From positions 1 through 62,439 of the forward strand of contig CAZSOZ010000006.1 of assembly GCA_964608675.1 (NCBI GenBank): a stretch of DNA of 62,439 bases, written 5' to 3'. This DNA is from an uncultured archaeon. GTDB lineage: Archaea; Iainarchaeota; Iainarchaeia; Iainarchaeales; 1-14-0-10-31-34. Below the pieces are notes generated by a model. The model saw nothing but the letters and a program-made list of their open reading frames with translations, made no database searches and was not told the origin of the DNA. Of the stretch, positions 1 to 62,439 are shown one piece after another. Position 1 is the stretch's first letter, and every line of letters begins with the position of its first letter. The position numbers and the translations under genes were made by a program.

Positions 1-87
1 AAAAGAATCAGCAAAAAAAAAAAGCAAAAAAAAATTTAAGGCTTATGAAAATAAAAAAAAATATAAAAAAAAACAAGGTATTAAAAA

Positions 88-513
88 ATGAAAAAAAAAG
101 TAGTTGCTTTTGGAACATTTGATGGACTGCACCCAGGCCACATTTATTATTTAAAGCAGGCAAAAAAATTTGGAGAACTAACAGTTATTATTGCAAGAGA
201 TTCAACAGTAAAAAAAATCAAAAGAAGAAAAACATTATTCAACGAAAAAGAAAGAAAACAAATGATTGAATCATTAAATACAGTGGACAAAGCAATACTA
301 GGGAAAAAAAAAGAAAGCAAATTCAAAATACTCAAAAAAATAAATCCGGATATAATTGCATTAGGATACGACCAAAAACCAGGAAAAAAAGAACTTAAAA
401 AAGAATTAAAAAAAATAAATCTTAAAACAAAAATAAAAAAAATTAAAGCATGGAAACCAAAAAAATTTAAGTCAACAAAATTAAAGAAAAAAATAATAAA
501 ACTGTTAACTTAA
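88..513 (+). CDS. ribL: FAD synthase (archaeal cytidylyltransferase family)
   Basis: GTFDGLHPGH (HxGH), IIARD and IIALGYDQ motifs typical of RibL. Confidence 0.85.
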   Translation: MKKKVVAFGTFDGLHPGHIYYLKQAKKFGELTVIIARDSTVKKIKRRKTLFNEKERKQMIESLNTVDKAILGKKKESKFKILKKINPDIIALGYDQKPGKKELKKELKKINLKTKIKKIKAWKPKKFKSTKLKKKIIKLLT

Positions 514-522
514 AAAAAAAAC

Positions 523-792
523 TTATTTTGTTTTCTCTTTTTTCTGCTTTTCTTTTTCTTTTAATTCTTTTCTGAATTCAATTAAATCTTCAGGAGAAGC
601 TTCAACAGGAAAACCATAAAAACCACATTTCATGCATTTCATTTGAGGAGACAAAGCAGCAGCATCTTTTCCCAAACCATAAATTACAGGTTTCAACTGA
701 ATTGAACTGCATACAGGACAAAAACTCACAAAACCTTTTTTTTGAGAAACTCTTCTGACTTTTTCATCAAATAAATCCATTTCGTTTTTCAT
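523..792 (-). CDS. small zinc-ribbon protein, last gene of the ATP-grasp operon
   Basis: CPVC...CMKC pair; 3 bp from upstream gene on same strand. Confidence 0.7.
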   Translation of the reverse strand: MKNEMDLFDEKVRRVSQKKGFVSFCPVCSSIQLKPVIYGLGKDAAALSPQMKCMKCGFYGFPVEASPEDLIEFRKELKEKEKQKKEKTK

Positions 793-795
793 TTT

Positions 796-1620
796 TTATT
801 TCTTCTTTAATTTTTTTTCCAAATATTTAACAATTTCCAAACCAGCATTAATATTAGTACTTTCCTCAAAAGCCTTAAATTGCGGAGAACGATTAGTTTC
901 CAAAACAAACCATTTGCCTTTGCTTAAAGCAAGATCCACTCCTGAAATTTCAAGATGCGAAGCCTTAGAGGCCTTAACTGCAATACTGGAAATTTCCTTA
1001 GTTAAAGAAAATTCAACAGGCTTTCCATTTTGAGCTACATTTTTAATCCAATTCTGAGATTCTTTTTTAAATCCCCCCAAAGCTTTTCCATTTACAACTA
1101 ATACTCTTACTTCTTTTTCAAAAGGAATAAATTCCTGAACCAAAAAAACTTGTTCTTTATTTTTATGCAAAGACAAAAAAGAATGAATTTCAGAAAACTT
1201 TATTCTATGAATTCCCTCTCCTCTCTTTCCATCCAACGGCTTTAAAACAATTAAATCAGATTCAAAAAAAGGAAGAGAATAAAAAGTTTTTTCATTCAAC
1301 AAAAAAGTTTTAGGAATATTCAATCCTGCTCTAAAAAAAGAAGCATAATTAGTAAACTTGTTTTTGCCAATTAAATGAATTAATTTTTCGTCAACTACTT
1401 TTGTTCCTGACAAAAAAAAACTTAAAGCAAGCGCTTTTCCCTGCAAAGCATTTCCTTTCAAAACACGAAACAAAGCCAAATCAAATCTTTTTGAAGAAGG
1501 AAGTTCTGCCTGAAATGTTTCAGGAGAAAAAAAAGAAACTTCATGCTTTCTTTTTTCTGCTTCCTCAATGATTCTTTCTACTTCAAACTGTTTTTCAGCA
1601 GAAACAATTGCCAGCTTCAT
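796..1620 (-). CDS. RimK/LysX-family ATP-grasp ligase
   Basis: VLKPLDGKRGEGI, LVQEFI, EVRVLV, GVDL, LETNRSP (ExN) motifs. Confidence 0.9.
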   Translation of the reverse strand: MKLAIVSAEKQFEVERIIEEAEKRKHEVSFFSPETFQAELPSSKRFDLALFRVLKGNALQGKALALSFFLSGTKVVDEKLIHLIGKNKFTNYASFFRAGLNIPKTFLLNEKTFYSLPFFESDLIVLKPLDGKRGEGIHRIKFSEIHSFLSLHKNKEQVFLVQEFIPFEKEVRVLVVNGKALGGFKKESQNWIKNVAQNGKPVEFSLTKEISSIAVKASKASHLEISGVDLALSKGKWFVLETNRSPQFKAFEESTNINAGLEIVKYLEKKLKKK

Positions 1621-1621
1621 C

Positions 1622-2512
1622 TTAAAACCTGTTTTTTGCTTTAATGTCTCTTACAGAAGAATACATATATTTAACTAACTCCAAAGCAAATTTTTTTCCA
1701 AAAAAATCAATCATTAAACCCGGAGCAAAATTAACTTCAATTAAATTATATTTGCCTTCGTTTTCCATGAAATCCACTGCACAAACCCCCAAACCAAGAA
1801 TTGCCGCAGTCTTCAAAGCATCTTCTTTCATAGCAGAACTTAATTCAATTAATTCAGCTTTCCCACCTCTTGAAACATTAGTCCGCCATTCTCCTTCAAC
1901 AGGAGTTCTCTTTACTCCAAAAACGTTCTCTCCAAAAACAAGACAACGTATGTCACAATTGTTTTCAGATTTAACAAACTGTTGAGTAGAAATGAATTCT
2001 CTGAAAAGCTTTAAAGTATCCAAAACAGGCCTGAATTCTGCTTCAGAGTTTGCAATCATAACCCCTCTTCCTCCAAAACCAGATAAAAGTTTAATGATAA
2101 CAGGATACCCTATTTTATGGCTCATATCAATTGCAGTCTGAGGAGAAACAGCCAAAGAAGAAACAGGAACAGGAATGCCTTCCCTTGACAAAACCTTTAC
2201 AGTAAAATATTTATGATTAGTAATCTGAAAAGCTTCAGGAGTCAAAGGAACAAAAACATTTGACTGATTTAAAATATCCAAAACAATTTCTCCAAACATT
2301 AAATCTTTTGAAAAAAATCTTGCATAACATGCATCAAAAGAAGTTAAATCAGTTCCCTTAAACAATAACTTATTTTTTCCGTTAACACATTCAACTTTAA
2401 TTTTATTCAAAGGAGCATACAAAACAGTATCAAAATATTTATGTGCTTCCTCTAAAACCATCTGCTTTAATTCCTGTCTTTCATTGCTTCCGCCAACATA
2501 CAAAAATTTCAT
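1622..2512 (-). CDS. RimK-family ATP-grasp ligase
   Basis: IIKLLSGFGGRGV, DIRCLV, EWRTNVSRGG, AVDF, IEVNFAPG motifs. Confidence 0.92.
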   Translation of the reverse strand: MKFLYVGGSNERQELKQMVLEEAHKYFDTVLYAPLNKIKVECVNGKNKLLFKGTDLTSFDACYARFFSKDLMFGEIVLDILNQSNVFVPLTPEAFQITNHKYFTVKVLSREGIPVPVSSLAVSPQTAIDMSHKIGYPVIIKLLSGFGGRGVMIANSEAEFRPVLDTLKLFREFISTQQFVKSENNCDIRCLVFGENVFGVKRTPVEGEWRTNVSRGGKAELIELSSAMKEDALKTAAILGLGVCAVDFMENEGKYNLIEVNFAPGLMIDFFGKKFALELVKYMYSSVRDIKAKNRF

Positions 2513-3354
2513 TTTGAATCCCTGCTTAATTTAAATGAATAAAAATCCGCTAAAGATTCAAACAAGTTTTTACCCAAAATTTCATTAAAATAAAAGAAAT
2601 CAACCAGAGGGCTTACGCTTACAATATGCCCGTCAATTGACTTAATTGTAGCAGAATCCATTCCAATAACATTCACAGCCTTAACTAAATTCTTTTGTTC
2701 ATTTTCACTTAAAGTAATGCTTGAACCCCTTTTAACATACTCTAATTTTTCTTTATTCCAGTTTCTTCTTACACTAAAAACGCTTTCTCCTATTACAGCA
2801 CTTACATCCAAATCCTTTTCAAAAAAATCCTGCAAAAACAAAACATTAAAATCAGACTTAATGCTTTTAACAATTGAACCCAATGATTTTTCTGACTCAA
2901 CCAAAACATCCTGAATTTTTTTGTAACCATCAAAAACCTGCAAAACCAAAGGAAAAGAAAACTCTCTCAAAGAAGCATTAACAAAAGAACCCGAACCAAA
3001 AACAACTGTATCAGGAGTCTTAATTTTATTTGCATTCAAAGTAGTAATCTGAAAAGCTTTATTTGAAAGAATTGAATAAGAATCAGGTTTAACCTGACAA
3101 TAAATTCCTTTCTGAGAAAATTCATCAAGCAAAGGCTCAACAAACTGAGTGAACTGAACGCCAACACACAAAAAACAAGAATCAATTTCATCCAAATTAA
3201 TTGAATTTACAGTCAAAGAAGTTTGTTTTCCTTCAGTCAACAAACCCAAAGAAGCAACTTCAACAGGAAAAACAGAAAGACTCTTTTTATTAAAAGCCTC
3301 TTTTAGTTCACCCAAATAATTATTGTTCTTTCCATGCACAATCAAAGTTTTCAT
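2509..3354 (-). CDS. degenerate RimK-like ATP-grasp paralog
   Basis: Colinear with neighbour (NK..Q...L...I.TP.T, FPLVL, FLQDF) but catalytic K, R, D and ExN positions substituted; ATGA overlap with next gene. Confidence 0.7.
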   Translation of the reverse strand: MKTLIVHGKNNNYLGELKEAFNKKSLSVFPVEVASLGLLTEGKQTSLTVNSINLDEIDSCFLCVGVQFTQFVEPLLDEFSQKGIYCQVKPDSYSILSNKAFQITTLNANKIKTPDTVVFGSGSFVNASLREFSFPLVLQVFDGYKKIQDVLVESEKSLGSIVKSIKSDFNVLFLQDFFEKDLDVSAVIGESVFSVRRNWNKEKLEYVKRGSSITLSENEQKNLVKAVNVIGMDSATIKSIDGHIVSVSPLVDFFYFNEILGKNLFESLADFYSFKLSRDSK

Positions 3355-3369
3355 TTTAATCCCTTAAAT

Positions 3370-4926
3370 TTAATCGTTCACTGATTCAGAATCCTTAAAT
3401 TTGTTTTCATCTTTTTCTTCAGACTTCTTTTTTTTCTCAGGAACCCATATTTTTTTTATTTTAGTTTCAGGATCCTTTGAAATTTCATTAAAAACAAACT
3501 CAGAAAGAATGTCATTCAAAACAGACTTTCTTCTAATTAATTTATGAACATATCTTTCAAAAGACTTTGAAAGATTTTTATAAGAAGCAACATTGGCATA
3601 AATTAATCCTTCCTGTATTCTCCAGAAAGCAGGAGTCCCCTTTTTTGCAAAAACAAGATACCCGCGTTTTTTATCTGTTTCACTCATTGCTTCCTCCAAT
3701 AAACGATAATCAACCATATAAACTCCTGCAGTCTGAGGAGAAGGATCCATAATAATTATTTCTTCCCCTTCAATTCCCACACACAAAACAAAATGACCTG
3801 AACGAGATTTCTTTGAAGGAAACAAAACAGGCTTCTTATACCACATTAAAAGCATCGCCCCATCAGCAATCCAAGATTTAATTTCATCCTTTAAATTGTA
3901 AATCTGATGATACCTTATAATCTGGCCTTTAACAATTTTATTAGTTAAATCTTCAACCGATTTAATTAAATTCAAAGGTTTTGTTCCCCCAGGTTTTGTG
4001 GTTCCTGCAAGGCCTCCTATTTTTTCCTGAGAAAAATTATAGCCAAAAAAAGAAAGCATCATTGAAGCAGAAGCAGGACCACAATAATAATTCAATTGAG
4101 GAACAAACTTTTTTCGGATTGCTTCAAGCTTAGACATATCACTTCTGGCTCTCTTAACAAAAAATTCTTTTTTTAAAAACTCTTTATTAGGAACAACCAA
4201 ATTATATCCAGAAGCAAGCCTTAACATTACTCCATGAATGTCTACTCCAATTACTTCACCTGCTTCATTATCCAGTTTAATTTGCTGGCCGGGCTTAATT
4301 AAATTTCTTTCAATATAAACGCTTGCAAAAAAATTCTCAAAAATTTGCTTAAATCCAAAAAAAACAAAAGCAACAATTAAAACAATTAATCCAGTAATCA
4401 AAGTATTAAAAAAACTGCCAAACAATCCAATGTCCACTCCTACAGCAGAAAAAGAAAGCATTAAAATAATTAAAAGCAAAAATCCTTTCAAAATAAAAAA
4501 GAAAGAAGAAACAATCTGCTTTGAAATACCAAATTCTTCAAGATATGCATCAGACCCAAATTTAGTAAACAAAAACCTGAATGCATCAACAATCAAAGTA
4601 ACCAAAATATACCCCAAAACAAAAACCAAAAAGAAAATTACAACAGAAGGCAAAAAAGCCATTACCTTTGAAACCAAAACAGACGCAACAGAAACCTGCA
4701 AAAAACTCAAAGCAATAATCAAAGAAGCAACAAAAACAAACAATTCAATTGATTTTGAAACAGAATCAACCGTATAATAACTTGACTTGTATTTCTTTAA
4801 AACTGCCTTAAAAAGTCTCCCTGCAATTTTTGCAGTAAACAAACCCAAAAGAATTACTCCTATTGCCTGAGCAACATTACTGAACAAAACTTCCTGCAAT
4901 AAAAAATTCCCTAAAGATTCAACCAT
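3370..4926 (-). CDS. MscS-family (CmpX-like) channel fused to C-terminal C39-like cysteine peptidase
   Basis: Multiple TM helices; MscS core (ENFFASVYI..IKPGQQI...GEV...LVVPN); then QLNYYCGPAS, GHFVLCVG, IMDPS (Q-C-H-D). ORF open to 4956; ATG 4926 preferred. Confidence 0.85.
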   Translation of the reverse strand: MVESLGNFLLQEVLFSNVAQAIGVILLGLFTAKIAGRLFKAVLKKYKSSYYTVDSVSKSIELFVFVASLIIALSFLQVSVASVLVSKVMAFLPSVVIFFLVFVLGYILVTLIVDAFRFLFTKFGSDAYLEEFGISKQIVSSFFFILKGFLLLIILMLSFSAVGVDIGLFGSFFNTLITGLIVLIVAFVFFGFKQIFENFFASVYIERNLIKPGQQIKLDNEAGEVIGVDIHGVMLRLASGYNLVVPNKEFLKKEFFVKRARSDMSKLEAIRKKFVPQLNYYCGPASASMMLSFFGYNFSQEKIGGLAGTTKPGGTKPLNLIKSVEDLTNKIVKGQIIRYHQIYNLKDEIKSWIADGAMLLMWYKKPVLFPSKKSRSGHFVLCVGIEGEEIIIMDPSPQTAGVYMVDYRLLEEAMSETDKKRGYLVFAKKGTPAFWRIQEGLIYANVASYKNLSKSFERYVHKLIRRKSVLNDILSEFVFNEISKDPETKIKKIWVPEKKKKSEEKDENKFKDSESVND

Positions 4927-5063
4927 CAAAATCACATTAAACATATATAAAATCAATTAAATTGTTTAAATAGGTTGCCTTTCATTCATTTAAAAATACT
5001 TTTAAAGAAAAAGAAAAAAAAACAACATAACCTTTTTTTATTTCTTTGAACTTAAATAATAAA

Positions 5064-6143
5064 ATGCCAAAAAAAAAGAAAAAAAGAAAAAAAACTAATT
5101 CAAAAAAAAAGCCTTTAAAACAAAAAAGAAAAGGAAAAAAAGAATTATTTTATTCTGTTCCAGGAAACGAAAAATTTGACTTCAAAAAAACCAAAGAATA
5201 CGGCAGAAAAGTTTTAACTCATAATTTAGGCCTGCAAAAAGATGAAAAAGTTATGATTATATGCGATGAAACAACTTCATTAATAGGAAAAGCATTCAAA
5301 AAAGCAGGAAAAAAACTTGCAAAAAAAATTAAATTAATTGAAATCAAATCTCTTCCATTCAACGGAATGGAACCCGATGAAAAAACAGCAAAAGAAATGC
5401 TCAAATACAAAGTAATGATATTAATAGTTAAAAGTTCTTTAAGCCATACAAAAGCAAGAATTAATGCATCAAAAAAAGGCGCAAGAATTGCATCCATGCC
5501 CAGCTTCAATTACGCAATGATTGAAAGAGACCTTCTGGCAAACTACTACAAAATAAAAGAACTAACACTAAAAGTAGAAAAAGCATTAACTAAAGCAGAT
5601 TTAGCTGAAATAAAAACTGAAGCAGGCACAAACTTAAAAGTTCCAATAAAAGGAATGAAAGCTGCAGGAGGCATAGGAGGCTTTTACTTAAAACCCGGAA
5701 GATGGGGAAACATTCCTCAAGGAGAAGCCTACATGGTTCCAGAAGAAGGAAAAACCGAAGGAAAACTTGTAGTGGATGCATCAATGGGAAGCATTGGAAA
5801 AATTGAAACTCCAATAGAACTCACAATAAAAAAAGGGTTTGTGACAAAAATTGAAGGAAAAGAAGAAGCAGAAAAACTAAAAAAAATATTAAAACCATTA
5901 GGAAAAAACGCAAGAAATATTGCAGAATTTGCAATAGGAACAAATGACACAGCAAAAATAATCGGGGTAGTATTAGAAGACGAAAAAGTATTAGGAACCG
6001 CACATTTAGCAATAGGAAACAATACTTCAATGAAAGGCGGAACAACTTACTCAGAAATCCATTTCGACGGAGTATTCAAAAACCCAACAATCTGGTTAGA
6101 CGGAAAACTCTTCATGGAAAAAGGAAAAATTTTAATGCAATAA
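5064..6143 (+). CDS. M29 aminopeptidase (aminopeptidase T/AmpS-like) with Lys-rich N-terminal extension
   Basis: GNIPQGEAY, NIAEFAIGTN, EDEKVLGTAHLAIG, IHFD motifs. Confidence 0.9.
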   Translation: MPKKKKKRKKTNSKKKPLKQKRKGKKELFYSVPGNEKFDFKKTKEYGRKVLTHNLGLQKDEKVMIICDETTSLIGKAFKKAGKKLAKKIKLIEIKSLPFNGMEPDEKTAKEMLKYKVMILIVKSSLSHTKARINASKKGARIASMPSFNYAMIERDLLANYYKIKELTLKVEKALTKADLAEIKTEAGTNLKVPIKGMKAAGGIGGFYLKPGRWGNIPQGEAYMVPEEGKTEGKLVVDASMGSIGKIETPIELTIKKGFVTKIEGKEEAEKLKKILKPLGKNARNIAEFAIGTNDTAKIIGVVLEDEKVLGTAHLAIGNNTSMKGGTTYSEIHFDGVFKNPTIWLDGKLFMEKGKILMQ

Positions 6144-6364
6144 TTTTATTTTCTCTTCATCTGCGTTTACTTCGATTTTTTGGCCGTCCTTTAAAATTTT
6201 AGTGATGTCTTTTACTCCAAACAAGGAATTTGAAATTCTCTTGAAACAATTGCTGCATGAAAAGTAATTCCTGCAATTTCAATTAATATGACTGAAGCCT
6301 TTTTCATTACAGGAAGGTATTCAGTTGCAGTGTAAAGCACAACCAAAATTTTTCCTTTCTTCAT
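6132..6364 (-). pseudogene. PEP-utilising enzyme mobile (phosphohistidine swivel) domain, frameshifted
   Basis: Manual translation MKKGKILVVLYTATEYLPVMKKASVILIEIAGITFHAAIVSREFQIPC, frameshift near 6219, then GVKDITKILKDGQKIEVNADEEKIKLLH*. Confidence 0.85.
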
Positions 6365-6395
6365 TTTTTTAAATCATTTAAAACAACAGAATGGT

Positions 6396-6425
6396 AAAAC
6401 AAAAATTATTAATATAATTTGATGT
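6396..6425 (+). repeat. 30-bp direct repeat, left copy flanking Fic module
   Basis: aaaacaaaaattattaatataatttgatgt identical to 6982-7011. Confidence 0.95.
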
Positions 6426-6448
6426 TAAACCTGTAAATTAAGGCGCTA

Positions 6449-6571
6449 TTAAAGGTTTCCGATTGCAATCAAAAGTTTTTTATGTCCCTTAATCAAATCA
6501 TTGAATTCCTTTAATTCTTCTGAAACAATTTTATACTTTAAACTATCTTTTAAATTCTCTGATTTTGCCAT
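6449..6571 (-). CDS. 40-aa ORF overlapping the Fic gene 3' end, putative antitoxin
   Basis: Manual translation MAKSENLKDSLKYKIVSEELKEFNDLIKGHKKLLIAIGNL*; below the ORF-track cutoff. Confidence 0.65.
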   Translation of the reverse strand: MAKSENLKDSLKYKIVSEELKEFNDLIKGHKKLLIAIGNL

Positions 6572-6935
6572 TTTTCAGCCACTCCTTTATTTCTTTATCA
6601 GAATAAAAACCTTCCCTAATGCCTAACATTACTCTGGCATTTTCAGAGTCATCTTTAATCCCAATTTTTTTGTTGTTTATCACCAAAAAATATTTTACGA
6701 CAATAAAAGCCGTTCTCCTGTTGCCGCTTGCAAAAGCATGAGCCTGAACTAAACCTTTAAGCAAAACAACTGCTTTATCAAATAAATCCCCTTGAAAAGA
6801 CTTACATAAAGCTAAAACATCAAAAAGTTTTGTCTTGCTTAAAACTTCTGCTGAATCAGATTTCTTTACTTTAATTACATTTAATACAAGCAAGTTGAAT
6901 TCAATTATTTTATCTACAGAAGGATATTCAACCAT
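6543..6935 (-). CDS. Fic/Doc family protein
   Basis: KAVVLLKGLVQAHAFASGNRRTAF Fic motif variant; ATG 6935 preferred. Confidence 0.88.
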   Translation of the reverse strand: MVEYPSVDKIIEFNLLVLNVIKVKKSDSAEVLSKTKLFDVLALCKSFQGDLFDKAVVLLKGLVQAHAFASGNRRTAFIVVKYFLVINNKKIGIKDDSENARVMLGIREGFYSDKEIKEWLKNGKIREFKR

Positions 6936-6981
6936 AAAAAAAACAGTAATGCGCAAAAAACTTAATACTATCAGAATAAAC

Positions 6982-7011
6982 AAAACAAAAATTATTAATA
7001 TAATTTGATGT
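6982..7011 (+). repeat. 30-bp direct repeat, right copy
   Basis: identical to 6396-6425. Confidence 0.95.
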
Positions 7012-7030
7012 AAGGTTTTACTGATTGAAA

Positions 7031-8350
7031 ATGAAAAAGCCATTAAAGCGGTCAATGATTGGATTAGAAACAGAATTTTTTACTTTAAACGAAAACGGGT
7101 TCATGGTATCAAAAGCAGACGACTTACTTAAAGAAACAAAAAAACAAAAAATTCCTTTAGTAAAAGAATGCTCAAAAAACATGCTGGAATTAGGGGTTTA
7201 TCCTTCAATTAAAATCTACAATATTTCAAAAAACTATTTAGAAGAACTCCAAAAATTAATTGATTCAGCAGAAAAACAATCAACAATGATTTATCCCTTA
7301 GGAACCTATCCAGGAAGCTTTGAACCAGACATGAGAACAAAAGGATTATATGGAATAAAACAAAAAGTATTCGGAGAAAACAAATTCAAAATAGCAGGAA
7401 GAAACATTGGATTTCATTTTCATTACACTCTTCCAAGAGGAGTGTTTAACGCAAAGAAAAAAAAATTAAAACAAACAAAAAAATCAAAGATAGCAGAAAG
7501 CATGGTTAACGCATTCAATTTAATGATTGCAGTAGACCCAGCAATAACAACCTTGCTGCAAAGTTCTCCTTTCTATCAAGGAAAATACTATGGAAAAGAC
7601 TCCAGAATAATCTGGTACAGAGGAGGAAAAGCACTGCAAAATCCAGATGGATTATATGCAGAAATGGAAGAAATAGGCCAACTCCCTCACTACGTTTATA
7701 CAGGAACAGATTTAATTAACAAAATTGAAGGAACATGGAAAGCATGGCAAAAAGAATTAATTAAAGCAGGAATTCCTGCAAAAAAAATTCACGAATACCC
7801 AAACAAAATGAGCATAGGCTGGCCTCCATTAAAAGTAAACGTGCACGGAACACTAGAACAAAGAGGATTTGACATGAATCACCCAAAATACATTCTAGGA
7901 GCAAGCGTTTTAATTTCAGCAATATTAAGAGAAATCTTCCAAGAATTCCTTGAAGTAAAACCATCAGATTACGGAATAGAAAATCCATTCAAAAAAGAAA
8001 ACAACACAATCTACATTCCTCCAAACACCGAAGTAAGAGAAAAACTGCAGTTATTGTCTGCAAAAAAAGGACTGGAATCAAAAGAAATACAAAAAAACAT
8101 TAAAGGACTAATAAAATTAAGCAAAACATTTATGTTAAAAGAAGAAAAAAAAGCAGTAAAACCTTTGCTGAACATCGTAGACAGAAACGCCACTGTTTCA
8201 GATGTATTAATTAAAAGAGTAAAAAAATCAGGATTCAAATTAAATGAAATTGTGCCAAATGACTTGTTTGCAGAAATGGCATTAAAAAGCTGCAGACAAC
8301 TAAAAAAATCCATGAACAAAACAAAAAAAACCTTTGAAGCAATAATATAA
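7031..8350 (+). CDS. glutamate-cysteine ligase family 2 (GCS2/YbdK-like carboxylate-amine ligase)
   Basis: IGLETEFF, E..NMLEL, GFHFHY, SSPFYQG..DSR, TLEQRGFD motifs. Confidence 0.85.
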   Translation: MKKPLKRSMIGLETEFFTLNENGFMVSKADDLLKETKKQKIPLVKECSKNMLELGVYPSIKIYNISKNYLEELQKLIDSAEKQSTMIYPLGTYPGSFEPDMRTKGLYGIKQKVFGENKFKIAGRNIGFHFHYTLPRGVFNAKKKKLKQTKKSKIAESMVNAFNLMIAVDPAITTLLQSSPFYQGKYYGKDSRIIWYRGGKALQNPDGLYAEMEEIGQLPHYVYTGTDLINKIEGTWKAWQKELIKAGIPAKKIHEYPNKMSIGWPPLKVNVHGTLEQRGFDMNHPKYILGASVLISAILREIFQEFLEVKPSDYGIENPFKKENNTIYIPPNTEVREKLQLLSAKKGLESKEIQKNIKGLIKLSKTFMLKEEKKAVKPLLNIVDRNATVSDVLIKRVKKSGFKLNEIVPNDLFAEMALKSCRQLKKSMNKTKKTFEAII

Positions 8351-8429
8351 AAAAAATAAATAAACAATCAATAGTTGCTATTTTTATTTCTTTTTTTTCA
8401 TAAATTTTAAGAAAGGGAGTGAAAAAAAA

Positions 8430-9887
8430 ATGAAGTTATCTGAATTCCACGACAAAAACACTTCTTTAACTTTTGATGACGTCCTGCTTCTGCCCGGTTA
8501 CTCAGAAATTATTCCAAACGAAGTTCAATTAAAAACACGCTTAACAAAAAATATTCCATTAAACATTCCTTTAGTCAGTGCAGCCATGGACACCGTCACC
8601 GAAAGCGCAACAGCAAAAATAATGGCAACACACGGAGGAATAGGAATAATACACAAAAACCTTTCACCTGAAAAACAAGCAGAAGAAGTAAAAAAAGTAA
8701 AAAGATCACAATACTGGATGGTAAAAAAACCAATTACCGTAAAAGAAACAGATTCATTAAACAAAATTTTTTCTTTAATGAAAGAATACGGAATAAAAAC
8801 TTTTCCTGTAGTAAAAAACAAAAAATTAGCAGGAATAATAACAAAAAGAGACATGAGATTTGCAAAAGGCAACGAAAAAGTAAAAGATGTCATGACAAAA
8901 AAATTAATTACAACAACTGATGCAGAAGACATAGAAAAAGCAAAAGAATTACTGCACAAAAACAGAATAGAAAAACTGCCAATAGTAAACAAACAAAACG
9001 AGTTAATGGGATTAATTACAATCAAAGATATTGAACACAAAGAAAAGCATCCTTTTGCAAACAAGGATTCAAGCGGAAGACTAATTGTAGGAGCAGCAGT
9101 AGGAACAAAAGACAAAAAAAGAATTGAATTACTAGTAAAAGCTGAAACAGACGTTATAGTAATTGACACAGCTCACGGTCACTCAAAAAACGTAATTGAA
9201 ACAATTAAATACATAAAAAAAGAATACGGAATACAAACAATCGCAGGAAACATTGGAACAAAAAAAGGAGCAGAAGCCTTAATTTCAGCAGGAGTAGACG
9301 CAGTAAAAGTAGGAATTGGACCAGGAAGCATTTGCACAACAAGAATAATTTCAGGAGTAGGCGTCCCTCAATTAAGTGCAGTGATTGAAGCATCAAAAGC
9401 CTGCAGACAAGTTGACATTCCTTTAGTTTCAGACGGAGGAATAAAATATTCAGGAGACATAACAAAAGCTCTGGCAGCAGGAGCAAACACAGTAATGGTT
9501 GGAAGCCTTTTTGCAGGAACAGAAGAAAGCCCAGGAAAAACAATTTTTATGTACAACAGAAGATTCAAACAATACAGAGGAATGGGTTCAGTTTCAGCAA
9601 TGGAATTAGGAGGAAAAGACCGTTATTTTCAATCCTCAATAGTTGACAGAGGAAAATTTGTTCCAGAAGGAATAGAAGGAATAGTTCCATTCAAAGGAAA
9701 ATTAAGCGAAGTAATTTATCAATTAACAGGCGGAATAAAATCAGGATTAGGATACTGCGGAGCAAAAAACATAGAAGAAATCCAAAAAAAAGCAGAATTC
9801 ACAAGAATAAGTTTTGCTTCATTACAGGAAAGCCATCCCCACAACATAACAATAACAGACGAAGCACCAAATTATTCAAGAAAATAA
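8430..9887 (+). CDS. guaB: IMP dehydrogenase with CBS pair
   Basis: [36 protein letters not shown]. Confidence 0.98.
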
Positions 9888-9898
9888 AAAAAAAAGAA

Positions 9899-10186
9899 TT
9901 AATCCAAAACAGTTAATGTTCCGAATTTCCCTGTACTTAACTGTTTTTCTCCTTTATATTCAGAAACATACCCGTTTTCAATTCTAATTTTTTTTCCTTC
10001 TTCAACCTGATCAATTTGATCGTTCCACAAACTTATTTTAATTTCACCTGAATCATCTTTGCCTGCAGCATTGCAGACTCTTCCAGAAGCACGAGGAGTA
10101 TCAAAATTTCTTATTTCTCCTTTGCTTACTATCTCCAATTCAATACTAACTTTTCCTTGACCTGATTTCAAATCTTTCACTTTCAT
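9899..10186 (-). CDS. ssb: single OB-fold ssDNA-binding protein
   Basis: MKVKDLK...DDSGEIKISLW...IENGYVSEYKGEKQL...G pattern. Confidence 0.88.
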   Translation of the reverse strand: MKVKDLKSGQGKVSIELEIVSKGEIRNFDTPRASGRVCNAAGKDDSGEIKISLWNDQIDQVEEGKKIRIENGYVSEYKGEKQLSTGKFGTLTVLD

Positions 10187-10335
10187 TTTATCGCCTCACA
10201 AAAAACTAAAAAAATAAACTTACAGTATGTTTTAAAAACAAAAAAACTTTTAAACCAACACACCTTCTTAAAAAAAACTACGGTAAAAAAAGCGCTTTAC
10301 GCGTTTTCGTGAAACAAAAAGCATTTTGGGCAACT

Positions 10336-10355
10336 TGCCTTTTTTAAAAAAGGCA
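10336..10355. repeat. perfect 20-bp palindrome, related copy at 54842-54865
   Basis: tgccttttttaaaaaaggca. Confidence 0.8.
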
Positions 10356-10359
10356 GAAA

Positions 10360-10467
10360 TGCAGGAGGGATGCATTAACTAAAAATTTAATGCACTCCTG
10401 AAACAGCTTGGGCTTGTCCCGTGCACAGGCACCCGCGGGCGGAACCGCGACTTTAATGTACTCCTGT
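10360..10467 (-). ncRNA. candidate structured ncRNA or cis element with tRNA-Leu-like termini; family not recognised
   Basis: GC-rich island with three small hairpins, two 15-nt direct repeats and one complementary anti-repeat; strand inferred. Confidence 0.4.
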
Positions 10468-10533
10468 TAAACAAAACACCATTTTTATGGTTTAGTATGT
10501 TATAAGCATAAAAGAATCTAAACTTAAAGATTG

Positions 10534-11301
10534 TTATAAAATAACTTTTTTTTGTCTTTTAGGCCTTCTTTTAATGGAGTCCCCTCCAAAATTTCTTTTG
10601 GTTTTCTGTATTTCAATAAATGTTCTTATATATCTCGTTTTAGTGTCAGCTCTTCTGTTTAATCCTGAATCCAGCGAATTAAACCCCTTGTAACCAAGAT
10701 AAATCGTTGATTTAGGGAAAAGCTTGTTAAGGAATATTTCAAAGCCATATCCTACTGTGGCTTTCTTTAATTTTGAGTGCAATATCTTGTAAACCGCAGC
10801 AACAGTAAAACTCCTTAAACCTGAAAATTCAGCGTTATGAGAAATTGTTTTTGGGTTTGAACCCTGCATGCAAGGCGCAACAAACATCAAAGTTTGTTTT
10901 TGGGTTGTTCCTTTAATACCCTTGTTTATTAATTCATTTAAAGCATCAGAAGGAACTTTTGTCATGTCTGCATCAATAGTTAAAACTGCTTTTGGGTTTC
11001 TTTTCAAAGATTCTCTTAAGCCAGCAAAAACAGCGTTTGATTTCCCAAAATTTCTTTCTGCTCCAAGCTTGTGATAACCTTTTGCAAATGCATCAGGTTT
11101 CTTAAAATATTTTTTCATGTCAATAACAAAACAACCTTTCTCTTTAGCAATAACAGAAGTCTTGTCCAAGCTCCCGTCATTTACAACAACAATTTCAGCA
11201 TTAATTCCAGTTTTACGAATTAAATCAATTGTTCTGCCAATGTTTTCTTCTTCGTTAAAAGCAGGAATAACTATGACAAGATTACTATTCTTTTCAGGCA
11301 T
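10534..11301 (-). CDS. glycosyltransferase family 2
   Basis: IVIPAFNEE, VVNDGSLDKT, TIDAD motifs. Confidence 0.88.
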   Translation of the reverse strand: MPEKNSNLVIVIPAFNEEENIGRTIDLIRKTGINAEIVVVNDGSLDKTSVIAKEKGCFVIDMKKYFKKPDAFAKGYHKLGAERNFGKSNAVFAGLRESLKRNPKAVLTIDADMTKVPSDALNELINKGIKGTTQKQTLMFVAPCMQGSNPKTISHNAEFSGLRSFTVAAVYKILHSKLKKATVGYGFEIFLNKLFPKSTIYLGYKGFNSLDSGLNRRADTKTRYIRTFIEIQKTKRNFGGDSIKRRPKRQKKVIL

Positions 11302-11362
11302 AAAAAAACCCAATTAAATAATGTTTTTCAAACATTAATAAATTATGCAATCAAGTTTCTGC

Positions 11363-11815
11363 TCATCCAGAAGGCTTTTTTCCTTTTTTAATTATTTCTT
11401 TTACCCGTTCAATGAATACTAAAACTTCGTTAAAGATTTCATCCAGATTTTCTTCTAGTTCTGGCTGTTCAAGCGAGTACTGAATGTCATTTCTTTTTGA
11501 GCGAAGTGAATCAAGAATTACTGCCTGCTGCATTGTTACGAGTTCTGGTTCCTGATATTTTTCTTCAATGTATTTGCAGACACAATAATGGCTGCGCTCT
11601 TTTACACCGTCCCGAAAAAGCAGTGCTCTTGCAGCATGAAAAGAAGCACTATACAATGCTATAAACGCCATGTCCTTGATTCCTGCTTTAATTAATTCTT
11701 CGCTTTCATCAAGAAAATGTTCAGCTGTTTTTATGCTTTGCTCTGCCAAGTTAAGGTTTGGTTTCACTTTTTTAAGCAATCCCTGTTCAAAGCATTCCTC
11801 TGTTTTGCTTTTCAT
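11363..11815 (-). CDS. HEPN-domain protein (toxin of HEPN-MNT pair)
   Basis: YSASFHAARALL...SH...RNDIQY. Confidence 0.88.
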   Translation of the reverse strand: MKSKTEECFEQGLLKKVKPNLNLAEQSIKTAEHFLDESEELIKAGIKDMAFIALYSASFHAARALLFRDGVKERSHYCVCKYIEEKYQEPELVTMQQAVILDSLRSKRNDIQYSLEQPELEENLDEIFNEVLVFIERVKEIIKKGKKPSG

Positions 11816-12369
11816 TAAAAGCCATCTCCATGCAAAATCTTTGATTTATATTCCAGTTCATTAAAAAAAATTTTGTCTTTTTCTTTCAGTCTGCAAATGT
11901 CTTCAGGAGTAAAGAATTTCAGGCTTACTTCCCTGCCAAGTTCTTTTGTGAACTGTTGTTTGAGTTTTCCTGTTTCCACAATTTTTTTTCTTTTATCTGA
12001 AACAACCCACAAGTCAATGTCGCTTTTTTTGTCAAGCGTTCCTTCAACAGCACTTCCATACAATCCAATTGAACTCGAAGTTTTTTTTAAAGAAGAAAAA
12101 GTTTTGGAATCCAAGATTTTGTTTATGTAAATCAGCCTGATGAATTCCTTTACTAAAGGATTTGTTTTGTTCAACGAAATTATTTTGCGGTTTTTTTCTT
12201 TTCTGGCAACCACAAGCCTGTTTTTAGTGTATAAATTTAAGAACTGCGTGACTTTTGCAGGAGAACATTTGGCTTTTTTTGCCAAATCCCTTACAGAAGC
12301 GCTTTCATCAACAAGCAGTTCTAATATCTGCAAATTAAATGAACTGAAAAACCTGGAAAAATTGTTCAT
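11815..12369 (-). CDS. wHTH plus minimal nucleotidyltransferase (MNT antitoxin)
   Basis: SVRDLAKK HTH; LYGS..G...SDIDL; true start ATG 12369 (longer ORF runs into the tRNA). Confidence 0.88.
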   Translation of the reverse strand: MNNFSRFFSSFNLQILELLVDESASVRDLAKKAKCSPAKVTQFLNLYTKNRLVVARKEKNRKIISLNKTNPLVKEFIRLIYINKILDSKTFSSLKKTSSSIGLYGSAVEGTLDKKSDIDLWVVSDKRKKIVETGKLKQQFTKELGREVSLKFFTPEDICRLKEKDKIFFNELEYKSKILHGDGF

Positions 12370-12443
12370 ACACAACAAATAATGTGTTAACAATTTATAA
12401 ACATAATGTTCAATAAAAATAAACAAGTGTGCATTAAACTTTT

Positions 12444-12492
12444 CAGCTCTATCGAGCGCAGCGAAGATAGCGCGCTCTACTCGCGCGAGCAG
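12444..12492 (-). repeat. tRNA-associated GC-rich repeat, copy 1 (3' of tRNA-Leu)
   Basis: 37/49 identical to 13045-13093 in inverted orientation. Confidence 0.8.
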
Positions 12493-12498
12493 GCGCGA

Positions 12499-12701
12499 TG
12501 CAGGAGGGAGGATTCGAACCCCCGAAGGCACTAAGCCACAGGATAACCCAAAAAAACCTTAAACAATCTTTCGCATAAAGCGAAGTTTTTTTGTATAAAA
12601 TGTTTTTTTGTAAGCTTTCTTACTTAAAAGTTCTGTAAATCCAACTTTTTTTCAAAAAACTTTCTTGAGTCCTGCGCGTTTGACCGCTTCGCTACTCCTG
12701 C
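12499..12701 (-). tRNA. tRNA-Leu(CAA) with 119-nt intron (12545-12663) at 37/38
   Basis: GCAGGAG/CTCCTGC acceptor, CAGGA-CTCAAG^A-TCCTG anticodon arm, long variable arm, TTCGAAT; BHB helix CTCA/TGGG. Confidence 0.95.
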
Positions 12702-12861
12702 AGAACCTTTTCCAAAAGGTTCAACAAAATGTTGTATCAAAATGTGCAAGATAAACCTGCACTGAAGTAAACCACAAAAAATTGTGTTGTAAAAGTTTTT
12801 TAAAGTGCGCATCTTTTTATTAAATTTCCTTCAAACAAATAGTAATGCAAACTGTTTTTTA

Positions 12862-12894
12862 CAGCTCGACTGAACGCAGTGAAGTCGTGCACGC
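12862..12894 (-). repeat. tRNA-associated repeat, diverged partial copy upstream of tRNA-Ser
   Basis: cagct-cgact-gaacgcagtga-agtcg vs cagct-ctatc-gagcgcagcgaa-gatag. Confidence 0.6.
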
Positions 12895-12916
12895 GTGTCA
12901 ACTGAGCGTGACAGTT

Positions 12917-13000
12917 GCAGGGGTGGCAGAGCGGTTTAATGCGCGGGCCTGCTAAGCCCGTGTCCGAAAGGACGCACGAGTTCGAATCTCGTCCCCTGCG
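12917..13000 (+). tRNA. tRNA-Ser(GCT)
   Basis: GCAGGGG/CCCCTGC, CGGGC-CTGCTAA-GCCCG, long variable arm, G73. Confidence 0.97.
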
Positions 13001-13044
13001 TTCCGAGCTACTGCTCGGAAACCAGTGTACGGCATAAAGTCGTA

Positions 13045-13093
13045 CTGCTCGCGTGAGTAGAGCATGCTATTTTCATTTCATTTGATAGCACTG
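13045..13093 (+). repeat. tRNA-associated repeat, copy 2 (3' of tRNA-Ser)
   Basis: 37/49 identical to the reverse complement of 12444-12492. Confidence 0.8.
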
Positions 13094-13354
13094 CAATAAA
13101 CTGATTGCATTCGAGTGTGTTAGAATATATCGCTCCATCTGCAATGGAGCATTAATATTTGATTTTAAAAAAAATTGCACAGCTTCAGCTGTGCGTTAGC
13201 CGGTTGCGTCCGCAAACAACAGTATCCAACACAAAAACCAAACTAAAAAACTTTAAAAAAAAATTAAACTGCTTTTCTGTTTGAGTCCACTGTTTTTCAA
13301 AGAGGCCTGCAGTAAAGGCATCAGATTTATATTCTTTAATGTTGTTTTTTTTGC

Positions 13355-14020
13355 ATGAATGAAATAAATTCACTTGATTCTTTTCTTCAGGCAGTTGTAC
13401 CTGAATTAACTGCAAGAGGCCCTGAATTATTTATTTTTTCTTTATCAATAGTAATTTATGGAATATTAATTTTTCATTTTTACAGGTTTGTTGCAAAAAG
13501 AGATGTATTTGGATTTGATATTGAACAATTCAAAAGAGAAAAAACCAGTTTTTTTGATGCATTATTCAATTCATTTTTAGGTTTAATTAAATACGGAGGA
13601 ATTTTTCCATTTTTTGTTTTTGTATGGTTTGCAGGGTTTTCGGTTCTGCTTTCTTTTATGGCAAAAGACCTGCTTCCTGCAGAAATTTTAAGGCTTTCTG
13701 TTGCATTTGTTGCTGCAATAAGAATTGCAAGCTATTATAATGATGATTTAGCAAAAGATTTAGCTAAACTTGTTCCTTTAGCTTTACTGGGTGTAGCATT
13801 AATTGACCCTAATTTTTTTAATTTAGATTTAGTAAAACAAACTATAGAACAAATGCCTGAATTTATAACTGACATTGCAACTTATTTTTCTTTTATTGTA
13901 GTATTAGAATGGGCTTTAAGAATTCTTTTATCAATTAAATTCATGTTTTTTGGAGTAAACAAAAGAGAAATAGTAAAAGAAGAACTCAAAGAAAAAATAG
14001 AAGAAATAGTTGAAGAATAA
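13355..14020 (+). CDS. hypothetical multi-pass membrane protein
   Basis: about 5 hydrophobic helices; 2 bp before permease. Confidence 0.75.
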   Translation: MNEINSLDSFLQAVVPELTARGPELFIFSLSIVIYGILIFHFYRFVAKRDVFGFDIEQFKREKTSFFDALFNSFLGLIKYGGIFPFFVFVWFAGFSVLLSFMAKDLLPAEILRLSVAFVAAIRIASYYNDDLAKDLAKLVPLALLGVALIDPNFFNLDLVKQTIEQMPEFITDIATYFSFIVVLEWALRILLSIKFMFFGVNKREIVKEELKEKIEEIVEE

Positions 14021-14022
14021 TT

Positions 14023-15333
14023 ATGCAGGAAAAAATTCGCTTAAAAAAAGAATTAAGTTTAACCCAAGCGGTTTTATGCGGAATAGGCATAATTTTAGGA
14101 GCAGGCATTTATGTAATTATAGGCGAAGCCGCACCTTTAGCAGGAAACGCTTTATGGCTTTCTTTTTTGATTGCAACAATTGTTGCTGCATTCACAGGAT
14201 TAAGTTATGCTGAACTTTCATCAATGTTTCCAAAAGCAGGCGCAGAATTTGAATACACAAAAAATTCTTTTGGAAGAAAAATTGGATTTCTTGTAGGATG
14301 GATGGCAATACTTGCAGGAATTGTTTCTGCTTCAGCAGTAGCATTAGGTTTTGGAGGGTATTTACATTCTTTGTCTCCCTTATTAGGTTTGCCTGAAATT
14401 CCAGTTATATTTTCTGCTGTCTTATTGATAATTCTTTGTTCCATGATTGTTTTTATTGGAATAAAACAATCTGCTTTGATTGCAATAATTTTTACTTTAA
14501 TTGAAGCATTTGGATTAATTGTAATTATTTTTATTGCGTTTCCGTCAGTTGGTTCAGTTGACTTGCTGGAAATGCCTTTAGGTTTTACAGGAGTAATGGC
14601 AGGCGCAGCATTAATTTTCTTTGCTTTTTTAGGATTTGAAGAAATGGTGAGAATGAGCGAAGAAACAAAAAACGCAGAAAAAATTATTCCAAAAGCATTG
14701 CTCCTTGCAATAATAATTACTTCAATAATTTATGTTTTAGTTGCAGTTTCAGTTGTAAGTGCTGTACCCTGGCAGGAATTAGCAGAAAGCGCAGGTCCTT
14801 TGGCGTTGGTTGCAGAAAAAGCATTAGGCAGTACAGGAGGAATGGCTTTAGCAGTTATTGCCTTGTTTTCAACTGCAAACACTTGTTTATTGATTCTGCT
14901 TGCATCATCAAGAATTGTTTATGGAATAGGAGCAGACAAAGAGTTTCCAAACATTGTTGCAAAAATTCATCCAAAAACAAGAACTCCATACATTGCAATA
15001 ATCTTAATAATGATTGCATCAATAGGTTTTGCTTTTTCAGACATAAGGTTTGCTGCAAGCGCAACCGACTTATTTTTGTTTGCAATATTTGTTGCAATTA
15101 ATTCAGCAGTAATTATGCTGAGAATAAAAAAACCTCAAGAAAAAAGACCTTTCAGGATTCCATTCAACATAAAAAATATTCCGATTACTGCTGTTTTAGG
15201 AATACTAACTTCAATTTTATTAATTACTCATATTGAATTGCCAATAATAATTATTTTTCTTGGAATGACCGCAGAAGGAATTTACTTCTATGAAATAACC
15301 CACAGAATTTCAAAGAAAACTCAAAGCCATTAA
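14023..15333 (+). CDS. APC-family amino acid permease
   Basis: GIGIILGAGIY, SYAELSSMFPKAG, FAFLGFE; about 12 TM helices. Confidence 0.95.
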   Translation: MQEKIRLKKELSLTQAVLCGIGIILGAGIYVIIGEAAPLAGNALWLSFLIATIVAAFTGLSYAELSSMFPKAGAEFEYTKNSFGRKIGFLVGWMAILAGIVSASAVALGFGGYLHSLSPLLGLPEIPVIFSAVLLIILCSMIVFIGIKQSALIAIIFTLIEAFGLIVIIFIAFPSVGSVDLLEMPLGFTGVMAGAALIFFAFLGFEEMVRMSEETKNAEKIIPKALLLAIIITSIIYVLVAVSVVSAVPWQELAESAGPLALVAEKALGSTGGMALAVIALFSTANTCLLILLASSRIVYGIGADKEFPNIVAKIHPKTRTPYIAIILIMIASIGFAFSDIRFAASATDLFLFAIFVAINSAVIMLRIKKPQEKRPFRIPFNIKNIPITAVLGILTSILLITHIELPIIIIFLGMTAEGIYFYEITHRISKKTQSH

Positions 15334-15388
15334 ACTTTTTAATGACTTTTGATATTCATTTATCTGACTAAAAAAAAAGGTTTTATTT

Positions 15389-16264
15389 ATGCTTGCTCCT
15401 TTTCAGATTTTAGCTGAATTAGAAAACTTTATTCCAATAATAATTTCAATAATAATTGTAATTTTAGCATACATTTTATTTAGAATAATAGTTAATTCAA
15501 CAAAAAACACTCTGCTAAAAAAAGCAAAAACAAAAAAACAGATTACCACCATAGAATTTTTTGCAAAAATTTTGAGTTATTTGTTTTTTATTGTACTGCT
15601 TTTATTTGCATTATTCTCTTACTTTGGAGACTTAACCGGACTAGGGTTAGGAATAGGATTATTTTCTGCAGCAATAGGTTTTGCATTACAAAGGCCTATT
15701 TCAGGAATAGCTGCATGGATAATGATGATAACCCGAAGACCCTTTGAAATAGGAGATAGAATAATAATCGGAAAGCTAAAAGGAGACGTAATAGACATTA
15801 CATTAACACACATTTATTTGCACGAAATAGGAGGAATAGTTGCAGGAGAAGAAAACTCTGGAAGAATAATAATGGTTCCTAACTCAATTTTATTTGAACA
15901 AAACATAATAAATTATTCAATGAAAAAAGAAGAACTAGTATTAGACCAAGTCAGTGTTCCAATAACCTTTGAAAGCAACCTGAAAAAAGCATCAGAAATT
16001 GCATTAAATTCAGCAAAAAAACACATAGAAAAATTTGTAGACAAACCAAAAAGAGAACCCTACATAAGAACTTACTTTAATCCAAACGGCCTAGAAGTAA
16101 ACGCAAGATATTTTGTGCCCGCAAAAAATTTACAAGAATACTCAAGCAAAATAACACAAGAAATTCATACACAAATAATAAAAACAAAAGACGTGAAATT
16201 TGCTTACCCGCACAGAGAAATAATTTTAGACAAAAAAACAAAAGAAAAACTAAAAAAACTATAA
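15389..16264 (+). CDS. mscS: small-conductance mechanosensitive channel
   Basis: AIGFALQ..I, RPFEIGDRI, VPNS...IINYS. Confidence 0.93.
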   Translation: MLAPFQILAELENFIPIIISIIIVILAYILFRIIVNSTKNTLLKKAKTKKQITTIEFFAKILSYLFFIVLLLFALFSYFGDLTGLGLGIGLFSAAIGFALQRPISGIAAWIMMITRRPFEIGDRIIIGKLKGDVIDITLTHIYLHEIGGIVAGEENSGRIIMVPNSILFEQNIINYSMKKEELVLDQVSVPITFESNLKKASEIALNSAKKHIEKFVDKPKREPYIRTYFNPNGLEVNARYFVPAKNLQEYSSKITQEIHTQIIKTKDVKFAYPHREIILDKKTKEKLKKL

Positions 16265-16924
16265 ACCCAAAATTTCTCTGACTCTTTTTTTATTCAAACT
16301 TAATTCAAAACCGCGAACATTTTTTGAAACCACAAAAGAAGGTTTCCTGTAAAAAAACCTGTCAATTAAAGGCGCATACAATTTATGTATTTCAGTAATA
16401 TTTATTTCGTGTTCAGCCATCAAAAAAACATCTGATTTTCCTGTTTTCCTAATGTTTTCCTGTATTTGATTTGCATTCCTGAACAAAAACTCGCTAAACA
16501 AAAATTCTGATGGATGCATTCCAAGTTTTTCAGCAAACTTTCTGCTTTCCTTTGTTTCTTTTTTTGCATTCCATTTAATTCCCTTTCGTGTTTTAGAATA
16601 CTGAGTTCTTTCTCTTTGAATAGACCTAATCAAAAAAAGCGATCCAAAAGCATGATAACCCAAAACAAACCTTGGAGTGCCTTTTTTGTCTTTTAAAACA
16701 AAATGAGGAATCCGAGAAATAAAAGGCGTCATTGCATTAATTACTTTTGGAAAATTTCTGTCTTTATAAGTCCAGCCTCTTCTTTTTTCAAAAGAAAAAT
16801 TTTTTGGATTAACATTTTTTTTAAAAAAAAAATTAGGCTTTCTAACAAGAACAATTTTTTTTCCCATGTTCTTTTCAATAATTTTTTTCTTTCTTTGAAC
16901 AGGCTTCCTTTTTCTGTTTTTCAT
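16259..16924 (-). CDS. basic hypothetical protein
   Basis: 221-aa ORF, Lys/Arg-rich N-terminus, no recognised motif. Confidence 0.65.
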   Translation of the reverse strand: MKNRKRKPVQRKKKIIEKNMGKKIVLVRKPNFFFKKNVNPKNFSFEKRRGWTYKDRNFPKVINAMTPFISRIPHFVLKDKKGTPRFVLGYHAFGSLFLIRSIQRERTQYSKTRKGIKWNAKKETKESRKFAEKLGMHPSEFLFSEFLFRNANQIQENIRKTGKSDVFLMAEHEINITEIHKLYAPLIDRFFYRKPSFVVSKNVRGFELSLNKKRVREILGL

Positions 16925-16965
16925 ACACTAAATAAGTTCAAAGAAGAATAAATTAATTACTATGA

Positions 16966-17151
16966 CGCCCCAGGCCAGATTCGAACTGGCGACCTTTCGG
17001 TGCCTGCTTCCCTGCATGCAAGACAATCCACAATCTTCAGTTGAGCTTGCAAGCAAAAAAAAAGGCTTGCTCTTTTTTTTTAGCCTTTATCGCCTTTTTT
17101 TAAACAATAACAGTTTAACAGCCGAATGCTCTACCACTAAGCTACCGGGGC
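16966..17151 (-). tRNA. tRNA-Asn(GTT) with 114-nt intron (17002-17115) at 37/38
   Basis: GCCCCGG/CTGGGGC, TTCGG-CTGTTA^A-CCGAA, TTCGAAT, G73; central helix CTGT/GCAG. Confidence 0.95.
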
Positions 17152-17647
17152 ATAAAATGCCTAGATTAAAAAAATAGATACAACTATTTAAAAAAATGAT
17201 TCCTTCAAAAAAAGCCAAATAAAAACAAAATAAGCAACCATATACATAACCTATTTTGATGGAAAAATAAAAAACCCAAAAAAACAAAACAAAAAACAAG
17301 AATATACATGCCTCAAATCATAAAAAAAATCAAAAATAAAAAAAATTCATAGATTAAAACAAAAAAAATAGGCAAAATGAAAATTAAATCAAAATTAAAG
17401 CTTTTTTAACGCTTAATAACAAATATAAACATATTTAAGACATTTTTTAATTTAAATTTTAAAAAAAAGCATTTAACTAAAAAAAATCCCTGAAATTTAC
17501 TTGATTTAACAATATACATAATCTAAAAACATTATTTAAAAATCTTTCCATTAAAAAAAGCGTTAAATGAACTTCATTCTTAAAAGAAAACGTATTTATA
17601 AGAGTTAAGCACATATTATAACAGAATCTCTTTTTTTAAGAGCAGGG

Positions 17648-18730
17648 GTGGTATATTTGAAAAGCGTAATTGAAGATGCTATGCAAAAAGGAGCAGCCAA
17701 AGTAGATGAAAGAATTGAAGAATTTGGCGCACCTAAAATTATGGTTATTGGAAGCGGAGGAGCAGGCTGTAATGCTGTAAACAGATTAGCTAATATGGGA
17801 GTATCTGGAGCCCAATTAGTTGCAGTTAACACAGACAAACAGCATTTATCAATAATCAACGACGAACTAACAAAAATTTTAATTGGAAAAAGCGTTACAA
17901 GAGGACTAGGAGCAGGAGGATACCCTGATGTTGGAGCCAAAGCAGCAGAAGTTTCAAGACAAGCTTTAGAAGAAGTTTTAAGCAACACTGACATGCTGTT
18001 TATTTCAGCAGGAATGGGCGGAGGAACAGGAACAGGAAGTGCTCCAATCATTGCAGAAATAGCTAAAGAACAAGGTGCAATAGTTATTGCAATCGTAACT
18101 TATCCTTTTGCTTTAGAGAAAGCAAGATTAGTTAAAGCAGAAGAAGGAATAGAAAACTTAAGAGCAAACACTGACACAGTTGTAGTAATAGACAATAATC
18201 GTTTAGTTGGTTTGGTTCCAAATCTGCCAATACAGGATGCATTCAAAGTAGCAGACGAAGTAACAGCAAGAACAGTAAGAGGAATAACCGAAACAATTAC
18301 ACAACCATCATTAATTAACTTAGACTTTGCAGACGTTAGAAGTGTAATGGGAAACAAAGGATTAAGCGTAATTGCAGTCGGAGAATCAAAGTCAGTCAAC
18401 AAAGTAGACGAAGTAGTTGAAGACACACTCAAAAACGTTTTATTAGATGTTGATTTCTCTGGTGCAACAGGAGCATTAATTCACATAACCGGAGGACCTG
18501 AACTAACTTTAGGTGAAGCAAACGGAGTAGGCGAACTATTAACAGACAGCATTGACCCAAAATCAACAGTAATCTGGGGAGCAAGAGTTGACCCAACCTT
18601 TGAAAACAAGCTGGAAGTAATTTCAATTTTTACCGGAGTACATTCACCTTACATTAAATCTCCAAACACAATTCCTGCACAAAGTTCAAACAGATTAAGC
18701 AAAAGCGACATGGACTTAGGATATATTTAA
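17648..18730 (+). CDS. ftsZ: cell division protein FtsZ (FtsZ2-like N-terminus)
   Basis: GGAGCNAV, GMGGGTGTG, INLDFAD; start may be TTG 17657 after SD GGGGTG. Confidence 0.98.
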   Translation: MVYLKSVIEDAMQKGAAKVDERIEEFGAPKIMVIGSGGAGCNAVNRLANMGVSGAQLVAVNTDKQHLSIINDELTKILIGKSVTRGLGAGGYPDVGAKAAEVSRQALEEVLSNTDMLFISAGMGGGTGTGSAPIIAEIAKEQGAIVIAIVTYPFALEKARLVKAEEGIENLRANTDTVVVIDNNRLVGLVPNLPIQDAFKVADEVTARTVRGITETITQPSLINLDFADVRSVMGNKGLSVIAVGESKSVNKVDEVVEDTLKNVLLDVDFSGATGALIHITGGPELTLGEANGVGELLTDSIDPKSTVIWGARVDPTFENKLEVISIFTGVHSPYIKSPNTIPAQSSNRLSKSDMDLGYI

Positions 18731-18780
18731 AGAACAAGACTAACCTTGTTCTTTTCTTTTTCTTATTTTTTCTTTTATTT
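18730..18780 (+). terminator. hairpin plus T-tract after ftsZ
   Basis: aagaacaag-actaac-cttgttctt followed by T-rich run. Confidence 0.55.
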
Positions 18781-19030
18781 AATAAAACAATTAAAAAAAA
18801 AAGAATTCAACTGAAAATTTTATTAACTCAATTTTTTAATGCAACCACTCTATATTTTTAATGAAAAAATGAAGTTAAGGAAAAAAAAATTATTTTGAAT
18901 GCTTTAGTTTATGCAAAAAAAAAATCAGTTTTTAAAGTTTTGCATTAACAATTACATAACAAATTTTAATTTTTTTTTTAGGAGCAGTTTTATTTTATGT
19001 CAGGTTTCATGAAGGTGAATTATATGGAGG

Positions 19031-19453
19031 ATGACGACAGTGATCAACACAGAATTTCACAAAGGAATCCATATAATTGCAGATTTATGGGATTGTACTC
19101 CTGAAAAACTTTTTTTTGTTTCAGAAGTAAAAAAAACCATGAACAAAGCTGTTTCTGAAAGCAAATTAACTTCCTTAAAAGACTATTTTTTTCAGTTTAA
19201 TCCTGTTGGCGTCACAGGAGTCTGTGTTTTAAGCCAAAGCCATTTTTCAATTCACACTTGGCCTGAAAAAAATTTTGCATCCATAGACATTTTTACCTGC
19301 GGTCCGCCTGAACAAGCATTAAAAGCATTTGAAACATTATGCAATGAATTAAAGCCAAAAAGAATTGAAAAAAAATTTTTAGAAAGAATGGATGAACAAA
19401 ATTCCATTAATTCTTTTGAACCAGAAATTCCCCTGATTATAGAAAAAAAATAA
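19031..19453 (+). CDS. speD: S-adenosylmethionine decarboxylase proenzyme family (pyruvoyl)
   Basis: HIIADLWDC, GVTGVCVLSQSHFSIHTWPE, DIFTCG. Confidence 0.88.
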   Translation: MTTVINTEFHKGIHIIADLWDCTPEKLFFVSEVKKTMNKAVSESKLTSLKDYFFQFNPVGVTGVCVLSQSHFSIHTWPEKNFASIDIFTCGPPEQALKAFETLCNELKPKRIEKKFLERMDEQNSINSFEPEIPLIIEKK

Positions 19454-20896
19454 TTACAAAAACAAAGGCAAAGCATTCAAAACAAACAAAGCAATTACTC
19501 CATAAAATAATGCCTTCATTATAAAGTCTTCCTTGTTTTTTTTGTTTGTCTTCCAAAAACCAAAATAAGAAGGAAAAATTACTCTTGCAATTCTTCCCCC
19601 ATCAAAAGGTTCAATCGGAATAAAATTCACTATAGCAACAAGCAAAGAAAGAATAACCAGCCATTTAAAAAAATCAAAGAAAAAATAATGAAAATAAATA
19701 AATACTGACTCAAAAAAAGAGTATTCTTCTTTAAGAATTTCTTCAGTTGAAAAACCAAATCTCCCCATTTCGTTTCTCTTCAAAGAAAATTCTTTTTGGA
19801 TTCCATTTTCTTCAACAACAAAAAAGAAATTATCCTCTAATTCTTTTCCCTGATAAGCCTTAGATAAATCTTCAAGCAATTCAATTTTTACTCCGTTCAC
19901 TTCCTTTAAAATCATTCCTTCTTCAAACACGCCGAAAGCAGGACTTTCAAATTGTTCTCCGCACAAAACAATTTTTTCTTCAACATCAGTTATTTGAATA
20001 CCTTTTACATGCATTCTTTTAATTGATTCAATTTGAGGAGAAACAAAAGGAACTACAATCAAAGAAGCAATCAAAAAGAAAATAATCCAAAAAACAAGAA
20101 TTGAAAACAAGTTTGCAGCAGGACCAGCAGAATAAACTTTTAACTGCTTTAATGGTTCAGCTTTTTTCACCTGCTCTTCGTTTGGTTCAACAAAAGCTCC
20201 AATTGGAAGAAAACCCAATAAAAGCAGACCTGAACTTTTGACTTCAAATCTTTCTTTTCTTGCAGTTATTCCATGAAAACCTTCATGAACAACCAAAATA
20301 ATTAGCAAAGAAATCCATGCATGCAAAGGAATAACCAAAGGAACATTTGGAACCTCTACACCAGGAATAACCGGAGCAATTCCAGGACAAGCTTTTACTC
20401 CTAATAAAGTCTTTGAAATAATATCCACTGCAGTTATTGCCAAAGAAAACAAAACAAATCCTGCAAAACCAGTTAAAGCAAAAATAAAACTCAATAAATT
20501 TACTCCAAAAAAGTTTGTGTATGCTTCAGTTAAAAAAGTTTCTGCAGAAAAAATTCCAAAAACAAATTCAAAAACAAAATACAAAAAAACAATTGAAATA
20601 ACCCATAAACTAAATCTTTTAATTTTGCTTAATTTTTTTCCGTACAAAAAATCAACTGCAATTAAACCAAAACCTAAAACCAAGCCTGCAGTTGAAATTA
20701 TGTCAATAAATTTTTCGTGTTTAGAAAATTTTTCAAAAACAGGGTTTGCTTTAGTGGTTTTATAAATTGAACCCACAAAAAAAGTCTGGCTTGAAGTAAA
20801 TTTTTTTATAATCCAAGTAAAAATAACTGAAACAACAAGAAATAATCCAATCCAAAAAAAAATGTTTGACATTAATTCCTCTAACATAAACAACAC
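19454..20896 (-). CDS. site-2 protease (M50) with PDZ-like insert
   Basis: HEGFH, AGPAAN, NFIPIEPFDGG. Confidence 0.92.
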   Translation of the reverse strand: MLFMLEELMSNIFFWIGLFLVVSVIFTWIIKKFTSSQTFFVGSIYKTTKANPVFEKFSKHEKFIDIISTAGLVLGFGLIAVDFLYGKKLSKIKRFSLWVISIVFLYFVFEFVFGIFSAETFLTEAYTNFFGVNLLSFIFALTGFAGFVLFSLAITAVDIISKTLLGVKACPGIAPVIPGVEVPNVPLVIPLHAWISLLIILVVHEGFHGITARKERFEVKSSGLLLLGFLPIGAFVEPNEEQVKKAEPLKQLKVYSAGPAANLFSILVFWIIFFLIASLIVVPFVSPQIESIKRMHVKGIQITDVEEKIVLCGEQFESPAFGVFEEGMILKEVNGVKIELLEDLSKAYQGKELEDNFFFVVEENGIQKEFSLKRNEMGRFGFSTEEILKEEYSFFESVFIYFHYFFFDFFKWLVILSLLVAIVNFIPIEPFDGGRIARVIFPSYFGFWKTNKKNKEDFIMKALFYGVIALFVLNALPLFL

Positions 20897-20928
20897 AAAT
20901 AATTCAAATACCTTAATTCATTTTTTAT

Positions 20929-21324
20929 TTATTCTCTTAATTTAATTTCCAGTTCTTTTTCCAGTTTTTTTATTACTTTGTCTGATGGCTTGAATTTTTC
21001 TGCTTCAATTCTCTGCACAACAGATTCTTTTTCAAAAATTTTTTTAGCTAAATCCTTTAATTTTAATCCTTTTTTTTGGCGGGCCTGCATTATTTTTTTT
21101 CCAAAGCTTTCAACTAAATCAGATGCTTCAAGACCTGCAGAAGAAAAAGTTTTATTTGAAAAAAAATTTTTTTTAACTGTATTTTTTCTTTCAAAAACCT
21201 GTTCGTCAGGCAGTTCAATTGTTTTTCCAAGGGAAGTGCACGAATCACATACATCAAATTGTGTTCCGTCAATTAAAACAGTTTTTGGCTTAAAGAGTTC
21301 TTTTCCGCATATCTCACAATTCAT
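20929..21324 (-). CDS. archaeal multiprotein bridging factor aMBF1 (TIGR00270-like)
   Basis: CEICG..VCDSC zinc ribbon plus Cro HTH; divergent from pan. Confidence 0.92.
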   Translation of the reverse strand: MNCEICGKELFKPKTVLIDGTQFDVCDSCTSLGKTIELPDEQVFERKNTVKKNFFSNKTFSSAGLEASDLVESFGKKIMQARQKKGLKLKDLAKKIFEKESVVQRIEAEKFKPSDKVIKKLEKELEIKLRE

Positions 21325-21421
21325 TTAAACCAACCTCTTTCCAACCTTTTTTAATCTATAAGTAAATAAAGCAGTTATTCTTTTATTGATTGCTTTTATA
21401 TTAGTTTTTAAGTGAATTGAA

Positions 21422-22609
21422 ATGAATGAAGATAATCAAAGCACAATGGCAAGAAAGCCTCCTGTATTTGACATTTACGATTACGTAACAAAATTAGAAG
21501 AACAAGTAAGGTTATTGCAGACAGAAAAAAATTTAATTAAATCAAAAAACAATCAAATGGAAACAGAATTCCGAAAAATGAAAAAAGAAGTAGAAGAAAT
21601 GAGAAAACCTCCTTTGATTGTAGGAATCGTTCAAGAAAAAAATTCAGACAATACTGCAATAGTAAAAAATTCAAACGGCTTAGAATTTTTAGTTGAATTC
21701 GATGAAATTCATTCTCCTTTAATTAAAACTGGTTCACGGGTTGCCATGAATCAAAGAAGCTTAAGGATTACAAGAGTTTTAACTGACATAAAGGATCCAA
21801 GAGCAAGAGCCATGGAAGTAATAGAAAAACCTGATGCAGGATTTAATTCAGTTGGCGGACTAAAAAAAGAAATACTTGAATTAGAAGAAGCAGTTATTCT
21901 TCCTTTATTGTCTCCTGAAAAATTTGATAAATTTGGAATTGATGCTCCGTCAGGAATTTTATTGCACGGAGAAACAGGAACAGGAAAAACTTTGCTGGCA
22001 AAAGCAATTGCAAAAAAAACTAATTCTACTTTCATTAAAATCACTGCATCAGAATTAGTAAGAAAATACATTGGAGAAGGAGCAGGATTAGTAAGAGATG
22101 TATTCAAATTAGCAGAAGAAAAAAAGCCTTCAATTATTTTTATTGACGAAATAGATGCAATTGGAACCATGCGTTCAGATGAAACTTCAGGCGGAGACAG
22201 AGAAGTTCAAAGAACTTTAATGCAATTGTTGTCTGAAATGGACGGCTTCAAAAAAAGAAAAAACATTGCAATTCTTGGAGCAACAAACAGAATTGATGTA
22301 ATTGATCCCGCTTTATTGAGGCCTGGCAGATTTGATCGAATTGTTGAAGTTCCCTTGCCTGACATAAATGAAAGAGAAGAAATTTTTGCAATTCATTCAG
22401 CTTCAATGCCATTAAATGACATTAATTTACGAAAATTAGCTGAATTAACTGAAGGAAGTTCAGGAGCAGAAATTAAAGCAATTTGTATGGAAGCAGGAAT
22501 TCTTGCTTTAAGAGAAGACTCTGATTTTATTTCACAAAAACATTTCTTGAATGCAATAGAAAAAGTTTTAGGTTCAGAAGAAAAAAACGAAGAAAAAATG
22601 TTTAGTTAA
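21422..22609 (+). CDS. pan: proteasome-activating nucleotidase
   Basis: coiled coil-PP-OB, GETGTGKT, KYIGEG, FIDEIDA, REVQRT, LLRPGRFDR. Confidence 0.96.
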   Translation: MNEDNQSTMARKPPVFDIYDYVTKLEEQVRLLQTEKNLIKSKNNQMETEFRKMKKEVEEMRKPPLIVGIVQEKNSDNTAIVKNSNGLEFLVEFDEIHSPLIKTGSRVAMNQRSLRITRVLTDIKDPRARAMEVIEKPDAGFNSVGGLKKEILELEEAVILPLLSPEKFDKFGIDAPSGILLHGETGTGKTLLAKAIAKKTNSTFIKITASELVRKYIGEGAGLVRDVFKLAEEKKPSIIFIDEIDAIGTMRSDETSGGDREVQRTLMQLLSEMDGFKKRKNIAILGATNRIDVIDPALLRPGRFDRIVEVPLPDINEREEIFAIHSASMPLNDINLRKLAELTEGSSGAEIKAICMEAGILALREDSDFISQKHFLNAIEKVLGSEEKNEEKMFS

Positions 22610-22882
22610 ACCATCACACTCGTTTTGTGTGCAGACACTATCTTCCCTCAATAGAGCTTCCAAAAAAAAAAGATAACCCTCTTAGAACCAAGGAAAAAAC
22701 TAATTTTTTTCTTAGAATTGATTAAAACAATAAATTCAGGATAGAAAATAGGAGGAAAGAAAGGATTCTTTCCTCAATTCTAAGAGAGTTGGTTTGAACT
22801 CAGAAAAGAAATTGGGATAGGCTCACCTTCCAAGTTCAAATTAACGTATAATATTGGTGCATACGTTATATATAAACCTAAC

Positions 22883-22891
22883 GCATGTAAA
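22883..22891 (+). repeat. 9-bp target site duplication, left
   Basis: gcatgtaaa, repeated at 27624-27632. Confidence 0.92.
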
Positions 22892-22968
22892 GGGCTTGTA
22901 GATAAATAGGGAAATAGTGGCTTCTGTAGATAAATTAATTTAAAATAACTAATTTTCTAAATTATTAT

Positions 22969-23367
22969 ATGGCTGACAATTTGACTAAAACTCAGAGAAG
23001 CAAGTGTATGTCAAATATCAAAAGTAAATGGACTATTCAAGAAAGAAAAGTGCATAATTGCTTGAAAGGAAATAAAATAATGCATAAAATGCACCCTAAA
23101 ATTGAAGGAAACCCAGACATGATTTTAACTAACAGCAACACAGCTGTCTTCCTGCAGGGTTGTTTTTGGCATAACTGTCCTGCCTGTTATGTGGCTCCAA
23201 AAAGCAACACAAAATACTGGCTACCTAAAATAAAAAGAAATGTTGAAAGAGACAAGCTAAATGCAAAAGTACTTAAATCACAAGGATATAATGTAATCAC
23301 AATATGGGAACATGAAATCAAAAAAGACTTGAACTCTGCAATTAATAAGATGATTCAGAATGACTGA
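22969..23367 (+). CDS. vsr: very short patch repair endonuclease
   Basis: MADNLTKTQRSKCMSNIKSK, GNPD, GCFWH, VITIWEHE. Confidence 0.95.
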   Translation: MADNLTKTQRSKCMSNIKSKWTIQERKVHNCLKGNKIMHKMHPKIEGNPDMILTNSNTAVFLQGCFWHNCPACYVAPKSNTKYWLPKIKRNVERDKLNAKVLKSQGYNVITIWEHEIKKDLNSAINKMIQND

Positions 23368-24199
23368 AGAATTAAACAAAAAAGAAGCAATTGAATTTCT
23401 TGGAATTCCTCCTAAACACTTTGAAAACTACTTAAAAAACAGTGGAGAAATAAAAGGTTTCAAAATTAAAAACAGATGGTATTTCAAAAAAGACGAACTT
23501 GAAAGATGGGAAAAATTGAGAAAAGACAGAAGAATTATTCTTAGTTTAAAGGAATATGAAAAATGCTTTGAATTTGCCATTAAAATGGCTTACAGCACTA
23601 AAGCAAGACACGGCACAGGAATAAGAGGCATGAGAAGCGAAGTACAGATGGCAGATGATTTTATTTTAGGAATTTTAGCTGAACACGGTCTTAAAAAATT
23701 CCTGCAGGAAAAGTTCGGAGTAAAAATAAAACTTGATATGGAAGTTCATCCTGCGTATATAACTCCTCAAGACATTGACAAAATAATGGAGAACGGCAAA
23801 GAAAGAGAGCCACATCTCAAAGTAGCAGTAAAATCAAGCAAAATTAAAAACTGCTTTAATATACTTGACCCCTTAGAATATGAAAATGAAAATAGGAAGT
23901 CTGATATTTATGTTTTTGTAAGAGTGGGGCTTCCATCAGACCATTTATTTAGAATATTGAGAGAACATTCATTTTTTAAAAACGCAAAAGATTTTCTTGA
24001 AAAATCAGAAGGGTTCAAAAAAATAAAAGAACTAAAAGAAATCCCAATTTGGATTTGCGGATTCTCGTATCATTCTGAACTGGAAAAGGTAACTGAAATT
24101 CCTGGACAGAAATTTGATAATGGATTTAGATATGTTAAAAGTGTAGCAAACATGCATAATTTAACTGAAGAATGGAGCGGACTGCTTAAAAAACTATAA
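23360..24199 (+). CDS. putative type II restriction endonuclease with N-terminal excisionase-like HTH
   Basis: LNKKEAIEFLGI...G.I...K...RWYF HTH; E...D...xK PD-(D/E)xK-like pattern; lies between vsr and C5 MTase. Confidence 0.7.
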   Translation: MTEELNKKEAIEFLGIPPKHFENYLKNSGEIKGFKIKNRWYFKKDELERWEKLRKDRRIILSLKEYEKCFEFAIKMAYSTKARHGTGIRGMRSEVQMADDFILGILAEHGLKKFLQEKFGVKIKLDMEVHPAYITPQDIDKIMENGKEREPHLKVAVKSSKIKNCFNILDPLEYENENRKSDIYVFVRVGLPSDHLFRILREHSFFKNAKDFLEKSEGFKKIKELKEIPIWICGFSYHSELEKVTEIPGQKFDNGFRYVKSVANMHNLTEEWSGLLKKL

Positions 24200-24200
24200 T

Positions 24201-25142
24201 TCAAAGAACTTTTTTCATCTCTATTGCTATTCTTTCCACTAAAGGAACAGTAACACTATTCCCTGCCTGATGATAAAGTTTGCTGTCAGCAAGTTCTGGA
24301 AGCTTAAATTCTTCTGGAAATCCCTGCAACAAAAAGCATTCTTTAGGAGTTAATTTTCTTATTCCTTTGCTGTTTTTTATTATTGGGACATTATGTCCGC
24401 CAAGCCCCATGTTTGCTGTAAGAGTTGGTACAACACCTTTTTTGTTTTCTCTGACGTATTTTCTTCTCCATTGATAAACAGTGTTTTTTGAATTTACATC
24501 ATTTTTTATTCTATCAAATAAAGGTTTGTCGTTGTAATAGTATTTGTCTTCTGCTTCATTTGCAGTGTAATCTCTGAAGCTTTTTGTAAGAGGCGTTTTA
24601 TTTGGGAACCTAAAGTTTTCAAACTGTTTTTTATTTTTGAATCCTGCAATAAAGATTCTTTCTCTGTTTTGAGGAAGATTAGCATGAGTCATGCTGTTTA
24701 AAATCTCACTTGCTGTGTAGTAACCCAAATCATATTCCAAAGTTTTGTTTATTATTCTAAATGTTTTTCCTTTATCGTGTCCTTTTAAGTTTTTTACATT
24801 TTCAAGCAGAAAGGCTTCTGGTTTTCTTTCTTCCAATATTTCTGCAATTCTAAAAAACAAGTTTCCTCTGCCTTTCTCATCTCTAAAGCCTTGCCTATAA
24901 CCTGCAATGCTGAAGGCTTGGCACGGAAAACCGCCAAGCAGAACATTAAAGTCAGGTAGTTCTTCTATTGGAACATCCCAAACGCTTCTTGTGTCAAGTT
25001 GTGGATTAGAAAAATTTAAGTCATAAGTTTCCTTACAGGATTTATCAAAGTCATTGGCAAAAACTGTTTGAAATCCAACTCTTTCAAAACCAAAACGGAT
25101 TCCGCCAATGCCTGCAAATAAATCAACAGTTCTTAGTTTCAT
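24201..25142 (-). CDS. DNA (cytosine-5) methyltransferase
   Basis: DLFAGIGG, GFPCQ, ENVK, QNRER, QAGNSV; ATG 25142 preferred. Confidence 0.97.
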   Translation of the reverse strand: MKLRTVDLFAGIGGIRFGFERVGFQTVFANDFDKSCKETYDLNFSNPQLDTRSVWDVPIEELPDFNVLLGGFPCQAFSIAGYRQGFRDEKGRGNLFFRIAEILEERKPEAFLLENVKNLKGHDKGKTFRIINKTLEYDLGYYTASEILNSMTHANLPQNRERIFIAGFKNKKQFENFRFPNKTPLTKSFRDYTANEAEDKYYYNDKPLFDRIKNDVNSKNTVYQWRRKYVRENKKGVVPTLTANMGLGGHNVPIIKNSKGIRKLTPKECFLLQGFPEEFKLPELADSKLYHQAGNSVTVPLVERIAIEMKKVL

Positions 25143-25311
25143 ATAACCCATAATACTTTTGTTCAATTGTTTTTAAAAGTAACTAAGGTATTCTGCCGAT
25201 GAAACTCATTGTTTTTTGGTAAAAAAAAGCAGCATACAGTAGCTACAGCAACTTGTATAGACAGGGTACAAATTAGAGGGGTTTATATTCTTTTTGTATG
25301 GAGAGATTATT

Positions 25312-26097
25312 ATGAAAAAAGAAAAAAAAATTGATATCAAGTTACCAAGCGATACTGCTAAAGTAACAGTAGAGTATTTAAAGAAATATTGCGATGCAGT
25401 TGCCAAAACAGGGAAAAACTTTGAATTCAAGGACTTACAAAAACAAAGCTTGCCTCATAAAAGCGAAGACCCTATAAGAAGAAATCTTGCCTATTTAAAG
25501 TATTTAGGGTTTTTAGAAGAAAAAAGAGAAAAAATATCTAAAGAAGGGAAGAAAAAGAAGGTTCAAAGATTTAATCAGAAAAACGATCCGTTAGTCAAAG
25601 ACTATTTTTATTATTTAGTTTCTGGAAGAAACAATGATGCAGAAAGCTTATGGAAAAGAATAATTGGCAGACACCCTCTTTCTAAGTTCATACTTGCTGA
25701 GTTATTCAAAGAAAGAGAAATAGCGACAATTGATGATTTAGAAGACATCTTAAGAAAACAGGATAACAGCAGTAGCAATGCCAGATATTATAAAAACGGG
25801 GCTTATTTTGTTGGAACTTTGCTGGAAGATATAGAAATAGTAGATTTTGACAAAGTAAGTGAGAAATTTAAACTAAACGAAGAGAAAGTAAAAAAAGCAA
25901 TAGAAGAAAAACAAGAAGAAAGAACTGTAACAGAAGAAATTTCAGTGGGATTAAAAGAAAACCTTGAAAAAGGAGAAGTTTATCTGGTTTCTATAAAAGG
26001 AGCTGATCTTAACTTTGATTTCAAAGTGAGGAATAAAGAAGACTTAGAAGATGTAAAAACAATAATAAAAATTATGGAAAAGAAGATTAAATTATAA
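25312..26097 (+). CDS. hypothetical protein, transposon cargo
   Basis: about 260-aa ORF, possible winged-helix segments; no family recognised. Confidence 0.65.
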   Translation: MKKEKKIDIKLPSDTAKVTVEYLKKYCDAVAKTGKNFEFKDLQKQSLPHKSEDPIRRNLAYLKYLGFLEEKREKISKEGKKKKVQRFNQKNDPLVKDYFYYLVSGRNNDAESLWKRIIGRHPLSKFILAELFKEREIATIDDLEDILRKQDNSSSNARYYKNGAYFVGTLLEDIEIVDFDKVSEKFKLNEEKVKKAIEEKQEERTVTEEISVGLKENLEKGEVYLVSIKGADLNFDFKVRNKEDLEDVKTIIKIMEKKIKL

Positions 26098-26106
26098 AAA
26101 GTTAAT

Positions 26107-26180
26107 GCGACAGTAGGAAAATGGCAATCCACCGACCCTCATCAAGTTGGAGACTGCAGGTTCAAATCCTGCCTGCCGCA
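26107..26180 (+). tRNA. atypical tRNA-Met(CAT)-like gene inside the transposon, possibly pseudo
   Basis: GCGACAG/CTGCCGC (one mismatch), GGA/TCC D stem, CCGAC-CCTCATCAA-GTTGG, GCAGG-TTCAAAT-CCTGC, A73. Confidence 0.7.
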
Positions 26181-26231
26181 ATTAAAGACATGATTAATAT
26201 GTGTATAGAAATATTTAAATACGATGGTTAA

Positions 26232-26369
26232 TCAACTTTTAAGCCATTGTTTAACGGCTTTTTCTACAGCAATACTTATTGACCCTTTTTTAAAACCAAA
26301 CTTTTCAGCAGCTTTTTTTCTTAAAGCTTTTTCTGTCGCGTCTGAAAAAACTATTTGCATTCTGCCCAT
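26232..26369 (-). CDS. ribbon-helix-helix DNA-binding protein, 45 aa
   Basis: Manual translation MGRMQIVFSDATEKALRKKAAEKFGFKKGSISIAVEKAVKQWLKS*; divergent from transposase. Confidence 0.8.
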   Translation of the reverse strand: MGRMQIVFSDATEKALRKKAAEKFGFKKGSISIAVEKAVKQWLKS

Positions 26370-26371
26370 AA

Positions 26372-26445
26372 AACCACATATGTATATACACACTTGTGTT
26401 TATAAACCTTTCATCACATATGTGTATATGTGTATAAGTGATTAA
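26372..26445. promoter_or_regulatory. divergent RHH/transposase promoter region with repeated atatgtgtata-like sites
   Basis: atatgtgtata at 26418 and 26426 (also 26197); acatatgt palindromes either side of tttataaa. Confidence 0.55.
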
Positions 26446-27602
26446 ATGAAAGAAGAAATTTTTTGTTGGTCTTGTAGTTCAAAAAGAGTAATAAAGAAAG
26501 GCAAATATGTTTCGCCAAAAAAATCTTTTTGGAAGCAACAGTATAAATGTCTGAATTGTGGTTTAAGGTTTAATGACCAAACTAAGCATTTAATTGATTA
26601 TGAAACTTTACCTTTTCAGTATAAATCTAAGCCTGTGCCACAGCAAGATTGGAGTGCTTATTCTAAGGCTCAAATGCAAGAAAAATTAATGTTAATGGAT
26701 TTAGTTTCAGAATTAAACGACTTAATTAAAATAAATGAAAGTAAAACTGTTGGAAGAAATAAGTTTAACTTGAAGGATATTGTTTTTTGTTTGACTTTGA
26801 AATCTTATACTAAACTGTCAAGCAGAAGGTTAGCTTCTGATTTAGAGTTAGCTAAACACAAAGGTTTCATTTCTTCTGTTCCTCATTTTACTACTTTAAT
26901 GAATTATTTAGATGACAAAAGATTAACTCCTTTGTTTTTTGAATTAATTCGGTTGTCGGCTTTGCCTTTGAAACAAGCGGAAACCGATTTTGCAATAGAC
27001 AGTTCAGGTTTTAGTGTTAATCAGTTCGGCAGATGGTTAGATTACAAGTTTAACGGAGACACAAGATACAGAAAATGGATTAAGGCTCATATAATGACTG
27101 GGGTTAAATCTAACATTATTACTTCGGTTGAAATTTCTGACGGACACGCAGGAGACTCGCCAAGATTTATTCCTTTAGTGAATAAAACTAAAATTGATTT
27201 TTCAATCAAAGAAGTCAGTGCAGATAAAGCTTATTCAAGCAAGCAAATCAAAAGGCGGTTATTGAAGCAGGCGGAATGCCTTATATTCCATACAAAAGAG
27301 ATAGAAAAATTAAAAGAAAAGGCTTAACCATCTGGAATAAGTTATACTGGTATTTCAAAAACAAGCCTCAGGAATGGGGCGAACATTATCATAAGCGTTC
27401 TAATGTTGAAACCTGCTTTCATATGATTAAAACCAAATTCGGGAAAGAACTAATGACCAAAAACGAAATAGCAAATAGAAATGAATTATTATTGAAAATA
27501 TTTTGCCATAACTTATGCTGTTTGATTCAAGAATATTTTGAAAATCAATTAGATATTAATTTATCTACACAAATCCCGAAAATAGCAATTCCAATAAAAT
27601 AA
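26446..27602 (+). pseudogene. zinc-ribbon DDE transposase (IS4/IS5-like fold) split by a frameshift near 27242
   Basis: CWSC/CLNC; AIDSSG, SADKAY, then in another frame ANQKAVIEAGGMPYIP...YHKRSNVETCF. Confidence 0.9.
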
Positions 27603-27623
27603 GCCCTAATTATCTACAAGTCT

Positions 27624-27632
27624 GCATGTAAA
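27624..27632 (+). repeat. 9-bp target site duplication, right
   Basis: gcatgtaaa. Confidence 0.92.
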
Positions 27633-27834
27633 GACCTTGTTTAAAAACTTAGTACTTGATTGAAATTTTGCCTATTTTTTGTACCTGTGTGCAAAAACTG
27701 GTTTCTATATTAAATTTGTAATATGCTTTAATCAAGCAGTAAATGTTGTGGCATAAAATCTTACAGAGCATTTCATTAAAGTTTGCTGTAAGGTTTTTTG
27801 TCATTAAAGAATCACCAAACTTCTGCTTAATCAT
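27633..27834 (-). mobile_element. remnant end of a related transposon (transposase C-terminus plus probable TIR)
   Basis: MIKQKFGDSLMTKNLTANFNEMLCKILCHNI aligns with MIKTKFGKELMTKNEIANRNELLLKIFCHNL; end gaccttgt resembles nnncttgt TIR starts. Confidence 0.85.
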
Positions 27835-27900
27835 CAGGTTTTCTGAAAAGTTAACTTTAAATTCTCTCTTTCTACATAATATAAAGGGAGTTGGCTTAAA

Positions 27901-28728
27901 ATGAAAGGGAAAAGCACGCAAGAGCTGATTATCGAAATTTTAAGCAATGAATGGCCGTTAACAACAAAACAAATTTTCAATAAACTGAAAAGAAATTACG
28001 GCACAAACATTTCTTACCAAGCCGTTCACAAGCACTTGAAAGAAATGATTGAAGAAAAAACATTGACAAAAAACGAAAAAGAGTTTATGCTGAGTTATTC
28101 TTGGGTAAAAAAAACCTCTGATTATGGAAAGAAACTTGAAACCTTATTAAAAGAAACGAAAAGAGAAAGTGGATCTACTCTAATAATACTAAATTCTTTA
28201 GTGGAAGCAGGCAAATTTGTTGTAAACGATTTTTTAGGAACGGCTCCAGAAAAGCATTTCAATCCAGAAAACAAAGATAGTGTTTGTTTATTTAATCACG
28301 CTTGGCCAATAATTGGAGCCTCACAAGAGGATCATGAAAGAATGAAAAAAATATTGAGTGAAACTACTCACTACAATATTTGTGCACACAGCACTTTTTT
28401 GGATAGAATAACCTGCGATTATGTTGAAAAACTGGGAAAAAAGGTTGCTCTAAACAAAAAATTTTCTGCAAAGATTGACACTTTTGTTGAAGGAGACTAT
28501 ATCATGCAAGCATATCCTCCCAGAGAACTTGAAAATGAAATGGACAGACTTTACAAGAAAGTTAAAACCGAAAAAGATTTTGACATGAAAGAAATGTTTG
28601 AATTTGGATCAAAAAACTACGAAATAAAAATAATAATCTTCAAAAACCAGAAACTGGCAGACTCCTTGAGAGAAGAAGCAAAAAAACTTTATTTTGAAAC
28701 CCAAAAAGAAAAAAAAGGGAAAAAATGA
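27901..28728 (+). CDS. winged-helix protein with uncharacterised C-terminal domain
   Basis: IIEILSNEWPLTTKQIFNKL...ISYQAVHKHL. Confidence 0.75.
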   Translation: MKGKSTQELIIEILSNEWPLTTKQIFNKLKRNYGTNISYQAVHKHLKEMIEEKTLTKNEKEFMLSYSWVKKTSDYGKKLETLLKETKRESGSTLIILNSLVEAGKFVVNDFLGTAPEKHFNPENKDSVCLFNHAWPIIGASQEDHERMKKILSETTHYNICAHSTFLDRITCDYVEKLGKKVALNKKFSAKIDTFVEGDYIMQAYPPRELENEMDRLYKKVKTEKDFDMKEMFEFGSKNYEIKIIIFKNQKLADSLREEAKKLYFETQKEKKGKK

Positions 28729-29534
28729 CTAAAGAAGAAAGCGTCAGAAACAAAATCATTGAAATTTTAAGTGAAAACTGGCCATTAAAAGGAAAACAAA
28801 TTCACAACAAACTTCAAAGAGGTTATGAGGTTTCTGTTTCCTATCAAGCGGTTCACAAGCAATTAAAGCAAATGCTAGAAGAAAAAATTTTATTAAAAAA
28901 TAAATCAGGCTATTGCATTAATGAAGAATGGATTGAAAAAATCCAGAAAAACACTGAGTTAATGGCAGAAAAAATCAAAGGAAATGTAAAAGAAATAAAT
29001 TTAATTGAAATGAATGAAGGGGAATCAATTAACCTGTCATTTAATGGAATACTGGATTTAGGCTGGTTTTTGATTGACAAAATAATGAAAACCCCAAATC
29101 CTGAAAAGAAACCTGGTTTAGCTTTATGGAGATTTTGTTATTCTTTAGCAGGATTAGATGAAAAACATTTAACTGGATTTAAAGAAGCATGCGAAATGAA
29201 TGAATGGCATATGTTTGTAGAAGAAGAAAATGAAGCAGACAAAATGTTTGGGATAACCCTAAAAGAATATGGAACAAAAGAAGTTAAATTTGGAGTAAAA
29301 GACTGTGCAACAAAACTAAGTGATAAAATGATTTTAGGAGATTATATAACAGAAATAATTTACCCTAAAGGATTCAGAAAACTATGGGAAATACAGAACA
29401 GGCTTCCAAAAAAACTCGCAAAATTCAATTTAGGAAAACACATTCAATTAATGAGAATACCGCAGCCAAAAATAACAGTTATAGTAACAAAAAACAAAAG
29501 ATTAGCAGAAGAATACAGAAGAGAATATTTGTAA
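28725..29534 (+). CDS. winged-helix protein, tandem paralog
   Basis: IIEILSENWPLKGKQIHNKL...VSYQAVHKQL; ATGA overlap. Confidence 0.75.
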   Translation: MTKEESVRNKIIEILSENWPLKGKQIHNKLQRGYEVSVSYQAVHKQLKQMLEEKILLKNKSGYCINEEWIEKIQKNTELMAEKIKGNVKEINLIEMNEGESINLSFNGILDLGWFLIDKIMKTPNPEKKPGLALWRFCYSLAGLDEKHLTGFKEACEMNEWHMFVEEENEADKMFGITLKEYGTKEVKFGVKDCATKLSDKMILGDYITEIIYPKGFRKLWEIQNRLPKKLAKFNLGKHIQLMRIPQPKITVIVTKNKRLAEEYRREYL

Positions 29535-29615
29535 AAAATAATCAACTTTTTAGTTGCATAAATATAAACCTAACAAATATAACTGTGTAAAAAGACTATT
29601 TTTTAAGGGGGTTTA

Positions 29616-29813
29616 ATGTTTTGCGAACCTAAGCATGTAATTGAAGTGAATCATTCATGGATCAATAAAAAAGCTGGAATAAAACACAATATTTCAACTT
29701 TGTGGCGTTCTAAAGCATATTCAAACAAAAGAAGTGCTTTAAGAGAAGCTAAAAAAATATTAAATCAAATAGAAAAAACCAAAAAACCTAAAATAAATTC
29801 TTTCGTCTTTTGA
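29616..29813 (+). CDS. small hypothetical protein
   Basis: 65 aa, GGGGG SD-like motif upstream. Confidence 0.45.
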   Translation: MFCEPKHVIEVNHSWINKKAGIKHNISTLWRSKAYSNKRSALREAKKILNQIEKTKKPKINSFVF

Positions 29814-30813
29814 TGTTGCTTATTTTTCTGGATTTTTCGAATTTTGTTTCCAATCTGTCTAATAATCCTCTACAGTTGTTTTTGTATTCTGTTAATGGAG
29901 TTTTTGAATCAGAGTTTAATGCTTGAGCACAAAATTTTCCGCTTAACAATGCAAAGCTTATTCCTTCTGCACTGCTTGGGCTGATTAATCCTGCTGCTTC
30001 ACCACAAACAAAAATATGGTCTGTTCCTAAAAAGATGTCTCCAATGGATTTTGGCCTTAAAACCACTGCTGAATTTATTTCTCCACTTCCTTTTATTCCA
30101 AACTTTTCTTCAACTTTTTTCTTAAACAACTTAAACTTTTCTTTTGAGTTAACAGGAGAAACTGCCACTCCTACTTCAACTAGATTTCCTTTTGGTATAA
30201 CCCACCCATAAAAATCTGTTATTTCTGAATCAAAAATAAAGTAAGCTCTATCCAATTTGTTTCCTGGAATCAGTTCTTGTATTGCAACATAGTAATCAAT
30301 TTCTTTTGGAAAAAGTTTTCTTCTGACATTTGATAATGCTCCGTCACATGCAACCAAATACTTTGTTATAATAGATTTTGTTTCACACCCATTTTCTAGC
30401 ATTAAAACAAGAAACTCTTTGTTTTTTGTGTGAAAGAAATCAACTAATTTAGTGCTTTCAGAAAAAGTCACATTTTCTTTTTTTGTTTTTGAAAACAGCC
30501 AATTATCTAATTCTTTTCTGTTTGTATTAATGAAGTGCTTTTCAACAGGGTTTTCTTTTTTTTGATCCCAATCCTGATAAGTTAAATTTAATTCAACTGG
30601 ATCAGATAAAACTTCTTTTGGAAGCTTTACATCAGCAAAATAGCTTTTTGAATTATTAACTAAAACTCCGCTGCAAGCTTTAAATCTGGGAAACTTTCTT
30701 TGGTCCACTAATAAAACTCTATACTTGTCTGAAATGTTGTTTACAAAAGAGCATCCGGCTGCACCTGCCCCAACAACCACCACATCATAACCTAGCTTCA
30801 AATTATTCTCCAT
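29788..30813 (-). CDS. geranylgeranyl-reductase-family flavoprotein (CbrA-like)
   Basis: VVGAGAAG, KACSG, ACDGALS, YGWVIPK, GEAAGLISPSSAEGISFAL. Confidence 0.85.
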   Translation of the reverse strand: MENNLKLGYDVVVVGAGAAGCSFVNNISDKYRVLLVDQRKFPRFKACSGVLVNNSKSYFADVKLPKEVLSDPVELNLTYQDWDQKKENPVEKHFINTNRKELDNWLFSKTKKENVTFSESTKLVDFFHTKNKEFLVLMLENGCETKSIITKYLVACDGALSNVRRKLFPKEIDYYVAIQELIPGNKLDRAYFIFDSEITDFYGWVIPKGNLVEVGVAVSPVNSKEKFKLFKKKVEEKFGIKGSGEINSAVVLRPKSIGDIFLGTDHIFVCGEAAGLISPSSAEGISFALLSGKFCAQALNSDSKTPLTEYKNNCRGLLDRLETKFEKSRKISNIKRRKNLF

Positions 30814-30921
30814 TTTAATCCTCTAATTAAAAACAGAATCACGGTTTTTAAGGCTATCCTATTTATTAATCAAAGAATTAGGCAAAATATATTTATAGTT
30901 CATTAATGCTTGTTATAATAT

Positions 30922-31602
30922 ATGTTTCCAAAACATGTGCTAATAATTCCTGATGGAAATAGGCGATGGGCAAAAAAAAATAGAAAAAGTTTTGATAGCA
31001 CATATAGATATGCACTTTCAACAATCACTACAAGGTTAATAGAATATATTTTAACCAAAACTGAAACTAATATTTTATCTATTTATATTATTTCAAAAAA
31101 AAATATAGAAAAAAGAGAAAAAAAAGAAGTTAAACCAATATTGGATAACGAAATCAAAGTATTTAAAAAGTGGGGGAATAACAAAAATTTTGTTAAACAT
31201 AAAATAAAATTTAAATTTATAGGGGATTTAAATCTCTTTCCAAAAAATTACGTTAAAGCTGCTAAAAAATTAGAAACTTCTACCAAATCCAATAAAAAAA
31301 AGTTGTGTAATCTATTGGCAGGATATGATGCGGAAACAGAACTTATTGAAATAATAAATAAAATAATGCAAACAAAAAGGAAAACAAAAATTAAAAAAAT
31401 AATGCCAAAATTCGGAATTAAAGAACCAATAGACTTATTGATAAGAACCGGTGGAGAACAGAGGCTTTCTGGGGCCCCACTAATCCAAATTTCTTATTCT
31501 GAATTATTCTTTACAAAAAAATTGTATCCAGATTTGAGCCCAAAAATAATTAAACAAATTTTTAAAAAATTCGAAAAGATAGAAAGGAGATATGGAAAAT
31601 AA
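30922..31602 (+). CDS. uppS: cis-prenyltransferase (UppS family), divergent
   Basis: HVLIIPDGNRRWA, DLLIRTGGEQRLSG, ERRYGK. Confidence 0.85.
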   Translation: MFPKHVLIIPDGNRRWAKKNRKSFDSTYRYALSTITTRLIEYILTKTETNILSIYIISKKNIEKREKKEVKPILDNEIKVFKKWGNNKNFVKHKIKFKFIGDLNLFPKNYVKAAKKLETSTKSNKKKLCNLLAGYDAETELIEIINKIMQTKRKTKIKKIMPKFGIKEPIDLLIRTGGEQRLSGAPLIQISYSELFFTKKLYPDLSPKIIKQIFKKFEKIERRYGK

Positions 31603-31629
31603 AAACTAAAATTTAATCAGGAAAAGCTT

Positions 31630-32493
31630 ATGACAAAAGTTGCCTTAAAAGACTTAGTAGAACTGACTGTGCCACAAAACTTACTAATTTCAATTATAAG
31701 CCCAATTGTTATTTATGTTATATTAAACTTAAAATTTCCTGGTTTTGAAATAGTTCCTATTTTAATTTCACTATCTTTTGCTGTTTTAGGATTTAATTCA
31801 TTTAATATGATATATGATATAGAATCTGACAAAATTGATAAGCCAAATAGACCTTTGCCAAGTGGAAGAGTCAGCAAAAAACAAGTGTACAAAATAACTA
31901 AACTGTGCTTCTTTATATCTTTTTTAGTTGCCTTATTTACTAATATTAGTTATGTAATCGTCTTATTGGTGTTTATTATAATTTCTTATCTTTATAGCGC
32001 ACCTTTAATAAGAATAAAAAAGTATTTGTGGGCAACCTCTTTCACCGGGGCGTTCCAATACGCAATCATCCCCTTTCTTTCTGCAATGAGTTTATCCCCA
32101 AGTAACTTTTCTTGGATTTTTTTTATTTATTTTATAAATACTTTTTTATTTATCTCAAATGTTAAAGACATCGAAGATATTGAAGGAGAAAAAAAAAATA
32201 AAATCAATTCAATCCCTATAAAATACGGAATAAAAAAAACATACTTAATAGTGATTGGGGGGCCAATCATACTTAACTTATTTATGTTTATTTTTTCAAT
32301 TACAAATTTAATTAGCAAAAAATTTACCATCTCTACAATAATATCTATTATAATTTATGTGTTGATATGGCAACAAATAACTAATAAAAATATAATTTCA
32401 GAAAGAATAACCACCCAATCCAAAAGAGTTACATTAATTACAATTGGAACCGTATTATCGCAAATTTCTTATGCAGCATTAGCCATGTTCTAA
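31630..32493 (+). CDS. UbiA-family membrane prenyltransferase
   Basis: NMIYDIESDKIDKPNRPLPSG, YS.P, KDIEDIEGE. Confidence 0.92.
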   Translation: MTKVALKDLVELTVPQNLLISIISPIVIYVILNLKFPGFEIVPILISLSFAVLGFNSFNMIYDIESDKIDKPNRPLPSGRVSKKQVYKITKLCFFISFLVALFTNISYVIVLLVFIIISYLYSAPLIRIKKYLWATSFTGAFQYAIIPFLSAMSLSPSNFSWIFFIYFINTFLFISNVKDIEDIEGEKKNKINSIPIKYGIKKTYLIVIGGPIILNLFMFIFSITNLISKKFTISTIISIIIYVLIWQQITNKNIISERITTQSKRVTLITIGTVLSQISYAALAMF

Positions 32494-32494
32494 T

Positions 32495-33052
32495 TTAAGT
32501 ATAGGTCAGTTGATCACCAATTTTACTATTAGTTAAATCAAAATCTTTTTTTGGCATGATTAAGAACTCACAAATATTATCCCCCTTTGAGATACACTTT
32601 GTTTCAACTGCCTCTAAGTTGTCCTTGTAAGCATATGCCCATGCCCCACAAACCATCCCTCTAAAGAAGTGATCTACAGGTTCCAAACTTTTCCCATAAA
32701 CAGCGGCAAAACTAGAATTTTCAAGGGTTACCACTAGAGTTTTTTCAGAATCTTTTTTTTTAGTTACTTTAACTTTTCCCCAACCTGCTAAACTGATTAA
32801 ATCGGGACCCCACTTATGTATGTCTTTTATTTTTAAACCATAGTTTTTATCCATTGATTCAAACCAGGCTTTTCCATTATCCTTTGCCGCATAATAAACC
32901 AGATTTTTTAAATTATTCTTTTCTAATTCCTTTTGTATATAAACCATAAAATGAATAGGGATTATCCCCATAGAAATGTTAAAAAGAGATATTTTACCTT
33001 CTTCAAAAATCAATTTATGATGTAAAAGTAACTCTGAAAAAGTTTTAAACAT
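32495..33052 (-). CDS. V4R-domain protein
   Basis: GWGK, PVDHFFRG, ETKCISKGDNICEF. Confidence 0.88.
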   Translation of the reverse strand: MFKTFSELLLHHKLIFEEGKISLFNISMGIIPIHFMVYIQKELEKNNLKNLVYYAAKDNGKAWFESMDKNYGLKIKDIHKWGPDLISLAGWGKVKVTKKKDSEKTLVVTLENSSFAAVYGKSLEPVDHFFRGMVCGAWAYAYKDNLEAVETKCISKGDNICEFLIMPKKDFDLTNSKIGDQLTYT

Positions 33053-33060
33053 ATTCTCAC

Positions 33061-33816
33061 TTATTTAAATATTTCTTCCTTCTTAATAACTATTCCTTTA
33101 TTCTCTATTTCATACATTATATAATCTTTCTGGTGTCCAGTATACCTCATTTTCCTTATACTCATTGATCTAAACTCAGCACTTCCAACCCCAAGATTAT
33201 GCAACAAAAAAACCCCATCACAAATAAATTCTGAGAGTCCGTCTGCGCTTAGTTCTTTCCCTTCTTCTGACAATTCGGTTGTTAAGAGTGCGGTCGCATC
33301 AAAGTTTTTTAGTTCGCTTACAAGGGCTGTGAGAATTTTTTTGCTCATTAGTTTTTCTGAGAAAAACTGAGGGATGACAGTGTTCTGAATGTTTGTAACA
33401 CTCCAGGATTGCTTGGAGTAATCTGTTACAGCCATGTAATCAGACATAGTTGACATTGAATCAATTACAAGCCTTTTGGGTTTAAAATTTTTGATGGCTT
33501 CACGGGTTCTTTCAAGGAAATTATTTTCTTTGATTATGTCAATGTAAATAATTTTTAATAAACCTTTTTCTTCTAGTTCCCAGATATTCCATCCATATTG
33601 TTCTGCCTGCCTTTTTAGTTCGCCTTCACTTTGTTCAGTGGAAATATATAAACCGCGTTCCTTGAACATTTTTGCACCATTATGCAAGTACTGCATGCAT
33701 AAAGTGCTTTTTCCTGTTCCGGCTCCACCAGAAACTAACACTAAGTTTTTGGCTGGAATGCCTCCATTCAAAGCTTTATCCAATCCTTCAATTCCAGTTT
33801 TAATTCTTTCAACCAT
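33061..33816 (-). CDS. single-domain KaiC/RAD55-family ATPase
   Basis: RIKTGIEGLD, GGAGTGKS, VIDS, IRKMR. Confidence 0.92.
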   Translation of the reverse strand: MVERIKTGIEGLDKALNGGIPAKNLVLVSGGAGTGKSTLCMQYLHNGAKMFKERGLYISTEQSEGELKRQAEQYGWNIWELEEKGLLKIIYIDIIKENNFLERTREAIKNFKPKRLVIDSMSTMSDYMAVTDYSKQSWSVTNIQNTVIPQFFSEKLMSKKILTALVSELKNFDATALLTTELSEEGKELSADGLSEFICDGVFLLHNLGVGSAEFRSMSIRKMRYTGHQKDYIMYEIENKGIVIKKEEIFK

Positions 33817-33992
33817 TCAACCACTCTCTCAAAAAAAAAATAATAATCTATTAAATTAGGTCAAGGGAATATAAAAACTTTTAGGAACAAAAAAGCAAAA
33901 TCTTTAAAACTGACTGAAAACATTTAAATAAAGAATTACATACAAGTAAACATAACAAAAAACAATTTAACTACTATGGAGGGAAAAAAAAA

Positions 33993-35111
33993 ATGAAAAA
34001 AATTTTTTTAGGTTTAATTTTGTTTTTATTTTTAATTACATCAGCAACAGGTTTCTTAAAACCATTAAATTTACAGGAACAAACAATTGTGCCAGTGAAC
34101 GACACAAAAGGAATGTCTCAAAGTTTATGCACAGGGGAAATGAATTGGGCATTAGATGATTATGGAAATCCAATGTATTATTATAACGGAGACCCATTAA
34201 CAGAAGAAGCAGGAATCTGCAACGCACGAGTTACTCAAAGAGTGTTAAACCAGCCCATCGACCAAAACATTACAATAGAAGTTTCTCCTTTTAGCATAGG
34301 AAAATTTCTTGGAGCGACTTATCCAAACGGCCAAATAGGAATAGAAAAAGGAATTATTTGGAGAATTGGAAGATATATTACTGCAGACTTTAACTGGAAC
34401 AAAGACACCAATTACTGCTTTACAGAAAGGTTTACAACCAGATCCAGAACAGGACAATACGCTCCATTGATTGGGGGGGCTTACGACAGAGATACTGCAA
34501 AATTTAATTCCTATTTTTATAGATACGATCCTGATCCAGGACAATGGACTAACTTTGATGTAGATGGTTTTTACATGGCAGTATCAAATATAAACAAGCC
34601 TTTAATTGATTTTGAAACAGACGAAAATACTTACACTTTGCCTTATGGAGAAACTGACCTGCAAATTTTATTAACAATAACTGACGACGATTTATTATGC
34701 GGGAAACCAACTTGGGGAGGCGTGCCTTCTTCTTTTATTCCAAAATACAAAAGTCCTGAAGTATTTCAAATAAAATTTAACGGACAAGACTTGAATTCTA
34801 TTGACGAAAATAGCGGAACATTCGGAGCAGATATTATTCAAGGAACAAACCAAGGAGAATTAACAATAACTATTGACACCTCAGAATACAGTCCAGGAGA
34901 ATATGATTTTGAAATACAAGTAACAGACATTGACGGATACCATGAAAAAGGCGGAACACTAGCTTGGCCGACAGTAGAGCCTTTTATTATAGAAGCATAC
35001 GGAAACACAATAACAAAAACAATTCATTTAACAAAAGAAGGATCAGGAAACAACTGCACTCCATACTATGATAAATACACTGGCATGTGGATTGACTGTC
35101 CATCAGAATAA
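33993..35111 (+). CDS. secreted/surface protein with probable Ig-like domain
   Basis: signal peptide MKKIFLGLILFLFL; acidic, beta-rich. Confidence 0.75.
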   Translation: MKKIFLGLILFLFLITSATGFLKPLNLQEQTIVPVNDTKGMSQSLCTGEMNWALDDYGNPMYYYNGDPLTEEAGICNARVTQRVLNQPIDQNITIEVSPFSIGKFLGATYPNGQIGIEKGIIWRIGRYITADFNWNKDTNYCFTERFTTRSRTGQYAPLIGGAYDRDTAKFNSYFYRYDPDPGQWTNFDVDGFYMAVSNINKPLIDFETDENTYTLPYGETDLQILLTITDDDLLCGKPTWGGVPSSFIPKYKSPEVFQIKFNGQDLNSIDENSGTFGADIIQGTNQGELTITIDTSEYSPGEYDFEIQVTDIDGYHEKGGTLAWPTVEPFIIEAYGNTITKTIHLTKEGSGNNCTPYYDKYTGMWIDCPSE

Positions 35112-35119
35112 AAATAAAA

Positions 35120-35155
35120 AAAGCCCGCGAGGGCTTTAATTCTTTTTTTTCTTTT
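35120..35155 (+). terminator. GC hairpin with GCGA loop plus T-tract
   Basis: aaagccc-gcga-gggcttt followed by T run. Confidence 0.6.
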
Positions 35156-35197
35156 AAACCAAAAGCTTAAATTAATTAAACAAATAATAATAAAAGA

Positions 35198-37546
35198 ATG
35201 CAAAAAAAAATTTTAACAGGAATTCTATTCATTTTTTTGCTGGCAGGCATTAATGCTTACTACACAGACGTGCAAATTTATACAGTAGACGAAGTAATTC
35301 CAATCAGTCCATTCTGGCACTGGGTGGTAATGGAATGGGAATACACAGGCCCTTTAACAGGAGATGACAGTTGGGCAGAATGCGACTTTGAAAGCCCTGA
35401 CAAAAATTACGGAATTTTTTTGGATTTAAGTTCGCCTTATGTGAGTTCAACAGGACAAGAATTTGGACCAACAACAAGGACGCCTGACTGTCAAGTAAAT
35501 ACAGGGGAAGGATACATTAAATGCACTACAAGAACAACTTATTTTTTTGAACTGCAGACTTCATCTGCTTTGCCTGCTGGTTCAGAAGTAACTGTGCCAA
35601 TAAAAATGCAGGGAAAATGCGGTTATGCTGATCCAAACCAACAGCCTTTTGACCCTGAACCAGTAATTGTCGGAGTAGGAAAATACGGTGCTCCGGGAAA
35701 TCAAAGTGCAGGCACAAAAGAAAAAGAAAAAAAACCAGAATTGTTGTTTGATTACTCTGAAACTTATCCAACAGAAATAAATTATGATTATGTTTTCACA
35801 GTAAACAGAAGTTATTATTCTGATGTTCCTTATTTTGAAGAAATTCAAAGCAGATGGGGAAAAACAAATGAAACAAGAAATGCAGTAATAAATATTACTG
35901 CAATAGATGGAAGAGGAGATGACTTAATTACAGGAACAAGCTTTATTGTTCCTGCAGACTGCCAGCCAATAAACACAACACAAGAAGGACAGGATACAAT
36001 CACTATGGAAACAGAACTGGAATTAAGCTGCGAACAAACAGGACCAAAATTGATTGTAGTTTATGCAACAAACAATGAAGGTTTAAGCGGATTTCAAGGT
36101 TTTTTTAGTTATTTTTCTTCCAACGATAATGAAGTAGAATTAAATTTAGTTCACGGGAATTTGCTTGAAGTTTTTCCAAACATTATAAGCGGAAGCAGTT
36201 CAGGCGCTGACATTATTATAGAACAATCAGGAAACAATTATGATTTCAGATTAGGAGGAATTCCTCAAAAAACTTTTACGGTTTTAAAAGACACCGGAAA
36301 CGGGATTCCGTCTGAACCATCAATAACTGAAGACATGCAGTTAAATTTAGTGAATTCAACTCCTTTTGTTTCAGTTTTGGAACCTGAATGCCCTTTGCTT
36401 GACTTAGGCGGTTCATATGTAGTCGGCCAGTACTATAAATATGAAGGCGAAGACTTTGCTTTAATTTCGCGTTCGCAGATTCCTTGGTGTCAGCCAGGAA
36501 ACCATAAATTAAGAATCACACAACAAGGAGAATATTCAAACGGAAACCCTTACACTTTAACTCAGGATTACAATTTTGTTGTATTGGATATAAACATTAA
36601 TGTAGATGGAATGGAAGTCCAGACAGAAAACTTAGTACAGACAGCTTACGGAATAGTTTACGGAGAAGACGGAGAAATTGACTTGAATTTAACAATAAAC
36701 AATTATTCTCCTGAATTCACTGAAATAAGCGATGTTGATTTTTATTTCAGCCAGTATGCGCAAGCACCAAATTATGCTTTTGCAGGAGATGAATGCACTT
36801 CAGATACAACAAGTATTACTGCAGTAAGCGATACAGAATGGAAAATAAGTTCTCATTTGGAATGCACCGGCATCCACAGATTTTATCCAATAATTTATTT
36901 AAGTGATTTCACTGAACCTTTTATTTTTCCAGGACAATATTATTTTTATATAACTGAATCAGAAGACAAATTTAAAATGGATTCAATTGAAATAGAAAAC
37001 TTGTATGACGCAACATGGAACCCTGAAAGCGGAGAATACTGCAATCCAAAAACAGGAGACTGTTATGCAACTGAAACCCCTGAAGGAACAGGACAAATTG
37101 GACTGCCTCAAGGAACAATAAAAATAACCAAAGGAGATTTATTAAGGTTTTATGCAACAATAACAAACGTTTATCACGAAAACCTTGAAGCAGAAGTTAA
37201 AGTTGTAATAACAGATGAAAGCAATAATGTTGTTGCTGAATTAGAACAAAACAGCAGTACCCCAACAGCCTATCCTTCTATTGAAGCTTATTCAAAAAAA
37301 GTTTTTGATGTATTGTTTTATGACACTGATTTTTTGCAGGAAAACCGTTTGTATACTGTGACTTCAACTGTTTACTGGTATTCTGCAAAAGACTTCGGAG
37401 TTCTTGACAGCAAACCGTTAAACAACACAAAAACAACTTATTTTTATGTTTTAGGAGAAGGAGCAATAGAAAACCTTCCTGAAACAAATGCAATAACAGT
37501 AATTTTGAGCTTGATTTTTGTTTTATTTATTTTAATAAAAAAATAA
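35198..37546 (+). CDS. large surface protein with C-terminal sorting signal
   Basis: signal peptide; C-terminal LPETN, TM helix, KK. Confidence 0.8.
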   Translation: MQKKILTGILFIFLLAGINAYYTDVQIYTVDEVIPISPFWHWVVMEWEYTGPLTGDDSWAECDFESPDKNYGIFLDLSSPYVSSTGQEFGPTTRTPDCQVNTGEGYIKCTTRTTYFFELQTSSALPAGSEVTVPIKMQGKCGYADPNQQPFDPEPVIVGVGKYGAPGNQSAGTKEKEKKPELLFDYSETYPTEINYDYVFTVNRSYYSDVPYFEEIQSRWGKTNETRNAVINITAIDGRGDDLITGTSFIVPADCQPINTTQEGQDTITMETELELSCEQTGPKLIVVYATNNEGLSGFQGFFSYFSSNDNEVELNLVHGNLLEVFPNIISGSSSGADIIIEQSGNNYDFRLGGIPQKTFTVLKDTGNGIPSEPSITEDMQLNLVNSTPFVSVLEPECPLLDLGGSYVVGQYYKYEGEDFALISRSQIPWCQPGNHKLRITQQGEYSNGNPYTLTQDYNFVVLDININVDGMEVQTENLVQTAYGIVYGEDGEIDLNLTINNYSPEFTEISDVDFYFSQYAQAPNYAFAGDECTSDTTSITAVSDTEWKISSHLECTGIHRFYPIIYLSDFTEPFIFPGQYYFYITESEDKFKMDSIEIENLYDATWNPESGEYCNPKTGDCYATETPEGTGQIGLPQGTIKITKGDLLRFYATITNVYHENLEAEVKVVITDESNNVVAELEQNSSTPTAYPSIEAYSKKVFDVLFYDTDFLQENRLYTVTSTVYWYSAKDFGVLDSKPLNNTKTTYFYVLGEGAIENLPETNAITVILSLIFVLFILIKK

Positions 37547-37597
37547 AAAAAAACAAATCTTTTTATTAACAATCAACAAAAATTTGTGTGGTTGAAA

Positions 37598-38662
37598 ATG
37601 GAATTCAAAAAATACATTAAAGAAAACAGCAAGCTAATTGACAGAGAACTAAAAAACTTTTTTCCAAAAAAATTAAATAAAAAATGGCTGGAAAACTCTT
37701 TAGGAAAAGCTGAATTCAGATTAGATGAAAAAACTTTAACTAAAAGTTTAGCTGAACCAATCTGGGATTTTCTTGAAAGAGGAGGAAAAAGATGGCGTCC
37801 GGCTTTAATGCTTTTAAGTTTTGAGGCCTTGGGAGGAAAAAACAAAGAAAAAATTCTGCCTTTAAGTGTTCTGCCTGAATTCCTTCATAATGGAAGCATT
37901 ATGATTGATGACATTGAAGATTCAAGTGAATTAAGAAGAGGAAAAAAATGCACGCATTTATTGTTTGGAGAAGACCTTGCAATTAATGCAGGGAACGCAA
38001 TGTATTTTTTGCCTTTCAGTTTATTGTACAGAAACAAACTTGAATTAAATGACAAGACTTTAAGGAAAATTTACGATTTGTGTGCAATTGAAATGATGAA
38101 ATTAAGTGCAGGGCAGGCAATGGACATTCAATGGCATAAAAACCATGTTGATTATTTAACTGAAAAACATTATCTGCAGATGTGTGCATACAAAACAGGA
38201 GCACTAGCAAGATTGAGTGCAAAATTAGGGGCAATAATGGCTGAAGCAAAAGAAAAAGAAACACAAAAAATAGGAAAATATGCTGAAAGCATTGGAGTTT
38301 CTTTTCAAATACAAGATGATGTATTAAATTTGACTGGAGAAAAGTTTGCTGAAGGAAAAGGATTAGGAGAAGACATTCATGAAGGAAAAAAAACTTTGAT
38401 TTTACTTCATACTTTAAGAAAAGCAAGCGACAAAGACAAAAAAAGATTAAAGGAAATAATTGACTTGCATCCAGAAAAACAGGAAACCATAAACGAAGCA
38501 ATAGGAATAATGGAAAAATACCGTTCAATTGATTACGCAAAACAAAAAGCAAAAAATTTAGTGAAAAAAAGCTGGAAAGAAGTAGAGCCTTATTTAAAAA
38601 ACGAAGAAGCAAAAAATAAATTAAAGGAATTCGGAGATTATTTAGTTGAAAGAGAAATATGA
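37598..38662 (+). CDS. trans-polyprenyl diphosphate synthase (GGPP synthase-like)
   Basis: GGKRWRP, IDDIEDSSELRRG, GQAMD, KT, QIQDD. Confidence 0.95.
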   Translation: MEFKKYIKENSKLIDRELKNFFPKKLNKKWLENSLGKAEFRLDEKTLTKSLAEPIWDFLERGGKRWRPALMLLSFEALGGKNKEKILPLSVLPEFLHNGSIMIDDIEDSSELRRGKKCTHLLFGEDLAINAGNAMYFLPFSLLYRNKLELNDKTLRKIYDLCAIEMMKLSAGQAMDIQWHKNHVDYLTEKHYLQMCAYKTGALARLSAKLGAIMAEAKEKETQKIGKYAESIGVSFQIQDDVLNLTGEKFAEGKGLGEDIHEGKKTLILLHTLRKASDKDKKRLKEIIDLHPEKQETINEAIGIMEKYRSIDYAKQKAKNLVKKSWKEVEPYLKNEEAKNKLKEFGDYLVEREI

Positions 38663-38746
38663 AACATTAAAAAACGTTTTCCTAAAAGAATTATTAAGCA
38701 AAAACTCTGATTTTTTTCAGGATTTTTTTTATGTTGAGTGATTTAA

Positions 38747-39028
38747 ATGAAGATTCCAAAGGAAATCAAAATATACTGCAAAAAATGCAATGCACACACA
38801 ACACACAAATTAAAGACAGCTAAATCAAAGAAAGCAAGAGCAAACAGTTTTGGAACAAGAAGATTTCAAAAAAAACACAAGCAGGGATACGGCGGAAAAG
38901 CAAAGTTTGCAATTAAAGTAAAAAAGCAGACAAAAAAACCTAATTTTACTGCAGAATGCAGTAAATGCAAAAGCAAAAAGCCTTTTGTTATTCCAAAAAG
39001 AATGAAGAAAGCAGAATTAACTGCTTAA
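38747..39028 (+). CDS. rpl44e: 50S ribosomal protein L44e (eL42)
   Basis: MKIPKEIKIYCKKCNAHTTHK, GYGG, K.TKK, CSKC. Confidence 0.95.
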   Translation: MKIPKEIKIYCKKCNAHTTHKLKTAKSKKARANSFGTRRFQKKHKQGYGGKAKFAIKVKKQTKKPNFTAECSKCKSKKPFVIPKRMKKAELTA

Positions 39029-39588
39029 ATTTTTGGGTTTAACTGGCTTTGAGTGTTTTTTTTTGAAAAATCAAATTCTGAATTACTGTTCACTATGAAT
39101 TCGCATTCAGAAGAATTAACTGAAATGCATTTTGTTTCAACTGCATCCAAATCTTTGTTTAAAGCAAAAGAAAAAGTTCCTGCAATAATGCCTCTTAAAA
39201 TGTGGTCAACAGGTTTTTTTGATTTGTTTTTAAAAAGCATGGCAAAAGGACTTGAAGAAACCAAAAGAATGGCTCTTGAATTTTTTTCGTCAAACTGAAG
39301 AACACGAATTTTTCCGAAACCTGAATTAGAAAAAAAATCATTAACAAAATTAACCAGAGAAATCCCTGAATATTTTGGTTTTGCTTTAAGTGAAGGCAGA
39401 AATTCTTTAACAGATTTTTTTGTTGAATAATAAATTTCTTTTGATTGCTCGTCAGAAGCAGAAAACAAAAAAGCAGATAAAATTTTAACAGGAAAAATAA
39501 GAAAAGGAATGTCAATTAAATAAAAATTACAGTTATTGAATTTCATTTGTCCTGTAAAAATAAATTTATCCAAATAATTGTTTAGCAT
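39025..39588 (-). CDS. V4R-domain protein, paralog of 32495-33052
   Basis: SGFGK, PVDHILRG, ETKCIS....CEF; ATG 39588 preferred. Confidence 0.85.
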   Translation of the reverse strand: MLNNYLDKFIFTGQMKFNNCNFYLIDIPFLIFPVKILSAFLFSASDEQSKEIYYSTKKSVKEFLPSLKAKPKYSGISLVNFVNDFFSNSGFGKIRVLQFDEKNSRAILLVSSSPFAMLFKNKSKKPVDHILRGIIAGTFSFALNKDLDAVETKCISVNSSECEFIVNSNSEFDFSKKNTQSQLNPKI

Positions 39589-39886
39589 TTTTTTCCTCCA
39601 AAGGCCTGCTTGAAATAATTGAATCAATTACCCTGTATTTTTCTACTTCAAGAGGCCAAACAATTAAAGTTTTGCCTGATTTTTTTGAAAGAAGAACTTT
39701 GTTTGAAATAAGTTTGTTAAGATAATAAGAATACTTAGAATAAGCCCGTTTTCTTTGTTTTCTAGAAGAAAGATTTTCATTTAATAATTCAGCTAATTCC
39801 ATTGAAGTAATAGGCCAATGCTCTTTAATTAAACTAAAAAGTTTTGCTTCAAACTCTCCAAGAACGTTTTCTGGCATTTCAGACAT
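39566..39886 (-). CDS. small winged-helix protein
   Basis: LIKEHWPITSMELAE...YYLNKL...SKKSGKTLIVW. Confidence 0.7.
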   Translation of the reverse strand: MSEMPENVLGEFEAKLFSLIKEHWPITSMELAELLNENLSSRKQRKRAYSKYSYYLNKLISNKVLLSKKSGKTLIVWPLEVEKYRVIDSIISSRPLEEKNAKQLFG

Positions 39887-39986
39887 TTTGACCGCAAAAA
39901 TAAAGGATTCAGGAAATAAAAAGGTTTTGTTTCTGGCTTTACAGAAAAAAGTTGGTTTTATTAAAGTGTTTAAACTTTATTTTTTT

Positions 39987-41012
39987 ATGGCAATAATTAC
40001 CTGTGATTTGCATACCCATTTAAATGAAAAAAATGTTCTTGCTTTTGATTACTGGAAACGAACAAAAGAAATTGGATTGAATGCAGTTGCAATAACAGAG
40101 CATAATTCCTGCAATCCAAAAGAAGCATTTGAAAGACTTAACAAAACAAAACCTGAAGGAATGATTTTGATTCCAGGAATTGAAGTAAACAGTTCAGCCG
40201 GCCACGCAGTAGTTTATGCAGAAAATGAAGAACTGTATGATGAAATTGAACTGCTTGAAGAAAAAGCAGACATTGAAAGAGTTTTAGAAATAGTTAAAGA
40301 AAAAAAATTTTATTTAAGTTTTGCTCATCCTTACGGCTACGAACAGGATTCAATTTGTTTTCTTGCAGGAGAACAAAAAGCAAAAAAAATAATTAAAAAA
40401 AATCACTGTGGAGTGGAAATATATAATGGATTAATTTCTCATTTAAGCAATTTTTTGTATGACTCTAATTGGGTAACCAAGCCTTTTAATTTTGTTTCAT
40501 TTCTTGAAAAAAATTTTGTTTCACAAAAAATTGGTTTAAGCCGAGTAAGCGGAAAAATCAGGAAAACCTTTGATTCAAGAAGAGAAGACATTGTCATGAG
40601 ATGCATTAAAGCAATTGAATTAGGGAATATTGCAGACTTTGTTACAGTAGGAAGCGATGCGCATTCAGCTGAAAGAATAGGCACAGGAATAATTAAAATA
40701 AAAATTGAAAAAGAAATAAACGAAAAAAGCATTCTTGAATCCCTGAAAAAAAAAGAAAACATTATTTGGAGCGGGCCCTTAATCAGAGAAACCGAAAAAG
40801 GAGTTTTTGAAAAAGTGGATGATCCTTTAAAAAGAATGGAAATAGCACAAGGCATTCAGTACATTACTCAGAAAGCTGTAAGCAAAGGCAAACAAAAGAT
40901 TTCAACAGAAAAATTAAAGGAAAAAATGAAGGACAGCAGAATAACAAAAAAAATAAGCAAAACAAGATTAGCTGAAAGAATAAAAAAAATAAAGGAAAAA
41001 GAGAAAAAATGA
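39987..41012 (+). CDS. PHP-domain metallophosphoesterase
   Basis: DLHTH, ITEHN, GIEV...GH, AHPY, GSDAH. Confidence 0.92.
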   Translation: MAIITCDLHTHLNEKNVLAFDYWKRTKEIGLNAVAITEHNSCNPKEAFERLNKTKPEGMILIPGIEVNSSAGHAVVYAENEELYDEIELLEEKADIERVLEIVKEKKFYLSFAHPYGYEQDSICFLAGEQKAKKIIKKNHCGVEIYNGLISHLSNFLYDSNWVTKPFNFVSFLEKNFVSQKIGLSRVSGKIRKTFDSRREDIVMRCIKAIELGNIADFVTVGSDAHSAERIGTGIIKIKIEKEINEKSILESLKKKENIIWSGPLIRETEKGVFEKVDDPLKRMEIAQGIQYITQKAVSKGKQKISTEKLKEKMKDSRITKKISKTRLAERIKKIKEKEKK

Positions 41013-41416
41013 AGTATTCGGTTTATCCTGAAACCAAAACAAGAAATATTCCTGTTAAAGCAGAAAAAATTCATTTAGTTCGGCCGATAAAAAAAGAAAA
41101 AATAAAAGAAATAATAAAAAAAAGAAAAATAAAAGAAATCAGCTTAAGTGAATCAACTTTAAAAAGACTGAAACCAAAAACAATACAATTAATTGAAAAA
41201 AAAGGAATTCAAATAAAAAAAGATTCAAGAAGAGGAAGAGCAATAGAAACAAAATTTGACACAATACTTAAAATAATTGAATTAAAAAAAGACTATCAAA
41301 GCATAAGAAAAATTGAAGAATGCACAGGCATTCCAAAAAGCACAGTGCATTATTTATTAAGGTATGCGGACAGAAACAAAATTAAAAAGAAACAACAAAC
41401 AATATATTTAGAGTGA
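41009..41416 (+). CDS. DUF1699-like protein with C-terminal HTH
   Basis: IHLVRP...S...RGR...SIRKIEECTGIPKSTVHY. Confidence 0.6.
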   Translation: MKYSVYPETKTRNIPVKAEKIHLVRPIKKEKIKEIIKKRKIKEISLSESTLKRLKPKTIQLIEKKGIQIKKDSRRGRAIETKFDTILKIIELKKDYQSIRKIEECTGIPKSTVHYLLRYADRNKIKKKQQTIYLE

Positions 41417-41736
41417 AAAAAAAAATGAATAAATTTGAAATAGTTTTAACTGAATTAAAAAGAAAAGGCGATTCAGAAAAAGTCAAATGGCTGGAAGGAC
41501 TGCATAAAAGAATTACTCCAAGCCAAAAAAAAAGAATACAGGAAAACGACATGACAATAATGCAAGAATTGTTTGCTCCAAAATGGGTTTCATGGGAATT
41601 ATTGTATGCATGGGCAACAAAAGAAAGCAAAAAAGAAACATGCATTTTATGCACAAAACAGGATTCTTTAGGAATGCATATAAAAGGAAAATTTATTTGT
41701 GCAAACTGTTTTATTGAAATAAAACATAAAAAATGA
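41413..41736 (+). CDS. hypothetical protein with C-terminal zinc ribbon
   Basis: CILC...KGKFICANC. Confidence 0.7.
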   Translation: MKKKMNKFEIVLTELKRKGDSEKVKWLEGLHKRITPSQKKRIQENDMTIMQELFAPKWVSWELLYAWATKESKKETCILCTKQDSLGMHIKGKFICANCFIEIKHKK

Positions 41737-41797
41737 TTTATACATAACTATAGTAAGGATTATTAATACAAAAAAGTATTTTTTAAAAGTGAATGAA

Positions 41798-42205
41798 ATG
41801 TTTGATATAGACGAAAAACTAAGAAAAAAACTATTAGAAGAAGAATTTAAGCTCAGAAAAAAACAGCCTCCTTCATGGGCTAAATTCAAATACAGGAAAT
41901 TTGTAAGGCTTCCAAAAGAAGAAAGAGAAAAAGAAAAAGCTAAAAGAGAAGCTGAAGAAGAACAAAAAAGAAAGAAACAGGAACAAACAGAAAAAATAGC
42001 AGAAAAACAAAGAAAAGCATTTCGAAAAAAACTTGAAGCAAAAAAAAAGAAAAAAAACAAAAAAACTGCAAAAACAAAAAAAACAGTGAAAAAAGAAAAA
42101 AAAAAGAAATCTGAAAAAAACAAAAAAAAACAGAAAACTAAATCAAAAACAAAAAAGAAAACAACTAAAAGAAAATCAAAAACAAAATTTAAAAAGAAAA
42201 AATAA
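41798..42205 (+). CDS. extremely Lys-rich basic protein
   Basis: structured N-terminus, charged helix, H1-like K/T/S tail. Confidence 0.6.
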   Translation: MFDIDEKLRKKLLEEEFKLRKKQPPSWAKFKYRKFVRLPKEEREKEKAKREAEEEQKRKKQEQTEKIAEKQRKAFRKKLEAKKKKKNKKTAKTKKTVKKEKKKKSEKNKKKQKTKSKTKKKTTKRKSKTKFKKKK

Positions 42206-42207
42206 TT

Positions 42208-42666
42208 TCATTCTTCTTTTTTCTTTGATTTTTTTGGTTTAATTACATTCCTTAACTCTTTTAAGGCTTCTTCTTTCATTTTTTTGTATTTGTCTTCTTC
42301 AAAATCTTCAGGCGAAAAAGGGTTTTTTTCTTCCGGCGCAAAACCAAAATCTTTTTCTAAATTTTTTGAAGACAAATCTTTTGGCGAACTCTTCAAAAAA
42401 TCATCTAATTTCATTTTGCTTTCTTTAGGAGTTTCTTTCATTAAATCAGTTATTTTTGATGAAGGAGAATACTCTGCAGTAGTTTTCAAGGATTCTTTTT
42501 CTGAAGCAACATCATAGTAAATTCTCCAAAACATGGCTAAAGCAATCACTGAAATAACTGCAGAAATAACATAATTAAAGGGTTCAATTTCAATTAAATA
42601 AATAACTGAAATTACTGCAAGAATAATAATTATTATTGGAAAAATAAAACTTATTTTGAATTTCAT
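42208..42666 (-). CDS. hypothetical membrane protein (2 TM plus charged tail)
   Basis: two N-terminal hydrophobic helices. Confidence 0.7.
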   Translation of the reverse strand: MKFKISFIFPIIIIILAVISVIYLIEIEPFNYVISAVISVIALAMFWRIYYDVASEKESLKTTAEYSPSSKITDLMKETPKESKMKLDDFLKSSPKDLSSKNLEKDFGFAPEEKNPFSPEDFEEDKYKKMKEEALKELRNVIKPKKSKKKEE

Positions 42667-42806
42667 AAAAAAAACTACTCTTAACAAAATAAAACATTCA
42701 GCTTATTAAATATAACCGTTTAAAGGCAAATAAAGCATACATTTTAATAGAAAAACAAACAATTATGTTAATATATAATTTTAAGTTTTTTTTTGAAGGG
42801 GAGTAC

Positions 42807-45800
42807 TTGAAAGGACAAAATGAATTAATTATAGGGGTTGTAATAGCAGTTATTGTGATTGCTGGAATTGCAATTCAGTTAATGGGCTCTGAAGGAAAAT
42901 CAATAATTTATTTTGAAGGAGTCTGCGGAGACTCTCAAAATTCATGCGATGGAAGCCCTCCTGAATGCAGTGAATGTTCCACAGAACAGCCTGCAATAAG
43001 TGCATCATGGGTTGGGGGAGGCATTCGAATAGATTACAGCCCAATGCCAATAACTAAATTAGAAAAAAGAGAAATAGAAGGAAACTGGATTACCTTAGTA
43101 GAATACCCTAAAGTAGATTATTATATTGATGGTGACGTACTGCCTGGAGCAAACTATGAATACAGAGCAATAAAAAATGGGTTCATAGAAAGAGGAACTT
43201 GTCAGGGAAATCCTCCTTTATGTGAATGGCAGTGCACTGCAGGAACAGAATCCTGTCAGAAAGAAACAATAAGCAATACTGTTTCTGTTCCTGACCCGCC
43301 TGAAACTCCATCCAACTTTACTGCAGTAAAAGGAAGTACTCCAGGAACAATTAATTTAAACTGGGATGAAGTTGCAAACGCAGATTACTATAAAATTAAA
43401 TGGCATCAAAGTTCCTATACTTTAGAAGGAGAATATATTGTTTCAACAAACACGTCTGTTTTTACAGTTGAAGCCGACCCTTATCTTGAAACAACAGATG
43501 ACTGGGAACACAGATTTGAAGTTTATGCATGCAAGAATACGGAAACATGTAGTTCAGAAGCAGTTGCATATGGTTATCCAAAAATTCAAGCAGAAATTTC
43601 AGGACCAACTGAAATGCTTACAGGACAAGAAATTGTATTAGAAGGAAAAGGATTATATGTAAATGATCCGCCGTCAGATGAATCACAATTTGCGTGGAGT
43701 GTAATCAACAATACAGCAGAATGTGAATATCAGGAAAGTTCTTCAAATACTTTCACTATAAACAACTGCCAGAACTCAGGCACGATTTCAGTTAGATTGA
43801 TTGTTAATGCAAGACCGACAACTTTTCCTGACAGTGCAATGACTGCAAAAGTAATTACAGTGAATGAATCTTCAGAAAACACAACAATTACAATAACTAA
43901 CCCTCCAAACAATACGATTCTTGGAACAACTTCTTATGGAATCCAAGCAGAAACAACTAATACAGAACAAATTCAAAAAGTTGATTTTTATGTTGACGGA
44001 GAACTAAAAGACACTAAAACAAATGTTAATCCAATAACTGAAAAATGGGAGCCAAGTTTCGTTCTTGACTCACAAAATTACACTACATCAAATCATTCAA
44101 TTTATACAATTGCAACCGATACATCAAATCAAACTTACCAAAGTAATTTAATTACTTTTTATGCAATGGTTAAACCCCAAAATTTAACCGGAGTTTCAGG
44201 AAACCAGCAAGTCACATTAAATTGGAATAAAGTGCAGGATGCAGACAATTACATAATAGGATACAATACAGATAATTCAAATACTTATCAGACAATTATT
44301 GCATCTCAATCAGACAATCCTTCAACAATAATAAGCGGGCTGACAAACGAAACAACATATTATTTTGCAGTAAAAAGCTGTAAAGGAAGCCCTCAGGTTT
44401 GCGGTTATTGGACAGAAAACATTTCAGTTGTTCCATCAACTGAAGCAACTGTTCCTTTAACTCCAGAAAATTTTACTTACACAAAAGGAAATACTCCGGG
44501 TTCATTTGAATTAAGCTGGAGTACAACAGAAAACACTGATTACTATGAATACATTTGGGGGGTTATGAATTTAGATGAATCAAATACAATTAATTTAAAT
44601 CATCCTACAAACTCTTATTCACTTCAATTAACTTTAGATTCACAGGCAACAGACAGCTGGATTACAAGACAAAAAATTAGTGCCTGCAATTCAAATGGAT
44701 GCAGTCAGCCGGCATACATTATGAATTCACTGCCAAAAATCGGAGCAGAAATAAACAGTGTTTCAAATGCATTAATAAACACTGATATTGTTTTAACCGC
44801 AAAAGGACAATATTTAACTGAAATAGATTCTCAACCAACTTCATATTCATGGAATATTACAAACAATACTGCAGACTGCACTCCAACAAGCCTGCCTGCA
44901 GAAAAACAAACAACTATTTCCTGTACAAATTCAGGAAGCATTACTTTAGAAGCAACTATAACGCAGATGCCTGAAACTGATTATGAAGATACAGCAACAG
45001 CACAAAAAACAATTACAATTACAGGAGAATCAGATTCAAGCCCTCCAACAGTAAGCATAATTCAGCCGGCAGACGGTTCAACAGTAAGCGATACAATAAC
45101 CGTAAAAGCACAGGCAGTAGATAACGAAAGCGCAATAAAAAACGTTAAATTTTATGTTGATGATGTATTAAAATCAACTGATTCTTCTGCTGACACAGAA
45201 GGAAATTATAGTTTTTCTTTGAATACAAACGAGTATTCAAATGCAGGCCATACAATTAAAGCAATAGCAGAAAATGATTTCGGTTTAACTGCAGAAGAGT
45301 ATATTGTTATACAAATAAATAATGCTTCTTCAGGACCAGAATGCGGAAACAGCATTCTTGAAGCAGGAGAAGACTGTGAAATTGATTCACATTGCCCTTC
45401 TCAATCAAAATGTGATTACGATGAACAAAAATTTGGAAGAAAAACAGGAACTTGTTCAAACTGTGAATGCTTTGAAGGAACATGGAATTATGAATCAAAA
45501 AATTCATACAATTATTGTTTGCGGTGCAATAGTTGCTTGGATGACGAAACAGGAAACTGCAATGAAGACTGCGGAGACACGACTCCGCCGTCAAAGCCGA
45601 CAGGCCTTCAGGTTATTGAAACAACAGAAAACATCATTACAATTGAATGGAATGCCAACATAGAATCAGATTTAAGAAGATACTCAATTTATTATGGAAA
45701 AAATTCAGGCAGTTATATGAATGAAACTTTTGCAGACGACGACGAAACAATGACAGCAATCACAGGGCTTGAAAGCAACACAGAGTATTTTATTGCAATA

Positions 45801-46301
45801 ACCGCAATAGACAACGGAGGAAACGAAAGCAGTTATTCAAATGAAATTAATGCAAAAACAAAAAGTTCCCAGCAAATTATTGTGCCTGCTCCAACAGGAT
45901 TAACAGCAGAATACAAAGAAAACAAAATAGTAATTGAATGGAATCATGTTTCTCCATTGCCCGACAATTATATTTTACAGAAAAAAGAAAAAGAAGGCTA
46001 TTATGAAACAGCCAGCACTACTTCCAATAATTCATTTGAAGACACAGAAATAGAAGAAGGAAAAACATATTATTACAGGATTGCAGCATTCAAAAACGGA
46101 AAAAGAAGCAGTTATTCAAATGAAATAGAAATTAAAACAGAAGGCAAAGAATTAAACTGCGAACAAGACAATGAATGCAATCCTGACTGTGAAAACGATC
46201 CTGACTGCAATGAAACAAATTTTATTCCATGGGGAATAGGAGCAGCAATAATTGTGGTTTCAGCTGCATTAGCTTATATTTTCTTTACAGTTGACATTTA
46301 A
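42807..46301 (+). CDS. large surface protein with fibronectin type III and Ig-like domains, Cys-rich linkers, C-terminal TM
   Basis: FN3 patterns (P.NLT..., L.W, Y, GLTNETTYYFAV); V.FYVD Ig domains; TTG 42807 after GGGGAG preferred. Confidence 0.88.
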   Translation: MKGQNELIIGVVIAVIVIAGIAIQLMGSEGKSIIYFEGVCGDSQNSCDGSPPECSECSTEQPAISASWVGGGIRIDYSPMPITKLEKREIEGNWITLVEYPKVDYYIDGDVLPGANYEYRAIKNGFIERGTCQGNPPLCEWQCTAGTESCQKETISNTVSVPDPPETPSNFTAVKGSTPGTINLNWDEVANADYYKIKWHQSSYTLEGEYIVSTNTSVFTVEADPYLETTDDWEHRFEVYACKNTETCSSEAVAYGYPKIQAEISGPTEMLTGQEIVLEGKGLYVNDPPSDESQFAWSVINNTAECEYQESSSNTFTINNCQNSGTISVRLIVNARPTTFPDSAMTAKVITVNESSENTTITITNPPNNTILGTTSYGIQAETTNTEQIQKVDFYVDGELKDTKTNVNPITEKWEPSFVLDSQNYTTSNHSIYTIATDTSNQTYQSNLITFYAMVKPQNLTGVSGNQQVTLNWNKVQDADNYIIGYNTDNSNTYQTIIASQSDNPSTIISGLTNETTYYFAVKSCKGSPQVCGYWTENISVVPSTEATVPLTPENFTYTKGNTPGSFELSWSTTENTDYYEYIWGVMNLDESNTINLNHPTNSYSLQLTLDSQATDSWITRQKISACNSNGCSQPAYIMNSLPKIGAEINSVSNALINTDIVLTAKGQYLTEIDSQPTSYSWNITNNTADCTPTSLPAEKQTTISCTNSGSITLEATITQMPETDYEDTATAQKTITITGESDSSPPTVSIIQPADGSTVSDTITVKAQAVDNESAIKNVKFYVDDVLKSTDSSADTEGNYSFSLNTNEYSNAGHTIKAIAENDFGLTAEEYIVIQINNASSGPECGNSILEAGEDCEIDSHCPSQSKCDYDEQKFGRKTGTCSNCECFEGTWNYESKNSYNYCLRCNSCLDDETGNCNEDCGDTTPPSKPTGLQVIETTENIITIEWNANIESDLRRYSIYYGKNSGSYMNETFADDDETMTAITGLESNTEYFIAITAIDNGGNESSYSNEINAKTKSSQQIIVPAPTGLTAEYKENKIVIEWNHVSPLPDNYILQKKEKEGYYETASTTSNNSFEDTEIEEGKTYYYRIAAFKNGKRSSYSNEIEIKTEGKELNCEQDNECNPDCENDPDCNETNFIPWGIGAAIIVVSAALAYIFFTVDI

Positions 46302-46313
46302 AGGTGAAAAAAA

Positions 46314-46613
46314 ATGTTTTGGAAAAATAAAAGTAATATTTCCATCAGATTTACTTTAATTGCATTAATTATAGGTTTTATTGCAGGATTTTTTTCTCTT
46401 ATTTATTTAAGCAGTACAGGAAACCTTTTGCTTGAATTAAACCAAAAGCCGTGCTATAAATATATTGGAGAAGACAATGATTCATTCTGTGATGAAAAAG
46501 GAAGGCTTCATCTTTATTTTGAAGGAAACAGCAAACTTGAAGAAGGATGGTATATTAATGATGAATCAGAAAAATGTGTTCCCTGCAGTCAAATAACAGG
46601 AGGAAAAAAATGA
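46314..46613 (+). CDS. small membrane-anchored Cys-containing protein
   Basis: SD AGGTGA, N-terminal TM, 4 Cys. Confidence 0.65.
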   Translation: MFWKNKSNISIRFTLIALIIGFIAGFFSLIYLSSTGNLLLELNQKPCYKYIGEDNDSFCDEKGRLHLYFEGNSKLEEGWYINDESEKCVPCSQITGGKK

Positions 46614-46840
46614 ATTCAAAAGAAAAAAGAATGAGTTTAATTTTTGCAATGTTTTTTGTTGCAGCATTAATTATAACGGTTTCATTCAATGAAGGCGTTG
46701 AAGGGCAGGCAGTAAAACAATTTAATTCATTAACAGAAAAAAACAATTACTGTGAATCCTTCTGCGATGAAGAAATGAACAAAAAAGAAACAGAATTTGG
46801 CAGTTGGATTGACTGCCATGAAAAATGCATTAAAAACTAA
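46610..46840 (+). CDS. small membrane-anchored Cys-containing protein
   Basis: SD GGAGG, ATGA overlap, TM, CxxxC twice. Confidence 0.65.
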   Translation: MNSKEKRMSLIFAMFFVAALIITVSFNEGVEGQAVKQFNSLTEKNNYCESFCDEEMNKKETEFGSWIDCHEKCIKN

Positions 46841-47191
46841 TTATTTTTTTTCTTCTTTTGTTTCTTTTTCCTGTGTTCCTTCGATTTTCTTTTTGAGTTT
46901 ATTTAGTTTGTCTACTGAAATTTCTTCCTGCTTTTTAACTGTTTTCAATCTTAATTCCATTCCTTCAATTTCCTTATTTAAGTCTTTTTTTACTTCTTCA
47001 ACTGGAGTCTGAAGCATTATGTTTCCAACGGCCTTGAAAACTTTTTCTTCTTTTGTTTTATTTAATTCCTCCAAAGCATCTTTAAGTAATTTGGTTTGGA
47101 ATTCAATTTGTTGTTTCTGAGAAGACAACTGCATTAACTGGTTTCTTTGCCTCTCAAAATCAATTCTATCCTGCTGAGTTTCTGCATCCAT
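46841..47191 (-). CDS. pfdB: prefoldin beta subunit
   Basis: ALEEL...KVFKAVGNIM hairpin; exosome operon position. Confidence 0.93.
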   Translation of the reverse strand: MDAETQQDRIDFERQRNQLMQLSSQKQQIEFQTKLLKDALEELNKTKEEKVFKAVGNIMLQTPVEEVKKDLNKEIEGMELRLKTVKKQEEISVDKLNKLKKKIEGTQEKETKEEKK

Positions 47192-47196
47192 GATTT

Positions 47197-47457
47197 TTAC
47201 CTCCTCTTGTTTAAATCATTAAAAAGAATTAAAGGCTTTAAAACTGAATTAAATGAAGCCCTTAACGCAGTTTTATCTTTTGCTTTAATATTAATTAAAA
47301 AAAAATTCTTTTTAAGTGTAATGCTTGTAATGCTTCTTGCTCTTGAATCCATTACATCTAATGCAATTGCTTTCAAAGCTTTTTCTGATTCTTGTTTTGA
47401 GTTAAATTCAATGCTTGCATCCAAAAAAAAATTGTAATCATTTAAATTTAATTCCAT
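47197..47457 (-). CDS. pcc1: KEOPS subunit Pcc1
   Basis: IKAKDKTALRASFNS. Confidence 0.88.
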   Translation of the reverse strand: MELNLNDYNFFLDASIEFNSKQESEKALKAIALDVMDSRARSITSITLKKNFFLINIKAKDKTALRASFNSVLKPLILFNDLNKRR

Positions 47458-47470
47458 TAAAAAAACCTTA

Positions 47471-47632
47471 TTATTCTGCTTTAATTTTCCTTAAAACAGG
47501 CTGTCTTTGTTTGCTTATTATTTTATACGCACAGGCAGGACAACGAAAAACTCCTTTTGGAAGTTCATCAAAGGCTTCCCCGCATTTCTCGCATTTATAT
47601 TTTCCGCTTTGAGGTTCTTCTTTTTTGCTCAT
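47471..47632 (-). CDS. rpoP: RNA polymerase subunit P (Rpo12), 53 aa, absent from ORF track
   Basis: Manual translation MSKKEEPQSGKYKCEKCGEAFDELPKGVFRCPACAYKIISKQRQPVLRKIKAE*. Confidence 0.92.
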   Translation of the reverse strand: MSKKEEPQSGKYKCEKCGEAFDELPKGVFRCPACAYKIISKQRQPVLRKIKAE

Positions 47633-48039
47633 TTTTTATCCTCCTTTTCTTTGCTTTTGCCGGCCTGTTTTTTTATTCCCAAAACATTTTTTGCTTTAGT
47701 TAAAAGATTTTCTTTTTTTGTTTCTTTTTCTTTTGGTTTTTCTTCAGGCAGGCCAGGTTCTTCTTTTGAAGCCGAAGAAAACTGTTTTTGTGAAACCATT
47801 TTCTTAATTAAAGAGCCAGTCATTGTTTCAGGAACATAAGCTCCTCCTGCAAACCTTTTACTGCATTTAGAGCACTCAAAAATTCCTGCAGATTTTCTTT
47901 TTAAAGTTCCTAAACCGCATTCAGGGCATCTTTGTTTTTCTCTCTGCTTGTCTTCTACTTTAAGAATTCTTTTTCTTATTCCCACTCCATACCTTGAACC
48001 AAATCTGCCGGTTGAATGAACTTTTCTTGTTTTAGCCAT
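47629..48039 (-). CDS. rpl37ae: 50S ribosomal protein L37ae (eL43) with C-terminal extension
   Basis: GRFGSRYG, CPEC, GIFECSKC, FAGGAY. Confidence 0.96.
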   Translation of the reverse strand: MAKTRKVHSTGRFGSRYGVGIRKRILKVEDKQREKQRCPECGLGTLKRKSAGIFECSKCSKRFAGGAYVPETMTGSLIKKMVSQKQFSSASKEEPGLPEEKPKEKETKKENLLTKAKNVLGIKKQAGKSKEKEDKK

Positions 48040-48051
48040 TTTTTTTCTCCT

Positions 48052-48834
48052 CTACAACATTTTTCTTATTTCTTTTCCTGCCTTAAATGCAATATCAATT
48101 GCAGTATCTACGTCGTCTTTTTTAATTGAACCGCTTAATCCTTTCTGAAAAGCAGAAACAAAATTGTCTTCTGTTGTTGCAACAGAAAATCTTGCCTGCA
48201 TTGCTGTTTCTTCAAGCAGAGCAGGATCAACAACAAGATTGTTTCCTATTTTTGCAAAAGTACTCAATAAAGGTTTTCTTTCCAGTTTAAGTTTTCCTGA
48301 AAATTCGTCTTTAACGATTCTTCCATCCTCGATTTTTGGGATTTTTGCATTATTTAAAGCAGAGATTGCTGCAATAGCGCTTGCGTCAAACAGGTTTCCA
48401 TCAAAATTAATTGCATAAATGTCAACAAAACCAATCAAAACTGTTTCTCCTTCAGTTATGCATAATTTCTTGAAGTCAACTGCTTTTGATTCTCTTATTC
48501 CTCTGTCCACAACCCTTGATAATTCAATTGAATCTGAAGAAGGAGGACCTGAATCAAAAGACGGAGAAGCCAAAGGAATTAATTCTGCTCCAACAGAAAT
48601 TGTTCCTTCACTAGGAGAATCAGGATAAGGTTCTCCTGAAATAAATTTTACTCCTGCTATAACTTCTGTTTCCCCCAAAAAAACTTTGGTTGAACCTTCA
48701 GCGTTATGAAACAAGTCTTTTTCTATTTTTATTTCCCTGTATTCATCTAATTTTCTTCCATCAAGCCTTTTTCCTTCTTTAAGGCTGTCCAAAACTTTAT
48801 CTGATTTTAATTCTAATAAAACATTTTTCTGCAT
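48052..48834 (-). CDS. rrp42: exosome subunit Rrp42
   Basis: RLDGRKLDEYR, AEGS, ELSRVVDRGIRES, DGNLFDA. Confidence 0.96.
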   Translation of the reverse strand: MQKNVLLELKSDKVLDSLKEGKRLDGRKLDEYREIKIEKDLFHNAEGSTKVFLGETEVIAGVKFISGEPYPDSPSEGTISVGAELIPLASPSFDSGPPSSDSIELSRVVDRGIRESKAVDFKKLCITEGETVLIGFVDIYAINFDGNLFDASAIAAISALNNAKIPKIEDGRIVKDEFSGKLKLERKPLLSTFAKIGNNLVVDPALLEETAMQARFSVATTEDNFVSAFQKGLSGSIKKDDVDTAIDIAFKAGKEIRKML

Positions 48835-48836
48835 TT

Positions 48837-49664
48837 TTATTGCACCCCTGTTTTAACTTCTTTTTTTTCTTCTTTTTTTTGTTCCTTTTCTTGTTGCTTT
48901 TTTTCTTCAGGTTTTAATTCTTTTTTTTCTTCAATAGATTCTGCTCCTTTAAATTGTTCCTTTAATGCATTCACTTGAATTTTTTTTATGTCATCCAAAG
49001 CCTTCAAAGACAATTCATATGCTTCATCCCATTCTTTTTTTGAGAAAAGCCCATCCATTTGAAGCAAAACTATTTCTTTTGAGTTAGTCATCATTGCAAT
49101 AGGCATGTCAACTGCATCAGGAGCATCTTCTTCTTCCTTGTTTAAATCAACAACTATTTTTCCGTCAATTCTTCCTACTGCCACAGAACTTACAAGGTCT
49201 TTCATTGGAATTCCTGCATCAGCCAAAGCCACTGAAGCAGCAGTTAAAGCTGCAGCCCTTGAACCAGCATTGCTGTCCAAAATCTGAGCCCAAACTTCAA
49301 TCTGAGTATTTGGAAATTTTTCCAGCAAAACTGCTTTTTCTAATGCTTCTCCGCATACTTTGGAAATTTCAATGTCTCTTCTTCCTGGTTTAGGGTTCTT
49401 TCTGTCAGGAACAGAAAAAGCAGCCATCCTGTAAGTAAACCTGATTAAAGCCCTTAAAGGATCAGATAAATGTTTTGGTAAAACTTCTCTTGGCCCTTGA
49501 ACCGAAACAAGAACTTTGTTGTAGCCCCATTCAAGATAACAGGAGCCTTTTGCATTTTTTAATACTCCTGCCTTAATTTTTAAAGGCCTTATTTCATCTG
49601 TTTTTCTTCCATCTAATCTTATTCCTTTTTTATTTACATATTCTTTTTTTTCTTCTTTTTTCAA
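48837..49664 (-). CDS. rrp41: exosome subunit Rrp41
   Basis: RLDGRK..E.RP, GPRE, RRDIEIS, DMP, LLQMDG. Confidence 0.96.
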   Translation of the reverse strand: MKKEEKKEYVNKKGIRLDGRKTDEIRPLKIKAGVLKNAKGSCYLEWGYNKVLVSVQGPREVLPKHLSDPLRALIRFTYRMAAFSVPDRKNPKPGRRDIEISKVCGEALEKAVLLEKFPNTQIEVWAQILDSNAGSRAAALTAASVALADAGIPMKDLVSSVAVGRIDGKIVVDLNKEEEDAPDAVDMPIAMMTNSKEIVLLQMDGLFSKKEWDEAYELSLKALDDIKKIQVNALKEQFKGAESIEEKKELKPEEKKQQEKEQKKEEKKEVKTGVQ

Positions 49665-49670
49665 TTTATT

Positions 49671-50282
49671 TCACCTTTTTTGTTTTGACAAAAATTCAGT
49701 TATTTTGTTTGTTAAATTCGGCAGATGAGCTTCTTCTTCAATTATTTTAATTGCTTTTAAAAGAAGTTCAACATTTCCTCCTTTAGCCCAAATTCTTCCG
49801 TTTCTTCCAACCATAATATTACAGTTGGTTCCTCTTTTCAATACTTCAAGCATTGAACCATTTTTTCCAATGACTCTTGGAATTTTAACAGGAGAAATAT
49901 TCAGGATTTCTCCTCCATAAAAAACTCTTGGTTCAGATAAATCCGCGTCATTAACTTCATTTACTCTTAAAATTTTAACTGAAACAATTGATTTCTTTTT
50001 TAAAGGCTCTCTTACTCCGTCTTTTGACATAAAAGACAAAGAAAACGAACCAATATCTACAAGAAAACCTGAAAATAATTCAGAGACAACCAAACCAATA
50101 ACAATGTCTCCTGTTTTTGGGACATAAAATCCCTTTAAAGGAACAACAGAAGCAGTCATTGATTCATTATCTGTTATTCCAATTACATCAGAATAAATTT
50201 TTCCGCTTGAAGAATAAGCATGCTCTCCTGTTCTCTTTCTTTGTTCGGTTATAACTTCTCCGGGCACAACAATTTTTTTCAT
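49671..50282 (-). CDS. rrp4: exosome RNA-binding subunit Rrp4
   Basis: VVPGE, Y.PK.GDIVIG, KIPRVIGKNGSM, GRNGRIW. Confidence 0.95.
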   Translation of the reverse strand: MKKIVVPGEVITEQRKRTGEHAYSSSGKIYSDVIGITDNESMTASVVPLKGFYVPKTGDIVIGLVVSELFSGFLVDIGSFSLSFMSKDGVREPLKKKSIVSVKILRVNEVNDADLSEPRVFYGGEILNISPVKIPRVIGKNGSMLEVLKRGTNCNIMVGRNGRIWAKGGNVELLLKAIKIIEEEAHLPNLTNKITEFLSKQKR

Positions 50283-50299
50283 TTAATTCACTCCTTTTA

Positions 50300-50989
50300 C
50301 TATAATATTTTTGACTCCATGTCTCCTTTAGTTAAACTATTTAAACTGTTCAATAAATCTTCTTTTGCTCCTGCAGGAATTTCAACTACTGCAACAAGAC
50401 TTCCATCTGACTGCCATTCCTCCTGCTTTAATTCATATTTATGAAGCAGGGGACTTGCTCTTCCTGCACTATGAGAAGGAATCTTAAAAGCAATTCTTAT
50501 TTTTTCCAAAGAAATCGGAATCAAAGTCTTAATTTTATTCATTATTTCAGGAAGCTGTTCCTGAACTGATTTCATAGGATCAACATGAATTTTTGCTTCC
50601 TCTAAAACATTTTCAATTCTTTGAGGAGGATGAGGAGTTTTATTTTGAGGATTAATTCCATTCCTTGAAATAAAATTAATTAATTCTTTTTTTCTTTGTT
50701 CAACCATTGCTTTTCTTTGTTCGGTAGTTAATTGAACTCTTCCTTCTTTAATTATTTTTTCTGCAATTTGTTCTATTTCAGTTGAACCAAAAATTTTGTT
50801 TATTGTTTCATGTGATGCTTCAGTTCCTTTATTGGCGTCCTTAAAAACTGTGTCAATTGCAAGCAGTTCATTAAAATTAATGTTTTTTCCTTTCTTTAAA
50901 TCCAAAGCAAGATCTGCATCAACTAAAATCTCAAATTTTTCTCCTTCTCTTTCATACCTTGCAATTACTGCATCATTTACTTTTACCAT
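50300..50989 (-). CDS. ribosome maturation factor SBDS/SDO1
   Basis: GEKFEILVD, QLTTEQR, PHPPQRIE. Confidence 0.96.
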   Translation of the reverse strand: MVKVNDAVIARYEREGEKFEILVDADLALDLKKGKNINFNELLAIDTVFKDANKGTEASHETINKIFGSTEIEQIAEKIIKEGRVQLTTEQRKAMVEQRKKELINFISRNGINPQNKTPHPPQRIENVLEEAKIHVDPMKSVQEQLPEIMNKIKTLIPISLEKIRIAFKIPSHSAGRASPLLHKYELKQEEWQSDGSLVAVVEIPAGAKEDLLNSLNSLTKGDMESKIL

Positions 50990-51027
50990 GAAAAAACCTT
51001 TTTCAAATTAAAAACTATTAAAAAAAA

Positions 51028-51765
51028 TTATTTTTTATTTGAAGTAAAACTAACAAGTTCTTCTTTTTTTAATCTCTTTAAGCTTACTCCTTGTTCAATA
51101 AAACCAAAATCAACTTTTGATAAATCAAATTTTTCGTTTTCAGGAATGCTTGCTTTCATTGCAGTAATCATTAAATTCACTGCATCTTTTTTAGTCATGT
51201 TTTCCTTGTAGCCTGCTTCAAGAATTTTCATTGCTTCCTTTTTGTTTTTTCCTATAGCAATAGCCTTGTATTCAGCCAAAGCACCTGAAGGTTCAGTTTC
51301 AAACAATCTTTTGTTTCCTGTGTTAGGGTCAATTCCTCCAAACATAAAACTTACTCCAAACGGCCTCATTCCCCCGTATTGAGTAAAAACCTGCATTATT
51401 GCAGCAATTTTTTTCACTAAAGTTTCAATATGAATTGATTCACCATAATACGCTTGATTTTCCTGGCATTCCTGTCTTGCAATTTGAATTAATCTTCTTG
51501 CGTCTCCAACCAAACCAGAAGAAATTGCCGCAATATGGTCGTCAACCAAAAAAAGTTTTTCAACTGATTCAGGCAGAATCAAAGAACTTGAAACTTTTTT
51601 GTCTGCACCAAACAAAATTCCTTTATCATAAATGAATCCGATTCCAAGAGTGCCTTGTTCAACAATTTTTGAAGCATACTCTACTTGATACAGTCTCCCG
51701 TCAGGAGAAAACATTGTTGCAGCTCTGTCATATGCTGCGGTAGAAGCTTTAGAACCAGGATACAA
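51028..51765 (-). CDS. psmA: proteasome alpha subunit
   Basis: YDRAATMFSPDGRLYQVEYA, RPFGVS; TTG start after AGGTGA. Confidence 0.98.
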   Translation of the reverse strand: MYPGSKASTAAYDRAATMFSPDGRLYQVEYASKIVEQGTLGIGFIYDKGILFGADKKVSSSLILPESVEKLFLVDDHIAAISSGLVGDARRLIQIARQECQENQAYYGESIHIETLVKKIAAIMQVFTQYGGMRPFGVSFMFGGIDPNTGNKRLFETEPSGALAEYKAIAIGKNKKEAMKILEAGYKENMTKKDAVNLMITAMKASIPENEKFDLSKVDFGFIEQGVSLKRLKKEELVSFTSNKK

Positions 51766-51834
51766 AAAATCACCTTTAATTCGTTTTTTTCTCTTTCTAA
51801 ATAATTAAATACAAATACTTTTATAAAAGGAACT

Positions 51835-52182
51835 TCAAATAAAAGATTTGGCTTTTTTTGCGGTTCCTGAAGCCTTCAAAGTCTTGGGAATAACTTGAAT
51901 TCCCTTTACTTCTTTAAACAAAAGCAACCCTGCTTTTAAGTCATCTAAAGCCGTATGCCTGCATTTCAAAATTCCTTTATTTGATTTTTCATTGAATTGA
52001 ATGAACTGATAATTCATTTTGCTTAAACCTAATTCTCCAAACAGTTTCAAAAAATTTTTTTTTAATTCAAAACTGACTTCTCTTTCATTCAATCTTTTAT
52101 CACAAATTAATTCAAAAACCAAATATCTTTTTTTGTCCCTCAAAGACAAAGGAATCGGATTCAAGGATTTTTTTGTTTTCAT
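51835..52182 (-). CDS. rnp2: RNase P protein Pop5
   Basis: LRDKKRYLVF, LFGELG, SGT.KKA. Confidence 0.92.
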   Translation of the reverse strand: MKTKKSLNPIPLSLRDKKRYLVFELICDKRLNEREVSFELKKNFLKLFGELGLSKMNYQFIQFNEKSNKGILKCRHTALDDLKAGLLLFKEVKGIQVIPKTLKASGTAKKAKSFI

Positions 52183-52290
52183 CAAAAAAAAAACAGTATA
52201 AAAAAGATTAAAAAGCTTGAATGAATCATTTTTTGTATGGATTCCAAAGAAATTGCAAGAAAAATAAAACATAAAAAAAAAATAAAGTAG

Positions 52291-52884
52291 TTATTCAATT
52301 ATTTTTTCAAATTTTTTTTCTAAAAAACTTTTGAATGCCTCAAGCTCTTTGACTGAACGCAGTTCAAAAAAATTTTTTGCAAAAGATACAACTAAAACAT
52401 TTAATTTAAATTTACTGCTTAATTTAAGCATAAAAGAATAATTTTTGGCTAAAGAAACTCTTTTTGAATGAACTGCATTCAAAAAACTGCTGAAAGGAAT
52501 CAAAATTTCAGTTGAATTTTCTTTTGCAATTCTTGCAATAGCAGTGTCAAAAGTAAGTTTTCCTTCACTGCAGGGCGCAAACAAAAAATCAATTTTTTTG
52601 TTTGAAACAGCAAACTTATTCAAAGAAACATTTCCTCCAAAAACACCAATAAAATCTGCTTTGTTTTTGAATTTATTAATTTCTTTTGAATCAGACTTGA
52701 AAAGCAGATGACAAAAAAAGAATTTAACTGAAAATTTTTCTTTTCTTGTTTTTTCTTTTAATTCCTGTAATTCTTTTTCAGAAAAATTTTTACACAAAAC
52801 AACTTCATGGTTTTCTAGTTGTGTTTCTTTTTCAGCTAATTCACTTAAATTAAATTCACTTGAATAAAAAACAAAATCTTTCAT
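52291..52884 (-). CDS. rnp3: RNase P protein Rpp30
   Basis: GGN...NKFAV...IDFL, S.A....ELRS; operon position. Confidence 0.85.
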   Translation of the reverse strand: MKDFVFYSSEFNLSELAEKETQLENHEVVLCKNFSEKELQELKEKTRKEKFSVKFFFCHLLFKSDSKEINKFKNKADFIGVFGGNVSLNKFAVSNKKIDFLFAPCSEGKLTFDTAIARIAKENSTEILIPFSSFLNAVHSKRVSLAKNYSFMLKLSSKFKLNVLVVSFAKNFFELRSVKELEAFKSFLEKKFEKIIE

Positions 52885-52916
52885 CTAAAAATTAAATAAA
52901 AAAAAGAAGTTAAAGT

Positions 52917-53516
52917 TTAGCCTTTTCTGTTATTGCTTCTTCTGCTCGGCCTTACCTTATGAGTTGATTTTTTTCTTGTTTTATGTCCTCTGGATTTTTT
53001 GCCCTGAGAAGTTAAGCCTCTTTCGCTTCTTCCTTTTTGTTCTTTTTCTGTAATCCATTTTAAGTCTTTGTCTGATTTAATTTCAGGAGCATTCACGTCA
53101 ACTAAAATTACTTCAAAATACTTGTTTTTTCCATCTTCTCCAATCCAATAAGAATTCAATACCTCGCAATTAGAAAACTTTCTTGAAGCCCTTTGTTCTG
53201 CCATTACCTGAATACTTTTTCTTCTGGTAAGTTTTTTTATTCCCATTCTTTTAGGTCTTCTTGCTCTATGAACTCTTGTTTTTGTTCCTGTCCCTTTTCT
53301 GATTCTCACTCTAACCGCAAAAATTCCTTTTTTGGCTTTATAACCCAAACTTCTTGCTCTGGGAATATTTGTAGGTTTATCAAGTTTAATTACTGATTCT
53401 TTTTCTTTTCTGTATCCAATAAGCCTGTCTTTATACAGTTTATTATAATTGTAATCAGAATTTTCTCCTGAAAACTCTTTTTGGAAGGTTTCTTTTACTA
53501 AATTACCATAAGGCAT
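52917..53516 (-). CDS. rpl15e: 50S ribosomal protein L15e
   Basis: ARSLGYKAK, VLNSYWIGEDG..KYFEVILVD, RGLTS. Confidence 0.98.
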   Translation of the reverse strand: MPYGNLVKETFQKEFSGENSDYNYNKLYKDRLIGYRKEKESVIKLDKPTNIPRARSLGYKAKKGIFAVRVRIRKGTGTKTRVHRARRPKRMGIKKLTRRKSIQVMAEQRASRKFSNCEVLNSYWIGEDGKNKYFEVILVDVNAPEIKSDKDLKWITEKEQKGRSERGLTSQGKKSRGHKTRKKSTHKVRPSRRSNNRKG

Positions 53517-53697
53517 AAAATCACATTAAAAACTCTAAAAAAATAAGTTTTAACAGCAATAATATTTCTTCAACATAAGAGAATTTAAAGGTTATGTTCT
53601 TCTTTTGTCTTCTTTTTACAGTCTTTTTTTTAGTTTAATTAAATTCTTTAAAAAAACTATTTCAACAGAAATATTTATACTTTTTGTATGTGATTGA

Positions 53698-54612
53698 ATG
53701 ATTTCATGTGATAAATGCTCAAAAAAAGCAAAATTTTTTCTGGAATACGGGCCAATGAAATACTGCCCAGAACACTTCAATAATTTTTTTGAACAAAGAT
53801 TCAAAAAAACAATCAGAAAATACAGTTTACTTAAAAAAAAAGACGTAATTGCAGTCGGAGTTTCAGGAGGAAAAGATTCAATGACTTTGCTTTATTTGCT
53901 AAAAAAATTTTATTCAAAAGAACAAAAAATAAAAGCTTTAATGATAAATGAAGGAATTCCAAAATACAGAGATAAATCATTAAAGCTCGCAAAAAAAGAA
54001 GCAGAAAAACTTGAAGTAGAATTCAAGGAAATTTCATTTAAGGAACGGCTGGGAAAAACAATGATTGACGTAATGAAAAAAACAGGAAGAAAAAAAACAA
54101 TTGGTTCAACCTGCAGTTTTTGCGGACCATTCAGAAGAAAACTATTAAACGAAGGAGCAATAGAATTAAATGCAACCAAACTTGCAACAGGACACAATTT
54201 AGATGATGAAGTACAAAGTATTGCCATGAATTTTTTTGACAACGACTTAAAAAGAATGTCAAGGCTGGGAGCAAAAACAAAGGGAACAAAAAAACTTCTT
54301 CCAAGAATAAAGCCATTGTATTTGACTCCTGAAAAAGAAATTATTGCTTTCGCTGAATTAAACCAAATAAATTACTTTAAAGAACACTGCTGTCCTTTTT
54401 CATGGCAGGCAAAAAGAAACGATTTCAGAAGCATGCTAAATCAAATGGAAAACAGATTTCCTGGAACCTTTTATTCAATTTTGTCGTCTTTTGAAAACTT
54501 TCAGCCTTTGCTTAAAGATAAATTCAAAGAAGAAAATTACTGCAAAGAATGCGGCGCATCAAGCTCTAAAAACCTTTGCTCTGCATGTGTCAAACTTAAA
54601 AAATTATCTTAA
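53698..54612 (+). CDS. tRNA 2-thiolation protein (TtuA/NcsA, TIGR00269-like)
   Basis: SGGKDS PP-loop, CSFC, TGHNLDD, RIKPL, N- and C-terminal zinc fingers. Confidence 0.92.
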   Translation: MISCDKCSKKAKFFLEYGPMKYCPEHFNNFFEQRFKKTIRKYSLLKKKDVIAVGVSGGKDSMTLLYLLKKFYSKEQKIKALMINEGIPKYRDKSLKLAKKEAEKLEVEFKEISFKERLGKTMIDVMKKTGRKKTIGSTCSFCGPFRRKLLNEGAIELNATKLATGHNLDDEVQSIAMNFFDNDLKRMSRLGAKTKGTKKLLPRIKPLYLTPEKEIIAFAELNQINYFKEHCCPFSWQAKRNDFRSMLNQMENRFPGTFYSILSSFENFQPLLKDKFKEENYCKECGASSSKNLCSACVKLKKLS

Positions 54613-54681
54613 CAAAAAATTGTAAGTTTTATGTTTTACCGCAATAAATTTTTGATAAAACTTTTTTTTAAAAAGTTTTTT

Positions 54682-54753
54682 GGGCCTGTGGTCTAGTGGT
54701 ATGACGTCTGCTTGACGTGCAGAAGACTGGCGGTTCGATTCCGCCCAGGCCCA
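54682..54753 (+). tRNA. tRNA-Val(GAC)
   Basis: GGGCCTG/CAGGCCC, TCTGC-TTGACGT-GCAGA, TTCGATT. Confidence 0.97.
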
Positions 54754-54841
54754 TCACGTTTTCGGGCGCGGAAACCAAAGCACTGCCTTTGCTTGGAGCC
54801 AATAAAACAAGTCAACGAAACTGACACTTTTTTTTGGCAGC

Positions 54842-54865
54842 CTGCCTTTTTGTAAAAAAAGGCAG
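54842..54865. repeat. palindrome related to 10336-10355
   Basis: ctgccttttt-gtaa-aaaaaggcag. Confidence 0.75.
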
Positions 54866-56695
54866 TTAACGGATGCCTTTTACTCCTGAAACAGATTTTC
54901 CTTTTTTTTCTTTAAAAGAAATTTTTTTTGTTTTATCTTTTTTTGAATCAGAACTTGATTTGGATTTAGATTTTTTTGAGGGCTTTGAAGGTTTTGGCTG
55001 AGATTCTTCTTCAGTTTTCTCAGGTTCCTTTTTTTCTATTTCCTTTACATGCTGTTTTAATGATTTTGCTCTTGTTAATTCCTCTATTTTCATTCCCATT
55101 TCTTTTGCAAATGCTTTTTCAAATTCATTTAATTCATTAATTTTTGAATCAATTTCTTGTATTCTTTTTTCTATTTCGTTTTCTTTTTCTTCAATCATTG
55201 CTTCAAGTTCTTCTTTATCTTCTTTCATTTCATCTAAATTTTTTCTTATAGTTTTAACAAACTGGTCTTTGAATGAATCCAGTTCTTCTGCTTTATGAGT
55301 GATTTCCTTTAAATTTGTATTCTGTAAAATTTTCTTTTCAAATCCCATTAATTCTTTTTTTCTTTGTTCAAATAATTCATTTAATTGTTCTTCAGAATTT
55401 GTTGCAGATTCAGCTAATTGAGCCGCAATAAACCTCTTTAATTCAGCTTTAGTGTTTTCCAGTTCCTGAATTGCATCATCTATTTCTTTCTGAAGGCTTA
55501 CCCTAAAAGCTTCCATTTTCATTTTGGTTTCTTCAGCTAATTTCCTTGCAGTTGAATCCTGTTCTGCTTTTCTTTTAATTTCCTCTATTTCTTTTATTTT
55601 TGCTTCAATTATTTCATCTATTTCGTTTTCTTTTTCCATAATAATATTGGAAATCTTTACTTCAAAATCAGCTGAAAGCTTTCTGATGTTTTCCTCTGTT
55701 TTTTTGGGATCCATGCTTTTAGTGAGTTCTTCAAAAGCATTCAGTTTTTTTGTTAACTGACTGGAAATTTCTTTTGTCTGTTTTTCAGTTATTTCAGTGA
55801 TTTTTTTTTCTGCATTTGAAACAAGACCTTCAGTTATTCTGGATTCCAATTCCAATGCTTTGTTGACTCTGTCATCAAGTTCTTCTATCTGCTTGGTTGA
55901 ATCAAACATGAACTGCTTTGATTCGTTTTTTATTTCTTCAACTTCGTTTTTTAATGCTTTAACTAAATCAACTTTGGATTTTTCTATTTCCTTTAATTTG
56001 GAATTAATTTCAGCTAAAATTCTTTCGTTTTCTTTTTCTGTTTCCTCTGTTTTTTTGCTGGTTTCAGAAATAGCCATTTTCACTTCTTTTAATGCAGTTA
56101 ATTTTGCATCAATCTCTGAACTTATTTCTTTTGATTTTGATTCAAGTGAAGAATTAATTTCATTTTTTAGTTCTTCTTTTAGTTCATTGTTTGTTTGCTG
56201 TATTTTTTTTGTTTCTTTTTCAAGTTCTTCTTTAACTTTTTCGTCAATGACATCATTTATGTTGTCTCTAATTTCTTCAATTTCATCAAGTCTTTCGTTC
56301 ACTACAGTTAAAACCCCTTTTTCCCAGACTTCTTTTTCGTCTGCATGAAGTTTTTTTGGTTTTTCTTTTGGTTTTTCGGATTCTTTTTTTGGTTCTTTTT
56401 TGTCTTCTCCTTTTATTGCTTTAATTAATTCTTCTCTTGTTTCATCAGGAATTTCTTTGGCCTGCTTTTTCATTTCTTTTTTTGCTTGAGTTTTTTCTTT
56501 TTTCTCTTCTTTTTTTAAGGGAAGTTTTGCTTCCTTGATTTTTTTTGGTTCTTCTGCTTTAGCTTCCTTTAACAGCATTTTTGCTTCATTTTTGTCTATT
56601 CCGACTTCCTCTAAATTAGAAATTATTTCATCGTCTGATACATTTAAAGAAATCAATTTTTTAATACTTGAAATCAAAGTGTTTTTGTCCGCCAT
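54866..56695 (-). CDS. long coiled-coil protein
   Basis: E/K-rich heptads over about 450 aa; true start ATG 56695 (longer ORF overlaps tRNA). Confidence 0.85.
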   Translation of the reverse strand: MADKNTLISSIKKLISLNVSDDEIISNLEEVGIDKNEAKMLLKEAKAEEPKKIKEAKLPLKKEEKKEKTQAKKEMKKQAKEIPDETREELIKAIKGEDKKEPKKESEKPKEKPKKLHADEKEVWEKGVLTVVNERLDEIEEIRDNINDVIDEKVKEELEKETKKIQQTNNELKEELKNEINSSLESKSKEISSEIDAKLTALKEVKMAISETSKKTEETEKENERILAEINSKLKEIEKSKVDLVKALKNEVEEIKNESKQFMFDSTKQIEELDDRVNKALELESRITEGLVSNAEKKITEITEKQTKEISSQLTKKLNAFEELTKSMDPKKTEENIRKLSADFEVKISNIIMEKENEIDEIIEAKIKEIEEIKRKAEQDSTARKLAEETKMKMEAFRVSLQKEIDDAIQELENTKAELKRFIAAQLAESATNSEEQLNELFEQRKKELMGFEKKILQNTNLKEITHKAEELDSFKDQFVKTIRKNLDEMKEDKEELEAMIEEKENEIEKRIQEIDSKINELNEFEKAFAKEMGMKIEELTRAKSLKQHVKEIEKKEPEKTEEESQPKPSKPSKKSKSKSSSDSKKDKTKKISFKEKKGKSVSGVKGIR

Positions 56696-56782
56696 GCAAG
56701 CCCTAAACAATAATGCAAATAGAAAATAAAAAGGTTTGTTTGCAAAAAAAATTAATAGAATTTTTTTGAAAAGAAAAAATAA

Positions 56783-56854
56783 TGGACTCTGCGGGATTCG
56801 AACCCGCGACCTTCCGATTGCCAACCGAACGATCTACCACTGATCTAAGAGCCC
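56783..56854 (-). tRNA. tRNA-Ala(GGC)
   Basis: GGGCTCT/AGAGTCC with G3:U70, TTCGG-TTGGCAA-TCGGA. Confidence 0.97.
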
Positions 56855-56895
56855 GGCAAATAATTAAATTAAATAAAAAGATTTAATATTATTGC

Positions 56896-57678
56896 ATGAA
56901 AATAAAAAAAATAGTTTTGAGAAAAAAAAATACGAAAAAACAGAAAAAAAAGCCTGAAAACAAATTTAAGGCTTCAACAAAAGACTTTATAAGAACAAGA
57001 CTAATAAAAGGAGGAAAATTCAGGTTTACCAGAAAAGGTCTTAAAATGCTTAAATCACATCCGCTTGTTTATGAGGCAGTCAATGAAATTGTTTCAGTTC
57101 AGCTTGCAGGACTAAATTTGCTTGACCCCAAACTTAAAACAAAAAAAATAAGAAATCATGAAATCATAAAGCTTGCTGACAGCTTTAAAAAGCAGGTTAA
57201 TTTGTTTGACAAACAAGCTCCTTTCTTTAAGACAACCCACAAAATGGATTTAGGCAAATATATTATTGAAAAAGTAAGTCCTCCTCAGGGAGCAATTAAT
57301 ATTGGAATGTATAGAATTACTTCAAATAAAGGGGAATCAATTTTAGTTAAACTTCAACCACAAAAGTATACTACTTCAGAAATAGAAAACCTTGAAATTG
57401 CAAGAAAACTGGGTTTCAGGACTCCTGATTATTTTCTGGAATTTGATTTTCCAAAATTTAATGTTCAAGTTATGGAAACAATGAAGCTTCCCACAGTAAA
57501 ACAATTCAGAAAAAAGCATCCAATTCAATACCGTGCTTTTGTAAGAAAAGCTTTCATAAAAGAAGCACAAGAATTAAGAAAAACTTTTCTTGATGCAGAA
57601 GCAGAAAATTGTCTTTTAATGCTTAGAGGCAGAGGAATAAAAAAAAGAGCTTATTTTTATTGGATTGACTTATTCTAA
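56896..57678 (+). CDS. basic hypothetical protein with possible atypical kinase-like C-terminal domain
   Basis: ILVK...E.ENL..ARKLG..TP...VME...DAEAENCLL...WID. Confidence 0.6.
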   Translation: MKIKKIVLRKKNTKKQKKKPENKFKASTKDFIRTRLIKGGKFRFTRKGLKMLKSHPLVYEAVNEIVSVQLAGLNLLDPKLKTKKIRNHEIIKLADSFKKQVNLFDKQAPFFKTTHKMDLGKYIIEKVSPPQGAINIGMYRITSNKGESILVKLQPQKYTTSEIENLEIARKLGFRTPDYFLEFDFPKFNVQVMETMKLPTVKQFRKKHPIQYRAFVRKAFIKEAQELRKTFLDAEAENCLLMLRGRGIKKRAYFYWIDLF

Positions 57679-57690
57679 AAAAAAAATTAA

Positions 57691-57909
57691 TTAAGGAGAA
57701 ATTAAGATTACTGTGTCTCCTCTTATCATTAGTTTGCCGTACTTTTTTTTGGTTTCTCCGTTTTGGAGTTCTTCTGCGTTTTCTAATACAATGTTCATGT
57801 GAACATCAAATGCTTTTAGGGTTCCCCTAAAATTTAAATCGCCTTTTGTTACAACTAAAACTTCTTTTCCCACTGAATCATTCAGTAAATCAAATGGTCT
57901 GCTTGACAT
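57691..57909 (-). CDS. Sm/Lsm protein
   Basis: RPFDLL, GTLKAFDVHMNIVL, IRGDTVILISP. Confidence 0.97.
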   Translation of the reverse strand: MSSRPFDLLNDSVGKEVLVVTKGDLNFRGTLKAFDVHMNIVLENAEELQNGETKKKYGKLMIRGDTVILISP

Positions 57910-57914
57910 AAAAA

Positions 57915-58823
57915 TCACTTTTCCTTTATTTCAATGCTTTCCTCGTTTATTTCAGGTAAAACGTCTTCATCAAAGTCCTTTGGCTTGCTTTCCATTTTAG
58001 TTTTTTGGATATCTTTTTCCAAAGAGTCTTTTGGTTTCCTTTTAAAGATAGCAAACAACTTATTTAAAAATCTTGTTATAGGCCCTTTCTTTTTGAGTTT
58101 AATTGTAGTCTGAACTCCAGTTAATTTTTCTGCAATCAGATTGATGGCTTCAACTCCTTTTGAGCCGGGCTTAAACAGAATTGTAGGCATTATTTTTTCT
58201 CTCATAAAAGATTTTCTCATGTCTTCATCGTAAGGAATCAATCCATACAAAGGCAGTTCAAGCATTTTCATTATGTCTTCAGGCATTACTTCTCCTTTTT
58301 CGTTTCTGACAAAATTTACTATTATTCCAATTGGTTTTGCTCCAAGGCGTTCTGCAACAATTTTTGTTTTTAGTACGTCTGCAATTGAAGGAGAAACAGG
58401 CATTGTAACCAGCAAAACTTTGTCTGAAGCACTTAAAGCTGACATTACATTAGTTTCAATTCCTGCAGGAGCATCCAATAAAATGTAATCAAACTGGTCT
58501 TTAACTGAAGCAATTACTCCTGAAAGCCTTGCTGAATCAACTCTTCTGTAGCTTTCAAAACTTAACCCTGAAGGAACAAAAGAAATTCCTCCAGGACCAT
58601 CATAAATTGCATCCTGTAAAGAGCTTTCTCCAAGCAAAACGTCATGCAAAGTAATAGGAGAAGAATGCATTCCTAAAAGCAGGCTTAAATTTGCCATTGC
58701 AATATCTGAATCAACTAATAAAACTTTTTTTCCTCTTTGAGCTAAAGCAATTCCAAGATTGGCAGTAATTGTAGTTTTTCCTACTCCTCCTTTTCCTGAA
58801 GCAAGTGCATAAACTGTTCCCAT
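57915..58823 (-). CDS. minD: archaeal MinD ATPase
   Basis: SGKGGVGKTT, DSDIAMANL, LDAPAG. Confidence 0.95.
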   Translation of the reverse strand: MGTVYALASGKGGVGKTTITANLGIALAQRGKKVLLVDSDIAMANLSLLLGMHSSPITLHDVLLGESSLQDAIYDGPGGISFVPSGLSFESYRRVDSARLSGVIASVKDQFDYILLDAPAGIETNVMSALSASDKVLLVTMPVSPSIADVLKTKIVAERLGAKPIGIIVNFVRNEKGEVMPEDIMKMLELPLYGLIPYDEDMRKSFMREKIMPTILFKPGSKGVEAINLIAEKLTGVQTTIKLKKKGPITRFLNKLFAIFKRKPKDSLEKDIQKTKMESKPKDFDEDVLPEINEESIEIKEK

Positions 58824-58877
58824 AAAATCAACTAAAAAAAAAATAATTTTGTTATAATTAAGAAGAGTTATTTGTTA

Positions 58878-59327
58878 TTAAAAGCTTTTTCCTCTGGAAA
58901 GCTTTTCTTCCACTTCTTTGGCCAGTGCATTGAATTCAACTGTAGAAAGCGAAGCCGGAGCCCTTACAATAAAAACCTTGTTTCTGTAAGGCATTAACAT
59001 ATACCAGTCAGTTGATTTAATTAAAATTGTTTCAGATTTTGGTATTTCAGATTTAATGTAATTAAACATTGCTGTTCCTGTAATTGCTTCCTTTAATCCG
59101 TTTCCGTTTGCAGTTGAAGCAATAACTGAACCGTTTCTTCCTGCAATACAAATTAAATCAACTAAATGCTTTTTTTTAAGTATTTTAAGAAATCTTTTTA
59201 AGTCAGCTGTGCTTGTATTAAAAGAATGCCTTGACAAAATCTCTGAAATTGCATTCAATTGTTTTTCAGGAATTTTTGTGTTATCCAATCCAAGCAGTTT
59301 TTCTGCAAAAATTTTAATTGACTTCAT
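58878..59327 (-). CDS. hypothetical protein, Roadblock/LC7-like
   Basis: helix-VDLICIAGRNGSVIAS-helix-three strands-helix. Confidence 0.55.
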   Translation of the reverse strand: MKSIKIFAEKLLGLDNTKIPEKQLNAISEILSRHSFNTSTADLKRFLKILKKKHLVDLICIAGRNGSVIASTANGNGLKEAITGTAMFNYIKSEIPKSETILIKSTDWYMLMPYRNKVFIVRAPASLSTVEFNALAKEVEEKLSRGKSF

Positions 59328-59387
59328 TTAAACCACTGTCCAGTAAAAAATAATTAGCCAGCTAAATGTTTTTATTGTTTTTCTTAG

Positions 59388-59879
59388 TCAGCCCATGTCG
59401 CCTAAACCAAGTTTTTTCATTATTTCTGTTTTATGAGAAGAAGATTTCATTACCATAGATAAAACTTTTCTTGCATAAGCCGGATTAAAAGTATTATGAG
59501 TTAATTTTTTTATGTCTCCTGAAGAAACATCAACGCTTAATCTTACTTTAGGGTTAACTGCAACAGTTAATTCAGCATCAGTTGACCTAAAACTAACAAC
59601 ATCAAAAACTCCTGTTTCAGCTGAAGAAGCATTAAAAACTTGGGCTATTGCAGGATTTCCATTAACTGAAATACCATACTTTAAGTATTCATAAGAAGAA
59701 GCAATAATTTTTCCTTCCCTGAATACAAGAGTGCCTTCTTCTAATCCATCAAATCCTTCAATAGTAAGGTTTGCATAACCGCTGAATTTTTCTTTAATTA
59801 ATTTAATCATTTTAGAACTAAAATCATTTTCCTTTAAATTTAAAGCCTGTTCAAGCACTCTTCCTTCAACTAACTGCAT
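59388..59879 (-). CDS. DUF2226-like protein
   Basis: FSGY..LTIEGFDGLEEG.LVF.EGKI; C-terminal EIMKKLGL. Confidence 0.75.
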   Translation of the reverse strand: MQLVEGRVLEQALNLKENDFSSKMIKLIKEKFSGYANLTIEGFDGLEEGTLVFREGKIIASSYEYLKYGISVNGNPAIAQVFNASSAETGVFDVVSFRSTDAELTVAVNPKVRLSVDVSSGDIKKLTHNTFNPAYARKVLSMVMKSSSHKTEIMKKLGLGDMG

Positions 59880-60392
59880 TCAAATCACGTTTTTTCCTAA
59901 AACAATTACATGGTCTGCTGTATTTTTTAAGGCTGCAGCAGAAGCTTCTTCTGCTAAAACAACAATAGTGTCTTTGCCGTATCTTTTGGCTTTAACTAAA
60001 ACCGGCAGAAAATCTGAATCCCTTGTAACAAAAGCAATCAAATGAATAGAATCATTAAAAATTGTTTCTGTTGCATCAACTGCCATAAAAACATCAACGT
60101 CTCCAACAGTAATAATTGATTCAAAACCTTGATTGACAACTGCTTCAACTAATTTATCTGAAGCATATTGATTCAAAAAAACTTTTCCTATTTTAACTTT
60201 TCCAAATTTTTCAAGAGACTTTTTTATTTCATCTAAATCAACATTTAATTCTTTTCTTAAAATATTGGGACCGTCAACAAAAACAGCAATATTTCTGGAT
60301 TTAAGTAAATCCTTTTTTCCAAAAAAGCCTTCAAAAACCATTAAACCAGCCTGCAACCTTATAGTTATTTTCTTTTTTTCCTTAATTAACAT
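59880..60392 (-). CDS. NYN-domain protein (TIGR00288-like)
   Basis: FVDGPNILRKE, DVDV.MAVDA, TRDSDFLP; start may be 60341. Confidence 0.93.
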   Translation of the reverse strand: MLIKEKKKITIRLQAGLMVFEGFFGKKDLLKSRNIAVFVDGPNILRKELNVDLDEIKKSLEKFGKVKIGKVFLNQYASDKLVEAVVNQGFESIITVGDVDVFMAVDATETIFNDSIHLIAFVTRDSDFLPVLVKAKRYGKDTIVVLAEEASAAALKNTADHVIVLGKNVI

Positions 60393-60455
60393 GGCAGGAT
60401 AAAATTATTAAGATATCCATTCTAATCTATTTAATCCAAAAAAGAGGTGTTTTTT

Positions 60456-60854
60456 GTGTCAGAAAAAAAGTTTGTTAAAGTAAGCCAGCTAAAAGAAAAC
60501 GGATACGTTTTAATTGACGATATTGTTTGCAGGATTAATTCAATTGATAAATCCAAACCCGGAAAACATGGTTCAACTAAAGCACGAATTGTTGCAACAG
60601 GAGTGTTTCAAAACACAAAAAAAGGAATGCTTCAGCCGACTTCAGCTGACGCACAAGTTCCAATAATAGAAAAAGGAACAGCTCAAATTGTAGCAGTAAT
60701 GGGAAACACTCTGCAGTTAATGGATACAACTTCGTATCAAACATTTAACACTGATTTGCCTTCAGAACTCAAAGGACTAAAATCAGGGGACGAAGTAGAA
60801 TACATGAAATACGGAGAAAACGCAAAAGTTTTAAGAAAAAAGCCTTCAGAATAA
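60456..60854 (+). CDS. eif5a: translation factor aIF-5A
   Basis: SKPGKHGSTK hypusine motif; GTG after SD GAGGTG. Confidence 0.96.
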   Translation: MSEKKFVKVSQLKENGYVLIDDIVCRINSIDKSKPGKHGSTKARIVATGVFQNTKKGMLQPTSADAQVPIIEKGTAQIVAVMGNTLQLMDTTSYQTFNTDLPSELKGLKSGDEVEYMKYGENAKVLRKKPSE

Positions 60855-62381
60855 TTACCCAGCTTTTTCTTCAATTTTCTGAAATAAAATTTCAGGTTTA
60901 CCTGTTTGAATATTTTCTTTTATTACATTCCATTTTAAGGCTTCATCAAATTTTTCTGTTTTGATTCCTAATTGATTCTGGATTTTTTCTGCTGTTTCAG
61001 GAATAAAAGGCAGAAGAAGAATGCTTATAATCCTCAAAGATTCAGATAAAGTGTATAAAACGTTTCCTAGTTTTTCTTTTTGGTTTGCTTTAGCTAATTC
61101 CCATGGTTTTTGGTCGTTAATGTATTTGTTGGATGCATCAATTATTTCCCAGACTGAATTTAAAGCTTTATGAAATTTTAATTCATCAATAAATTTTTCT
61201 GTTTCTTCTGCTTTCTTCAGAGTTAAATCCCTTAATTCTTTTTCTGGTTTAGAAATATTAACTGCTTTAGGCATTTTTCCTACAAAATATTTTTCAATCA
61301 TTACAATTGTCCTGTTCAACAAATTTCCTAAACCATCAGCTAACTCAGAATTAATTCTCTGAATTAAAGCTTTTTCAGAATAGTCTCCATCAGAACCAAA
61401 AGGAATTTCTCTCAACAAAAAATACCTTAAAGCATCAGCAGAATACTTTTCACTTACTTTAATAGGGTCAATTACATTTCCTTTCGATTTAGACATTTTT
61501 TGTCCTTCAACAGTAAGCCATCCATGCCCAAAAATTTTTTTAGGCAAAGGCAGTCCTGCAGACAAAAGCATTGCAGGCCAAATCACTGCATGAAACCTTA
61601 CAATTTCTTTTCCCATTAAATGAACGTCAGCAGGCCAAATGCTTTTAAACTGCTTTGAATTTGAACCATATCCAATTGCAGTAATATAATTAAGCAAGGC
61701 ATCAAACCAGACATAAATTACGTGATTTTTATTTAACGGAACAGGAATCCCCCACTTAATTGAAGTCCTGGAAATAGACAAATCCTGAAGGCCTTGTTTA
61801 ATGAAATTAACTATTTCTTTTTTTCTGGTTTCAGGCATTACAACGTTGTCGCTTTCAATGTATCCAAGCAAAGCCTGCTGATATTTGCTTAACTTAAAAA
61901 AATAAGATTGTTCTCTCATTAACTGAGTTTCTTTTCCGCAACTTGAACAAATTTTTTTTTCGTTAAGCTGGCTTTCAGTATAATAAGTTTCACAAGGAAC
62001 ACAATAATATCCTTCATATTCCCCTAAATAAATGTCGCCGTTTTCATACACTTTTTTGAAAAACTTTAACACTGCTTTTTCGTGCTGTAAATCAGTTGTT
62101 CTAATAAAATAATCATAAGAAACATTAAGTTTTTTCCAAGCTTCAGTAAAAGCCGGAACTAATTCATCCAAAAACTCTCTTGGAAGTTTTCCTTTTTCTT
62201 CTGCTGCTTTAGCAACCTTTTCTCCGTGTTCATCTGTTCCAGTCAAAAAAAAGACTTTTTTTCCTTTTAGTTTATGGAATCTTGCCAAAACATCTGCAGA
62301 TATATTAGTGTAAGCTGAACCAATATGAGGCTTGTCATTAACATAATACAAAGGAGTTGTAATATAATATGTATTTTTTAT
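60855..62381 (-). CDS. metG: methionyl-tRNA synthetase, short bacterial MetRS1 type; start codon unresolved
   Basis: YITTPLYYVNDKPHIG, GTDEHG, YVWFDAL, KMSKS. Confidence 0.95.
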   Translation of the reverse strand: MKNTYYITTPLYYVNDKPHIGSAYTNISADVLARFHKLKGKKVFFLTGTDEHGEKVAKAAEEKGKLPREFLDELVPAFTEAWKKLNVSYDYFIRTTDLQHEKAVLKFFKKVYENGDIYLGEYEGYYCVPCETYYTESQLNEKKICSSCGKETQLMREQSYFFKLSKYQQALLGYIESDNVVMPETRKKEIVNFIKQGLQDLSISRTSIKWGIPVPLNKNHVIYVWFDALLNYITAIGYGSNSKQFKSIWPADVHLMGKEIVRFHAVIWPAMLLSAGLPLPKKIFGHGWLTVEGQKMSKSKGNVIDPIKVSEKYSADALRYFLLREIPFGSDGDYSEKALIQRINSELADGLGNLLNRTIVMIEKYFVGKMPKAVNISKPEKELRDLTLKKAEETEKFIDELKFHKALNSVWEIIDASNKYINDQKPWELAKANQKEKLGNVLYTLSESLRIISILLLPFIPETAEKIQNQLGIKTEKFDEALKWNVIKENIQTGKPEILFQKIEEKAG

Positions 62382-62439
62382 TTTTTATAACACAAAAAAA
62401 ATCCAAAAAAAAAAAAAAAAAAAAAAATTTAAAAAAAAA

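What the first reader, a model, noticed from the sequence alone, without database searches (positions are those of the whole stretch)
22883..27632. Single-transposase transposon carrying a full R-M/Vsr system, a tRNA-like gene and its own repressor
Seen: TIRs gggcttgtagataaataggg / agacttgtagataattaggg, a second perfect 15-bp internal IR (tgtagataaattaat) and an exact 9-bp TSD delimit 4732 bp, of which about 3.5 kb is cargo. It is not a composite transposon. Inference: a family of archaeal cargo transposons with a tRNA-RHH-transposase core that delivers defence genes; the intact TSD suggests recent insertion.
Basis: partly seen in the sequence, partly recalled or inferred. Interest (0 to 1): 0.85.

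Follow-up and report, generated by a model that had tools for sequence, protein, structure and literature searches.

The report
Archaeal cargo transposon carrying restriction-modification genes
A 4.7-kb jumping gene in a tiny archaeal genome carries a complete DNA-defence kit between its own inverted ends, and it belongs to a family of similar elements in related archaea that ferry different sets of passenger genes.

Summary
Window 22892-27623 (4732 bp) is bounded by 20-nt inverted ends (17/20), a second inner copy of the end motif on each side, and an exact 9-bp duplication GCATGTAAA. It holds one transposase gene (IS5-like DDE with an N-terminal zinc ribbon), so it is not composite. Cargo: Vsr, a type II restriction enzyme, a C5 cytosine methylase, a 261-aa tandem winged-helix protein and an aberrant tRNA(CAU)-like gene. 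A 45-aa RHH gene diverges from the transposase.

The closest homolog (84% identity, 386 aa) reads straight through.

The family inference holds. Of 21 relatives examined with long flanks, 10 have the same build: matching ends 2.8-8.6 kb apart, an exact 9-bp duplication, cargo on the left, and a small regulator plus transposase on the right. Counting the window, 4 of 11 elements carry R-M systems.

A sister element in the same genome has a clean empty site in 4 of 5 congeners. The proposed 'tRNA-RHH core' is not general: a tRNA occurs in 2 of 11, and other subgroups use different small regulators.

No matching description turned up in 8 literature searches. ISfinder could not be queried.

The parts
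22883..22891 (.). left copy of the 9-bp target-site duplication GCATGTAAA
   Evidence: identical to 27624-27632
22892..22911 (+). left terminal inverted repeat (terminal copy of the end motif GGGCTTGTAGATAAAT)
   Evidence: It is the reverse complement of the right-end termini of relatives.
   Evidence: (I7). The same doubled-motif layout is seen at the left ends of L084, L085, L086, L087, L088.
22969..23367 (+). Vsr very-short-patch repair endonuclease, 132 aa
   Evidence: Pfam PF03852 E 4.5e-16. TIGR00632 107.3 bits, above its cutoff.
23360..24199 (+). type II restriction endonuclease candidate, 279 aa, with an N-terminal HTH_17 domain; its start overlaps the Vsr stop
   Evidence: PADLOC REase_II PDLC03411 E 1.4e-13. 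HTH_17 E 3.6e-8. No PDB sequence match at E<=1.
24201..25166 (-). C5 cytosine DNA methyltransferase, 321 aa
   Evidence: PF00145 E 1.9e-81. TIGR00675 300.6 bits. Best solved relative is M.HhaI, full length, E 1.4e-52.
25312..26097 (+). 261-aa cargo protein of unknown role; predicted tandem winged-helix domains plus a small C-terminal domain
   Evidence: No Pfam, NCBIfam or PADLOC hit. 41 relatives in 1.84 billion representatives. AF2 pLDDT 90.7. Foldseek hits only to winged-helix proteins, none at E<=0.001.
26107..26180 (+). tRNA(CAU)-like gene, 9 nt after the stop of the 261-aa gene; aberrant
   Evidence: ARAGORN tRNA-Met(cat). Rfam RF00005 48.1 bits with two non-canonical pairs marked. Rank 32 of 38 tRNA hits in the genome. 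C at position 37, read from the sequence. Free fold is not a cloverleaf, z -1.46.
26200..26212 (+). degenerate third copy of the end motif (TGTGTATAGAAAT, 11/13) in left-end orientation, between the tRNA-like gene and RHH; possible vestige of an older, compact left end
   Evidence: 5 of the 6 window matches at <=2 mismatches lie inside the element; 2.93 are expected in the whole window
26232..26369 (-). RHH (CopG-like) small DNA-binding protein, 45 aa from the ATG (MGRMQIV...), divergent from the transposase
   Evidence: Pfam RHH_6 E 7.7e-5, 23.7 bits, below the cutoff of 27. Conserved at L047, L076, L077, L078. The profile hits PDB 2k6l at E 2.2e-4 and CopG at E 0.6.
26370..26445 (.). 76-bp divergent control region: palindromic TATA-like TTTATAAA flanked by two CACATATGTrTATA repeats (putative RHH operators)
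   Evidence: Comparable GTGTATATGTGTAT repeats around a TATA-like box sit in the same place in L007, L047, L052, L060. Function is inferred.
26446..27327 (+). transposase, N-terminal part (293-aa ORF): zinc ribbon plus the first part of the DDE domain
   Evidence: PF01609 E 2.2e-12. NCBIfam transpos_IS5_2 92.6 bits, below the cutoff of 140; IS1/IS1595 Zn domain E 4e-4.
27241..27246 (+). approximate site of the 1-nt frameshift that splits the transposase
   Evidence: The intact homolog P0002 reads ...SADKAYLSKANQKAVIEA... across it. Alignment.
27231..27602 (+). transposase, C-terminal part in the -1 frame (108-aa ORF from 27276), with the Y-x2-R-x3-E-x6-K signature
   Evidence: PF01609 E 6.9e-8
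27555..27577 (-). right subterminal copy of the end motif, inside the end of the transposase gene
   Evidence: I7; exact TGTGTAGATAAAT at 27559-27571
27604..27623 (-). right terminal inverted repeat, starting 2 nt after the transposase stop codon
27624..27632 (.). right copy of the 9-bp target-site duplication
27633..27834 (-). outside the element: solo right end (terminus GACCTTGTTTAAAAAC plus the last ~47 codons) of an older, related transposon; the new element's duplication abuts its tip

Best explanation
Window 22892-27623 is a unit (non-composite) transposon. In ISfinder terms it resembles a 'transporter IS'. Its family uses an IS5-like DDE transposase with an N-terminal zinc ribbon.

Proposed mechanism:
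- The transposase recognises a ~17-nt motif (GGsCTTnnGTAGATAAAT) present twice at each end, once terminal and once subterminal.
- It cleaves at the outer GG/AG.
- It joins the ends to target cuts staggered by 9 bp, which leaves the 9-bp duplication.

Layout: left end, variable cargo, small DNA-binding regulator transcribed away from the transposase, transposase, and the right end immediately after the stop codon. The 45-aa RHH protein most likely represses the shared 76-bp divergent promoter region and so throttles transposition.

Cargo here:
- a Vsr-REase operon and a convergent C5 methylase, i.e. a type II R-M system with its T:G mismatch repair partner;
- a tandem winged-helix protein;
- an odd tRNA(CAU)-like gene.

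This copy's transposase carries a 1-nt frameshift. It is probably now immobile, unless the frameshift is an assembly error.

Shown: the sequence anatomy, the homologies, the recurrence of the architecture in 10 relatives, and an empty site for a sister element.

Inferred: motif binding, RHH repression, cut-and-paste versus replicative chemistry, and activity of the R-M system.
For: Anatomy and single transposase.

Family-type ends: the right termini of 14 related transposase loci end in ...(T)TAATCTACAAG(G/T)C(C/T) or ...TTTAAACAAG(C/T)CC within about 20 nt of the stop codon. The window's left end is the reverse complement of that terminus.

Recurrence: 21 relatives were examined with up to 20 kb of flank. 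In 10 of them the reverse complement of the right end was found 2.8-8.6 kb upstream (5 with 16/16 matches), with an exact 9-bp direct repeat abutting both ends. With the window that makes 11 of 11 delimited elements with a 9-bp duplication.

Cargo:
- L083: type IIG R-M, PD-(D/E)XK nuclease and S8 subtilase.
- L079: Vsr, HNH enzyme and two C5 methylases.
- L089: REase_II (E 8e-48) and a C5 methylase.
- L088: subtilase.
- L076: an ATPase-wHTH protein and tRNA-Leu.

Cargo turns over against the transposase tree. Transposases at 73% identity (L084, L088) carry unrelated cargo, while transposases at 43% (L083, L088) share a subtilase.

Mobility shown for a sister element in the same genome (G000:C1:332748-338166, 5419 bp). 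In 4 of 5 congeners its two flanking genes are adjacent, and the DNA runs colinearly through the insertion point.

The left junction of the window's element is also present, identical, in a contig from a second sample of the same study (record 9).

Regulator: RHH conserved at 5 loci, with similar repeats around a TATA-like box.
Against: - The transposase is split by a frameshift, so autonomy of this copy is not shown.
- No second copy of this exact element was found. The end motif occurs in G000 only among 196 genomes of the order; the one other hit has no transposase beside it. 60 exact matches in metagenome contigs all lack the transposase.
- No empty site for this copy. Synteny between the left-flank PAN gene and the right-flank genes is not kept in G004, G005 or G006. 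Laid contigs gave no credible joint: the only one spanning the element has a 21-nt side.
- 11 of 21 relatives could not be delimited. Most have their upstream flank cut by a contig end, but L081 and L164 had 7.6 and 12 kb of flank and still gave no left end.
- End-motif binding and RHH repression are inferred only. RHH_6 is below Pfam's cutoff.
- The base composition of the element (GC 0.29-0.34) does not differ from its flanks.
Confidence: 0.85

Rival explanations
1. The mobile unit is only a compact RHH-transposase IS of about 1.4 kb, whose real left end lies just after the tRNA-like gene near 26190-26212. Under this reading the outer left end at 22892 is a solo end of another copy, and the R-M block is ordinary neighbouring DNA, at most mobilised once by use of a surrogate end.
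For: A degenerate end motif (11/13) in left-end orientation lies at 26200-26212, between the tRNA-like gene and RHH. The closest homolog, P0002 (84%), sits on a contig of only 2260 bp, so compact forms may exist. A tRNA sits at the same place in L076.
Against: The exact 9-bp duplication flanks the outer ends, not the inner motif. All 10 delimited relatives also have distant left ends with 9-bp duplications, and no compact form was seen among the 21 loci. The tRNA-like gene has no full-length counterpart in this genome or in 196 genomes of the order, so it does not look like a host tRNA used as a target.
Confidence: 0.07
2. The inverted ends and the 9-bp repeat are chance in an AT-rich genome. 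The region is a defence island that merely lies next to a decayed IS.
For: Short inverted and direct repeats are common here. 97 of 300 simulated windows gave some 11-mer inverted pair with an abutting 9-bp repeat when low-complexity sequence is allowed. Local alignment scores of true and spurious end pairs overlap.
Against: With low-complexity sequence excluded, 13 of 975 simulations gave one. The left end matches the family terminus found independently in other genomes. The doubled motif, the right end placed 2 nt after the stop codon and the 9-bp length recur in 10 relatives.
Confidence: 0.04
3. The segment is a remnant of an integrated plasmid or virus that carried an R-M system and a tRNA, with an IS inserted in it.
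For: tRNA genes and R-M systems are frequent on viruses and plasmids (general knowledge). The tRNA-like gene is foreign to the host set.
Against: No integrase, replication or structural gene lies inside or beside it. The boundaries are transposon ends with a short duplication, not att repeats. The neighbours are chromosomal genes, with the proteasome-activating ATPase to the left.
Confidence: 0.03

Closest known systems
IS5-family insertion sequences (ISfinder / NCBIfam transpos_IS5_2; homologs named 'IS5 family transposase' by NCBI)
   Same: DDE_Tnp_1 (PF01609) transposase. Best NCBIfam model is IS5_2. Short terminal inverted repeats and a fixed short target duplication. From recall, not from a call: the IS903 subgroup of IS5 also makes 9-bp duplications.
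   Different: Scores stay below the IS5 equivalog cutoff: 92.6 bits for the window's fragment and 121.4 bits for an intact paralog, against 140. There is an added N-terminal zinc ribbon and a dedicated divergent small regulator. The end motif is doubled. Every delimited member is 2.8-8.6 kb with passenger genes, not 0.8-1.6 kb.
Transporter IS (tIS) / unit transposons of bacteria
   Same: One transposase, inverted ends and passenger genes as an integral part of the element. This is the definition in PMC9330008 (passages read).
   Different: Host domain (archaea with ~1-Mb genomes) and transposase clade. Cargo is dominated by R-M and other non-resistance genes. Krupovic et al. 2019 (PMC6563490, Discussion passage) listed passenger-carrying transposons among element classes not detected in archaea.
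Transposon-like R-M units of Furuta, Abe and Kobayashi 2010 (PMC2853133; passages read)
   Same: R-M genes between imperfect inverted repeats, inserted with a short (8-bp) target duplication.
   Different: Those units are bacterial and carry no transposase; the authors suggest action in trans. No archaeal case survived their screen. Here the transposase and its regulator are on board.
Aloposons of Heimdallarchaeia (PMC8813620; passages read)
   Same: Archaeal elements called transposons that carry cargo.
   Different: Aloposons integrate at tRNA sites, carry tandem giant genes (3,000-6,000 aa) and a ParA-like ATPase, and are tens of kb long. There is no similarity in ends, size or gene set.
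Composite transposons (two IS copies flanking cargo)
   Same: IS-derived ends moving cargo.
   Different: Only one transposase gene and no repeated IS body are present. The neighbouring remnant at 27633-27834 lies outside the duplication and belongs to another subgroup.

Membership tests
IS5 family (transposase) | DDE_Tnp_1 catalytic domain | tested here: met
   PF01609 on both halves, E 2.2e-12 and 6.9e-8
IS5 family (transposase) | score above NCBIfam's IS5 equivalog cutoff | tested here: not met
   transpos_IS5_2 scores 92.6 bits (window ORF1) and 121.4 bits (intact paralog L004) against a cutoff of 140. It is the best-scoring family, with IS1182, ISNCY and IS4 far lower.
IS5 family (element) | compact element of roughly 0.8-1.6 kb holding only transposition genes (size range recalled) | tested here: not met
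   4732 bp here. The 10 delimited relatives are 2834-8571 bp, all with extra genes.
IS5 family (element) | listed in ISfinder with these ends | not testable with these tools
   No ISfinder access.
Unit transposon / transporter IS | single transposase, terminal inverted repeats, target duplication | tested here: met
Unit transposon / transporter IS | passenger genes lie inside the ends and recur as an architecture in relatives | tested here: met
Unit transposon / transporter IS | demonstrated mobility (empty site or several copies) | tested here: inconclusive
   Not found for this copy. Found for the sister element in the same genome, with an empty site in 4 of 5 congeners.
Composite transposon | two IS copies at the ends | tested here: not met
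   One transposase gene inside; tblastn finds no second body.
Type II R-M system with Vsr | C5 methylase, restriction enzyme and Vsr endonuclease as adjacent intact genes | tested here: met
   PF00145, PADLOC REase_II PDLC03411 and TIGR00632 above its cutoff. The same trio is found in G001, G026 and G171.
Type II R-M system with Vsr | enzymatic activity and recognition sequence | not testable with these tools
   The best solved relative of the methylase is M.HhaI, but GCGC is not avoided in the genome (observed/expected 1.02). Specificity is unknown.
tRNA | Rfam RF00005 at or above the gathering score | tested here: met
   48.1 bits against 29
tRNA | canonical stems and a purine at position 37 | tested here: not met
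   Two non-canonical pairs are marked by cmscan (acceptor A:C, anticodon stem C:A), and C follows the anticodon. The MFE fold is not a cloverleaf.
Ribbon-helix-helix repressor | Pfam RHH model above its cutoff | tested here: inconclusive
   RHH_6 at 23.7 bits against 27. A profile of 5 homologs hits PDB 2k6l at E 2.2e-4 and CopG at E 0.6.

The most novel reading that the evidence does not exclude
These elements are an undescribed, widespread family of autonomous cargo transposons of DPANN-type archaea. Features:
- an IS5-like zinc-ribbon transposase with a dedicated small repressor;
- a doubled end motif;
- a 9-bp duplication;
- cargo always on the left.

No cargo-free form was found among the loci examined. 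The family shuttles R-M systems, candidate defence nucleases, proteases, secreted proteins and even tRNA genes between ultra-small genomes. That would make transposons, rather than plasmids or viruses, a main vehicle of defence-gene exchange in these organisms. It would also fill the gap of 'passenger-carrying transposons not detected in archaea'.
Probability: 0.55. Interest if true: 0.8.

Novelty: new variant of a known kind. Interest (0 to 1): 0.68.

Why it matters
Transposons with on-board passenger genes are the classic vehicles of resistance and defence genes in bacteria. A 2019 survey of archaeal integrated elements listed them among classes not detected in archaea (PMC6563490, Discussion passage). 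A 2026 census of archaeal IS does not mention passenger genes in its main text (PMC13343696, term search).

Here one element and ten relatives show a simple, recognisable rule:
- the right end follows the transposase stop codon;
- its reverse complement lies kilobases upstream;
- a 9-bp duplication flanks both.

This rule would let the roughly 2,500 database homologs be mined for cargo. The hosts have ~1-Mb genomes with few defence systems. A transposon route for R-M, Vsr and other genes bears on how such reduced archaea acquire and lose immunity. The small transposase-plus-repressor module with defined ends is also a candidate genetic tool for archaea that currently have none.

Tried and rejected
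- Empty site for the window's element. Contigs of 4 runs of one study were laid on 21000-29500. The source run holds the whole stretch, and a second sample holds an identical contig across the left junction. The only joint spanning the element has a 21-nt side at 90% likeness and is not credible. Contigs cannot show rare empty-site reads.
- Synteny in congeners. The gene right of the element has orthologs in G004, G005 and G006, but the left-flank genes are not next to them. No comparator was found.
- Other copies. The end motif was sought in 196 genomes of the order and in metagenome contigs. It occurs only in G000, plus chance hits without a transposase.
- The search for related loci on metagenome contigs failed five times. 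On genome contigs with the single protein it gave only 3 distant loci.
The contigs of the two closest homologs (P0002 at 84%, P0003 at 67%) could not be read.
- A first automatic search for ends within 1.5-kb flanks gave only noise-level pairs, because the left ends lie further away.
- The SWIM-finger sister subfamily could not be delimited: no duplication at the best pair in 10 of 10 loci. I make no claim that those are simple IS.
- Restriction-site avoidance gave no signal for GCGC.
- The Rfam 'gathering' scan of 104 kb missed the tRNA in L076, which the local scan then found at 48.4 bits. Absence of tRNAs in the other elements therefore rests on ARAGORN alone.
- The ESM Atlas gave only unnamed clusters for the 261-aa protein.
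- A programmed frameshift was considered and rejected. The conserved N of the 'NL/NQ' position is already encoded in the downstream frame before the A-run, and all relatives are single ORFs.

Full report
**1.

The sequence shows GCATGTAAA at 22883-22891 and again at 27624-27632. Directly inside these lie GGGCTTGTAGATAAATAGGG (22892-22911) and, on the other strand, AGACTTGTAGATAATTAGGG (27604-27623), matching at 17 of 20 positions. A second, perfect 15-nt inverted pair, TGTAGATAAATTAAT, lies at 22925-22939 and 27555-27569 (I7). The unit is 4732 bp.

The 17-nt core of the ends occurs exactly twice in the 62-kb window, here and on opposite strands. Chance expectation is 0.24.

A simple simulation is not very discriminating in this AT-rich DNA. 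97 of 300 Markov windows contain some 11-mer inverted pair with an abutting 9-bp repeat. After excluding low-complexity words, a filter chosen after the fact, 13 of 975 do, and the real window contains exactly one: this element. The comparative evidence in section 4 is the stronger argument.

**2. What is inside**

- Vsr (22969-23367). TIGR00632 scores above its cutoff.
- A 279-aa protein overlapping the Vsr stop (23360-24199). It has an N-terminal HTH_17 domain and matches a PADLOC type II restriction-enzyme model at E 1.4e-13.
- A convergent C5 cytosine methylase (24201-25166). Its best solved relative is M.HhaI over its full length.
- A 261-aa protein (25312-26097) with no family. It has 41 relatives among 1.84 billion representatives. 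A confident model (pLDDT 90.7) shows tandem winged-helix domains, with no convincing solved homolog.
- A tRNA(CAU)-like gene (26107-26180), 9 nt after the previous stop codon.
- A 45-aa RHH gene on the other strand (26232-26369).
- A 76-bp control region.
- The transposase (26446-27602), whose stop codon lies 2 nt before the right end.

Only one transposase gene is present, so the element is not composite.

**3.

*The transposase is broken.* A 293-aa ORF and an overlapping 108-aa ORF in the -1 frame together align to single ORFs of 386-405 aa in every relative. The closest homolog (P0002, 84% identity) reads ...SADKAYLSKANQKAVIEA... straight across the break. This is a 1-nt loss near 27241-27246, either a mutation or an assembly error. 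It is not a programmed shift.

*The tRNA-like gene is real by Rfam but odd.*
- It scores 48.1 bits and ranks 32nd of 38 tRNA hits in this genome.
- It has an A:C pair in the acceptor stem, a C:A pair in the anticodon stem and a C after the anticodon.
- It does not fold into a cloverleaf on its own.
- The genome has two other CAU tRNAs and a tRNA-Ile(UAU), so this one is an extra.
- It resembles no other tRNA of the genome.
- Among 196 genomes of the order it matches only generic T-arm stretches.

**4. The family**

The transposase belongs to a large group: 2513 database hits, named 'IS5 family transposase' in MAGs labelled Diapherotrites, Iainarchaeum and Micrarchaeota. It is present in 33 of 215 genomes of the phylum at E<=1e-40. 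NCBIfam's IS5_2 model is the best match but stays below its cutoff.

Printing the DNA after the stop codon of relatives showed a shared terminus...TAATCTACAAG(G/T)C(C/T) or ...TTTAAACAAG(C/T)CC. The window's left end is its reverse complement.

With up to 20 kb of flank for 21 loci, the reverse complement of each right end was then sought upstream. In 10 loci it was found 2.8-8.6 kb away, five times as a perfect 16-mer, each time with an exact 9-bp direct repeat abutting both ends.

The other 11 loci are unresolved. Most have their upstream flank cut by a contig end. Two (L081, L164) had long flanks and still gave no left end. No transposase-only form was seen.

The left ends carry two direct copies of the motix about 10 nt apart, as in the window.

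**5. Cargo of the relatives**

| Element | Size | Cargo |
|---|---|---|
| L083 | 8571 bp | type IIG R-M enzyme, PD-(D/E)XK nuclease, S8 subtilase |
| L079 | 7691 bp | Vsr, HNH enzyme, two C5 methylases, a protein matching candidate defence models PDC-S11/S18 |
| L089 | 4736 bp | type II restriction enzyme (E 8e-48), C5 methylase |
| L088 | 4497 bp | subtilase |
| L076 | 2967 bp | ATPase-winged-helix protein, a well-formed tRNA-Leu(UAA) next to an RHH gene |
| L084 | 3540 bp | DUF5320, DUF134 |
| L082, L085, L086 | 2834, 4265, 3605 bp | a shared secreted protein |
| L087 | 5419 bp | three unknown proteins |

R-M systems are thus in 4 of 11 elements, and a tRNA in 2 of 11.

The gene next to the transposase is always a small DNA-binding protein, but of different kinds:
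- RHH of the window's type at 5 loci;
- a second RHH-like type at 3 loci;
- an AbrB-like protein, often with a DUF7342 winged-helix protein, in others.

Cargo does not follow the transposase tree. L084 and L088 (73% identical transposases) share no cargo, while L083 and L088 (43%) share the subtilase.

**6. Mobility**

For the window's own copy I found no empty site and no second copy. The left junction is present, identical, in a second sample of the same study.

For the sister element in the same genome (G000:C1:332748-338166, duplication GGTTTTCGG), the two flanking genes are adjacent in 4 of 5 congeners. The relatives' DNA runs colinearly through the insertion point once the element and one copy of the duplication are removed. 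This is direct comparative evidence that these end-bounded cargo units insert as units.

**7. Neighbourhood**

The duplication on the right abuts the tip of a solo right end of an older relative: GACCTTGTTTAAAAAC plus the last ~47 codons, at 27633-27834 on the minus strand.

In L076 a 55-bp left-end-plus-right-end mini-element precedes the full element, and the 9-bp repeat occurs on all three sides. Insertion next to related ends may therefore be favoured, but two cases do not show it.

A degenerate end motif in left-end orientation at 26200-26212 may be the trace of an older compact element. That is the basis of the main rival reading, which the position of the duplication and the relatives argue against.

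**8. Comparison with what is known**

The element works like a bacterial transporter IS or unit transposon (definition in PMC9330008).

It recalls the transposase-less 'transposon-like' R-M units of bacteria, which have 8-bp duplications (PMC2853133). No archaeal case survived that screen.

Passenger-carrying transposons were listed as not detected in archaea in PMC6563490. Aloposons are a different thing (PMC8813620). A 2026 archaeal IS census does not treat passenger genes (PMC13343696).

Eight full-text searches found no description of this family.

**9. Verdict**

It is a new variant of a known kind: a unit transposon or tIS, in archaea, in a divergent IS5-like clade, with R-M and other cargo. 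This particular copy is probably disabled.

Noticed in passing
G000:C1:332748-338166 (L087:5749-11167): A second family member lies in the same genome: 5419 bp, duplication GGTTTTCGG, intact 388-aa transposase (54% identical to the window's). Its cargo is three unknown proteins, with AbrB-like and winged-helix regulators. Its right end supplies the last ~10 codons of the neighbouring 193-aa membrane-protein gene. 4 of 5 congeners have the uninterrupted site.
   Followed up: yes
window 27633-27834 (-): Solo right end of an older, related transposon (terminus plus the last ~47 codons). The new element inserted with its duplication touching the tip of this remnant.
   Followed up: partly
L076:9637-9709 region (G112:C23; oriented 2452-2524): A 55-bp mini-element made of a left end and a right end only. 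It is flanked by TTTAAAAAG and directly followed by the full 2967-bp element and the same 9-mer again. It may be a tandem insertion into the same target or an internally deleted copy.
   Followed up: partly
window 26380-26392 (-) and 26417-26437: The repeats in the RHH/transposase control region (TGTGTATATACAT, CACATATGTGTATATGTGTAT) resemble the transposon end motif TGTGTAGATAAAT. The promoter and the ends might be read by the same protein.
   Followed up: no
L041 (G001:C27:1-4621), L042 (G026:C11), L043 (G171:C74): The Vsr / restriction enzyme / C5 methylase trio recurs in three other genomes of the order, in other gene orders (Vsr 60-61%, R 36-41%, M 29-32% identical). In G001 it lies beside a SWIM-finger IS5-like transposase. 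The other two contigs (7.2 and 6.6 kb) hold no transposase.
   Followed up: partly
whole genome G000: Three CAU tRNAs (C1:210740, C5:43243 with an intron, and the element's) plus a tRNA-Ile(UAU) at C2:176426. GATC (observed/expected 0.52) and CTAG (0.54) are the most avoided 4-mer palindromes, while GCGC is not avoided (1.02).
   Followed up: partly
window 27901-29534 (+): Two tandem paralogous ~270-aa genes lie right of the element. They belong to a family expanded in congeners (up to 8 matches in G004, some with in-frame stops). Their function was not examined.
   Followed up: no
L019 (G017:C1:145523-149131): Another SWIM-type IS5-like transposase lies next to a C5-methylase-like gene (SLFSGCGG... 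motif). The boundaries were not examined.
   Followed up: no
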